From contig NIVC01001797.1 in assembly GCA_002269645.1 (NCBI GenBank), positions 1 through 64,000 on the forward strand: a DNA stretch of 64,000 bases. Direction: 5' to 3'. The stretch comes from Macrostomum lignano. Its lineage: Eukaryota. This document shows positions 1 through 64,000 of this stretch, piece by piece (position 1 is the stretch's first letter; every line of letters starts with the position of its first letter). The translations under genes and the position numbers were made by a program. Under the pieces are notes generated by a model. That model did no database searches. It saw only the letters and a program-made list of their open reading frames with translations, and was not told where the DNA came from.

Positions 1-3000
1 TGACTGCCTACCAACAGAAGGCCTGTGTCAGCAAGGCTATTCGGGTGTCAAGAGCAGCCGTAAAGTTCATATTCGAGCCGCCGCATGCGGGACAGTACGC
101 CCTGGCCATCAGCTCTGGCGTTACGTGTCAGATGAAAGATTAAAAGGCAGCACGTTTGTCACTTACGCTGTTCACAGTCACAGAGCTGGGTCTCAGCCAA
201 TTTTATCCCGGATGGCCATGAAGATCTGAACGAATTCGGCTCCGTCAAGAAATGCGTGAAGAGGGGCTCAGCTCAGATGAGTCAGGCGAACTGAGGGCAC
301 GCCAATGGAGAAGCAACTTTCGAGATTACTGCACTAGAAGACAGGTTTGGCATAAGGTGAACACTATTGTTAAATTTCGTACGCTTCTACTAAAATTGAA
401 GGTTAGAATACTTCGAATACAGGTTTCTATTAGCAGGAAATTGGCAGCATAGTAGGCAATTATGAGAAGAGACACTAAAATAGAGACTGTAGCATTATTT
501 CTTACTTTTGAAATACAGGCGTAGCTACTGAACTATTACCAATTGCAGAAATCTGATGTGCCAAGCGCTGGTCCGGACAACAAGCCCCTGCCGACGAGCA
601 GCGTGCTCGTGTGGCGCGACATTCACCGCAACGCCTTCCTGTTCCTGGCGCCCGATTCCGGCTACTACGCTCTGGTGCTCTACGAGAACGGTCGGCCCGT
701 CGGCCAGTTCCTGGTGGACGCCAGCAGCGAAGCCAAGGACGGCGCGAGCTTCCCGCTGCCCGACTGAGCCGCGTCGGAGGTCTCGGACTCGCCGCTGCAA
801 GCAAGGCGAACGGGGAGGCTGTCGGCTGGTGCCACTGAGCCACCAAACGCCGTACGTTCGAACCGAAGAGTTCGAGCTGGCGATGCGCTTCGGTGTTGAT
901 GGCGCAGGCGAAGAAGGCGACGCAGGCATCGATCTGAAGTCGGAGATGCTGGGTATCGGAGCAGACGGAGGGACCGAGTCGGTCGGCGACTACTCGTTAG
1001 TGAGCGGTGTCGAGGGCGGCGGCTTCGAGGTGCGGTGCCGGTTCCCGAGAGCGGGCCACTACCTGCTACGCCTGTCGTTCCGAGAGAGCGGCGCGAGACT
1101 GGCGCCCGTACTTCACGTACTTCGTGCGAGCGGTGGGCCAGCTGGACGGATCTGCATCCGCGTTTCCGAGCCTCGGTGCGGACTGGCCGGTCGGCGGAGC
1201 GCTCATCGAGCCGCTGGACCGCACGCTGTCCGTTGGACAGCCGACGCCGATCCGCCTCCGTTCGAGGACGCCACAGCTGTCGGCGCTGTGGAGGTGGTCG
1301 ATGAGCGAAGCGGCAGTCGGGAGCCGTTGAGTCGCGACCCGCAGGACCCGCGGTTGTGGTTCGGGTCCGTGACGGCATCTGCGGGTAACACCGATGGAGC
1401 GAACACTGCGGGGAGCGGCGGCGTGACGGTGGTGGCCCGTGTCAACGACGGCGTTGAGAACACAGCTTGTAAAGTTCGACGTTGAGTCGGAGAGCAGCGC
1501 AGAGGCCAAGGCGGCGGCACTGCGCGAAGCTCGGGAGCTAAACGAGCGACGTCGGGTGGCCGAGGAGAATCGGCAGCGGAAACAGGAGAACCGACACCGC
1601 CGCGATAAGGGACTGGAGTCGCTGCCTGTTTGGGTACTTAAAATTGTTCTGCCATCGGTTTTATCTCGAAATGCATTTGTTCGAAATATTTTTGGTATTT
1701 TTTATCCTTTTCCTGACAGAGTCACGCTGAGGTGAGAGCTGCTGCCGATTTGGCTGCAAAAAGGCTGGCCTTGGCGTACGAGAAAGAAGAAAAAAGAGCA
1801 AAAGCTTTTGCGAAATCAGCTGCGGCAGAAAGAGCTCAGCTCAGAGCCTAGCAGCAGCAAAAGCAGCGGCTGAAGCCAAAGCGGCTTTGAAAGCGGCAGC
1901 AATGGAGGCATCAAAGTTGGCGGCTTTAGCACTCGCGGTGTCGAGGGCGGTGGCCGAGTCCCAATCGGCAGTATTGGCGGCTGCTGATGAGGAACTGGAA
2001 ACAAAGACCGCGGCTGATGCGAAGGATATCTCGGCGGCATCGTATCGATCGGAAATGACTGAGAAGGCGGCTGTCAAAGCCAAATTAGCGGCTGAGTCAG
2101 CGAACGACGTGGCAGCCGAATTGCAGGCGCTTGCAGCTGCAGCAGCAGAAGAAAAAGTGACTGCCAGTTCGGCAGCTGATGCGGCTTCAAAAGCGGCTGA
2201 GGCTGCAGCCTTCGATGCGGAGATCGCCGGTTCTCCGCTACCCGACGAGGCTGCAAAGTTTGCATCATCAGCGTCGCACGAAGCCGAAGCTGCTGCCAGG
2301 GCAGTCACCGAGATCGCTGCAAAGTCAGCCACCGAGGCCTCCATCGCGAAGAGGGGAGCCCGCATGGCGGCTGCTTCGGCGGAGACGGCAGCAAAGTCAG
2401 CTGCGGTTGCGGCTGCTGCAGCGCAGGAGGCCACAGAAGCGATTGCGGCGGAAAAAGCTGAGCTGAATTATTTGATTGCTGAGCTGGACGTGGCCTTGTT
2501 GGACCGAAAGTTAACTCGGGTGCGCAAGGCCGTTGAGTCGTTGGAGGCTCGCGAAAAGGAGCTGCGCGGCAGTCAGTCGAGAAAGCTGAAGGAGGCACAA
2601 CAGACTTTAACGGCGCTACAGAATAGAAAAGGTTCTGTTTTTCTGTTGACAAAACAAGTGGCAGTTGTGCTTAAATTCTGATGTATTACTGAAGGTAGCT
2701 TGTATTGTAAAACCGTCACATTAATTTGGCCAGTGAAAATTTCGATCCGTGCTCTATCCAACCTCCGCAGACCTCCGGGACGCCATGGCGGACGCTCAGC
2801 GAGCCCGCAGCACCGACCGCCTGCGCGCGTTGGTGCACCGTCTGGAGGCTGAAGCCGAGTCGCAGCCGCTGACGGAGGCGCAGCTGGCGCTGTTCCGCGA
2901 GGACCTGCGGCTCGCCAGAGAGGCCATCCAGCGAGATGACAAGCTGAAGCGAATTCCCTCACACCGGCTGGAGATGAGTCCGAAGAGTCTGTCCGAGCTG

Positions 3001-3983
3001 AAGCAGTACAGCCGGCCAGTGGAAACGGTGCACCGGACGGTGCAGGCGCTGCTGCTGCTGCTCGGGTACTACGAAAAGCGCACACGGGTGAGTCAAGGAC
3101 TACCCAAGTAGAAGGGCGGGAAACTACATTTTCGGGGAACTTTTTGAGAGGCTTGTTTTATTGAAGAAATACATTACGGAGAATGGAGATTTTCATTTTT
3201 TCAGCGTAAAATTTGTAATGATCCATTTGATGGCGGACAAACCCAATGATCATCTTTTGATACGACTTGATTTTCTGTTAGTTCTATAGATATTCGTAGA
3301 GCTTTTTTGTTCAGAAAGTTTGTATTTTGTGTTAATTTTATGAGCGCAATCCTAATTACATGTCCAAACATCGTAAAAATGACACAACTTAATTCATTCG
3401 CAATTTCGCATTGAGGGCGGAGAAGCTTTTTAAATGCTAGGTCGGTGTGTAGTGTACAGAGTGCAGAGCTTGTGTTCTATAGATTGTACTGTGCAGTCAT
3501 TTTGCTGCCCTCACTGGGTCTGTTTACTCGTGAACTTCTCCACGTTACCAACAGAAGTGGCACCGCTGCCAGCCGCTGTTGAAGAGCATCAACAAGTTTG
3601 TCGCGGAGTTTCAGCCGCGCTTCGTTGATCCGCGCATCGCCGCCCGAAGTTCGGAGATTCTGGGCAGCATCGACAAGCGCGAGATCGCCCTGCAGAGCGC
3701 TGCCGCCTTCGCCTTCTACCAATGGGTTCGTTTGAGGAATTTTTCTTGACAATGAGAGTGCAGCATGGCAGCCTGACTCCTTCATCAATCAATTTTACTC
3801 CAGGCGGTCAGGACCACGCAGTCCATCAAGGATGCGACCTCAGTGGACAGTTTTGTTCCAGCCAGCATGGTTCAGCAAAGGTGGATCCTTCGGGTCACGA
3901 TGGAGGAGGACTCTGCGTTGGACTTTCAAGACAAGGGCATTCGCAAGAAGAGTGCACGTCGTCCTCGGACTTCAAAAATTTGA
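1..3983 (+). CDS. KY/hillarin-type (transglutaminase-like family) gene, paralogue 1; 5' end lies outside the window. Ig-like beta repeats, Ala-rich helical region, C-terminal dynein-MTBD-like domain. Several frameshifts in 1-1900
   Basis: Exons approx 1-344, 519-1629, 1720-2631, 2771-3087, 3555-3725, 3804-3983 (TGA), with GT-AG borders. Motifs FEPPHAGQYALAI, FLFLAPDSGYYALVLY, CRFPRAGHYLLRLSF and GALIEPLDRTL resemble the C-terminal repeats of KY/hillarin proteins. The last three exons are in frame and colinear with paralogue 2 (LSELKQYSRP..VQALLLLLG / KWHRCQ / FYQW). Confidence 0.7.
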
Positions 3984-4480
3984 ACTTTAAACTCGCTCTT
4001 CTTTGCTAAAAGTAGGGCAAAGAGTATTTTAAAACTGAATTTTCAAACGCATTGAAATAATGGGAAATCATCTCAAGTGAAATTTTGCAGTCAAGTTTAT
4101 CAATCAATTGAGACTACCAGATTCAAACCTGTCGAATTCCATATGATTTTGTAAACATTACAGAAGATTTTGACTTTTTCATCGTTTTAGCAACATTCGT
4201 GTACTGTACGTGCTTTAAATACCTGCCGAAGTTTTTTCTGTGCAAACGAAAGTCCAAGACTGCCACAGACAACTTTTGGGCTTTCGACCACAGACGAAAT
4301 TTTGTCGGGTATTATAGAATTTAACCAGCACGAGTGAACGTGAAGGAATCCCATTGACATATGGCCAAGCATTCTTAAATGGAATTTACTGCACGGCTTG
4401 GGATTTACTGCACAGTCGCGTTATCTATCTATGTCTATGGCTAAAACCAGAAGAATGCTTTGCCCATAAATCAATGAATC

Positions 4481-4557
4481 TATCACTAGGTTTCGAGTGC
4501 GTAAATAGTCTTAGCACGAGTGCCATAGACTATTTACGCACTCGAAACCTAGAGATA
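4481..4557. repeat. Near-perfect inverted repeat (26-bp perfect arms)
   Basis: CTAGGTTTCGAGTGCGTAAATAGTCT (4486-4511) pairs with AGACTATTTACGCACTCGAAACCTAG (4527-4552). Confidence 0.9.
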
Positions 4558-4584
4558 AATCTACCATTGTTAGATGAGTCATCG

Positions 4585-6440
4585 CAGGGACAACTAAAAC
4601 CCTCGGGACGCAAAACGAGCCAATTCATGGCAAAAAATCTGAGGGGCTCGCTTAAAAGTATTGTTCTATGGCTTTTTCAAGTCTTCTCTGCTATCAGGCA
4701 AATTAAAATTGCTTTAGTTGCGGCCAGCAGTGAAGCTAAGCTGAACTATATCAAGAAAAGCATTTTTTATTCACTTGATGAAATGCCAAGAAAGTGCAGC
4801 GTATTTCCGTGCTCGTCAAATTACAACTCTGAAGCCGTTCGAACACGGACATTTGCGTTTCCCAGAGATCCACAGGAGCGAGAGCGATGGAGAAAGGCGC
4901 TGCCAAATATTCTCCAGGTAAGAAACCAGATCATTTGCTGTCATTACTGCTGCATAATTCCGCTTCAATTCTGCATGCCAGTCTCGTCCAAACAACTTGA
5001 AACCCAAAATTTATTATTTTAGAGAGTGACTGACAATATGGGCGTGTGCGTAAAGCATTGGCCAAGCGATGCTCCAATGGTCAAGAAAAACTCTACCGAA
5101 AGGCCAATTAATCCTCCTTCTGTTTTTAATGGAGTTCCTAGCTCGTGTTTTGTTCAGAACCAAGGTACGTAACTTAAAGATTGCTCAACACTAAGCGTCT
5201 ATATCGATTTTGCCGCTCACAATTATCTTACTTTTATTTTTACTCGTATTTTAGACCAGGACCGACAGGCCGAAAAGCGCGGTGTTCTTTCTGACGCGAG
5301 GTGCGGCGACATCGATGAGATGGACGCTTTTCAGCTGCTTGATTTTTTGCCGGCATGGGAAAGTTTTCGAGCTGAGGTGAAAAATTCGGATGTCGTATCT
5401 CGACATGCACTAAACACAGCTATTCTGAACGAAGACGTTTACTTGTTTACGTTAGATAAAGATGGAGACCTCTCTGTTCGAATTTTTGTCCCACCCAACT
5501 TTCTGATTCGTGCATTCAAACTGCATACACCGATTTCGGTTCGAGACTTGTTGGGATTTCAACCGACACTCAAGCGCTGGATGCTGTTGTCGTGCAGTGC
5601 AAAAATTCCGACGCCAATCCCCAAAGTGAAGTCGAAGCGTTTGTTAGTAGAATCAGTGATGATATAGATTCTGACTCTGATTTGGATCCGTCGCTTCAGT
5701 TTTTGATTCGACAACTTAGCCTTACATTAGTAAATCGGAACAATCGCCGCTATGACATTTCACTAGTGCGACAGTCAGCATTGCTCTACTTGATCAGTAG
5801 TTCGGCTTACTCTTACCTACGGAAGCTATTGCCATTGCCTCATCCCCGAACGCTGCAGCTGCAACTAGCAGGTACAGGAGAAGTTGGCACAGAAACCGAC
5901 GCAGCCGGTGTGATCCAGTCAGTTTTTGCTAGTCTATCAGGAGCTCAGCGAAACTGCGTAATATGTTTGACGAAATGTACATACAACCGTCCGTTCGATA
6001 TCGATGCCGTCACCTTCTGGGTCGAGCCGTCGACGATCCGGACCAGGTTCCTTTATGTACGAGCTACTGACTGTTTGTGTCGTCTTGTCCTTGGAGTTCC
6101 GTATTTGCTTCTATCTTCTTGCCGTTGGAGTTTCATCTTCGCTTTCATCCTTTATATTCTTGCCGTTGGAGTTATATCTTTGCTTTCATCTTTTATCTTC
6201 TTGCCGTTGGAGTTTTTTTGTTGATATGGCGGTTACTTTATTGTAAATAATTATATCACTGGTTCCTATTCTTTAAATTAAATACTCGACATTGCCTCGC
6301 TTTACTATTTAATCTAACCGTTAATGCCTGATAGCAGAGAAGACTTGAAAAAGCCATAGAACAATACTTTTAAGCGAGCCCCTCAGATTTTTTGCCATGA
6401 ATTGGCTCGTTTCGCGTCCCGAGGGTTTTAGTTGTCCCTG
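4585..6440 (+). mobile_element. Internally deleted P-superfamily (THAP9-like) DNA transposon, 1856 bp, 116-bp TIRs
   Basis: TIRs 4585-4700 and 6325-6440 (CAGGGACAACTAAAACC..., one mismatch seen). GAGTCATCG directly flanks both ends (4576-4584, 6441-6449). Encloses a THAP + P-type transposase remnant. Confidence 0.9.
4783..6050 (+). pseudogene. THAP-domain P-element-like transposase, frameshifted and truncated after the first catalytic Asp
   Basis: Exons 4783-4917, 5023-5164, 5255-~6050. THAP motifs MPRKCSVFPC..FAFPRD..RERW, CVKHW, PPSVF. P-transposase motifs SALLYLISSSAYSYLRKLLPLPHPRTL and (frameshifted) DEMYIQPSVRY..LLG. Frameshifts near 5590 and 5965. Confidence 0.85.
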
Positions 6441-6993
6441 GAGTCATCGTGAAGCAATGCACAAAACCGTGCAGGAATGCATTTCTTCGCCTAATGCTTT
6501 TTCAGTGAAATTTTACCATACTCGTTGACATCCACTCCTGCACGCAAAAGCGTGCAAGAATGCCATTCCTGCATGGAGAATCAGCCGACAATGAGACATG
6601 GACGCCATAGATATTTTTGAGCTTATCGAGGCTGATATAGCCTGGCTAAAAACACATAGCCGCAAATAATGAGACCAGTTTGATGGGTGCTGCACTCCAA
6701 TGCTCTAGATTTGCGACCTTCAACAAAGATCAGATTGCTGAAAAGATCGACGCCGCAGTGCCTGCCAATGCGAAGAGGAAGAAGAAATGGGCCGTCAAGC
6801 CAAATGAGCCGTCAAGTCCAGACATGAGGCCATCCTGAACGGCGGACACACTGGATTGCTGGTGCTCAAGCCAATTAAAGAGTGAAGCAACGCCGAATGG
6901 GCCTACTAGCTGCGGATGATTTGAGGCAGGACTTAATTTGAGACCAGTTACATGAAATCTGACCATAGACTACGCGAAAGTAAGGCATCCTAC

Positions 6994-7035
6994 CATGGAC
7001 TTCTATACTTAGCATGCTAAGTATAGAAGTCCATG
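6994..7035. mobile_element. 42-bp perfect palindrome with 8-bp TSD (micro-MITE, CATG termini)
   Basis: CATGGACTTCTATACTTAGCA|TGCTAAGTATAGAAGTCCATG flanked by CATCCTAC at 6986-6993 and 7036-7043. Confidence 0.8.
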
Positions 7036-7352
7036 CATCCTACGAAGAAGAAAGGCCAAGTTAAATAAGCCATTAGTCGGTTTTAAACGGTTTCAACGGA
7101 TTGGGCATTTCAGCCAAAAGTTGGGTAATTGAAATAATGATGTGACAGAATATATTTGAATGAGAATTCTCGGTGTAAAATGTGCGCGATGATTCATCAG
7201 TCTACACTAATGCGTTGCGTCACTGCACGGGAATATCGTGAGTCAGTCTGTGGAGTGTGGAATATAGTTAATACAATGGCTGCAAATTTCATCGGCATTG
7301 CAAGCAGAAGCAATAGCAGTTTAGAATGATGAGCGGCACGCTTAAGCAATCT

Positions 7353-8405
7353 TTATACACCAGGCGTCTTCCAGCACATGACGATATGGCGACCAATCTT
7401 GAAGAAAAATGACAGCCCAGGCTCGTGGCTATAGCTGGCCCAGTACTGTCCCGTAACCATGACAACGTGCCAAAGCTTGCCGAACTGGCCGTCCAGCTGC
7501 TGCTTCAGCCGGCCAGCGACATCTTTCTCATCTTTGCCGCGTCTCTGGGCGTCGCGAAATATTTCAGTCAGGTCCACCTGCATCTCTAGGCCCATGCTGG
7601 AGGCGATGACGGTGACGTCCTCCGGCAGCCGGTTATTCCTCAGACACTCGGCCTTGAGCTGGTTGAGTCGGTAGATTCGCCTATTTTAGGAAAATGCGAT
7701 GGGTTGCCTTCGTGCGTTACCACAAGTTCATTCGACGCATTGCACGAAGTTGGGTTTTGCGAGCTAATGATGACGCAGCAATAGATACTATGTGCTCTAA
7801 AGAATAAAAAGTTCAATTGAATCATGAAAAACAGTATACAGTCTTACGCTTGCTTCGGATTGAGTCCCAGAACGTTGCAGTATTCGTCCAGTGTAATCGC
7901 GCCGTCATCGTTCTCATCAAATAGCTTCATCCATTTCTGAAAAAGCGAATTCGGTAAATGCCATGACTTGGATGTTTGTGTGTAACTATTACTCAATACT
8001 ATCTGCGAGTCTGATGAATGCAGCTAAATAACATTTCAGCGACCATTTTACCTACCTTGATACCAACATAAGATCTGTTAGATCAGTTTAAACCCTTAAA
8101 TACCGGAGTCCGGATCACCGTGTGAATAATTACACAAAGCATTGGAAACACTGGAAGCTACAAACCTCGCCAAAATTGGCCTCAAACTGGCTGCTGCTGG
8201 TCATGTAGGCCGCTAATTCATCCGGTGTGATGGACTCGCTCCGATCCTTGTCGACCGCAAAGAACGCATCAAGGAAGGGATTCTGTGCAGCTGCCTCCTC
8301 TGCTGCGACGCGTCCCGGTGACAACGGCGGTGGAGCAGGCGATGTTGAGCCCGAAGCGGAGGCAGTGGAGTGCGCTGGCGACACAGAGAGCGACATGCTT
8401 CGCAT
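7353..8405 (-). CDS. Tegument allergen-like (TAL) protein: two EF-hands plus a dynein-light-chain-like domain, ~218 aa, 3 exons
   Basis: Exons 8405-8166, 7936-7848, 7680-7353 join in frame. EF loops DKDRSESITPDE and DENDDGAITLDE. C-terminus LPEDVTVIASSM..LDGQFGKLWHVVMVTGQYWASYSHEPGLSFFF..MCWKTP closely matches the Sm22.6/SmTAL pattern ([29 protein letters not shown]..WRTP). Confidence 0.9.
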
Positions 8406-8947
8406 ATAGAAATATAGCTAGTAGCCTTATTCCCAGCGGGTGCACTGCGTTTTCCACTACTGCTTTGTATTAAACCCTGGCTCTCCATGAGCAATGACTA
8501 AGCGCAGTCTAAAAATAAGCTGCAGAGCAGCGCTGTGTTCTCTGCATCGTCGCGATAATAAAAATGCCACTCCTGCAGAAGAACCCAGATTTAATTTGTG
8601 ATGCGAGATTAAGGCTGAGTCCCGATCAAGAACGGATCAAGGGTAGCTGGGGCCAGGACAGTTCAGGACTTCGCGTAAATAAAACATGCAAGTTTTCTAT
8701 ACTAGCCCACTTTTAACCACAATGCTTGGTTGCTCCAGCTTCTCTGAGCAGTTCTTAAGCTGATCATCCCTCATCCGCAATCTGTCTGCTGGCAACCTAG
8801 AGTCTCCACTGTTAAATTAATTATTTAAATGTTTCTTAAGTTACCCCTACCACCCGTTTCGCCTGATGACACTCCTAACCAATTTAGTAAATGGACGTTA
8901 GCGACTGCTAGAAAAACAAAGGAAAACAAACTTTGAAATGATTGACT

Positions 8948-8995
8948 CAAGGACCACTAGAAGTTACCGTTGTAGGTAACTTCTAGTGGTCCTTG
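8948..8995. mobile_element. 48-bp hairpin with 8-bp TSD (micro-MITE, CAAGG..CCTTG termini)
   Basis: 21-bp perfect arms CAAGGACCACTAGAAGTTACC with a 6-nt loop, flanked by GATTGACT at 8940-8947 and 8996-9003. Confidence 0.8.
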
Positions 8996-10418
8996 GATTG
9001 ACTCATCCCGTGAATCGACAAATCCAATATAAGATTGTTTAAAAGTAAATTTATGTCCATGTAGTGATAGAAAGCTTAGATATTACTACAAATATTCTGC
9101 ACGTTGCCTTTAAATCCTTTGACTGCCTGGGATCTTAAGTTTGGATATCCAGTTGTAAATTAGTTGCTGTTATGTTTTTTTTCTTTTCTCTAGGAATTTC
9201 TGCTGCTATATAGTGAGCTAAGTCGTTTTTATATACAGCAAGTTTTAGCCAAAGCATTTGAATTAGCGCATGTTTAGATGCATATTTTTTTAATCAAAAA
9301 CTATTGAATTGAAAGTAAATATTTAATTAAGATTCCGTTTCCTTCTGTCTAATATTCGAATGTGTAGAGCAGTGCCAAAGACTCCAATCAATATTTCAAA
9401 AGAATCTAAAAGATTTTCGCTATTTAGTAGTTTAAATATTTTTGCTAGAGCGACAATCTACAAAAAAGTTCAACAACGTTGAAATTTTTTGTTTGTCTTT
9501 TTGCAACTAAGGTTATCCGCGGCAAATTGACGTAGGAGCACATTAACAGGCAAGTCAGTGTTATTAACACTTTGAAATGGTACCGCATGTCGTGAAACAG
9601 GTCACTGATTCACTGTTATTAATTTTATACCTACTTCCCGTTCTCACCCAGAGTAGTTTTTTACTATAATATCTAAATATACTAAATCTCTAATATTTGT
9701 ATGCTTGTCCATAACGCTCTAGTAAGATATACTATTACTATGTTTCAAAGCACCGCACCACTTAGCTGATATTAGCAAAAATAAAACTTAAGCAATTCAC
9801 GTTGTCGTTTTGTTGATTATATTTTAGAATTTACATTTGCTACTTGCTACAAGTAAATATAGTATATGCATTTATAATTTCGAAATGCTGTTTTTAAGGC
9901 TGATTATTAGAGTTCTTAGGGGTGAATATGTGTTGCAAACTAGTCACGTGCAATCAGATACAATTAGATTGTACTCTTTCCAATTTTTGGGTTGGCTTGT
10001 TTTGCCTCTTTTTATTTCAAATTTTGTATTGCATTTTCATCCTCTTTCTGTATTACTTATTTTAAGACCTAAAGCATAGTCCTAAAAATTAAGGACTTTA
10101 GCTTATTGTTTTCTTAACTTAAAAATTTTAAATAGGCTTTTAAAATAGATTTTCTAATTCAAAGAGCTAAAATATTTAAACGGAGTTAGAATATCATTTT
10201 CATCTTTAATAATTTTAACCAACATATATAAAAACAATACCGTTATAATATTAATAACTTTGTTGTAACTGGAGCTATGAGTATTTTCCTATACTAAAAA
10301 CTGAAATACGTTAAATTACCATGCATAACAAAACGCTTGCTTTCCATGTTATGCCTTAGTTTCGCATTTTTATAGTGAATGATGATACACGTGTGTTTTC
10401 ATTCATGTTCCAAAGAAT

Positions 10419-13400
10419 ATGCCAGAAGGAAACATTTTACAAGTACTAGACTACTACAAAAATTATGCGCTAGAAGGAGATGAAATTCCATTAAATAACT
10501 ATCTTTTGAGTTCCCCAAAAGGATTTCCAACTTTGCGCAGCCTGGTTGACAGTCAGCTGCAAGCTGCCAAACCGAGTGCGGCGAGGGCCAACCAGCCACA
10601 GCCAACTCCGTGTAGCAGACGAAAAGAAGAGCTGTTTCAGATTCAGAAATTCACCGATATTGATCAGGCAGCAGAGTCGGTGCAACTGAACTGGCAGGAC
10701 GACTGGGAGACGCTTTCTCAGAAATTGTTTCGGAATTCGACCGGCGATCTCGAAAAAGTGCGCTCTGCTTTTGTGTTTACCTGCAGAGACTGGAACAACG
10801 GACTGCCAGCTCGCAACAAAGAGAGCTCAGCGTATAGGCTTATTCGAGAGAGAAACTATGCAGAGATTTTTGAGAACTTGGTCAGGTAAGGACTGCTCAT
10901 TCTGAAGAGTTCAGGTTCAGTCATTCAGTTTGTTAAGGAAATTAATTTTTGTAGCAAATTGTGTGTAAAGATTGTTGAAGAAGAGCACGTGAAGCCTGTA
11001 TGTACGATTTGATGCGAGAGTGCCTTGAAAGTGCTAAATTTTTATTTTAGAAAAGAGACTATCGCATTGGGAGTGAAACCTAGTAGATTAGCCTCTTAGC
11101 AGACCAGTGTCTTAGTTGATCAGTGTCTTAGTAGACCAGTGTCTTAGCAGACCAGTGTCTTAGCAGACCAGTGTCTTAGTAGACCAGTGTCTTAGTAGAC
11201 CAGTGTCTCAGTAGACCAGTGTCTTAGTAGACTAGTGTCTTAGTAAACCAGTGTCTTAGTAAACCAGTGTCTTAGTAAACCAGTGTCTTAGTAAACCAGT
11301 GTCTTAGTAAACCAGTGTCTTAGTAAACCAGTGTCTTAGTAAACCAGTGTCTTAGTAAACCAGTGTCTTAGTAGACCAGTGTCTTAGTAGACCAGTGTCT
11401 TAGTAGACCAGTGTCTTAGTTGATCAGTGTCTTAGTAGACCAGTGTCTTAGTAAACCAGTGTCTAAGTAGATCAGTGTCTTGGTAGACAAGTGTCTTAGT
11501 AGACCAGTGTCTTAGTAGACCAGTGTCTCAGTAAACCAGTGTCTAAGTAGATCAGTGTCTTAGCAGACCAGTGTCTTAGTTGATCAGTGTCTTAGTAAAC
11601 CAGTGTCTTAGTAAACCAGTGTCTTAGTAAACCAGTGTCTTAGTAAACCAGTGTCTTAGTAAACCAGTGTCTTAGTAAACCAGTGTCTTAGTAAACCAGT
11701 GTCTTAGTAAACCAGTGTCTTAGTAGACCAGTGTCTTAGTAGACCAGTGTCTTAGTAGACCAGTGTCTTAGTTGATCAGTGTCTTAGTAGACCAGTGTCT
11801 TAGTAAACCAGTGTCTAAGTAGATCAGTGTCTTGGTAGACAAGTGTCTTAGTAGACCAGTGTCTTAGTAGACCAGTGTCTCAGTAAACCAGTGTCTAAGT
11901 AGATCAGTGTCTTAGCAGACCAGTGTCTTAGTAGACCAGTGTCTTAGTTGATCAGTGTCTTAGTAAACCAGTGTCTTAGTAAACCAGTGTCTTAGTAAAC
12001 CAGTGTCTTAGTAAACCAGTGTCTTAGTAAACCAGTGTCTTAGTAAACCAGTGTCTCAGTAAACCAGTGTCTAAGTAGATCAGTGTCTTGGTAGACAAGT
12101 GTCTTAGTAGACCAGTGTCTTAGTAGACCAGTGTTTTAGTAGACCAGTGTCTTCGCAGACCAGTGTCTTAGTAGACCAGTGTCTTAGTAGACCAGTGTCT
12201 TAGTAAACCAGTGTCCTCGTAGACCAGTGTCTTCGCAGACCAGTGTCTTAGTAGACCAGTGTCTTAGCAGACCAGTGTCTTAGCAGACCAGTGTCTTAGC
12301 GGATCAGTGTCTTAGTAGACCAGTGTCTTAGCAGACCAGTGTCTTAGCGGACCAGTGCACCGAGAGTCTTGAGGCTCGATCGCACCTCCATAAAATGGAG
12401 TAAATTTTTGCGTGATCACGCAACTTGTACATATTCTTTAGTCCCTTTGTGCGTGAGTGCTGCGACTTGACGGTTCATCTAGCGTAGCGGTGCACTAACC
12501 AAGAGTGACTTAGTGAGCCTTTTCCCATAGTAATGAAAGTATAGCAAACGCAGGAAAATATTTCAGAGCCGGAGGCGTACCAATAGAACGAATCGAAGGC
12601 TGGAAGAAGTCTGCAGACTCCAAAGTTGGCTTCCATGTCAGACGATCGGTAAATCCTTGGCACGCCTGCTTCGTGAGCGGAGAATGGCGACTGGTTGACG
12701 TCCACTGGGCTGCCTCGTCGGTATTCAGCAGCCGCACTGGCAGATACCGCGAGCTCGACAAAGATGGCGAGTTGTCCCAGACCCTGACAGCCAGTGAGAC
12801 CCCTCAGATTGAGGAGAAGTTCGGCCGCAACGAGTTTTTCTTTCTAACTGATCCCGAGAAGCTGGTAATGAGCCACTACCCGGACGATAGGAGCTGGCAG
12901 CTGTGTAAGAAGCCGATCAAGTTCGAGCAGTTCGAGCAGATGCCGCACTATTTTGCTGGCTCTGAGCAGGCCATGCCGCACTGCTGGCAGGTGGAGCCGC
13001 TCAACTATCTGAAAAATGTCATTCTAGCTGAAGAGGAAGGCCGAGTTGAGATTCTTTTCAGGTAATTTATTTTACAATTTTGGACGTGCAAACTTTTCAA
13101 CAGCTCGTCGTACACCCGTACAAAGTGCCGATTGGAATGGATATTGCAGAGTGCCTGACGCCGAGCTGCTTCGAGATTTAGAATTCGATGCCAAGGTCAG
13201 CATCGCCAAAAGGTGCTTGTCGAGTTCTGATGCGCCAGCATCCAACAGGTTGAAACATGGCAGAATCATTCACTGCGACCGGCTGGGTCCTGCACCATCG
13301 GACATTGTCCAGGTTGTGTTTCGGTCACCTTGCGCTGGCAAGTTCGCTCTGACAGTTCGAATTAAAAAGAAGTATGGAGGCAGCGGCTGGGCTCGACTGG

Positions 13401-13510
13401 CCACCTACATTGTGCACTGTCCTGTGGTAGGTGTCCCGTGGTTTGTCTGCCTCAGTTTGTCTTTCCTTAGTCTATAGGGAAAGCCATGTGTTTCTCTGTC
13501 ATCAGCATTG

Positions 13511-13607
<97 letters not shown>

Positions 13608-15133
13608 TATCATCATCATCATACTGTGCAATTTTATTTTCAACATTACGAGCGTATTAGAGATCGCCTACTGAAGAGTAGCAAGTAAAGAATTTTAAGC
13701 GACTTATGTTGCGTGCGAAAGGCGCACTAAAAGTTTTGAATTATTAAAGTTTATTACAATTTATAAAAAAATTGAAACCATCTGCTTCAAAAAGCAGTCC
13801 TTGTCTATCGTGAGTTACACTTGCACTTTCCTGCTAATCTGTGAAATTATATTGTCAATGCAGGTATCTAAAGAATCAAAATTATCAAAGTCATCTCAAC
13901 CGCCAAATCCAGAACCAGAGTCAGAGTGCGGCCCAAATCTCAAAACAAGGATCAGTGATCATAGATCCGCCAAATCAAGACACAAATCCAAAGCCATATT
14001 CAAGGCCAAATTCAGATCTAGATGCAACTCCAAAACCAGAGCCAAAACCATACATCTGGAGCCAAAACCGGAGTTCAAGCCCTTTGGGTCGAAAGTTTCC
14101 TATGGGAAATTTGACCAGAGAGCAACTGGCTCAGTTGCGCAGCTACCCGAAGCCGCCAAAATGGGAATTCAAGGCGATCAAAGCCATACTGCTCATGCTG
14201 GGCTTTTACGAAGGACGGAGCAACGTGAGTGGCAGGACGGTTTTGTAGGGTGGCAACAATTTCAAGCATACGAAACGTTTGCTAATTTAAATTTCAGAAA
14301 TGGGTCCGCTGTCAGCAACTAATCTCTGCCATACCTCAGGCGGCCAACGATTTAATTATCGAATCCGTTCATCCGGAAATCGCTGCCAGATGCCTGCAAC
14401 TCGTTCAGTCGAAATCTGGCACGCCAACGGCCAAGGATAACCCGGAAGAGAAAGCTTCGTATATCTTCAGGGAGTGGGTGAGTTTGCGATGCAATTGCGA
14501 TGTGACTGAGGGTCAGGGCATGAGATAGGTGTCGGGAGGGGCAGAGGGGCAGCGCGTGAGGTGGGTGTCGGGAGGGGCAGGGGGAGCACGTGGAGGTGAG
14601 TGTCGGGAGGGGCAGGGGGCGTGTGGAGGTGAGTGTCGGGAGGGGCAGGGGGCGCGTGGAGGTGGGTGTCGGGAGTGGCAGGGGGGCGCGTGGAGATGGG
14701 TGGTCGAGAGGGGCAGGGGAGCGCGTGGAGGTGGGGTGTCGGGAGGGGCAGGAGGAGCGCGCAAGGTGTGGGTATCGGGAACGGGTCTTTAGTTTCAATT
14801 TATTCGCTGAAATAAAATTTCTGTCAGAACTTTATGTATGCAATCTAACATTAAATTCTCAAGGTTGAAAAGAACGCCAACGCAGTCAAGGAGGTGACGC
14901 CGCCCGGCGATTTCAAAGCAGCTGACAAACAGCGGCAGGTGCAGCTGTTCGGCATCACACCCGAGGAGGAGGCCCATTGGGACTGGGAGGACAATATAAA
15001 AAAGTCTGAAGTGGCCCAGAAATTCATCTGCTTTTGCGACTATTGTCACGTTGCGATTTATAATAACGATTTAAAGATCCACCTGCACTGCAACGTGTCC
15101 AGAGCGAATGGCTTGCGCAAAAATGCGCTGTGA
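10419..15133 (+). CDS. KY/hillarin-type gene, paralogue 2: degenerate transglutaminase-like core, one Ig-like repeat, Pro-rich linker, dynein-MTBD-like domain, C-terminal CxxC..H..C motif
   Basis: Exons 10419-10885, 12567-13061, 13150-13426, 13864-14224, 14298-14477, 14864-15133. Motifs DLEKVRSAF, NPWHACFVSGEWRLVDVHW and EFFFLTDPEKLVMSHYPDDRSWQL are typical of KY/hillarin. Exon 4 needs a net frameshift, and the start codon is uncertain. Confidence 0.8.
11099..12357. repeat. 16-bp minisatellite (AGACCAGTGTCTTAGT)n in intron 1 of paralogue 2
   Basis: Read directly; variant units recur in longer blocks. Confidence 0.95.
13511..13622. repeat. (CAT)n microsatellite, intronic
   Basis: Read directly; source of the poly-His and poly-Ile artefact ORFs. 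Confidence 0.95.
14520..14765. repeat. ~32-bp G-rich intronic minisatellite
   Basis: Unit GGAGGTGAGTGTCGGGAGGGGCAGGGGGCGCGT. Confidence 0.9.
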
Positions 15134-16832
15134 AACTAAATGGTGATTACAGTCTGAACATTTCGTAGAAACTGGGAACCTTTTGACTCGTTAACGTTTT
15201 ACAAATGGCAATGCTCGTATGTAAGACTAGGTTAATCTCTTGTGTTATGAAAATATTTTGCACTTCTAAAGTACTAAAGAGAAAGTAAATGCATGATAGC
15301 GGAGACAGGAGAGTCAGGTTATGGCTGGGAGGAAATGCGAGAAAGGAATCTGAGAAATCGAGGAGAGGGAGAGCAGAGATGGAGAGAATAAATAGAGAAG
15401 AGAGGAAGAGAATAGAAAGAGAGAAGATGCGAGGAAGGTGGGCGTCGGCAACACTGCTGGTACCCCAGTTTCTGCTTTTTCATATCCTAATATTGCCGTT
15501 GTGAACTCGCGTATTCTTGTTCGAATCAATTTGCTGCTTTGCTGCATTCTTTATACATAAACTTTGATTTGCAGATTTAATATATTCATCATTTGTCAAC
15601 AACATTATTTATTAGCACATAGGACTTCAGAATCATTTTCGGCGAGTTTTTACAACAGATTGGCGCTGCTTTTTTAATCTAGAAATAAATTAACTTTTTA
15701 CAATAAAGCTGGCCATTTTACTCAAGAAGCGCCCGTTATTGGTTTTTAAAAATAAATATTCAGAAAGGCTGGCATGAGCAAAATACTTTTTGATTTTCTT
15801 TTTTTGAAGGGAGTGTGAACCTTCAATTGCGGTATCTACATGTACATGAAATTCTGCGGCTTGCAGTGATTAAGCTAGGCTCAGGGTTTAAATTGGGTTT
15901 CAAGTTGTCACATTGGCTTTCAGGATGCTAAACTAAACTTGGTTTTACAGAGCCGTATTGGTGTTAGTAGGGCACAGTTAGGCGTCCAGGAGGGCGCGTA
16001 TAAGTTATCAAGGGCCGTTATTCAGATGTCTATCTGGGCCAGAACAAACCGGGTGCCACTGCCCCACATTTTCATATAGGTGTCAGTAGCGCATTGTACA
16101 ATGTAACCTAATGAATCTCCATGAACTGATGACCTCCCAAAAATACATAGAGAGGTTTGACCGCCGGCATGAAATCCATACCTTGAATGAGGTTGACTAT
16201 CCATGAATTAATACCTATTTATCTTCATATATTGAATTTGCCATGGTGCAGTTTTGATTGTTTGAAATTTGTTTTTTTAAATTCTATATTTCTGGAAAAT
16301 ATATAAAGTAAATTTACGTACTCGTAATTTTGTTTTTCTTAATAGGTTACTCAGTAACATTTTAAAGTGGTTTTCCTGGTTTCTAAAAAACTTAAGGTAG
16401 GTAAAATTAAACACCTAACTTTTAACATTTAGGGCTCTGAGCTCAGACTAGCTGTTGACGAATCTTTTGGAAGATATTGTTTTATATTGATTTTTCTGGG
16501 CATTTTTTAGAGTTACATTACTCATACCAGACTGTAAGTATAGGCCTAGACTATACAGTCTACAAACTCCTCCATTTGACATTGTGTCGTGCCATCTCAA
16601 CTTCAGGATAGGCCTACTATACTGAGTGATAGTGTCAGTGATAGGCCTACTGAATAATTGTATAACGTTTAAAAAACTTTTCATAATCACAATAAGAAGA
16701 TATTCCTACGTTCCATTAATATTGTCAAACCATAAAATTAAAATAAGTTAGGCCTTCTTAGCTAGGCTACTTTATTTGTTGGTCCTAAGTCAGTTAAGTA
16801 TTGAATCTAGTCCAGACTAGACAAATTTTATC

Positions 16833-34568
<17,736 letters not shown>

Positions 34569-35584
34569 GCTGAGCTGAGCTGAGCCAGCCATGCTTATTT
34601 ACGAGAATCTATCTCTCAGATAAAGCCCAATTTAATCGCGTCCATCTGAAAAAAAACATTTATTGCACCTGTCTGGGCTTTACGAGTAATATGTCCGCTC
34701 TCGTATTTTTTTATTACCGTTTTGCGCTCATTTTGTAGTACTCGCTGTAGCCAGTGCACGTGCATTAAGGTTTGGTTTTGCCTGTTTCTATTGTAGCGTG
34801 CAATTTCTTAAAACATTGATATGTAATAACTGACACTAAGACTGGACATAGTCATCGTTTATTCACTGTTTTTTAGCTGGTCTAGCAAATTTAATTAGTA
34901 TGTCGCTAATACTACTACTACTGTCGGCAGTTATCGACAGTAGTTCATTGCAAGCATATAGATATTTTTTATTTTTCAATCGTTTATTCTTTAGCCAGCG
35001 TGTGCAATTAAAAATGATAACAACCAGAAGTAAAAAAATGATAAGTCTGTCAGCGATCTGTGATAACAGAAATTGGTGAAACGGATGGATTGAATTGAAA
35101 TTGAAATTTCATAAGGCTCTGTTTTAGGACGCGACTATTCGAGCCATTGTTTTTCTTAACTTTCATTCATTGAGGCCTATAGATACTGCTTGGTAGTTTA
35201 TGCATATAAATTATTATATTGTGTGAATATGATAAAATAATAATTTTTGTATTGCGAATCAGCAAGTGCTCAGCACTTCATCAATCAATTTGTTGGACTT
35301 CTCAAACCCTACAATCCCAGATCTCTCAGTCGATCTCGGTTAATCTGTAATTACTGTTTTACATTTGTTGCTAATTTATTATTTTATTACGAGTAAATTG
35401 TGCAGTTCACATTTTCAGCGCAAATTTGGGCAATTCTGAAAATATATTAAATAAAATTGCTTGCTAGAATGACTCGCATTCACCTGTGCGTTGGCTGTTT
35501 TGCCTCAGCCTCTTTGGGCGAATCTGTACCCGCATCTTGGCTAAGTAATTCGCCTTGCCTCTTTTGCAACAGACCTATGCTTGT

Positions 35585-36295
35585 GGGCGCCGCCGCTCCC
35601 ACCCCATCTCCCCGATGTGAGTCTCATCTCATCTGCGGGGCGCCGCTTCTCCACCACCCCACCTCCCCGATGTGAGTCTCATCTCATCTGCGGGCGCCGC
35701 TTCTCCACCACCCCACCTCCCCGATGTGAGTCTCATCTCCTCTGCGGGGCACCGCTTCTCCACAAACCCACCTCCCCGATGTGAGTCTCATCTCCTCATC
35801 TCTCTCCTCCCGATGTCTCTGCAGGGCGCCGCTTCTCCCCCACCCCACTTCCCCGATGTCTCTGCAGGGCGCCGCTTCTCCCCCACCACACCTCCCCAAT
35901 GTCTGCAGGGCGCCGCTTCTCCCCCACCACACCTCCCCAATGTCTGCAGGGCGCCGCTTCTCCCCCACCACACCTCCCCGATGTCTGCAGGGCGCCGCTT
36001 CTCCCCCACCCCACTTCCCGATGTCTCTGCAGGGCGCCGCTTCTCCCCCACCACACCTCCCCAATGTCTGCAGGGCGCCGCTTCTCCCCCACCACACCTC
36101 CCCAATGTCTGCAGGGCGCCGCTTCTCCCCCACCACACCTCCCCAATGTCTGCAGGGCGCCGCTTCTCCCCCACCACACCTCCCCGATGTCTGCAGGGCG
36201 CCGCTTCTCCCCCACCACACCTCCCGATGTCTCTGCAGGGCGCCGCTTCTCCCCCACCACACCTCCCGATGTCTCTGCAGGGCGACGCTTCTCCG
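35585..36295. repeat. 41-bp minisatellite downstream of Miro
   Basis: Unit CAGGGCGCCGCTTCTCCCCCACCACACCTCCCCAATGTCTG. Confidence 0.92.
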
Positions 36296-38424
36296 CCTCC
36301 CATTGATCTTTGAAGTTTATGGAGTGCCCCCTCCAAGTGTCACTAAAGAAAATCAATGAAGGTCCGGTATTATAAAAATTCTCGCCCTGAATGCAACTGT
36401 GGGGATTATAGATCTTCAGAGGACTGCTCTGTCTCCCGGGCAGCTTTGCATTGGAATGGCCGTTATTGGCGTTGTCCGTCTCCTCAGCTGGCTGTATTTT
36501 ATTTGCATATAATCGACTTTCAGGGATTTAAAGCAATCCGCTGTGCCCACTGGGATGGGGGGATTTCTACCAACTCGGCTCCTCCTCAGCTAGGGAGGAA
36601 CAGCTAGCGCTGCTCACAGTTTGAAAATCCCCTCTGCCGGATCGAATGCCCGCATTTGCATGATCTTGCCCCCCGCTGCCCATCGGCGCCTGCACATGAT
36701 ATCCCAACTTTCCTAGCAGTTCTTTATATCCCTTATAGACAATCGATTTCTCTTGGGTAGGGGAGATTGAGGCTGAGGGGGGATTTATCTGACTCTCCGG
36801 AAGGGATGCGGCAGTAGGGGATCTGCGGGAGCAAGTAAAGCCGTCGTCATCTTTGACTGACAACCTGTCTGCTTCTTCCGATATGATCTGCATGGAATCC
36901 CGGAGCGAATGCTTTGGGGAGAGGGGATAATTCAGCTTCTCTGATCCCAAGCCTCATTCAGCTTGAAGATAAACAGGAACTGCGCCTTGGGCCCCGCCTC
37001 AATTTTCCCGGGAATAATCGGAGGCCAACCTCTCTTCCCCGTAATTTGATTGCCGCGCCAGGCGCCGCGCTCCCAAATCTCCCCACTGTTTCCCAGCGCA
37101 AGGGCCCCTTCCCTACGGCTACTGATCGGGGCGACTTGGGACTGGCCTTTGCGTGAGGAACCAAACTGTTATGTATGACATGGAAAACAACAGACTCGAG
37201 GGGGGGGGGTATGGGTGGGTCTAGGGCCTGTGTAACCTTCGCAGTCACGCATCGCGCTTATTTGGCTTGTGCCTGAGTCAAAATAAAAAAAAACAGCCAG
37301 AATACAAGTCAGAGACAGACTGGTCGCTTTCACAAGCTAAGTTGTGAGCTAGCGGAACTGACTTTTCGACGATACGAGCGTATGAAATTGGCGCGTATGA
37401 GCTTGTGAAACGCATCATAGTCAGATGCTAAAAATAGCACATAATCTCTAAACTAAGTTGTCTATGATAGCGAGCGTTCACCTCTGAGAGTCTCGACTAG
37501 TCCAGCTTCACAAGACACCAGGCAGGGAAATAGACTAAGCGAACAGGGAAAAATGTGGAAATGCTTGCTCCTTCAATTGCTTGCTCATTTTCATATTTTA
37601 GTCTCGCAATATGCTATAACTTGCTTCAACCCTTACTTACTTGCCCTTGCAAATCTTGAGAGCGGCAAAGAGAAACAGACCGGAGGCTGTTCATCATGAG
37701 CACGGTATTTTCTTATAACTATAGATTATATTTCATTTTTAGTATATAGGATTTTTATAACGTCACAAAGTTTTAAATGATTGCGGGAAATCGGCTGGGT
37801 AATAAATACGTCAGATGTGCGGGCGCAGCAGCGGGGGTGTGGGGTGTTGGCGTCTGTGATTAACTATGCTGGCCATGGACCTCTGCATGCTCTGGACTGG
37901 GAGCGATTACCTCGCTGAAAAGTAGAAGAACCTCTGAGAAATTTGAAGAAGTCTCCAGTTGTATGAGCGTGGGTCTGCTCCCAGTCCAGGTTTATTAGAA
38001 ACTAGATTAAAATCAATTAGAAATAGCAATAAAAAAGCAAAGAAACATTATATGGTTGCAGGATTAGGCATATTAGGCAAAAGTTTCACTAGTATTCACT
38101 ACAGTATTTATTTCTTTTTTGACATATCTGCAGAATGGTCCGTGTGGATGCACGTAAGGAGGTCACGACGCAAAAAATAAATCGCTTTATTTTCAGTGCA
38201 CACAAGGCTTGTTTTAAGAGTATCATTTTGCTATAAGAATTGTAACACTTTTTATAACGATCTTTGTTTATGTACATCTAACGAGAATACGATTCAAAAA
38301 AGCCGCATTGAATTTCAGACTGTTATTATGGGTCATTTCGTGGCGCAGAATGTCATTTAAAGTTATTGAAAAAGTACTCAGCTTTCTCAATTTCAGGCAT
38401 GTACATATTAGCACCTACCCCTCT

Positions 38425-38760
38425 CCATTCTCTTCATTCTCCAGCACAAATCTCACTCCATTTCCTTCCTCCCCAGCCCCACTTCACTCCATTTCCTTCC
38501 TCCCCAACCCCACCTCACTCCATTTCCTTCCTCCCCCAGCCCCACCTCACTCCGTTTCCTTTCTCCTCAGCACAAACCTCACCCGATTTCCTTCCTCCCC
38601 AGCCCCACCTCACTCCGTTTCCTTCTTCCTCAGCACAAGCCTCACCCGATTTCCTTCCTCCCCAGCCCCACCTCACTCCATTTCCTTCCTCCCTAGCACC
38701 CACCTCACTCCATTTCCTTCCTCCTCAGCACAAACCTCACTCCGTTTCCTTCCTCCCCAG
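38425..38760. repeat. C/T-rich minisatellite
   Basis: Unit built on CCCACCTCACTCCATTTCCTTCCTCCCCAG. Confidence 0.85.
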
Positions 38761-38906
38761 CGACCCTATTACAATCAGTAGCACTATGACCTCAACAGAA
38801 ATATTTTGGGCACAAATAATCCATTAGAGTATATGGCAAAACAAAGATCATTTTGAGTTTTTTTTCAGTAACAAGCAGCCGTTAAACACTTTATCATATC
38901 AGGTTG

Positions 38907-55118
<16,212 letters not shown>

Positions 55119-55204
55119 GGAGACTATATATGCTCATAAATCGACGATTCACGCCTTGTACTATTCTTGAGAAGTTGCATATGCTCTTCGCTAACCATTT
55201 TGGC

Positions 55205-55260
55205 ATAAATAGGTGAAAAATATGAAATCAAATTGACCAATCGGCGTAACCGACCAATAG
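55205..55260. promoter_or_regulatory. Paired CCAAT motifs upstream of the CYLD-like start
   Basis: GACCAATC and GACCAATA about 100-140 bp upstream of the ATG at 55118; motif match only. Confidence 0.3.
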
Positions 55261-55344
55261 CAGCTGCATGATGATCAGATCGTTTAAATCATTTGATGGG
55301 CTACAACTGCTACTGTCAGCGAGCAGTAGTATAATGTGCACGCT

Positions 55345-55550
55345 GGGGTGCCGTAGCCCAGTGGTCTAGCGCGGCGCTCTGATGTGCCAGAGGCCCAGGC
55401 TCGATTCCAAGTGCAGTCACATTAATTTGGGGGCTAAATTGGAATCTCGGCTTGGCTCTGCTCGTGCAATTAACGGCCTTGAGGGCCACCCCCCCCCCCA
55501 AGGCACAGTGAAGTGTACATGCCTAACGATAGATAAAGTTAGGGCCGCTG
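55345..55550 (+). mobile_element. tRNA-derived SINE-like element
   Basis: GGGGTGCCGTAGCCCAGTGG (A-box) and GGCTCGATTCC (B-box) at tRNA-like spacing, with no acceptor stem. Confidence 0.5.
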
Positions 55551-56013
55551 TACGTATGTGCGTTATTTATTTAGAAATTTAAGTACTTTTGATGCACAAA
55601 ACACTTTTGGTGTCAAAGAGCCAAAATTTGTACTTTTTCGTAGAATCCACTGTCCAAGAAGGGCATGATTGACAAATAAATCAAGGGATTTTTCACGATC
55701 GCTTTTGTTTTTATTTTGAATGCGAAGAAAATTGCAGTTCGATGGGAAACTCAAGGAATTTAATATAGTTAGTCCTGAATAAAAAGCGGCTATATAAATG
55801 ACAAACAGAATTAAGGGAATCGATTTAAATCAAGATTTCAGCTCGTAACAGCTTAAAAGTTCGTAAACCAGAAAGATTTTAATCACTAAGAAATTTTGCT
55901 TATTAGACTTTAAAACTATAACAAGAGTTAATTATGAAAGAAGCGAATTTAAGACAGTTTTTCCAACATGAAGTTAGTTTTTAGGCGGCAAAAACAGACC
56001 GACAAACACTGGT

Positions 56014-56774
56014 TTAACCGTTGACCAAGGCTTTCAGTTTGCCCTGGTCAGCCAAAGCTTTGGTCTCCGTGCCGCCGCCGATGTACTTGCCGTTAATGAA
56101 AACTTGGGGAACCTGCGAACGTGCAGTAGTATGTTGTGATCATGGGACAGTAGTATGATGCGACTGAAACTATGTAAGTGTCTGCGCCCTTAGAATGATT
56201 TCAGTGCTGGACTCGGGGGCGATTCTCAGTGGACTCAGGGGGGCGGTTCTCAGTGGACTCGGGGGGGGGCGATTCTCAGTGGGCTCAGAGGGCGATTCTC
56301 AGTGGACTTGGGGGGGGCGATTCTCAGTGGACTCAGGGGGAGGACGATTCTCAGTGGACTCAGGGGGGGGGGGGCGATTCTCAGTAGACTCAGGGGGGAG
56401 GGCGATTCTCAGTAGACTCAGGGGGCCGAATCTCAGTGGACTCGGGGAAATTTTCAGTGTTGGATTTGCAGGCAATTCATTGAGTCACTGAGATCACAGA
56501 CTCTAGCTAAGCAATGTATGCGTGTAAGATTTCAGCCTACACTCAAGGACAGTCAGTAACTTACTGTGCGCGACTTGGTCATGCTGCACAGAGTGTCCTG
56601 AATGTTGCTACAGTCCTTCCGTTTTTCGATCTCTTCCACAGTGTATGCAATTCCACAGCTGTCAAGCGCCTTTTTAGCCATGGTGCAGAAGGGGCAACTG
56701 GACTTAGAAAACATCATTACTTTGTTTGAGGCAATCTTCTCTTCAATCCAGTTACGGGTATCTCCACTGGCCAT
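56014..56774 (-). CDS. GLRX: Dithiol glutaredoxin (CPFC), 102 aa, 2 exons
   Basis: Exons 56774-56565 and 56112-56014: MASG..MFSKSSCPFCTMAK..SRT|VPQVFINGKYIGGG..KLKALVNG*. Confidence 0.95.
56195..56445. repeat. G-run minisatellite in the glutaredoxin intron
   Basis: Unit GGCGATTCTCAGTGGACTC(G)n. Confidence 0.88.
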
Positions 56775-57046
56775 GGTTGCTATTTTCTGTGAGCAAAGAA
56801 ATTTTGTAATTTAAGACAGACAGTAGAGATAGTATATTGTGATTATTTAATAATTGAAATATTAAAAAATTAGCTATAGTTTAGGAAGCATAAAAAATTT
56901 ATAAAATTATAGATTCTTTAAGGTATATTGGATCCTTAATTATTTATTCCAAGTTTTTGTTTTAAATTTTAACAACTTCTAAACTTCCTAGATAAATATT
57001 AAAAAAACTCAACAGCCTTACAAACACATAATAAGAATTTTTGCAG

Positions 57047-57703
57047 TATAAAAGTTTTCTAGGTTGTCAATAACCAGATGGGCTACACTGAGTTCTCAAT
57101 GTGGGCACAATTTCACTCATGGCAAAGTTCCAAGTACTTTATAAAGTGACTTCTAGCTGTAGCCTGAAGAATTTTAACCTGTAGGCCCTATAACTTTTGC
57201 TGACACATTTTTAGACATATCTTCCGATACTTTTTAATACTTTAAATGTTGCTTAGAGCTAAGTCATGTATATGTATATCAATTAATGCAAATGACATGC
57301 AACACAACTGATATACTGCAGGCTACTGCAGTACTATAACAAACATACATAGACAAATGTACATGAATATAATACATATACATGGATATCAGAAGATGTG
57401 TCTAAAAATGTGTTGGCAAAAGTTATACAGGTAGGCCTAGCACTTTGCATATTATACTTATATATTTGGCACTTATAAAATATTACTTATACTAAAAAAA
57501 CTTATACACTTATACCATAAGTTATAGCACCATAAAAATAACTTACAACTAACTTTTAGCCTATATTTTAAGTTATTTTTATTTTATATATCCAATTGTA
57601 CCATAAACAAAAAGATTTAAAGAGCACATTACAATTTGAAAGTGCTCATATTAAGAACTTTATTTAGCCTATCAGGTTATTGACAACTTAGAAAACTTTT
57701 ATA
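57047..57703. mobile_element. Foldback-like element with nested inverted repeats
   Basis: 57047-57086 is inverse to 57665-57703, and 57190-57230 is inverse to ~57385-57425. Confidence 0.65.
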
Positions 57704-57934
57704 TTGCAAAAATACTTGTATTGTAGGGCCTATTCTTTAAGTTTAGGGCTTATTAAGTTAAATTAATGTTTCTATATATACATATATAATAGTTATTTAT
57801 TTTAAGCTTAAAATTGTTCAGTTACTTATGTACTACTAATAAATAAAATTCATTTGACTTTTCTATCAGTCTCCCTATTATAACAATAAAATAAGACTCA
57901 ATTCATTAACATTAAGCAATTAGGCCCTAGATAG

Positions 57935-58520
57935 AATTAATTGGCAATAGTGCAGTTTTGTTTGCAAAATTATTCCCTGTTTAAATTTGAAAGTTCGAAA
58001 CCAGAAAACAATAACAACAATGTTTTAAACCGTTCTAATGACTGTGTCAGAGCTCACTGGTCACGGAACTTTTAAAGCAAATGGGCACTCTATTAATATA
58101 CTTTTTTCATTAAATCTGTGCCACACTCGAATGCTAGGGGCCTACTTGAAACAAGTTTTCTATGGAAAAATAGTTTAAAAAATCGAAAGGGGCTCAAGTG
58201 AGGGGGGCTTGAACTGTTTCCCTTTAGCTGAGAAGCTGCTAATATCTGCTTTTTCTTTTGGACAACATATTGTATCATGGCTGGACAACCACCAAGACCC
58301 TCATGGATAATTCCGCCGAATGAAGTGCTGCTAGCGAAGGCTCTACTACCGCAACTAGAGCTAAATGCGCGTGATCCAATGGCTGCCACAGTCTCTGCCA
58401 GAATCGTTAGACTGGTTTAAAACATCAATTTTTATTGTTGTTATTGTTTTCTGGTTTTGAACTTTCAAATTTAAACAAAAAATAATTTTGCAAATGAAAC
58501 TGCACTATTGCCAATTAATT
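57935..58520. mobile_element. MITE with ~120-140 bp imperfect TIRs
   Basis: AATTAATTGGCAATAGTGCAG..AAACAATAACAACAA..TTTTAAACC is mirrored at 58410-58520; TSD not resolved. Confidence 0.75.
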
Positions 58521-60406
58521 TAGTTTTAGGTATATAAATTTATATAAAAATACATAATAGTGCTTTGATTTTATCAATATCCTTTATTTATTAGTTTTAA
58601 CTAATAAATAAGGTTAGGAACAAACTTAGTCTTAGACAGATTAGAAATCAAATAAATAATTTCTAAAATAAAAGGCTTATCTAGTAAAAAGCTAACAAAA
58701 TAAATTTAAATAATTTTAGCCTTTAGCAAGCTTTCAGATATTTTTATATTGCTATAACGATCAACTAATAATCAATCCTCATGCATTTTATGCTATCTAC
58801 CAATTAAAAAAGTAACAAGCAAAAATACTAAACATAGCATTCTCTACATTCCCCAACCAATTAAACCCATGCCCATCCCATAGATTCTAATCCTAATTTG
58901 AAAGTTAGAAAGTTAGATTAGGCCTAAACATGAATATAAATCCAAACCAAAGGCAAAATTTGATCTACATTTAAATAAATGCATAGGCCTATGCCTATTC
59001 AATTAAACCATTTTCAAAGTTAAAATGACCTACTCACTCTACTGCTGGTAGGTAATAAAATACTAAGGCCAAGTACAAATTTAAATTAATAATATAAGCA
59101 TGCTGAGCATATAAGGCATCACTTAGTAAACAGAAACACCCAAACACAGTCGCTGAAGAATAACTTGACAACGTCAGACTAAATACTGACTATCAGACTG
59201 ATCCTCTGCCCCATATCGTATACTGAAAATCGCTTTCAAGTCGATTTTAAAACCACCTGTAACTTGAACAACAACATATTGCAAGCAAGAAAATTAAAAA
59301 ACAATAAGATATTAAATACATTAGAAAAAATTAACTAGTAGAAGCTTAGCTTACTGCTTGTTAAGACAACTAATAAACAAATTTAATTTGGTCTTGTTTT
59401 ACTATAATAAATCAGAACATAGCGACCAGATGTTTACTTTGAAAATTCAGTACCGTTACGGCTATTTAATCTGCGCAGCTTTTTTGTGTTTGTGTGTTTT
59501 TTTATTTGAAATTTAATAGTTATTGGAGAAGAGCTAGTTATTTATATTTGCCATTTTTTTATTTGTTAGCCTTATTATTGGGCTACTTGCCCTACCACAA
59601 CATAAAATATGGCAAAGGCATCAATTTGTGGCCCTGTAGTAACAAATTTGACTGGAAGCTGGGTAGGTAATATTTCACTGCCTTTTTATGACGTTTTCTA
59701 TATATTTTTACTTTTAATATTAAATTTTAATACAGCCATACATGCCTGTGCATTTATTTACTTGTAGTTGTAATCACAGTACATATTATTCAGAGTAGAA
59801 ACTAAAACTGTTAATATGGTATGATGAAATAAGCTAGCCATGGCATGGATGCCTAGCCATGGATGCTTGCTGTCTTGGGATGTTTTCTTTTTAGAGGAAA
59901 TGTTTGTTGTTTTTTCGTTATCTCTTTGTTACTTGTAAAGAACAAATATTCTATCCAGATGTCCCCATCAGGGGGCGAAAATTGCTAGTTTTATCTATTT
60001 TTATTAGCTTTAGTTATAATTTAAATTTGCAGCTTAGATTATATAGAAAGGCATGTCTAATTAAATACCATTAGTAGATAAGTTGGCAACACAATTTGAC
60101 AGCAAACAAAATAATTGGAACCCCTTGCTATTGGCTTTCTTTGGCATAAGATTAGGATAGACTAGTAATCAGCACCCTCTGTTAGTGTTGGGGAGGAGCC
60201 AGAGTACAAGTTGTTTTTAATAAACTACATGTAGCATCTCTTTGCAATATTCCTTAGTAGTCCTTTGTAAGCCTTGACATGTTAGCAATTCCCCCCACAA
60301 GCTTTAACATATCAACTTCCCCCTTTGAAATCTCAGCGATACCCCCATAAGCCTTTTAATCTTAAAAAAATCAGTCAATGTTTTAACCCTAACCCTAGCC
60401 TGACCC

Positions 60407-61111
60407 CCATAGTCAAGAAGGTGGCAAGTGCACGTAGGAATCAATTTATGGAAAAATCCTTGGTGCACACTAATGTATGCCAATTTTTTAAAACCCTTAA
60501 CATGATGTTTTTATTGCATGCCAAAAATCTTGAATACCAAAAATCAAGATTTTTATTCTACATTGACAATGTATTTGCATTCTTGATTTGAATATTAACC
60601 GTATTAGATACTATTTTTAAATAAATTTTCTACTTATGTAAACAAAGTTTATATAAAAAAAGGAAATTTGCTACAAAGAACATAGTGAGTATCAAAAACT
60701 TTTTCTTCACATTTCAAGAAACAAATAAACTAAAAGTCTACAAGAGTCACAAAATAAGAGCATTTAAAAGTTATTGGATATTTTAATTTTAATGTAGGCT
60801 GTTGAGTGTAGGCCTGGCTGTAGGCTAGGCTGTAGCCTCAACTAGTTGGTTTAATCAATATTCAAATTCAATTGTTCACGTTTAACTTTATTTATTGTAT
60901 ATATATAGTGTATACATCTATATCTGACTTGTTGATATACTGTCAGTTTGTAATTGCACGCCAAGGTTACACACCAAGTAAAAACTTGTACGCTGAAAAT
61001 TTAGGCGTGGCTTGAGACCCCTATTTGCACACCAACTTTGCATGCCAAAATTTTAGCATGGCTTGTGCACGCGGGAAAATTCCCGCGTGCAGGCCACCTT
61101 CCTGAGTATGG
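60407..61111. mobile_element. 705-bp MITE with CCATAG..TATGG termini and an 8-bp TSD
   Basis: TIR CCATAGTCAAGAAGGTGGC / GCCACCTTCCTGAGTATGG; CCTGACCC at 60399-60406 and 61112-61119; inserted in a degenerate (CCCTAA)n run. Confidence 0.8.
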
Positions 61112-61918
61112 CCTGACCCTAACCCTAACTATAACCCTAAAGCATTAACATTTCAGTAATTTTCCCAAGAGTCATTAGCCTATAGCACTATAGCATTATA
61201 GAAATTCCCTACAAGCCTTAGCATTGTAGGGATTCTCCTTGATTCTTGATAGATGCTTATTCTTTATATACTTTATTTATTGTTTTAAAAAGATAGAGTT
61301 AGCTTTTAGCTAAAAGATAATAATCATAATTATTATAGTCAACACAATAGTTCAAATGATCAATGGTTAAGTTAAATGTTATGGCTAAGCTGTTTTGCTA
61401 ATTTATATAGCTTTGTGAATGCTAGAATATATTATATAAAACTTTGATTAACAATTATGTTTAATTGTCCAATCAGATTGACCCCTTTTATAGTGGTTTT
61501 TCATTGAATTTTAATTCTAGACAGGTGTAAGACATGCTTTGTTTTTTATAACCTAAAAGTGTAATGTTTGACAACTCATACATATTTCAGCTTTGCAGAT
61601 AAAAAAATCTTTGGTAATCTAATTAATGTTTATAAATAAGCAGTATTTAAAAAGGCTGTTTTTTCATGTATATTCTTTCACCTAACTACTTATCTCTATA
61701 CATTTCTTTTGCTTAATATTGTGCATTCAAAAAAGTTGGTTGTAATTTTTTAGTGCTATGTATAAAATTCTTCTAAGTCAGATCATAAATCTTGGTGATT
61801 TATCATTCATAATATATTTAGCTAATTTTAAATCATATATAAAGTAACAATACAGTATATATGAAGTATGCTTGTGCAGTTTTAACTCATTTGTGTCTCA
61901 TCAATCACAAATTCGCAG

Positions 61919-63738
61919 TTTCCCTCTGGTTACTATGGACACAACAGGGACAGCCATCGCAATGACATCTATACAGAATACCGCAGGCTTGCCAAGCCTC
62001 AGCCGCCTCGGGTATTTCTCACCAGAATGAAGGTAAATAAGCGTCTACTAATTGTGCTAACGTTTTATGGTTAATGTATTGTTTTATAATTTCATCTCCA
62101 ATGATTTTTATTGACTAGCCTTGTAGTTGACTAGTTTGACATATATGCCGTCAATAAAAGTTTCTGAATTAAAAACAACATTTGGGATAAAACTTAAGAA
62201 CCATACTCCCAATTTCGAAATGGAAGCTGCAGTATGGAGATTCTGAAAAGAAAGCTAGTGCAGATTACAGTCTGCAAGCTGCAGATTCCAAATAAAAGCT
62301 ACATGTTCCCACTTGGAAGCTACAGATTCCAAATAAGAAGCTATGGATTCCAATCATAAGCTTGAGGCAGAAGGCTTTCTACGAGCTAGTTTTAATAGAT
62401 GCATAGAATGATTTTGTGCTGTTTTGCGCAATTGCGCGTGTATTTATATTTACAAACAGCGCGAGATTGAGGGGCCTAGGAAGGTGCGAAAAAATGGCGT
62501 GGCATGATAGGCTACGCCAACTCCCCCCTCCCCCCGGCTTAGCCTCAGCTAGACAAGTTGGGGGGTTTCCAGTGCGGCTGCACTGGTGCTGCCGGTCGCG
62601 TACAGTCTGACCGCCTGCCGCCACAAGCTACATATTTCAACTTGGAAGCTACGTATTCCAAATAGGAAGCTATGGATTCCAGTCGGAAGCTACATATTCT
62701 AAACCGGAAGCTACGTATTCCAAATAGGAAGCTATGGATTCCAGTCGGAAGCTACATATTCTAAACCGGAAGCTACATATTCCAAATAGGAAGCTACGGA
62801 TTCCAGTCGGAAGCTACATATTCCAAACGGGAAGCTACATATTCCAAATAGGAAGCTATGGATTCCAGTCGGAAGCTATGGATTCCAGTCGGAAGCTACA
62901 TATTCCAAATAGGAAGCTACGGATTCCAGTCGGAAGCTACATATTCCAAACGGGAAGCTACATATTCCAGATAGGAAGCTATGGATTCCAGTCGGAAGCT
63001 ACATATTCTAAACGGGAAGCTACACATACATGCGCAACCTCCAAATTTCGGTCGGCCGTGCGACTTAGTTTTAACAAAAATGCGACGTAGTTTTTGGCCA
63101 AAAATGCGACTTAGATGTAAAAAAACCCAAAAGGAAAATTAACGCAACTTTGGGTAAACGGCAGGAGTAACTATGACTGTCTTATAAAGCCAAAATGCCT
63201 CGTCAGCTACTTAGTACTACTACTCGGTGTTTTTCGGGTCAGCATTTTTGCGACTTCCTTGGTTGGCCGCCAAATCGGTCGGCCGGATCGGCCGACTCGG
63301 CCGACTGTTGCGCATGTATGAAGCTACATATTCCAAATAGGAAGCTATGGATTCCAGTCGGAAGCTATGGATTCCAGTCGGAAGCTACATATTCCAAACG
63401 GGAAGCTACATATTCCAAATAGGAAGCTACGGATTCCAGTCGGAAGCTACATATTGCAAACTGGAAGCTACGTATTCTAACTTGGAAGCTTCACATTCCA
63501 AAAAGGAAGCTATGGATTCCAGTCATAAGCTACATATTCCAAACGGGAAGCTACATGTTCTAAATTGAAAGCTGCATATTCTAAATAGGAAGCTATGTAT
63601 TATAACCTATATTAATCTCTAGCACATAAGTGAATGTCCATCCACAATTTTCGCTCACAGGACGATCCGGTGAGGCATATATTTTCCAAGCACGACAATC
63701 GCTACAGCTTTATCACAGACGCCACTTATTTGGATTTG
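61919..63738 (+). CDS. Two internal exons of an HDNR-motif protein (TEX36/C7orf31-like), incomplete
   Basis: Phase-0 exons 61919-62032 and 63661-63738 with AG/GT borders: FPSGYYGHNRDSHRNDIYTEYRRLAKPQPPRVFLTRMK|DDPVRHIFSKHDNRYSFITDATYLDL, similar to TEX36 FSVHDNRHSL..YLD. Confidence 0.6.
62250..63600. repeat. 21-bp minisatellite (GGAAGCTACATATTCCAAATA and variants), interrupted
   Basis: Read directly; interrupted at ~62370-62620 and by the MITE at 63025-63320. Confidence 0.9.
63025..63320. mobile_element. ~295-bp MITE, copy 2
   Basis: Perfect TIR CATACATGCGCAAC / GTTGCGCATGTATG; 8-bp TSD AAGCTACA at 63017-63024 and 63321-63328. Confidence 0.92.
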
Positions 63739-64000
63739 GTGAGCAAAACTCTCTTAAGAACAATTACGCTTGTACTAACAAATGAATGGCTGGGTTTTTT
63801 TCGTCTGGATGTTGAATTTCAGGGTCCAGGTCCAGTTTCTAATACTGTCGTGCTCTTAATGCCTGAAGTTTGACCTCCAATGTCAAAAATAAATTAGCTC
63901 CTTGATTTTTATCCTAGATAAGTGCCGTTTTTCTTTTACCGCGAGTCGGGACTAGGGACTTAAACTTCTTTCCATTGCCGAATTCTGTGAGTCAGAAGCT

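Follow-up and report, generated by a model that had tools for sequence, protein, structure and literature searches.

A dynein microtubule-binding-domain-like module at the C-terminus of a KY/hillarin-type protein of Macrostomum lignano

The window analysed here, the whole 64,000-nucleotide stretch of Macrostomum lignano contig NIVC01001797.1, opens with a gene (gene 1) whose product is of the KY/hillarin type and ends in a module that is almost certainly homologous by descent to the microtubule-binding domain (MTBD) of the dynein heavy chain. The fusion of this module to KY-type proteins, which the sequence-only reading had proposed for gene 1, is established, as the module is carried by KY/hillarin-type proteins both here and in relatives from several phyla. 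From N- to C-terminus the gene 1 protein would comprise a transglutaminase-like domain, KY-type Ig-like domains, a helical linker of ~300 aa and the MTBD-like module. As an overall explanation we favour, with some confidence, a passive, non-enzymatic microtubule tether. No earlier description of a KY-MTBD fusion was found in the searchable literature, in agreement with the earlier statement that none was known.

Organisation of gene 1 and its tandem paralogues

The module is encoded by the last three exons of gene 1 on the + strand, all of which have AG...GT borders (GT-AG introns). The exon at 2771..3087 encodes a CC1-like helix followed by MTBD helices H1-H2 (SELKQY..RPVETVHRTVQALLLLLG) and is the alignment counterpart of dynein H1-H2. 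The exon at 3555..3725 encodes helices H3-H6 (KWHRCQ...SAAAFAFYQW) and aligns with dynein H3-H6, the invariant W and the S-x-A-A...W motif included. Searching the six-frame translation by hmmsearch with the 69-sequence family profile (A2) matched these two exons at E = 8e-19 and E = 3e-18, respectively. The last exon (3804..3983) supplies the end of H6, a short CC2-like stub (P-A-x4-Q-R-x-I-L) and an acidic tail with the motif EED..LDF.D, which is common to the Macrostomum paralogues, and terminates at a TGA stop codon (3981-3983). Joined in frame, the three exons read ...LEMSPKSLSELKQYSRPVETVHRTVQALLLLLGYYEKRTR|KWHRCQPLLKSINKFVAEFQPRFVDPRIAARSSEILGSIDKREIALQSAAAFAFYQW|AVRTTQ...SKI*. The peptide first proposed from the sequence was thus reproduced exactly, and it equals an independent NCBI gene model, P0001 (BOX15_Mlig000549g1, Macrostomum lignano), with the same splicing and 100% identity over 172 aa.

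Upstream of the module, the exon at 1720..2631 (+ strand) encodes ~304 aa of Ala/Glu/Lys-rich helical linker running into the stalk-like helix, and joins 2771 across a phase-1 intron (G|AC = Asp); its reading frame is unbroken once the extra A of L001 at window position 1837 is adopted. The preceding exon (548..1640, + strand), assigned from frame translations, contains more of the KY-type beta-rich region and runs on into the charged helical linker. It reads stop-free when indel variants from both assemblies are mixed, and gave no match in a Pfam search of the gene 1 composite. The exon at 1..344 (+ strand) belongs to the KY-type Ig-like region and extends the open reading frame at L001 6499-7443, so that the start of the gene lies upstream of the window; it was matched by tblastn with the Macrostomum paralogue P0006 (E = 7e-29) and differs from the other assembly by 1-nt indels. 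The exons upstream of 1850 are frameshifted in GCA_002269645.1. Since 33 of the 34 alignment columns that differ between the two assemblies are indel columns, mostly of a single base, and since the frames reopen when variants are mixed, these frameshifts look more likely to be assembly indels, and pseudogenisation is the disfavoured possibility.

The N-terminal part of gene 1 is homologous to P0006, which has a Transglut_core domain and three Ig-like_KY domains. In the gene 1 composite itself, Pfam Ig-like_KY (PF23265) scored 23.2 bits against a cut-off of 27 (E = 8.3e-5) and Transglut_core was not detected by Pfam; PF23265 is clearly present in P0006 as well as in relatives belonging to other phyla, and a region of gene 1 can be aligned to Transglut_core in P0006, P0016 and P0018. 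Relatives bear the source names hillarin-like, kyphoscoliosis peptidase and ltd-1-like. Oyster and mussel expression papers naming 'kyphoscoliosis peptidase' were considered and showed no tie to the MTBD-bearing subfamily. Among seven aligned sequences the catalytic His is missing from all, the catalytic Cys is replaced in six (Tyr in five, His in one) and the Asp is missing from at least one; gene 1 is the sequence in which the catalytic position is still a Cys (GNCSEVF). Judged from these residues, the Cys-His-Asp triad is lost and the transglutaminase-like domain appears inactive.

A shorter tandem paralogue, gene 2 (10419..15133, + strand), comprises a TGc-like region, one Ig-like region and an MTBD-like domain, with a tblastn match of P0006 at 12556-12948. 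Its MTBD exons (~14105-14224, 14298-14477 and 14864-15133, + strand), located by the A2 hmmsearch of the six-frame translation together with open reading frames and splice sites, are interrupted by introns at the same codon positions as those of gene 1. Three tandem paralogues with common intron positions are present at the locus. The contig position of P0002 was also sought and was not found.

Homology of the module to the dynein MTBD

On its own, the window protein gave no match to Pfam MT (PF12777), even at E<=10, and no significant match in the PDB; its best single-sequence matches (PhoU, 0.088; a claudin design, 0.068) were rejected as noise. A two-sequence profile gave a marginal dynein match (E = 0.47), and a weak hhalign result against an approximate pseudo-consensus was set aside as evidence. 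The family profiles behaved differently. A2 returned at least 60 matches in the PDB, of which the best 60 were all dynein MTBDs, with a top E of 5e-14. A control profile built from 10 verified KY-type proteins (A3) returned 32 matches at E<=0.01, every one of them a dynein heavy-chain MTBD (best 1.1e-7); its alignments span CC1 into CC2, profile positions to ~172-185 falling in dynein CC2. As this KY-only profile still matches dynein MTBDs, contamination by real dynein fragments was excluded. hhalign against the mouse MTBD gave a probability of 96.8% (E = 2.5e-10). The resemblance noticed in the sequence-only reading is therefore borne out at profile level, and the motifs E-[IL]-[RK]-S, P-P, LLLG, W and S-x-[GA]-A...W follow one another as in dynein.

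The Pfam MT search put forward with the original observation, which gave nothing for the window protein, matched 32 of the 69 family members at E<=1 (best 4.8e-7). The gathering score of 24 bits was exceeded by P0042 alone (26 bits), and KY-type members scored 13.7-16 bits. At current Pfam thresholds the domain therefore goes undetected in nearly all KY-type members, which are annotated only as 'KY-like' or 'hillarin-like'. The assignment of the window module to the MTBD is transitive, made through family profiles rather than through its own sequence.

Structure prediction led to the same fold. An AlphaFold2 model of 184 aa (pLDDT 94, pTM 0.86, with pLDDT >90 as far as ~residue 170) predicts a compact bundle of six helices that follows a coiled-coil helix, with helices at 5-22, 33-40, 47-59, 64-77, 80-85, 94-105 and 109-136; the first of these is the preceding helix anticipated from the sequence. 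Foldseek against the PDB, a check suggested at the outset together with AlphaFold, placed dynein MTBD or stalk structures at all of ranks 1-21. TM values (TMt) against isolated MTBDs were 0.60-0.67, compared with ~0.2 for unrelated matches, although the Foldseek E-values were only 0.01-0.6 and the query-normalised TM was ~0.5. Taken together, the matches of the KY-only and 69-sequence profiles and of the AlphaFold/Foldseek analysis lead us to treat both the homology to the dynein MTBD and the KY-type fusion as established.

The likeness to the dynein MTBD/stalk (PF12777; PDB 6kjn, 6kio, 3err, 6rzb) lies in a six-helix bundle set between CC1 and CC2 helices, and extends to the P-x3-4-[QL] at the start of CC2. 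In contrast to dynein, the module lies outside any AAA+ motor, at the extreme C-terminus, and the long antiparallel CC1/CC2 stalk that leads to the AAA+ ring is absent from the window protein in both sequence and model. The H6 Trp is followed by only 59 residues, in which the helix is broken at 137-146, so that CC2 is reduced to a broken stub of ~20-30 residues before the acidic tail. The family also differs from dyneins in a Tyr after R-S, a V-H in H2, a K-R-R patch and, in most members, a short Gly-containing insert between H3 and H4, which gene 1 lacks.

A family of motorless MTBD-like proteins

Exhaustive HMMER searching recovered 136 relatives, in which the domain mostly lies at the extreme C-terminus. 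Ig-like_KY was present in 15 of 15 long relatives with Pfam matches that were examined, most of which also had Transglut_core, while no AAA or dynein Pfam family was found in the 25 relatives scanned. Carriers of the module, with taxa taken from cluster look-ups, include animals (sponge, flatworm, molluscs, annelids and amphioxus), a chytrid fungus and a glaucophyte alga; the KY-MTBD architecture itself is present in the genomes of flatworm, mollusc, annelid and amphioxus. Single-pass and multi-pass membrane proteins, among them CLCA/VWA and CD20-like proteins, also end in the module, which in them is predicted to face the cytosol, and one family member combines it with GAF and Dpy-30 domains, a pairing typical of axonemal proteins.

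Likened to the KY/hillarin/LTD-1 family (Transglut_core with PF23265) by the homology of the gene 1 N-terminal part to P0006, the module-bearing proteins differ in adding a long helical linker and the C-terminal MTBD-like module, and in having mostly lost the catalytic Cys and His. Vertebrate KY is a muscle Z-disc protein that is not known to have a coiled coil or an MTBD. Vasohibins and DRC7/CCDC135 (nexin-dynein regulatory complex) likewise join a transglutaminase-like fold to a microtubule or axoneme context (PMC13406575, PMC3623635, PMC3495828). The comparison made here is one of fold and context, and these proteins reach microtubules by other routes. Vasohibins are, moreover, catalytically active, whereas the MTBD-bearing KY family is apparently inactive.

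Proposed role as a microtubule tether

In the explanation that we prefer, the module would act as a passive 'foot' by which the protein docks on microtubules, and its helix registry would be fixed. The core carries a net charge of +9 in the window protein and is net positive in 71% of family members. With CC2 truncated, the registry-based control of affinity used by dynein could not work as it is known. Loss of the triad suggests that the transglutaminase-like and Ig-like domains would bind partners instead of catalysing a reaction, and non-catalytic partner binding combined with a microtubule foot would make the entire protein a cross-linker or anchor between microtubules and something else. 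Such a tether role is plausible, and that the module binds microtubules at all seems to us slightly the better bet.

The most serious alternative, which we regard as possible but rather unlikely, is that a true MTBD homologue has been repurposed for another partner, such as septins, an actin-filamin network, another filament or a specific protein. Known KY/hillarin relatives have been connected with septins and with an actin-like pattern (PMC3718969), and key MTBD residues of mouse dynein have been singled out for mutagenesis (PMC6125590). In our alignment, for which the mouse sequence was approximate, K3298, K3299, R3342 and R3382 correspond to S32, P33, the vicinity of K78, and L114, so that K3298, K3299 and R3382 are not conserved in the module; at position 32, the equivalent of K3298, the family consensus is Asp and 72% of members are acidic. 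The family instead conserves a basic patch of its own in the H4 region (R82/R83), missing in dynein. Against repurposing, tubulin binding is the sole known function of the MTBD fold, and the H3 basic residues and the H1 basic residue at position 40 (K/R in 84%) are retained, the family keeping basic residues at 34, 40, 68 and 71-72. The model is also nearer to the high-affinity state of the yeast MTBD (TM 0.62-0.67) than to the low-affinity state (0.49), and the member with GAF and Dpy-30 domains points to an axonemal setting.

A microtubule-tethered enzyme, in which the module delivers an active transglutaminase-like peptidase to tubulin tails in the manner of vasohibins, which detyrosinate tubulin, is improbable. 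Transglutaminase-like proteases do act on tubulin tails (PMC13406575), Zhang and Aravind put forward the removal of tubulin modifications as a role of ciliary TGL domains (PMC3495828), and gene 1 retains its Cys; the idea was nevertheless rejected because the triad as a whole is lost in the aligned sequences. An artefact, with the helical resemblance due to chance or with a KY gene joined to a dynein fragment in a chimeric gene model or assembly, could draw on the lack of a significant single-sequence match and the many indel errors of GCA_002269645.1, but is effectively refuted by profile E-values specific to dynein MTBDs, the identical architecture in four animal groups, the tandem paralogues with their common introns and a family signature distinct from that of dyneins.

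The MTBD is usually regarded as a part of the dynein heavy chain only, in which the motor sets its affinity by way of the stalk. As the same module ends many non-dynein proteins, it may represent a family of microtubule tethers not described before, and we see an even chance that an ancient motorless module, not exclusive to dynein, serves as a general C-terminal microtubule anchor for diverse cargo proteins. If true, a conserved motorless MTBD on scaffold and membrane proteins would constitute a new class of microtubule-associated protein and a natural experiment on an MTBD with fixed registry. The module would also offer a way into the cell biology of KY/hillarin proteins in invertebrates, and its antiquity, if real, bears on how dynein gained its microtubule foot.

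Gene 1, its paralogues and their surroundings

The last three exons of gene 1, the KY/hillarin-type gene at the start of the window, lie on the + strand at 2771-3087, 3555-3725 and 3804-3983 and have canonical AG/GT borders. Joined in frame, they yield exactly the peptide quoted in the sequence-only reading, ending with the stop codon TGA at 3981-3983. The junctions are identical in the NCBI gene model P0001 (BOX15_Mlig000549g1), the protein of which is 100% identical to that encoded by the window, and contig NIVC01002652.1 aligns to window 1-5336 with 99.2% identity. Comparison of window 1-4100 with positions 7085-11200 of L001, the corresponding locus in the other M. lignano assembly, gave 34 differing alignment columns, of which 33 were indel columns, mostly of a single base, and one was a substitution. 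The exons broken differ between the two assemblies: L001 has lost a C at 2804 and another at 2895, which is why the NCBI model is 'partial', and the window is missing an A at 1837. Picking among the assembly variants, such as the extra A at 1837, restores open frames, and assembly error is the probable source of the frameshifts in window 1-1850.

Paralogues carrying a module like the dynein heavy-chain microtubule-binding domain (MTBD) are arrayed in tandem at this locus. Gene 2, a second, shorter member at about 10419-15133 (+), has the same intron positions within the MTBD as gene 1. The 3' end of a third lies upstream of gene 1 (L001 1-1052), and its exon for helices H3-H6 shares 96% DNA identity with window 3586-3736. 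Directly downstream of gene 1, broken ORFs at 4780-6250 (+) match a THAP domain (E = 2.5e-4) and a P-element transposase HTH (E = 8e-7), and look like a degenerate THAP9/P-element-like transposon. Between genes 1 and 2, on the - strand, an ORF encodes an LC8-like dynein light chain type 1 domain (PF01221, E = 4e-15), with a weak EF-hand ORF just upstream on the same strand; the pair occupies 7353-7595 and 8130-8405. In flatworms, tegument-allergen-like (TAL) proteins join an EF-hand to a DLC, and the position of the LC8-like ORF beside dynein-MTBD-like genes may be coincidence. Minisatellite arrays with 16-107-bp units occur throughout the window (for example at 11094-12357, 13499-13622, 14528-14761, 31903-32785, 43255-43704, 44099-45211, 47021-47947 and 48808-49742), together with (TCA)41 and (TAGA)113, and several lie in introns of gene 2. 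Purine- or pyrimidine-rich arrays account for the extreme skews, in both GC and AT, at 24-26 kb and 44-48 kb.

The C-terminal module is a homologue of the dynein MTBD

The HMMER comparison with Pfam MT and PDB proposed in the sequence-only reading succeeded for family profiles but not for the single sequence, as the 222-aa C-terminus of gene 1 alone had no meaningful match in Pfam or among PDB sequences. A first profile, built from the window sequence and its paralogue P0002 (48% identical), was used in an exhaustive search of 1.84 billion representative proteins and retrieved 136 proteins at E<=1e-3; in most of these the domain lies no more than a few residues from the C-terminus of a protein of 700-1800 aa. 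The 69-sequence family alignment, A2, displayed the signature E-[IL]-R-S-Y-x-x-P-P-x-x-V-H-x-V-M-x-A-x-L-L-L-L-G ... W ... Q ... K-R-R ... S-x-G-A-A-x-F-Y-x-W. The best 60 matches of this profile in PDB were all dynein heavy chains, each at the MTBD, headed by the isolated yeast MTBD (6kjn/6kio, E = 5e-14). Using hhalign, A2 matched the mouse MTBD, in a sequence whose numbering agrees with the published residue names, with a probability of 96.8% (E = 2.5e-10). As a guard against circularity from stray dynein fragments, a KY-only profile, A3, was built from the window protein, the paralogue and eight proteins with verified KY architecture. It gave 32 PDB matches at E<=0.01, all dynein (best 1.1e-7), with alignments spanning the stalk helix CC1, H1-H6 and into the start of CC2. 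In the reciprocal search, Pfam MT (PF12777) matched 32 of the 69 members (best 4.8e-7); its gathering score was exceeded by only one, the Oscarella protein P0042, and KY-type members scored 13.7-16 bits. The C-terminal module of gene 1 is a homologue of the dynein MTBD, and the likeness first noticed in the sequence alone is confirmed at the level of the profiles.

In an AlphaFold2 model computed from A2 without templates (pLDDT 94, pTM 0.86), a first helix is followed by a compact bundle of helices, and the long H6 continues into a short further helix. Foldseek placed dynein MTBD or stalk structures at ranks 1-21 in PDB, as the earlier reading would have it, with probabilities mostly around 1.0 (minimum 0.84) and target-normalised TM of 0.60-0.67 against isolated MTBDs; the next matches, to unrelated structures, had probabilities below 0.1 and TM of about 0.2. 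E-values (0.013-0.6) and query-normalised TM (about 0.5) for the dynein matches were modest, and thus the fold evidence backs the sequence evidence and does not stand alone. TM to the yeast MTBD was 0.62 (6kjn) and 0.67 (6kio) for the high-affinity state and 0.49 (6kjo) for the low-affinity state, a weak hint only that the predicted model is nearer the former.

Architecture of the carriers

The part of L001 that lies upstream of the window codes for a KY-type N-terminus and for a transglutaminase-like region; the latter is 30% identical (E = 7e-29) to residues 210-508 of P0006, a Macrostomum paralogue that bears the same C-terminal module along with Transglut_core and three Ig-like_KY domains. 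In the gene 1 composite the Ig-like_KY match is sub-threshold (E = 8.3e-5); this domain was present in each of the 15 long relatives that had Pfam hits and were examined for it, most of which also have Transglut_core. The proposed fusion to a KY/hillarin-type protein therefore holds. Such relatives, named hillarin-like, kyphoscoliosis peptidase or ltd-1-like in their sources, occur in molluscs, annelids, amphioxus and Macrostomum.

The module also ends relatives with widely differing N-termini (P0110, P0063, P0038, P0052 and P0068). An amphioxus protein combines CLCA and VWA with a signal peptide, a strong transmembrane helix (892-910) and the module at its far C-terminus; two more amphioxus carriers are membrane proteins, one multi-pass and CD20-like, the other single-pass and 'mucin-like'. 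It likewise ends a chytrid protein otherwise devoid of known domains and a Cyanophora protein with GAF and Dpy-30 motifs. P0172, a short stand-alone member from Haliotis asinina (356 aa), bears the NCBI automatic name 'cytoplasmic dynein 2 heavy chain 1-like', and so automated pipelines have touched on the similarity; automatic names of KY-type members are KY, hillarin or ltd-1-like only.

An AAA+ motor is absent, no AAA or dynein families being found by Pfam in the 25 relatives scanned. The sequence-only reading knew of no such fusion, and we likewise found no description of the module outside dynein in open-access full text combining hillarin/KY/transglutaminase-like with dynein/MTBD/PF12777. 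We class it as a known domain whose conserved, motorless setting is undescribed.

A putative cytoskeletal cross-linker

The core of the module is strongly basic (+9 in the window protein; net positive in 71% of members), and microtubule binding is slightly more likely than not. The key mouse MTBD residues for mutagenesis are K3298, K3299, R3342 and R3382 (PMC6125590), which align to S32, P33, near K78 and L114 of the module. The position of K3298 is acidic in the family consensus, and a K-R-R patch in the H4 region is the family's own; this mapping would argue against a binding mode identical to that of dynein. That the module was repurposed for a different partner is a less likely alternative.

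If microtubules are bound, control would differ from that in dynein, where affinity is tuned by CC1 sliding against a long CC2. In gene 1 the chain ends just 59 residues after the H6 tryptophan, and this stretch comprises a conserved P-A-x4-Q-[KR]-x-[IL]-L motif that aligns with the CC2 start and then an acidic tail, EED..LDF.D, restricted to the Macrostomum clade; the sliding mechanism thus cannot operate. The module would instead be a constitutive microtubule foot ending a long helical linker. None of the seven aligned sequences of the transglutaminase-like domain has the catalytic His, and six have another residue in place of the Cys, so that the KY part more probably serves as a binding scaffold than as an enzyme. 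KY/hillarin relatives have been tied to septins and to an actin-like pattern (PMC3718969), and for this reason we favour a reading in which the whole protein would act as a microtubule-to-cortex or microtubule-to-cytoskeleton cross-linker.

What the first reader, a model, noticed from the sequence alone, without database searches (positions are those of the whole stretch)
7353..8405. Tegument-allergen-like (EF-hand + DLC) gene in what looks like a free-living flatworm
Seen: a complete TAL architecture with two canonical 12-residue EF loops and a ~40-aa Ser/Pro/Ala N-terminal extension. Established: TALs (Sm22.6, Sm21.7, FhCaBPs) are widely described as specific to parasitic flatworms and are IgE and vaccine targets, and one of their EF-hands is often degenerate. 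Inference: the host's rich DNA-transposon content fits a free-living species better than a neodermatan, in which case TALs predate parasitism and the tegument. Host identity is not proven from this window.
Basis: partly seen in the sequence, partly recalled or inferred. Interest (0 to 1): 0.75.

Follow-up and report, generated by a model that had tools for sequence, protein, structure and literature searches.

The report
Parasite "tegument allergen" gene in free-living flatworm

Summary
On the minus strand, 7353-8405, a three-exon gene with canonical GT/AG introns encodes a 218-aa protein. [quoted passage not shown]

Its best solved relative, aligned over the full length, is the Fasciola TAL protein FhCaBP4 (E 1e-34). 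The predicted fold also hits FhCaBP4 first.

The host is Macrostomum lignano, a free-living flatworm that branched off well before the parasites. The protein is 217/218 identical to a GenBank "hypothetical protein", and the DNA is 98.2-98.8% identical to two M. lignano contigs.

This is not a lone gene. At least six distinct groups of M. lignano proteins have the same architecture. Every other named relative is from a trematode, cestode or monogenean.

The first intron lies at the same codon boundary and phase as in two tapeworm TAL genes. That argues for common descent rather than an independent domain fusion.

Papers up to 2026 still call TALs specific to parasitic flatworms, and I found none that reports them in free-living species.

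One detail needs correcting. Only EF-hand 2 is fully canonical; EF-hand 1 has Glu at loop position 6.

The sequences are already public, so this is a new member of a known family with moderate interest.

The parts
7353..8405 (-). Whole TAL-type gene, start codon to stop codon: 3 exons, 2 introns, 218 aa
   Evidence: The same exon edges appear when the GenBank paralogue is mapped by tblastn.
8166..8405 (-). Exon 1 (aa 1-80): N-terminal extension plus EF-hand 1. Phase-0 donor GAG|GTTTGT.
8283..8405 (-). Ser/Ala/Pro-rich N-terminal extension (aa 1-41) with three Ser-Pro motifs (S9, S22, S29). Predicted disordered.
   Evidence: Composition. SP motifs. Mean pLDDT 56-70 per ten-residue block. Coordinates.
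8217..8252 (-). EF-hand loop 1, DKDRSESITPDE (aa 52-63). Liganding residues are present; Glu at loop position 6.
7937..8165 (-). Intron 1 (229 nt, GT..AG, phase 0), lying immediately before the conserved K-W of helix 3. Same position and phase as in two cestode TAL genes.
7848..7936 (-). Exon 2 (aa 81-110, the last codon split): EF-hand 2
7883..7918 (-). EF-hand loop 2, DENDDGAITLDE (aa 87-98). Fully canonical; matches PROSITE PS00018.
7681..7847 (-). Intron 2 (167 nt, GT..AG, phase 2) in the linker. Same phase as in cestode TALs, offset by two codons.
7353..7680 (-). Exon 3 (aa 110-218 plus the TAA stop): helical linker and DLC-like domain
7365..7616 (-). Dynein-light-chain-like domain (aa 132-215). 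It includes W180-H181 and the TAL-type beta4-beta5 loop GQYWASYSHEPG (SHEP at 7419-7430).
   Evidence: Pfam PF01221, E 3.4e-16. FhCaBP2 DLC domain, E 4e-21. Foldseek TM 0.80-0.92 normalised to target. Motif, and PMC12347358.

Best explanation
[quoted passage not shown] It is one of at least six TAL-type gene groups in that species.

**What is shown.**
- The gene is intact and spliced.
- It encodes a two-domain protein: an EF-hand pair, a long helical linker and a DLC-like alpha/beta domain.
- Sequence, predicted fold and one exactly shared intron tie it to neodermatan TALs.

**What is inferred about mechanism, by analogy with characterised TALs.**
- The protein is cytosolic. It has no hydrophobic N-terminus.
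- It forms a homodimer through its DLC-like domain, as FhCaBP4 and SmTAL1-3 do.
- It binds Ca2+ mainly at the canonical EF-hand 2, and probably also at EF-hand 1.
- Ca2+ binding changes the EF pair and its coupling to the DLC domain. The dimer would then act as a calcium-responsive adaptor for partner proteins, possibly dynein-associated or submembrane ones.
- The disordered Ser/Pro/Ala N-terminus, with three Ser-Pro sites, is a plausible regulatory tail.

**Evolutionary consequence.** The EF-hand plus DLC fusion existed in the common ancestor of Macrostomorpha and the parasitic Neodermata. It is therefore older than both parasitism and the syncytial tegument.
For: **Domains and relatives.**
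- Pfam finds both domains above their cut-offs.
- The full-length match to FhCaBP4 (PDB 9voa) covers query 33-217 against chain 4-190, E 1e-34.
- The FhCaBP2 DLC domain scores 4e-21, against 2e-9 for the best canonical dynein light chain hit, yeast Dyn2.
- The structure model has mean pLDDT 88.8. Its Foldseek top hit is 9voa (E 5e-15, 181 columns, 34% identity), followed by the FhCaBP2 DLC domain and LC8.
- The TAL-type loop GQYWASYSHEPG corresponds to the FhCaBP4 loop LTGSYWMKFSHEPFMS (PMC12347358).

**Host.**
- The protein is 217/218 identical to M. lignano BOX15_Mlig008204g3.
- The DNA is 98.2-98.8% identical to contigs of 615 kb and 152 kb.
- The lineage is Macrostomorpha.

**Family distribution.**
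- Against 1.84 billion representative proteins, 94 hits score E<1e-10.
- I looked up 30 of them by cluster. All named ones are Trematoda, Cestoda, Monogenea or M. lignano.
- The five other M. lignano groups all carry EF-hand and Dynein_light domains.

**Gene structure.**
- Intron 1 has the same position and phase 0 in Schistocephalus and Spirometra TAL genes.
- Intron 2 is phase 2 in all three, two codons apart.

**Biochemistry of relatives.** Dimerisation and Ca2+ binding are documented in PMC4300400 and PMC12347358.
Against: - No expression, localisation, Ca2+-binding or dimerisation data exist for this protein. All mechanistic steps are by analogy.
- TAL paralogues differ biochemically. SmTAL3 binds no Ca2+ (PMC4300400), so analogy is weak for specifics.
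- EF-hand 1 fails the strict PROSITE pattern.
- The three M. lignano copies are too similar to show purifying selection: 2 exon and 3 intron substitutions.
- The deep phylogeny is unresolved, so orthology to any particular SmTAL cannot be stated.
- I could not test planarians or non-flatworm phyla directly. The named proteins reflect which genomes are annotated in public databases.
Confidence: 0.88

Rival explanations
1. Functional rival. The protein is a dedicated dynein or ciliary subunit: a Ca2+-sensing light chain of axonemal or cytoplasmic dynein in the multiciliated epidermis. It would not be a general TAL-like adaptor, and parasites later redeployed it in the unciliated tegument.
For: - The C-terminal domain has the LC8 fold (TM 0.90-0.93 normalised to LC8 chains) and keeps W180-H181.
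- Sm20.8 was reported to associate with a dynein light chain (cited in PMC4300400 and PMC3317908).
- Genes of the 'dynein light chain superfamily' network mark the ciliary plates of the schistosome miracidium (PMC11349301).
- M. lignano has a ciliated epidermis (established knowledge).
Against: - The domain is only about 23% identical to LC8. It scores far better against TAL DLC domains (4e-21 against 2e-9).
- It carries the TAL-type SHEP loop rather than LC8's THET.
- Known TALs work in an unciliated syncytium.
- There is no localisation data for M. lignano.
Confidence: 0.15
2. Convergence. Macrostomum fused an EF-hand pair to a DLC domain independently, so the gene only resembles TALs.
For: Both domains are common and short. 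The deep nodes of the tree are unresolved.
Against: - A single collinear alignment covers both domains and the linker, at 34-45% identity to trematode, monogenean and cestode TALs.
- Intron 1 is identical in position and phase in cestode TALs.
- The TAL-specific beta4-beta5 motif is shared.
- Six M. lignano groups interleave with neodermatan groups in nearest-neighbour comparisons.
Confidence: 0.03
3. Artefact of origin. The gene comes from a parasite contaminant in the assembly, or from recent horizontal transfer out of a neodermatan.
For: None beyond the literature's expectation that TALs are restricted to parasites.
Against: - The locus lies inside M. lignano contigs of 615 kb and 152 kb and recurs as near-identical paralogous copies with the same flanks.
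- The closest named neodermatan protein is only 42% identical.
- Five more divergent M. lignano groups exist on other contigs.
Confidence: 0.01
4. Decaying duplicate. The window copy is an unexpressed paralogue in a duplicated genome, and only other copies function.
For: - The M. lignano assembly carries at least three near-identical copies.
- The window copy differs from the deposited protein by G217D.
- Selection could not be measured.
Against: - The reading frame is intact, and all four splice sites and both start and stop codons are canonical.
- The 500-nt flanks show no substitutions against the other copies, only 2-10 gapped columns.
- Residue 217 lies outside the Pfam domain.
Confidence: 0.03

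Closest known systems
Fasciola hepatica FhCaBP4 (PDB 9voa) and FhCaBP2 (5fwz/5fx0): trematode TAL/CaBP proteins
   Same: - Same domain order and size for the core: EF-hand pair, helical linker, DLC-like domain.
- 34% identity over 181 aligned columns, sequence E 1e-34.
- In FhCaBP4, EF-hand 2 is the main Ca2+ site (PMC12347358). Here it is the loop that is fully canonical.
- The SHEP loop is shared.
   Different: - The window protein has a 41-aa disordered Ser/Ala/Pro extension that FhCaBP4 lacks.
- The predicted inter-domain orientation differs (overall TM 0.40-0.46). This may only reflect a monomer model set against a crystal dimer.
- The host is free-living and has no tegument.
Schistosoma mansoni SmTAL1-13 (Sm22.6, Sm21.7, Sm20.8 and others)
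   Same: - Same family and architecture.
- A multigene family within one species: 13 in S. mansoni (PMC3317908) and at least 6 groups in M. lignano.
- Schistosoma 'Tegument antigen' P0010 (206 aa) has the window-type protein as its best match among the 112 hits compared (35% over 202 aa). It also carries a short N-terminal extension.
   Different: - SmTALs are tegument-associated IgE antigens. Neither property applies, or is known, here.
- Orthology to a particular SmTAL is unresolved.
Clonorchis sinensis 20.8-kDa tegumental protein (PDB 5x2d, 5x2e)
   Same: Both its EF-hand domain (E 3e-10) and its DLC domain (E 1.7e-8) match the corresponding halves of the window protein.
   Different: It is more distant than the Fasciola proteins, and it is a parasite tegument protein.
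Canonical dynein light chain LC8 (DYNLL1/2, Dyn2)
   Same: - Same fold for residues 132-215 (rmsd 1.0-1.3 A, TM about 0.9 normalised to LC8).
- The W-H pair is conserved.
   Different: - LC8 is a single-domain protein of 89 aa. Identity is only about 21-24%.
- LC8 has THET where this protein has SHEP.
- LC8 has no EF-hands.

Membership tests
TAL / flatworm CaBP family (EF-hand + DLC-like) | N-terminal pair of EF-hand motifs | tested here: met
   PF13499 at residues 46-102, 35.8 bits against cut-off 30. Loops at 52-63 and 87-98.
TAL / flatworm CaBP family (EF-hand + DLC-like) | C-terminal dynein-light-chain-type-1-like domain | tested here: met
   PF01221 at residues 132-215, 59.8 bits against cut-off 29.1.
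TAL / flatworm CaBP family (EF-hand + DLC-like) | Collinear full-length similarity to characterised members, not just to each domain family | tested here: met
   FhCaBP4: query 33-217 against chain 4-190, E 1e-34. Single-stretch matches spanning about residues 42-216 to trematode, cestode and monogenean proteins.
TAL / flatworm CaBP family (EF-hand + DLC-like) | DLC domain of the TAL type (closer to TAL DLCs than to LC8; GxYW...SHEP beta4-beta5 loop) | tested here: met
   E 4e-21 for FhCaBP2 DLC against 2e-9 for the best canonical light chain hit. Motif GQYWASYSHEPG (PMC12347358).
TAL / flatworm CaBP family (EF-hand + DLC-like) | Three-dimensional architecture like solved TALs | tested here: met
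   Structure model with mean pLDDT 88.8. Foldseek rank 1 is 9voa; ranks 2-3 are FhCaBP2 DLC. Domain folds match; the relative orientation does not superpose.
TAL / flatworm CaBP family (EF-hand + DLC-like) | Shared gene structure with neodermatan TAL genes | tested here: met
   Three exons. Intron 1 has identical position and phase 0 in Schistocephalus and Spirometra. Intron 2 is phase 2, offset by two codons. Trematode genes were not examined.
TAL / flatworm CaBP family (EF-hand + DLC-like) | Reversible Ca2+ binding by at least one EF-hand (not universal: SmTAL3 binds none) | not testable with these tools
   Sequence only. EF2 matches PS00018. EF1 keeps the ligands at positions 1, 3, 5 and 12 but has Glu at position 6.
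TAL / flatworm CaBP family (EF-hand + DLC-like) | Homodimerisation | not testable with these tools
   Shown for SmTAL1-3 and FhCaBP4 (PMC4300400, PMC12347358). Only a monomer was modelled here.
TAL / flatworm CaBP family (EF-hand + DLC-like) | Tegument localisation and IgE reactivity (the origin of the name) | not testable with these tools
   M. lignano has a cellular ciliated epidermis, not a neodermal tegument (established knowledge). No expression data were found.
TAL / flatworm CaBP family (EF-hand + DLC-like) | Restriction to parasitic flatworms, as stated in the literature | tested here: not met
   The host is M. lignano. This is a claim about distribution, not a molecular feature. The result revises the claim rather than excluding the gene.
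Canonical LC8 dynein light chain | Single-domain protein of about 89 aa, highly conserved in sequence | tested here: not met
   218 aa with an N-terminal EF-hand domain. 21-24% identity to animal LC8 chains.
Calmodulin / troponin-C-like four-EF-hand sensors | Four EF-hands in two lobes | tested here: not met
   Only two EF loops. Calmodulin matches are weak: E 4e-4 or worse, partial.

The most novel reading that the evidence does not exclude
The TAL family had already diversified into several subfamilies in a free-living ancestor of Macrostomorpha and Neodermata. Under this reading it served a general calcium-dependent role in the epidermis or its progenitors, and the parasite tegument later inherited and expanded it. 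M. lignano has RNAi and transgenesis (my own knowledge). It would then be the first tractable, non-parasitic system in which to work out what TALs do. A 2026 preprint calls that function 'largely unknown' (10.64898/2026.04.22.720116), after decades of study as vaccine and drug targets.
Probability: 0.45. Interest if true: 0.6.

Novelty: new member of a known kind. Interest (0 to 1): 0.45.

Why it matters
TALs are promoted as parasite-specific drug and vaccine targets, and as markers of the neodermatan tegument. Papers as late as 2025-2026 repeat that they occur only in trematodes or only in parasitic flatworms.

Finding a well-conserved multigene TAL complement in Macrostomum lignano has three consequences:
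- It corrects that distribution.
- It dates the EF-hand/DLC fusion to before parasitism and before the tegument.
- It offers a free-living laboratory flatworm for functional work on a family whose cellular role is still unknown.

It does not weaken TALs as targets with respect to the vertebrate host. No relative from outside flatworms was identified among the named hits.

The sequences are already in GenBank and UniProt under uninformative names. The contribution is therefore recognition and evidence of homology, not a new molecule.

Tried and rejected
1. **Word-indexed protein search.** It returned only the near-identical M. lignano protein for the single query, and 9 hits for a 47-sequence profile. 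It was too insensitive for this family. The exhaustive representative search was used instead.

2. **Neighbour-joining tree.** I built it from 72 full-length TALs with 200 bootstraps (a first attempt timed out).
   - Deep nodes have about 0% support, so no orthology or rooting claim is made.
   - Only local groups hold: Mlig010873 with Mlig009131 at 100, and Mlig005207 with the Schistocephalus group at 65.

3. **Exon against intron divergence between the window copy and two paralogous copies.** There were only 5 substitutions in the gene, so this says nothing about selection.

4. **Literature.**
   - Nine full-text searches and several targeted reads found no explicit report of TALs in free-living flatworms.
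   - The closest is Table 3 of PMC3510090.
   - The BLAST sheets of PMC12058154, which compare the schistosome proteome with free-living flatworms, were not retrievable as text.
   - PMC6349046 is not held.

5. **M. lignano gene identifiers.** They occur in no searchable paper.

Ten long ORFs gave no transposase domain.

7. **Contamination, horizontal transfer and convergence.** I considered and rejected all three (see rival explanations).

8. **Unused search.** I left the third large protein search unused, because identifying the environmental or Logan relatives would not change the verdict.

Full report
**1. What is in the sequence**

- Exon 1 runs 8405..8166 (240 nt, aa 1-80). Its donor is GAG|GTTTGT.
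- Exon 2 runs 7936..7848 (89 nt). It follows the acceptor TTTTTCAG and ends at the donor GC|GTAAGA.
- Exon 3 runs 7680..7353. It follows AAAATAG and ends in TAA.
- The joined coding sequence is 657 nt and translates without interruption into 218 aa.
- The window holds no second copy.

**2. Domains**

Pfam gives EF-hand_7 at residues 46-102 (35.8 bits, cut-off 30) and Dynein_light at 132-215 (59.8 bits, cut-off 29.1, E 3.4e-16).

The second EF loop, DENDDGAITLDE (87-98), matches PROSITE PS00018. The first, DKDRSESITPDE (52-63), retains Asp1, Asp3, Ser5 and Glu12 but has Glu at position 6, so it fails the strict pattern. 'Two canonical loops' is therefore nearly right but not exactly.

Residues 1-41 contain 10 Ser, 9 Ala and 6 Pro, with three Ser-Pro motifs. 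The structure model gives this stretch low confidence, with mean pLDDT 56-70 per block of ten residues. No alternative start codon exists between M4 and M68.

**3. Family**

Against all solved structures:
- The best match is full-length Fasciola hepatica FhCaBP4 (9voa; query 33-217 against chain 4-190; E 1e-34).
- Next come the DLC-like domain of FhCaBP2 (E 4e-21 and 4.5e-20) and both halves of the Clonorchis 20.8-kDa tegumental protein.
- Canonical dynein light chains score 2e-9 or worse, and calmodulins 4e-4 or worse.

An AlphaFold2 model built on a 47-sequence family alignment has mean pLDDT 88.8 and pTM 0.74. It shows four EF helices, a long linker helix (107-125) and an alpha2/beta4 LC8-type domain.
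- Foldseek ranks FhCaBP4 first (E 5e-15, 181 columns, 34% identity), then FhCaBP2 DLC, then dozens of LC8 chains.
- LC8 chains superpose with TM about 0.9 normalised to the target and rmsd 1.0-1.3 A.
- The low whole-chain TM to 9voa (0.40-0.46) reflects a different relative placement of the two domains.

The beta4-beta5 loop reads GQYWASYSHEPG. It corresponds to the LTGSYWMKFSHEPFMS loop highlighted for FhCaBP4 (PMC12347358).

**4. Host**
- The only close database protein is 'hypothetical protein BOX15_Mlig008204g3 [Macrostomum lignano]'. It differs at one residue: G217 in the window, D217 in the deposit.
- That protein is encoded on two contigs of assembly GCA_002269645.1.
- About 11-12 kb of the window around the gene aligns to both contigs at 98.2-98.8% identity. 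The window is thus a further copy or allele of the same M. lignano locus.
- NCBI taxonomy places the species in Rhabditophora, Macrostomorpha. This is a free-living lineage outside Neodermata.

**5. How widespread the family is**

An exhaustive HMMER scan of 1.84 billion representative proteins found 265 hits with E up to 1e-3 and 94 with E up to 1e-10. Most of the best hits are 165-210 aa and align in one stretch across both domains.

I could look up names for 30 clusters.
- Six are M. lignano: Mlig008204 (the window type), A0A1I8GY77, Mlig015343, Mlig010873, Mlig009131 and Mlig005207.
- The other named clusters are trematodes (Opisthorchis/Clonorchis, Trichobilharzia, Schistosoma, Paragonimus, Fasciola, Echinostoma, Calicophoron), cestodes (Taenia/Echinococcus, Spirometra) and a monogenean (Cichlidogyrus). 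Further cestode hits (Dibothriocephalus, Schistocephalus, Spirometra) were named directly by the profile search.
- The unnamed ones come from metagenomes, Tara Oceans transcripts, Logan assemblies or UniParc-only records. They cannot be assigned to an organism.

All five other M. lignano groups have Pfam EF-hand and Dynein_light hits. In Mlig015343 the EF-hand pair is below the cut-off. Two of the groups are adjacent genes.

No named protein from a planarian or from another phylum appeared. Planarian proteomes are scarcely represented in NCBI or UniProt, so this absence says little.

**6. Common descent rather than convergence**
- In Schistocephalus solidus (L003) and Spirometra (L004), TAL genes also have three exons.
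- Their first intron is phase 0 and falls between the last codon of the EF1-EF2 connector and the conserved K/N-W that opens the next helix: ...GAC|GTAAGT ... CAG|AAATGG.
- That is exactly where the M. lignano intron 1 lies: ...GAG|GTTTGT ... CAG|AAATGG.
- Their second intron is phase 2 in the linker, two codons downstream of the M. lignano phase-2 intron in an ungapped alignment.
- This adds to collinear 34-45% identity over both domains and the shared SHEP loop. An independent fusion is therefore very unlikely.
- Contamination or recent transfer is excluded by the large native contigs, the paralogous copies with matching flanks, and the 42% ceiling on identity to any named neodermatan protein.

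**7. Phylogeny**

A neighbour-joining tree of 72 full-length members is unresolved at depth. I make no claim about which SmTAL is the orthologue.

Two weak hints suggest several subfamilies predate the split. Mlig005207, which has an LC8-like THET loop, groups with the Schistocephalus clade (bootstrap 65). The M. lignano proteins also fall in at least three separate groups.

**8. Likely mechanism (inferred)**

Characterised TALs are cytosolic homodimers.
- SmTAL1 and SmTAL2 bind Ca2+ reversibly, and SmTAL3 does not (PMC4300400).
- FhCaBP4 crystallises as a homodimer. EF-hand 2 is its main Ca2+ site, and the authors propose allosteric coupling between the EF pair and the DLC domain (PMC12347358).
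- Sm20.8 was reported to associate with a dynein light chain (cited in PMC4300400 and PMC3317908).

The M. lignano protein has a canonical EF-hand 2, a nearly canonical EF-hand 1, the W-H pair of LC8 and no hydrophobic leader. I therefore propose a cytosolic, DLC-mediated dimer. Ca2+ occupancy, first at EF2, would alter how it engages partners. The Ser-Pro-rich tail is a candidate regulatory segment.

The cell type is unknown. A ciliary or dynein-linked role in the ciliated epidermis is the main functional rival.

**9. What the literature says**
- TALs are described as 'found only in parasitic flatworms' (PMC4300400, 2015).
- They are 'found only in trematodes' (PMC12347358, 2025).
- They are 'specific to parasitic flatworms' (bioRxiv 10.64898/2026.04.22.720116, 2026).
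- One paper says 'unique to the platyhelminths' (PMC10212073, 2023).
- The nearest thing to a prior record is a 2012 Echinococcus EST survey. Its pan-platyhelminth table lists a 'Tegumental protein' cluster with BLAST bit scores of 62.8 in Schmidtea and 50.4 in M. lignano ESTs, without comment (PMC3510090).
- I found no paper that names TALs in a free-living flatworm (searches listed under Tried and rejected). Subscription journals are not covered.

**10. Verdict**

The gene is a new, unrecognised member of a known family. The sequences themselves are already public. Interest is moderate. The finding corrects a repeated claim, dates the family to before parasitism and the tegument, and points to a tractable model for a family whose function remains unknown.

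Noticed in passing
window 11094-12357: There are 79 tandem copies of a 16-bp satellite (TCTTAGTAGACCAGTG, 91% matches). It lies about 2.7 kb from the TAL gene and is also present in the two paralogous M. lignano contigs. The whole window carries more than 20 minisatellite arrays with periods of 14-139 bp.
   Followed up: partly
window 30038-30928 (+): An ORF has Ras, EF_assoc_2 (E 1.9e-28) and EF-hand Pfam hits. It looks like an exon of a Miro-type mitochondrial Rho GTPase gene.
   Followed up: no
window 6994-7035 and 8948-8995: Two perfect palindromes with 21-nt arms flank the TAL gene, one about 320 bp past the stop and one about 540 bp upstream of the start. Their sequences differ from each other, and each is unique in the window. 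Their meaning is unknown.
   Followed up: partly
window 41259-42080 (+): An ORF has a weak MgtE_N hit (E 1.4e-7). It overlaps a 36-bp tandem array (41301-41683), so the hit is probably an artefact of the repeat.
   Followed up: no
window, ten longest tested ORFs (556-53859): No transposase or integrase domain was found in any of them.
   Followed up: partly
L003 (Schistocephalus solidus UYSU01032250.1) 3001-15468: TAL exons occur as a tandem array: exon-1-like at 3001, 5101, 7199 and 10016; exon-2-like at 9847 and 12719; exon-3-like at 13493 and 15091. The deposited 203-aa model spans 10.9 kb and may join exons of neighbouring copies.
   Followed up: partly
M. lignano proteins PAA82679/PAA82680 and PAA92644/PAA92645 (P0181, P0033, P0177): Two divergent M. 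lignano TAL-type genes (Mlig009131 and Mlig010873) have consecutive accessions on the same contigs. They form a tandem pair, duplicated again in the assembly.
   Followed up: no
P0004 (JGI/IMG metagenome, 1274-bp contig): This is the closest non-Macrostomum relative of the window protein (39-41% identity). It is a 281-aa environmental sequence with its own N-terminal extension of about 100 aa, rich in Asn, Ser and Gln. Its source mislabels it as a 'MerR regulator'. The organism is unknown.
   Followed up: partly

What the first reader, a model, noticed from the sequence alone, without database searches (positions are those of the whole stretch)
13864..15133. Second paralogue keeps the same MTBD-like domain and adds a C-terminal zinc-finger-like motif
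Seen: LTREQLAQLRSYPKPPKWEFKAIKAILLMLGFYEGRSN|KWVRCQQLI..HPEIAARCLQL..ASYIFREW|V is colinear with paralogue 1, has introns at the same positions (before KW and after W), and even keeps the dynein-like PP motif. It ends in CDYCHVAIYNNDLKIHLHC (CxxC..H..C). Inference: retention in two highly diverged paralogues argues that the domain is selected, and points to a small family of TGase-like + MTBD-like proteins.
Basis: partly seen in the sequence, partly recalled or inferred. Interest (0 to 1): 0.7.

Follow-up and report, generated by a model that had tools for sequence, protein, structure and literature searches.

The report
Dynein-type microtubule-binding domain on KY-like protein
A flatworm gene for an inactive transglutaminase-like (KY/hillarin-type) protein ends in a domain that is truly related to the microtubule-binding tip of the dynein motor; many invertebrate animals have this combination and I found no paper on it, whereas the supposed zinc finger at the very end has no support.

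Summary
The window is Macrostomum lignano DNA. The two paralogues share two phase-0 introns at identical alignment columns.

The "MTBD-like" reading is right. Profiles of this domain hit only dynein heavy-chain microtubule-binding domains (MTBDs) in the PDB (E down to 1e-10). A template-free AlphaFold model of the core has pLDDT above 90 over most of its length, and its best Foldseek matches are dynein MTBDs. Paralogue 2 alone is too diverged to hit anything. It links through paralogue 1 (E 3e-16) and annelid and mollusc homologues.

The family is not small. About 290 clusters at 50% identity have E below 1e-10. The named ones come from sponge, annelids, molluscs, a brachiopod, an echinoderm, amphioxus and flatworm. 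The domain is nearly always at the extreme C-terminus. It mostly follows a KY/hillarin-type transglutaminase fold that lacks the catalytic Cys and His, plus KY Ig-like domains. It lacks dynein's long coiled-coil stalk and ATPase.

The most likely function is a static microtubule anchor on a non-catalytic scaffold; this is inferred, not shown.

The C-terminal CxxC…HxHC is seen only in near-identical M. lignano copies of paralogue 2, matches no Pfam family and is modelled as disordered. It is not supported as a zinc finger.

The parts
10419..10885 (+). Paralogue 2, exon 1: start ATG and N-terminal half of the KY/hillarin-type transglutaminase-like domain. The catalytic Cys position reads RERNYAEIF, with no Cys.
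   Evidence: Splice model. Identical junction in P0001/P0002. Alignment with active KY proteins.
12567..13061 (+). Paralogue 2, exon 2: second half of the transglutaminase-like core (…NPWHACFVSGEWRLVDVHW…). The catalytic His is replaced by Asn; the Asp is kept.
   Evidence: The acceptor tatttcag|A follows P0001 (…ENLVRAGGVP…).
13150..13426 (+). Paralogue 2, exon 3: KY Ig-like domain remnant (…VVFRSPCAGKFALTVRIKKK…).
   Evidence: P0001 junction …EILFRVPDAE…. Pfam Ig-like_KY E 3.2e-4 in P0001, below the curated cut-off.
13874..14224 (+). Paralogue 2, exon 4: a Q/N/S/P-rich low-complexity linker, then the start of the MTBD-like domain from about 14108 (NLTREQLAQLRSYPKPPKWEFKAIKAILLMLGFYEGRSN). 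The 5' border is uncertain: 13874 or 14016.
   Evidence: The P0001 and P0002 models differ at this border.
14298..14477 (+). Paralogue 2, exon 5: central and last helices of the MTBD-like domain (KWVRCQQLI … ASYIFREW).
14864..15133 (+). Paralogue 2, exon 6: continuation of the last helix, the conserved post-MTBD motif (FKAADKQRQVQLFG, 14912-14953), then a lineage-specific tail with the Cys/His cluster (15029-15091) and the stop codon.
   Evidence: Alignment A4. AF2 block-mean pLDDT 86-96 up to about residue 160 and below 50 from residue 176.
2758..3087 (+). Paralogue 1: end of the exon that carries one helical repeat unit, the CC1-like helix and the start of the MTBD-like domain (…LSELKQYSRPVETVHRTVQALLLLLGYYEKRTR). 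The exon continues upstream of 2758.
   Evidence: P0015 is identical.
3555..3725 (+). Paralogue 1: exon homologous to paralogue 2 exon 5 (KWHRCQPLL … AAFAFYQW).
   Evidence: tblastn..
3804..3983 (+). Paralogue 1: last exon, with the post-MTBD motif (FVPASMVQQRWILRV) and a short basic tail. It has no Cys/His cluster.

Best explanation
Paralogue 2 is a Macrostomum lignano member of an old metazoan family. In this family a catalytically dead KY/hillarin-type transglutaminase fold, with KY Ig-like domain(s), is joined through a linker to a C-terminal domain homologous to the dynein heavy-chain MTBD.

Shown:
- Homology of the domain to the dynein MTBD.
- The domain architecture.
- The extreme C-terminal position, without a long return coiled coil (CC2) or AAA+ modules.
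- Loss of the catalytic Cys and His.
- Two shared phase-0 introns in paralogues 1 and 2.
- A tandem array of such genes.

Inferred:
- The domain still binds microtubules. Because it is not coupled through a stalk to an ATPase, it would act as a static, nucleotide-independent anchor that tethers the non-catalytic scaffold to the microtubule lattice.
- The short conserved segment after the last helix (PAxxxxRQ+E+[F/L]G) would fold back on the stub of CC1 and fix the domain in one state.
- The Cys/His-rich last 45 or so residues of paralogue 2 are a recent, lineage-specific extension with no evidence of a fold.
For: Organism and gene family:
- 88-94% identity to M. lignano 'TGc domain-containing' proteins, and E 5e-21 to an Owenia KY-like protein.

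Homology to the dynein MTBD:
- A 4-sequence profile hit 48 PDB sequences at E up to 10. All are dynein heavy chains, aligned from the first to the last MTBD helix, best E 3e-8.
- A 28-sequence profile hit 50 PDB sequences at E up to 1e-3. Every best stretch lies at the dynein heavy-chain stalk/MTBD position (one carries another depositor name), best E 1.2e-10.
- Pfam MT (PF12777) gave E 9.5e-4 in the Liolophura homologue. It passes threshold in related tandem-MTBD proteins.
- UniRef already names one M. lignano relative of paralogue 1 'MT domain-containing protein'.
- Chain of homology: par2-par1 3e-16, par1-Owenia 1e-12, par2-Owenia 2e-3.

Structure:
- Template-free AF2 of the par2 C-terminus gave pTM 0.72, with ten-residue block means of 87-96 over residues 21-160 except one loop block at 68.
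- The four best Foldseek PDB matches are dynein MTBD/stalk structures: 3err_A prob 1.00, 5ayh 0.99, 9dgr_e 0.89 and 9dgq_n 0.41. 6kio_M gives TM 0.57 and rmsd 3.6 Å over 115 columns.

Architecture and spread:
- 1348 representatives have E up to 1e-3 and 290 have E up to 1e-10. The top 150 are 96-2303 aa, so none is a full-length dynein.
- The domain ends within about 30 residues of the C-terminus in most of them.
- Of 42 long hits, 28 carry Ig-like_KY and 18 carry Transglut_core.
- Named members come from Lingula, Ruditapes, Helobdella, Owenia, Branchiostoma, Nucella, Oscarella, Apostichopus, Patella and 'hillarin-like' scallop proteins.

Other support:
- The domain is cytoplasmic where topology can be read. 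In amphioxus CLCA-like proteins it follows a signal peptide, an ectodomain and one strong TM helix.
- The catalytic Cys and His are absent in all MTBD-bearing KY-like proteins aligned, but present in fish and starfish KY.
- Net charge of the core is +4 (par2) and +8 (par1). This fits the positively charged dynein interface described in PMC4987762.
- The duplicated copy L002 differs by 8 synonymous and 6 non-synonymous changes in the MTBD part.
Against: - No experiment or localisation data exist for any member, so microtubule binding is inference from homology only.
- Paralogue 2 is a diverged member. Alone it hits nothing in the PDB or Pfam. It has a 5-residue deletion where the family has KTGKESLKR, and EEKASYIFREW in place of the family's SAGAATFYVW.
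- Foldseek E-values are weak (best 0.058), and TM normalised to the query is only 0.38-0.44 for the MTBD-bearing structures cited. Part of this is because about a quarter of the model is disordered.
- In dynein, affinity depends on the CC1/CC2 registry. A domain without the stalk could be locked in a low-affinity state.
- Net charge across the family ranges from -8 to +9.
- The substitution counts between the two recent copies are too small for a reliable dN/dS.
Confidence: 0.6

Rival explanations
1. The domain keeps the dynein-MTBD fold but has been re-used to bind something other than microtubules, for example septins, actin-associated or intermediate filaments, or a partner protein. In that case the proteins are scaffolds for another cytoskeletal system.
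For: - Pfam's MT model does not reach its threshold on the KY-type members tested. Single-sequence searches with par1 and par2 against the PDB find nothing.
- The stalk that controls dynein's affinity is missing.
- Family net charge is variable.
- From my own knowledge, not tested here: vertebrate KY is a Z-disc/filamin-C partner, and Drosophila hillarin was reported to interact with a septin.
Against: - The alignment to dynein covers all the helices, including those that contact tubulin in dynein.
- The domain is always cytoplasmic where topology can be read.
- No other ligand of this fold is known.
Confidence: 0.25
2. Paralogue 2 is a decaying tandem duplicate. The MTBD-like region is a relic under relaxed constraint, and the unusual C-terminal tail is neutral sequence.
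For: - Paralogue 2 is the most diverged member in the alignment. It has lost the coiled coil and helical repeats upstream, which are replaced by a low-complexity Q/N/S/P linker, and several family-invariant motifs.
- Its transglutaminase and Ig-like parts fall below Pfam cut-offs.
- Public gene models disagree on two junctions.
Against: - The reading frame is open over six exons with canonical splice sites.
- A second genomic copy (L002) keeps the same open frame. It has more synonymous than non-synonymous changes in the MTBD part and only one conservative change in the last exon.
- AF2 models the core with high confidence.
- P0001 starts two codons upstream of the ATG. This looks like a transcript-derived ORF, which is an inference.
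Confidence: 0.1
3. The C-terminal CxxC…HxHC cluster is a real small zinc-binding module added to paralogue 2. It could mediate a protein or nucleic-acid contact.
For: - There are four Cys and three His within 21 residues (15029-15091). They are identical in the duplicated copy L002 and in P0001-P0003.
- Relatives of the KY family can carry LIM domains, although at the N-terminus (P0007).
Against: - No Pfam family matches at E up to 10.
- pLDDT is below 50 for residues 176-209.
- The spacing does not fit the first finger of a LIM domain (C-x2-C-x16-23-H-x2-C, from my own knowledge).
- The cluster is absent from paralogue 1 and from all non-M. lignano members aligned.
- Identity between the two copies is uninformative, because the whole exon differs by one base.
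- The homologue search with the tail returned nothing, and the index did not even recover the known identical copies.
Confidence: 0.1

Closest known systems
Dynein heavy chain microtubule-binding domain (tip of the stalk; Pfam PF12777 'MT'; e.g. PDB 3ERR, 5AYH, 6KIO, 6RZB)
   Same: - About 110-residue all-helical globular domain.
- Shared sequence signature: [DE]-I-x-E-[IL]-[KR]-S-[YF]-x-x-P-P-x-x-V-x-x-V-M-x-A-x-x-L-L-L-G … W … [S]-x-A-A-x-x-[FL]-x-x-W.
- Profile E down to 1e-10.
- The predicted fold matches.
   Different: - It is not inserted between the long antiparallel helices CC1 and CC2, and there is no AAA+ ring or linker.
- It sits at the extreme C-terminus, followed only by a short conserved motif.
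- It is fused to non-motor proteins.
- Paralogues 1 and 2 have a 5-residue deletion in the middle of the domain. Paralogue 2 also has a 3-residue insertion before the last Trp.
KY (kyphoscoliosis peptidase) / hillarin / C. elegans LTD-1 family of transglutaminase-like proteins (Pfam PF01841 + PF23265 Ig-like_KY)
   Same: - The N-terminal two thirds are homologous.
- NCBI names several MTBD-bearing relatives 'hillarin-like', 'HIL-like' or 'KY'.
   Different: - The catalytic Cys and His present in fish and starfish KY are missing.
- Two long amphioxus KY-like proteins (P0008, P0012) end without the MTBD-like module.
- The LIM-bearing relative scanned (P0007) has its LIM domain at the N-terminus.
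- Paralogue 2 has only one weak Ig-like_KY remnant.
Inactive ciliary transglutaminase-like domains (CC2D2A, CEP76, DRC7/CCDC135; Zhang & Aravind 2012, PMC3495828)
   Same: A catalytically inactive transglutaminase-like fold, proposed to act as a peptide-binding module on microtubule-based structures.
   Different: It is a different clade of the superfamily. That paper mentions neither KY/hillarin nor a dynein-MTBD fusion.

Membership tests
Dynein-type MTBD (PF12777 region) | Significant sequence similarity to dynein MTBDs across all six helices | tested here: met
   Family profiles that include par1 and par2 hit only dynein MTBDs in the PDB, E 3e-8 and 1.2e-10. par2 links to the family through par1 at E 3e-16.
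Dynein-type MTBD (PF12777 region) | The single sequence reaches Pfam's curated threshold for PF12777 | tested here: not met
   No PF12777 hit for par1 or par2 at E up to 10. Liolophura homologue: 18.7 bits against a cut-off of 24.
Dynein-type MTBD (PF12777 region) | Compact helical bundle fold of the MTBD | tested here: met
   AF2 without templates gave block-mean pLDDT of 87-96 over the core apart from one loop block at 68. Top Foldseek PDB hits are 3err_A (prob 1.00), 5ayh (0.99) and 9dgr_e (0.89). 6kio_M gives TM 0.57 and rmsd 3.6 Å. E-values are weak.
Dynein-type MTBD (PF12777 region) | Embedded between the long antiparallel coiled-coil helices CC1 and CC2 that connect to an AAA+ ring | tested here: not met
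   The domain ends 0-30 residues from the C-terminus in most family members, and 72 residues from it in par2. No AAA+ or dynein motor Pfam families appear in the KY-type proteins.
Dynein-type MTBD (PF12777 region) | Binds the tubulin lattice | not testable with these tools
   This needs co-sedimentation, TIRF or cryo-EM. The only indirect support is net positive charge and cytoplasmic topology.
KY / hillarin transglutaminase-like family | Homology of the N-terminal region to KY-like proteins (Transglut_core + Ig-like_KY) | tested here: met
   E 4.7e-21 to Owenia and 2.7e-18 to Liolophura KY-like proteins. Pfam on the flatworm protein itself is below cut-off: Ig-like_KY E 3.2e-4 and Transglut_core not found.
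KY / hillarin transglutaminase-like family | Cys-His-Asp catalytic triad of active transglutaminase-like peptidases | tested here: not met
   In the alignment with Oryzias and Patiria KY, par2 has no Cys at the GxC position (a gap, flanked by RE…RNYAE) and Asn at the His position. Only the Asp is kept.
Zinc finger (LIM or other Pfam zinc-binding modules) | Match to a known zinc-finger profile or ligand spacing, a folded module, and conservation of the ligands | tested here: not met
   No Pfam hit at E up to 10. pLDDT below 50. The ligands are absent in par1 and in all other family members aligned. Metal binding itself is not testable here.

The most novel reading that the evidence does not exclude
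The dynein MTBD is not exclusive to dynein. It also exists as an autonomous, stalk-less, mobile cytoskeleton-binding module that was shuffled early in animal evolution, and possibly earlier given the tandem-MTBD proteins in protist transcriptomes. It was shuffled onto KY/hillarin pseudo-transglutaminases, single-pass CLCA-like and EGF membrane proteins and CARD proteins. It could explain the subcellular targeting of hillarin-type proteins. It would also give a natural experiment on what the MTBD does when uncoupled from the motor.
Probability: 0.45. Interest if true: 0.75.

Novelty: new variant of a known kind. Interest (0 to 1): 0.6.

Why it matters
The dynein MTBD has been studied almost only as the tip of a motor whose affinity is set through a 15-nm coiled coil. 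A large natural family that keeps the tip but lacks the stalk and the ATPase offers three things:

- A test of whether the tip is an autonomous microtubule binder, and in which affinity state it rests.
- A functional handle on KY/hillarin-type proteins, whose biochemical role is still unclear (KY mutations cause myopathy in mouse and man; this is my own knowledge).
- A marker for tracing how dynein's MTBD arose or spread.

I found no paper describing this architecture. Automatic annotation, however, already labels one M. lignano relative an 'MT domain-containing protein', so part of this is latent in databases.

Tried and rejected
- Pfam on the par2 C-terminus and the par1 domain: nothing relevant at E up to 10.
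- Pfam on the par2 N-terminal 433 aa: nothing at E up to 1.
- Single-sequence PDB searches with par1 and par2: no hits. Only profiles work.
- Word-indexed homologue search with the domain profile: mostly short ORF fragments, and it missed known members. The exhaustive representative search was needed.
- Word-indexed search with the Cys/His tail: no candidates at all, not even the identical M. lignano proteins, so it is uninformative.
- My first splice choices (12531 and 13126 as acceptors) were replaced by 12567 and 13150 after comparison with P0001 and P0002.
- 13864 as an in-frame exon start was rejected on phase grounds.
- dN/dS between the window and the duplicated locus L002: too few differences to be decisive.
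- Literature searches for KY-like + dynein, 'MTBD-like' and PF12777 found nothing on this architecture.
- Mapping the published mouse contact residues (K3298, R3382) onto the family was not completed. I had no verified mouse sequence alignment and did not want to rely on memory.

Full report
**What is in the sequence**

The window is Macrostomum lignano genomic DNA. A spliced model of the gene around the finding is 88-94% identical to three M. lignano 'TGc domain-containing' proteins.

The six-exon model on the + strand is:

| Exon | Coordinates |
|---|---|
| 1 | 10419-10885 |
| 2 | 12567-13061 |
| 3 | 13150-13426 |
| 4 | 13874-14224 |
| 5 | 14298-14477 |
| 6 | 14864-15133 |

It has canonical GT/AG sites and an open frame. 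The junctions RSN|KW and REW|VEK are the ones used in the public protein P0001.

The 5' border of exon 4 is unsettled. P0001 supports 13874. P0002 uses 14016 with a donor at 13430.

**Paralogue 1**

tblastn of exon 5 against the window finds the colinear exon at 3555-3725.

The C-terminal exons of paralogue 1 (…-3087, 3555-3725, 3804-3983) translate exactly to the public partial protein P0015.

Both introns are phase 0 and fall in the same alignment columns as in paralogue 2. The two domains share 29% identity over 137 residues, E 3e-16.

The contig holding P0015 extends the window 7 kb upstream at 99.2% identity. It shows two things:
- Paralogue 1 has its own transglutaminase-like and KY Ig-like part.
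- A third tandem copy ends just upstream of it.

**Is the domain dynein-like?**

Alone, neither paralogue hits Pfam or the PDB.

The full-length search retrieved annelid (Owenia) and chiton (Liolophura) KY-like proteins of about 1050 aa. Their C-termini read …ISELKSYSKPPPLVHTVMTAVFLLLG…W…SAGLATFFVW….

| Test | Result |
|---|---|
| Profile of 4 domains vs PDB | 48 hits, all dynein heavy chains, aligned across the whole MTBD, best E 3e-8 |
| Profile of 28 sequences vs PDB | 50 hits at E up to 1e-3, all at the dynein heavy-chain stalk/MTBD position, best E 1.2e-10 |
| Pfam MT (PF12777) on Liolophura | E 9.5e-4, below threshold |
| Template-free AlphaFold2, last 209 residues of par2 | pTM 0.72; ten-residue block means 87-96 over residues 21-160 except one loop block at 68; below 50 from residue 176 |
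| Foldseek vs PDB | 3err_A, 5ayh, 9dgr_e and 9dgq_n ranked first (prob 1.00, 0.99, 0.89, 0.41); 6kio_M TM 0.57, rmsd 3.6 Å over 115 columns; E-values weak |

Homology to the dynein MTBD is therefore well supported. Paralogue 2 is a diverged member.

**How wide is the family?**

An exhaustive profile search of 1.84 billion representatives gave 1348 proteins at E up to 1e-3 and 290 at E up to 1e-10. The top 150 are 96-2303 aa, so none is a full-length dynein.

In most of them the domain ends within about 30 residues of the C-terminus.

Of 42 long hits, the Pfam families found were:
- Ig-like_KY in 28
- Transglut_core in 18
- MT in 7
- CARD in 3
- CLCA + VWA in 2

Named members come from these groups:
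- a sponge (Oscarella)
- annelids (Owenia, Ridgeia, Helobdella)
- molluscs (Ruditapes, Mya, Argopecten and Pecten 'hillarin-like', Patella, Nucella, Gigantopelta, Sinanodonta)
- a brachiopod (Lingula)
- a sea cucumber (Apostichopus)
- amphioxus
- further M. lignano loci (P0051, P0074, P0093)

One M. lignano relative is already auto-named 'MT domain-containing protein'.

In amphioxus CLCA-like proteins and in one EGF-laminin protein of unidentified source, the domain lies on the cytoplasmic side of a single strong TM helix. Some unnamed or protist proteins are made of 3-5 tandem copies that pass Pfam's MT threshold.

**The rest of the protein**

An alignment with fish and starfish KY, which have the Cys, His and Asp, shows that all MTBD-bearing KY-like proteins examined lack the Cys and the His. 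This includes paralogue 2. They are non-catalytic, like the 'hillarin-like' proteins.

After the last MTBD helix a subfamily, including both paralogues, keeps a short motif PAxxxxRQ+E+[F/L]G. AF2 models this segment with high confidence in paralogue 2. I read it as a stub of CC2, which is an inference.

Paralogue 1 keeps one helical repeat unit and a CC1-like helix directly upstream of the domain, with Ala/Glu/Lys-rich sequence further upstream. Paralogue 2 has replaced these with a Q/N/S/P-rich linker.

**The zinc-finger idea**

The Cys/His cluster (15029-15091) is real, but nothing else supports a zinc finger:
- It matches no Pfam family.
- It is modelled as disordered.
- It occurs only in M. 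lignano copies of paralogue 2.
- The duplicated locus L002 differs from the window by a single base in the last exon, so identity there says nothing about constraint.

**Mechanism**

The most likely mechanism is a non-catalytic KY/hillarin-type scaffold anchored to microtubules by a stalk-less dynein-type MTBD that acts as a static binder.

Homology, architecture and cytoplasmic location are shown. Microtubule binding, and the locking role of the post-MTBD motif, are inferred.

Weak supporting points:
- Net positive charge of the core, +4 in par2 and +8 in par1. The dynein interface is described as positively charged in PMC4987762.
- More synonymous than non-synonymous changes between the two recent copies in the MTBD part, 8 versus 6.

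Rivals, each given in its own section with a refuting test:
- The fold has been re-used for another ligand.
- Paralogue 2 is a decaying duplicate.
- The tail is a true zinc module.

**Novelty**

I found no paper that describes a KY/hillarin + dynein-MTBD architecture or a non-dynein MTBD family. The search covers open-access literature only, and database auto-annotation has partly caught the domain.

I rate it a new variant of a known kind. The domain is the known dynein MTBD, in a new stalk-less, non-motor context.

Noticed in passing
window 7353-8405, minus strand: A gene with EF-hand-like exons and a dynein light chain (LC8-type) domain (Pfam PF01221, E 4e-15). This is the architecture of flatworm tegument-allergen-like (TAL) proteins. 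The same neighbour (EF-hand + Dynein_light) lies next to the duplicated copy of paralogue 2 in L002.
   Followed up: partly
window 4354-5022, + strand: An ORF between the two paralogues has a weak THAP-domain match (MPRKCSVFPCSSNY…; E 0.0024, below the cut-off). It may be a remnant of a transposase-derived gene.
   Followed up: partly
window 11094-12357, 13499-13622, 14528-14761: Three introns of paralogue 2 are largely tandem repeats: a 16-bp unit x79, (TCA)x41, and a G-rich 35-bp unit x6.8.
   Followed up: no
L001 1-1052 and 3779-7356 (L001 7085-12410 = window 1-5336): Upstream of the window lies the transglutaminase-like/KY Ig-like part of paralogue 1. Further upstream is the end of a third tandem KY-MTBD gene (1386-aa product) whose MTBD exon is 96% identical to window 3586-3736.
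   Followed up: partly
P0062, P0064 (amphioxus CLCA-like), P0180 (EGF-laminin), P0204 (amphioxus CARD protein): The same MTBD-like module sits at the cytoplasmic C-terminus of single-pass membrane proteins with CLCA/VWA or EGF ectodomains, and on CARD proteins. It therefore behaves as a mobile module.
   Followed up: partly
P0090, P0081, P0122, P0135, P0184: Proteins made of 3-5 tandem MTBD-like domains. P0090 and P0081 pass Pfam's MT threshold. P0135 is from a marine protist transcriptome (MMETSP); the others scanned are from unnamed environmental assemblies.
   Followed up: partly
window 14912-14953 (par2) and 3846-3890 approx. (par1); alignment A4 columns about 153-175: A short motif PAxxxxRQ+E+[F/L]G follows the MTBD-like domain in a subfamily from several phyla. 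It may be a remnant of the start of dynein's CC2.
   Followed up: partly
P0004, P0018, P0019, P0027, P0042; window about 2760-2900 (par1): Upstream of the MTBD-like domain many members carry repeated helical units of about 35-45 residues with the pattern L-x2-A-x4-D-x3-L-x2-A-I. I could not place this in a known family. Paralogue 1 keeps one unit and paralogue 2 keeps none.
   Followed up: no
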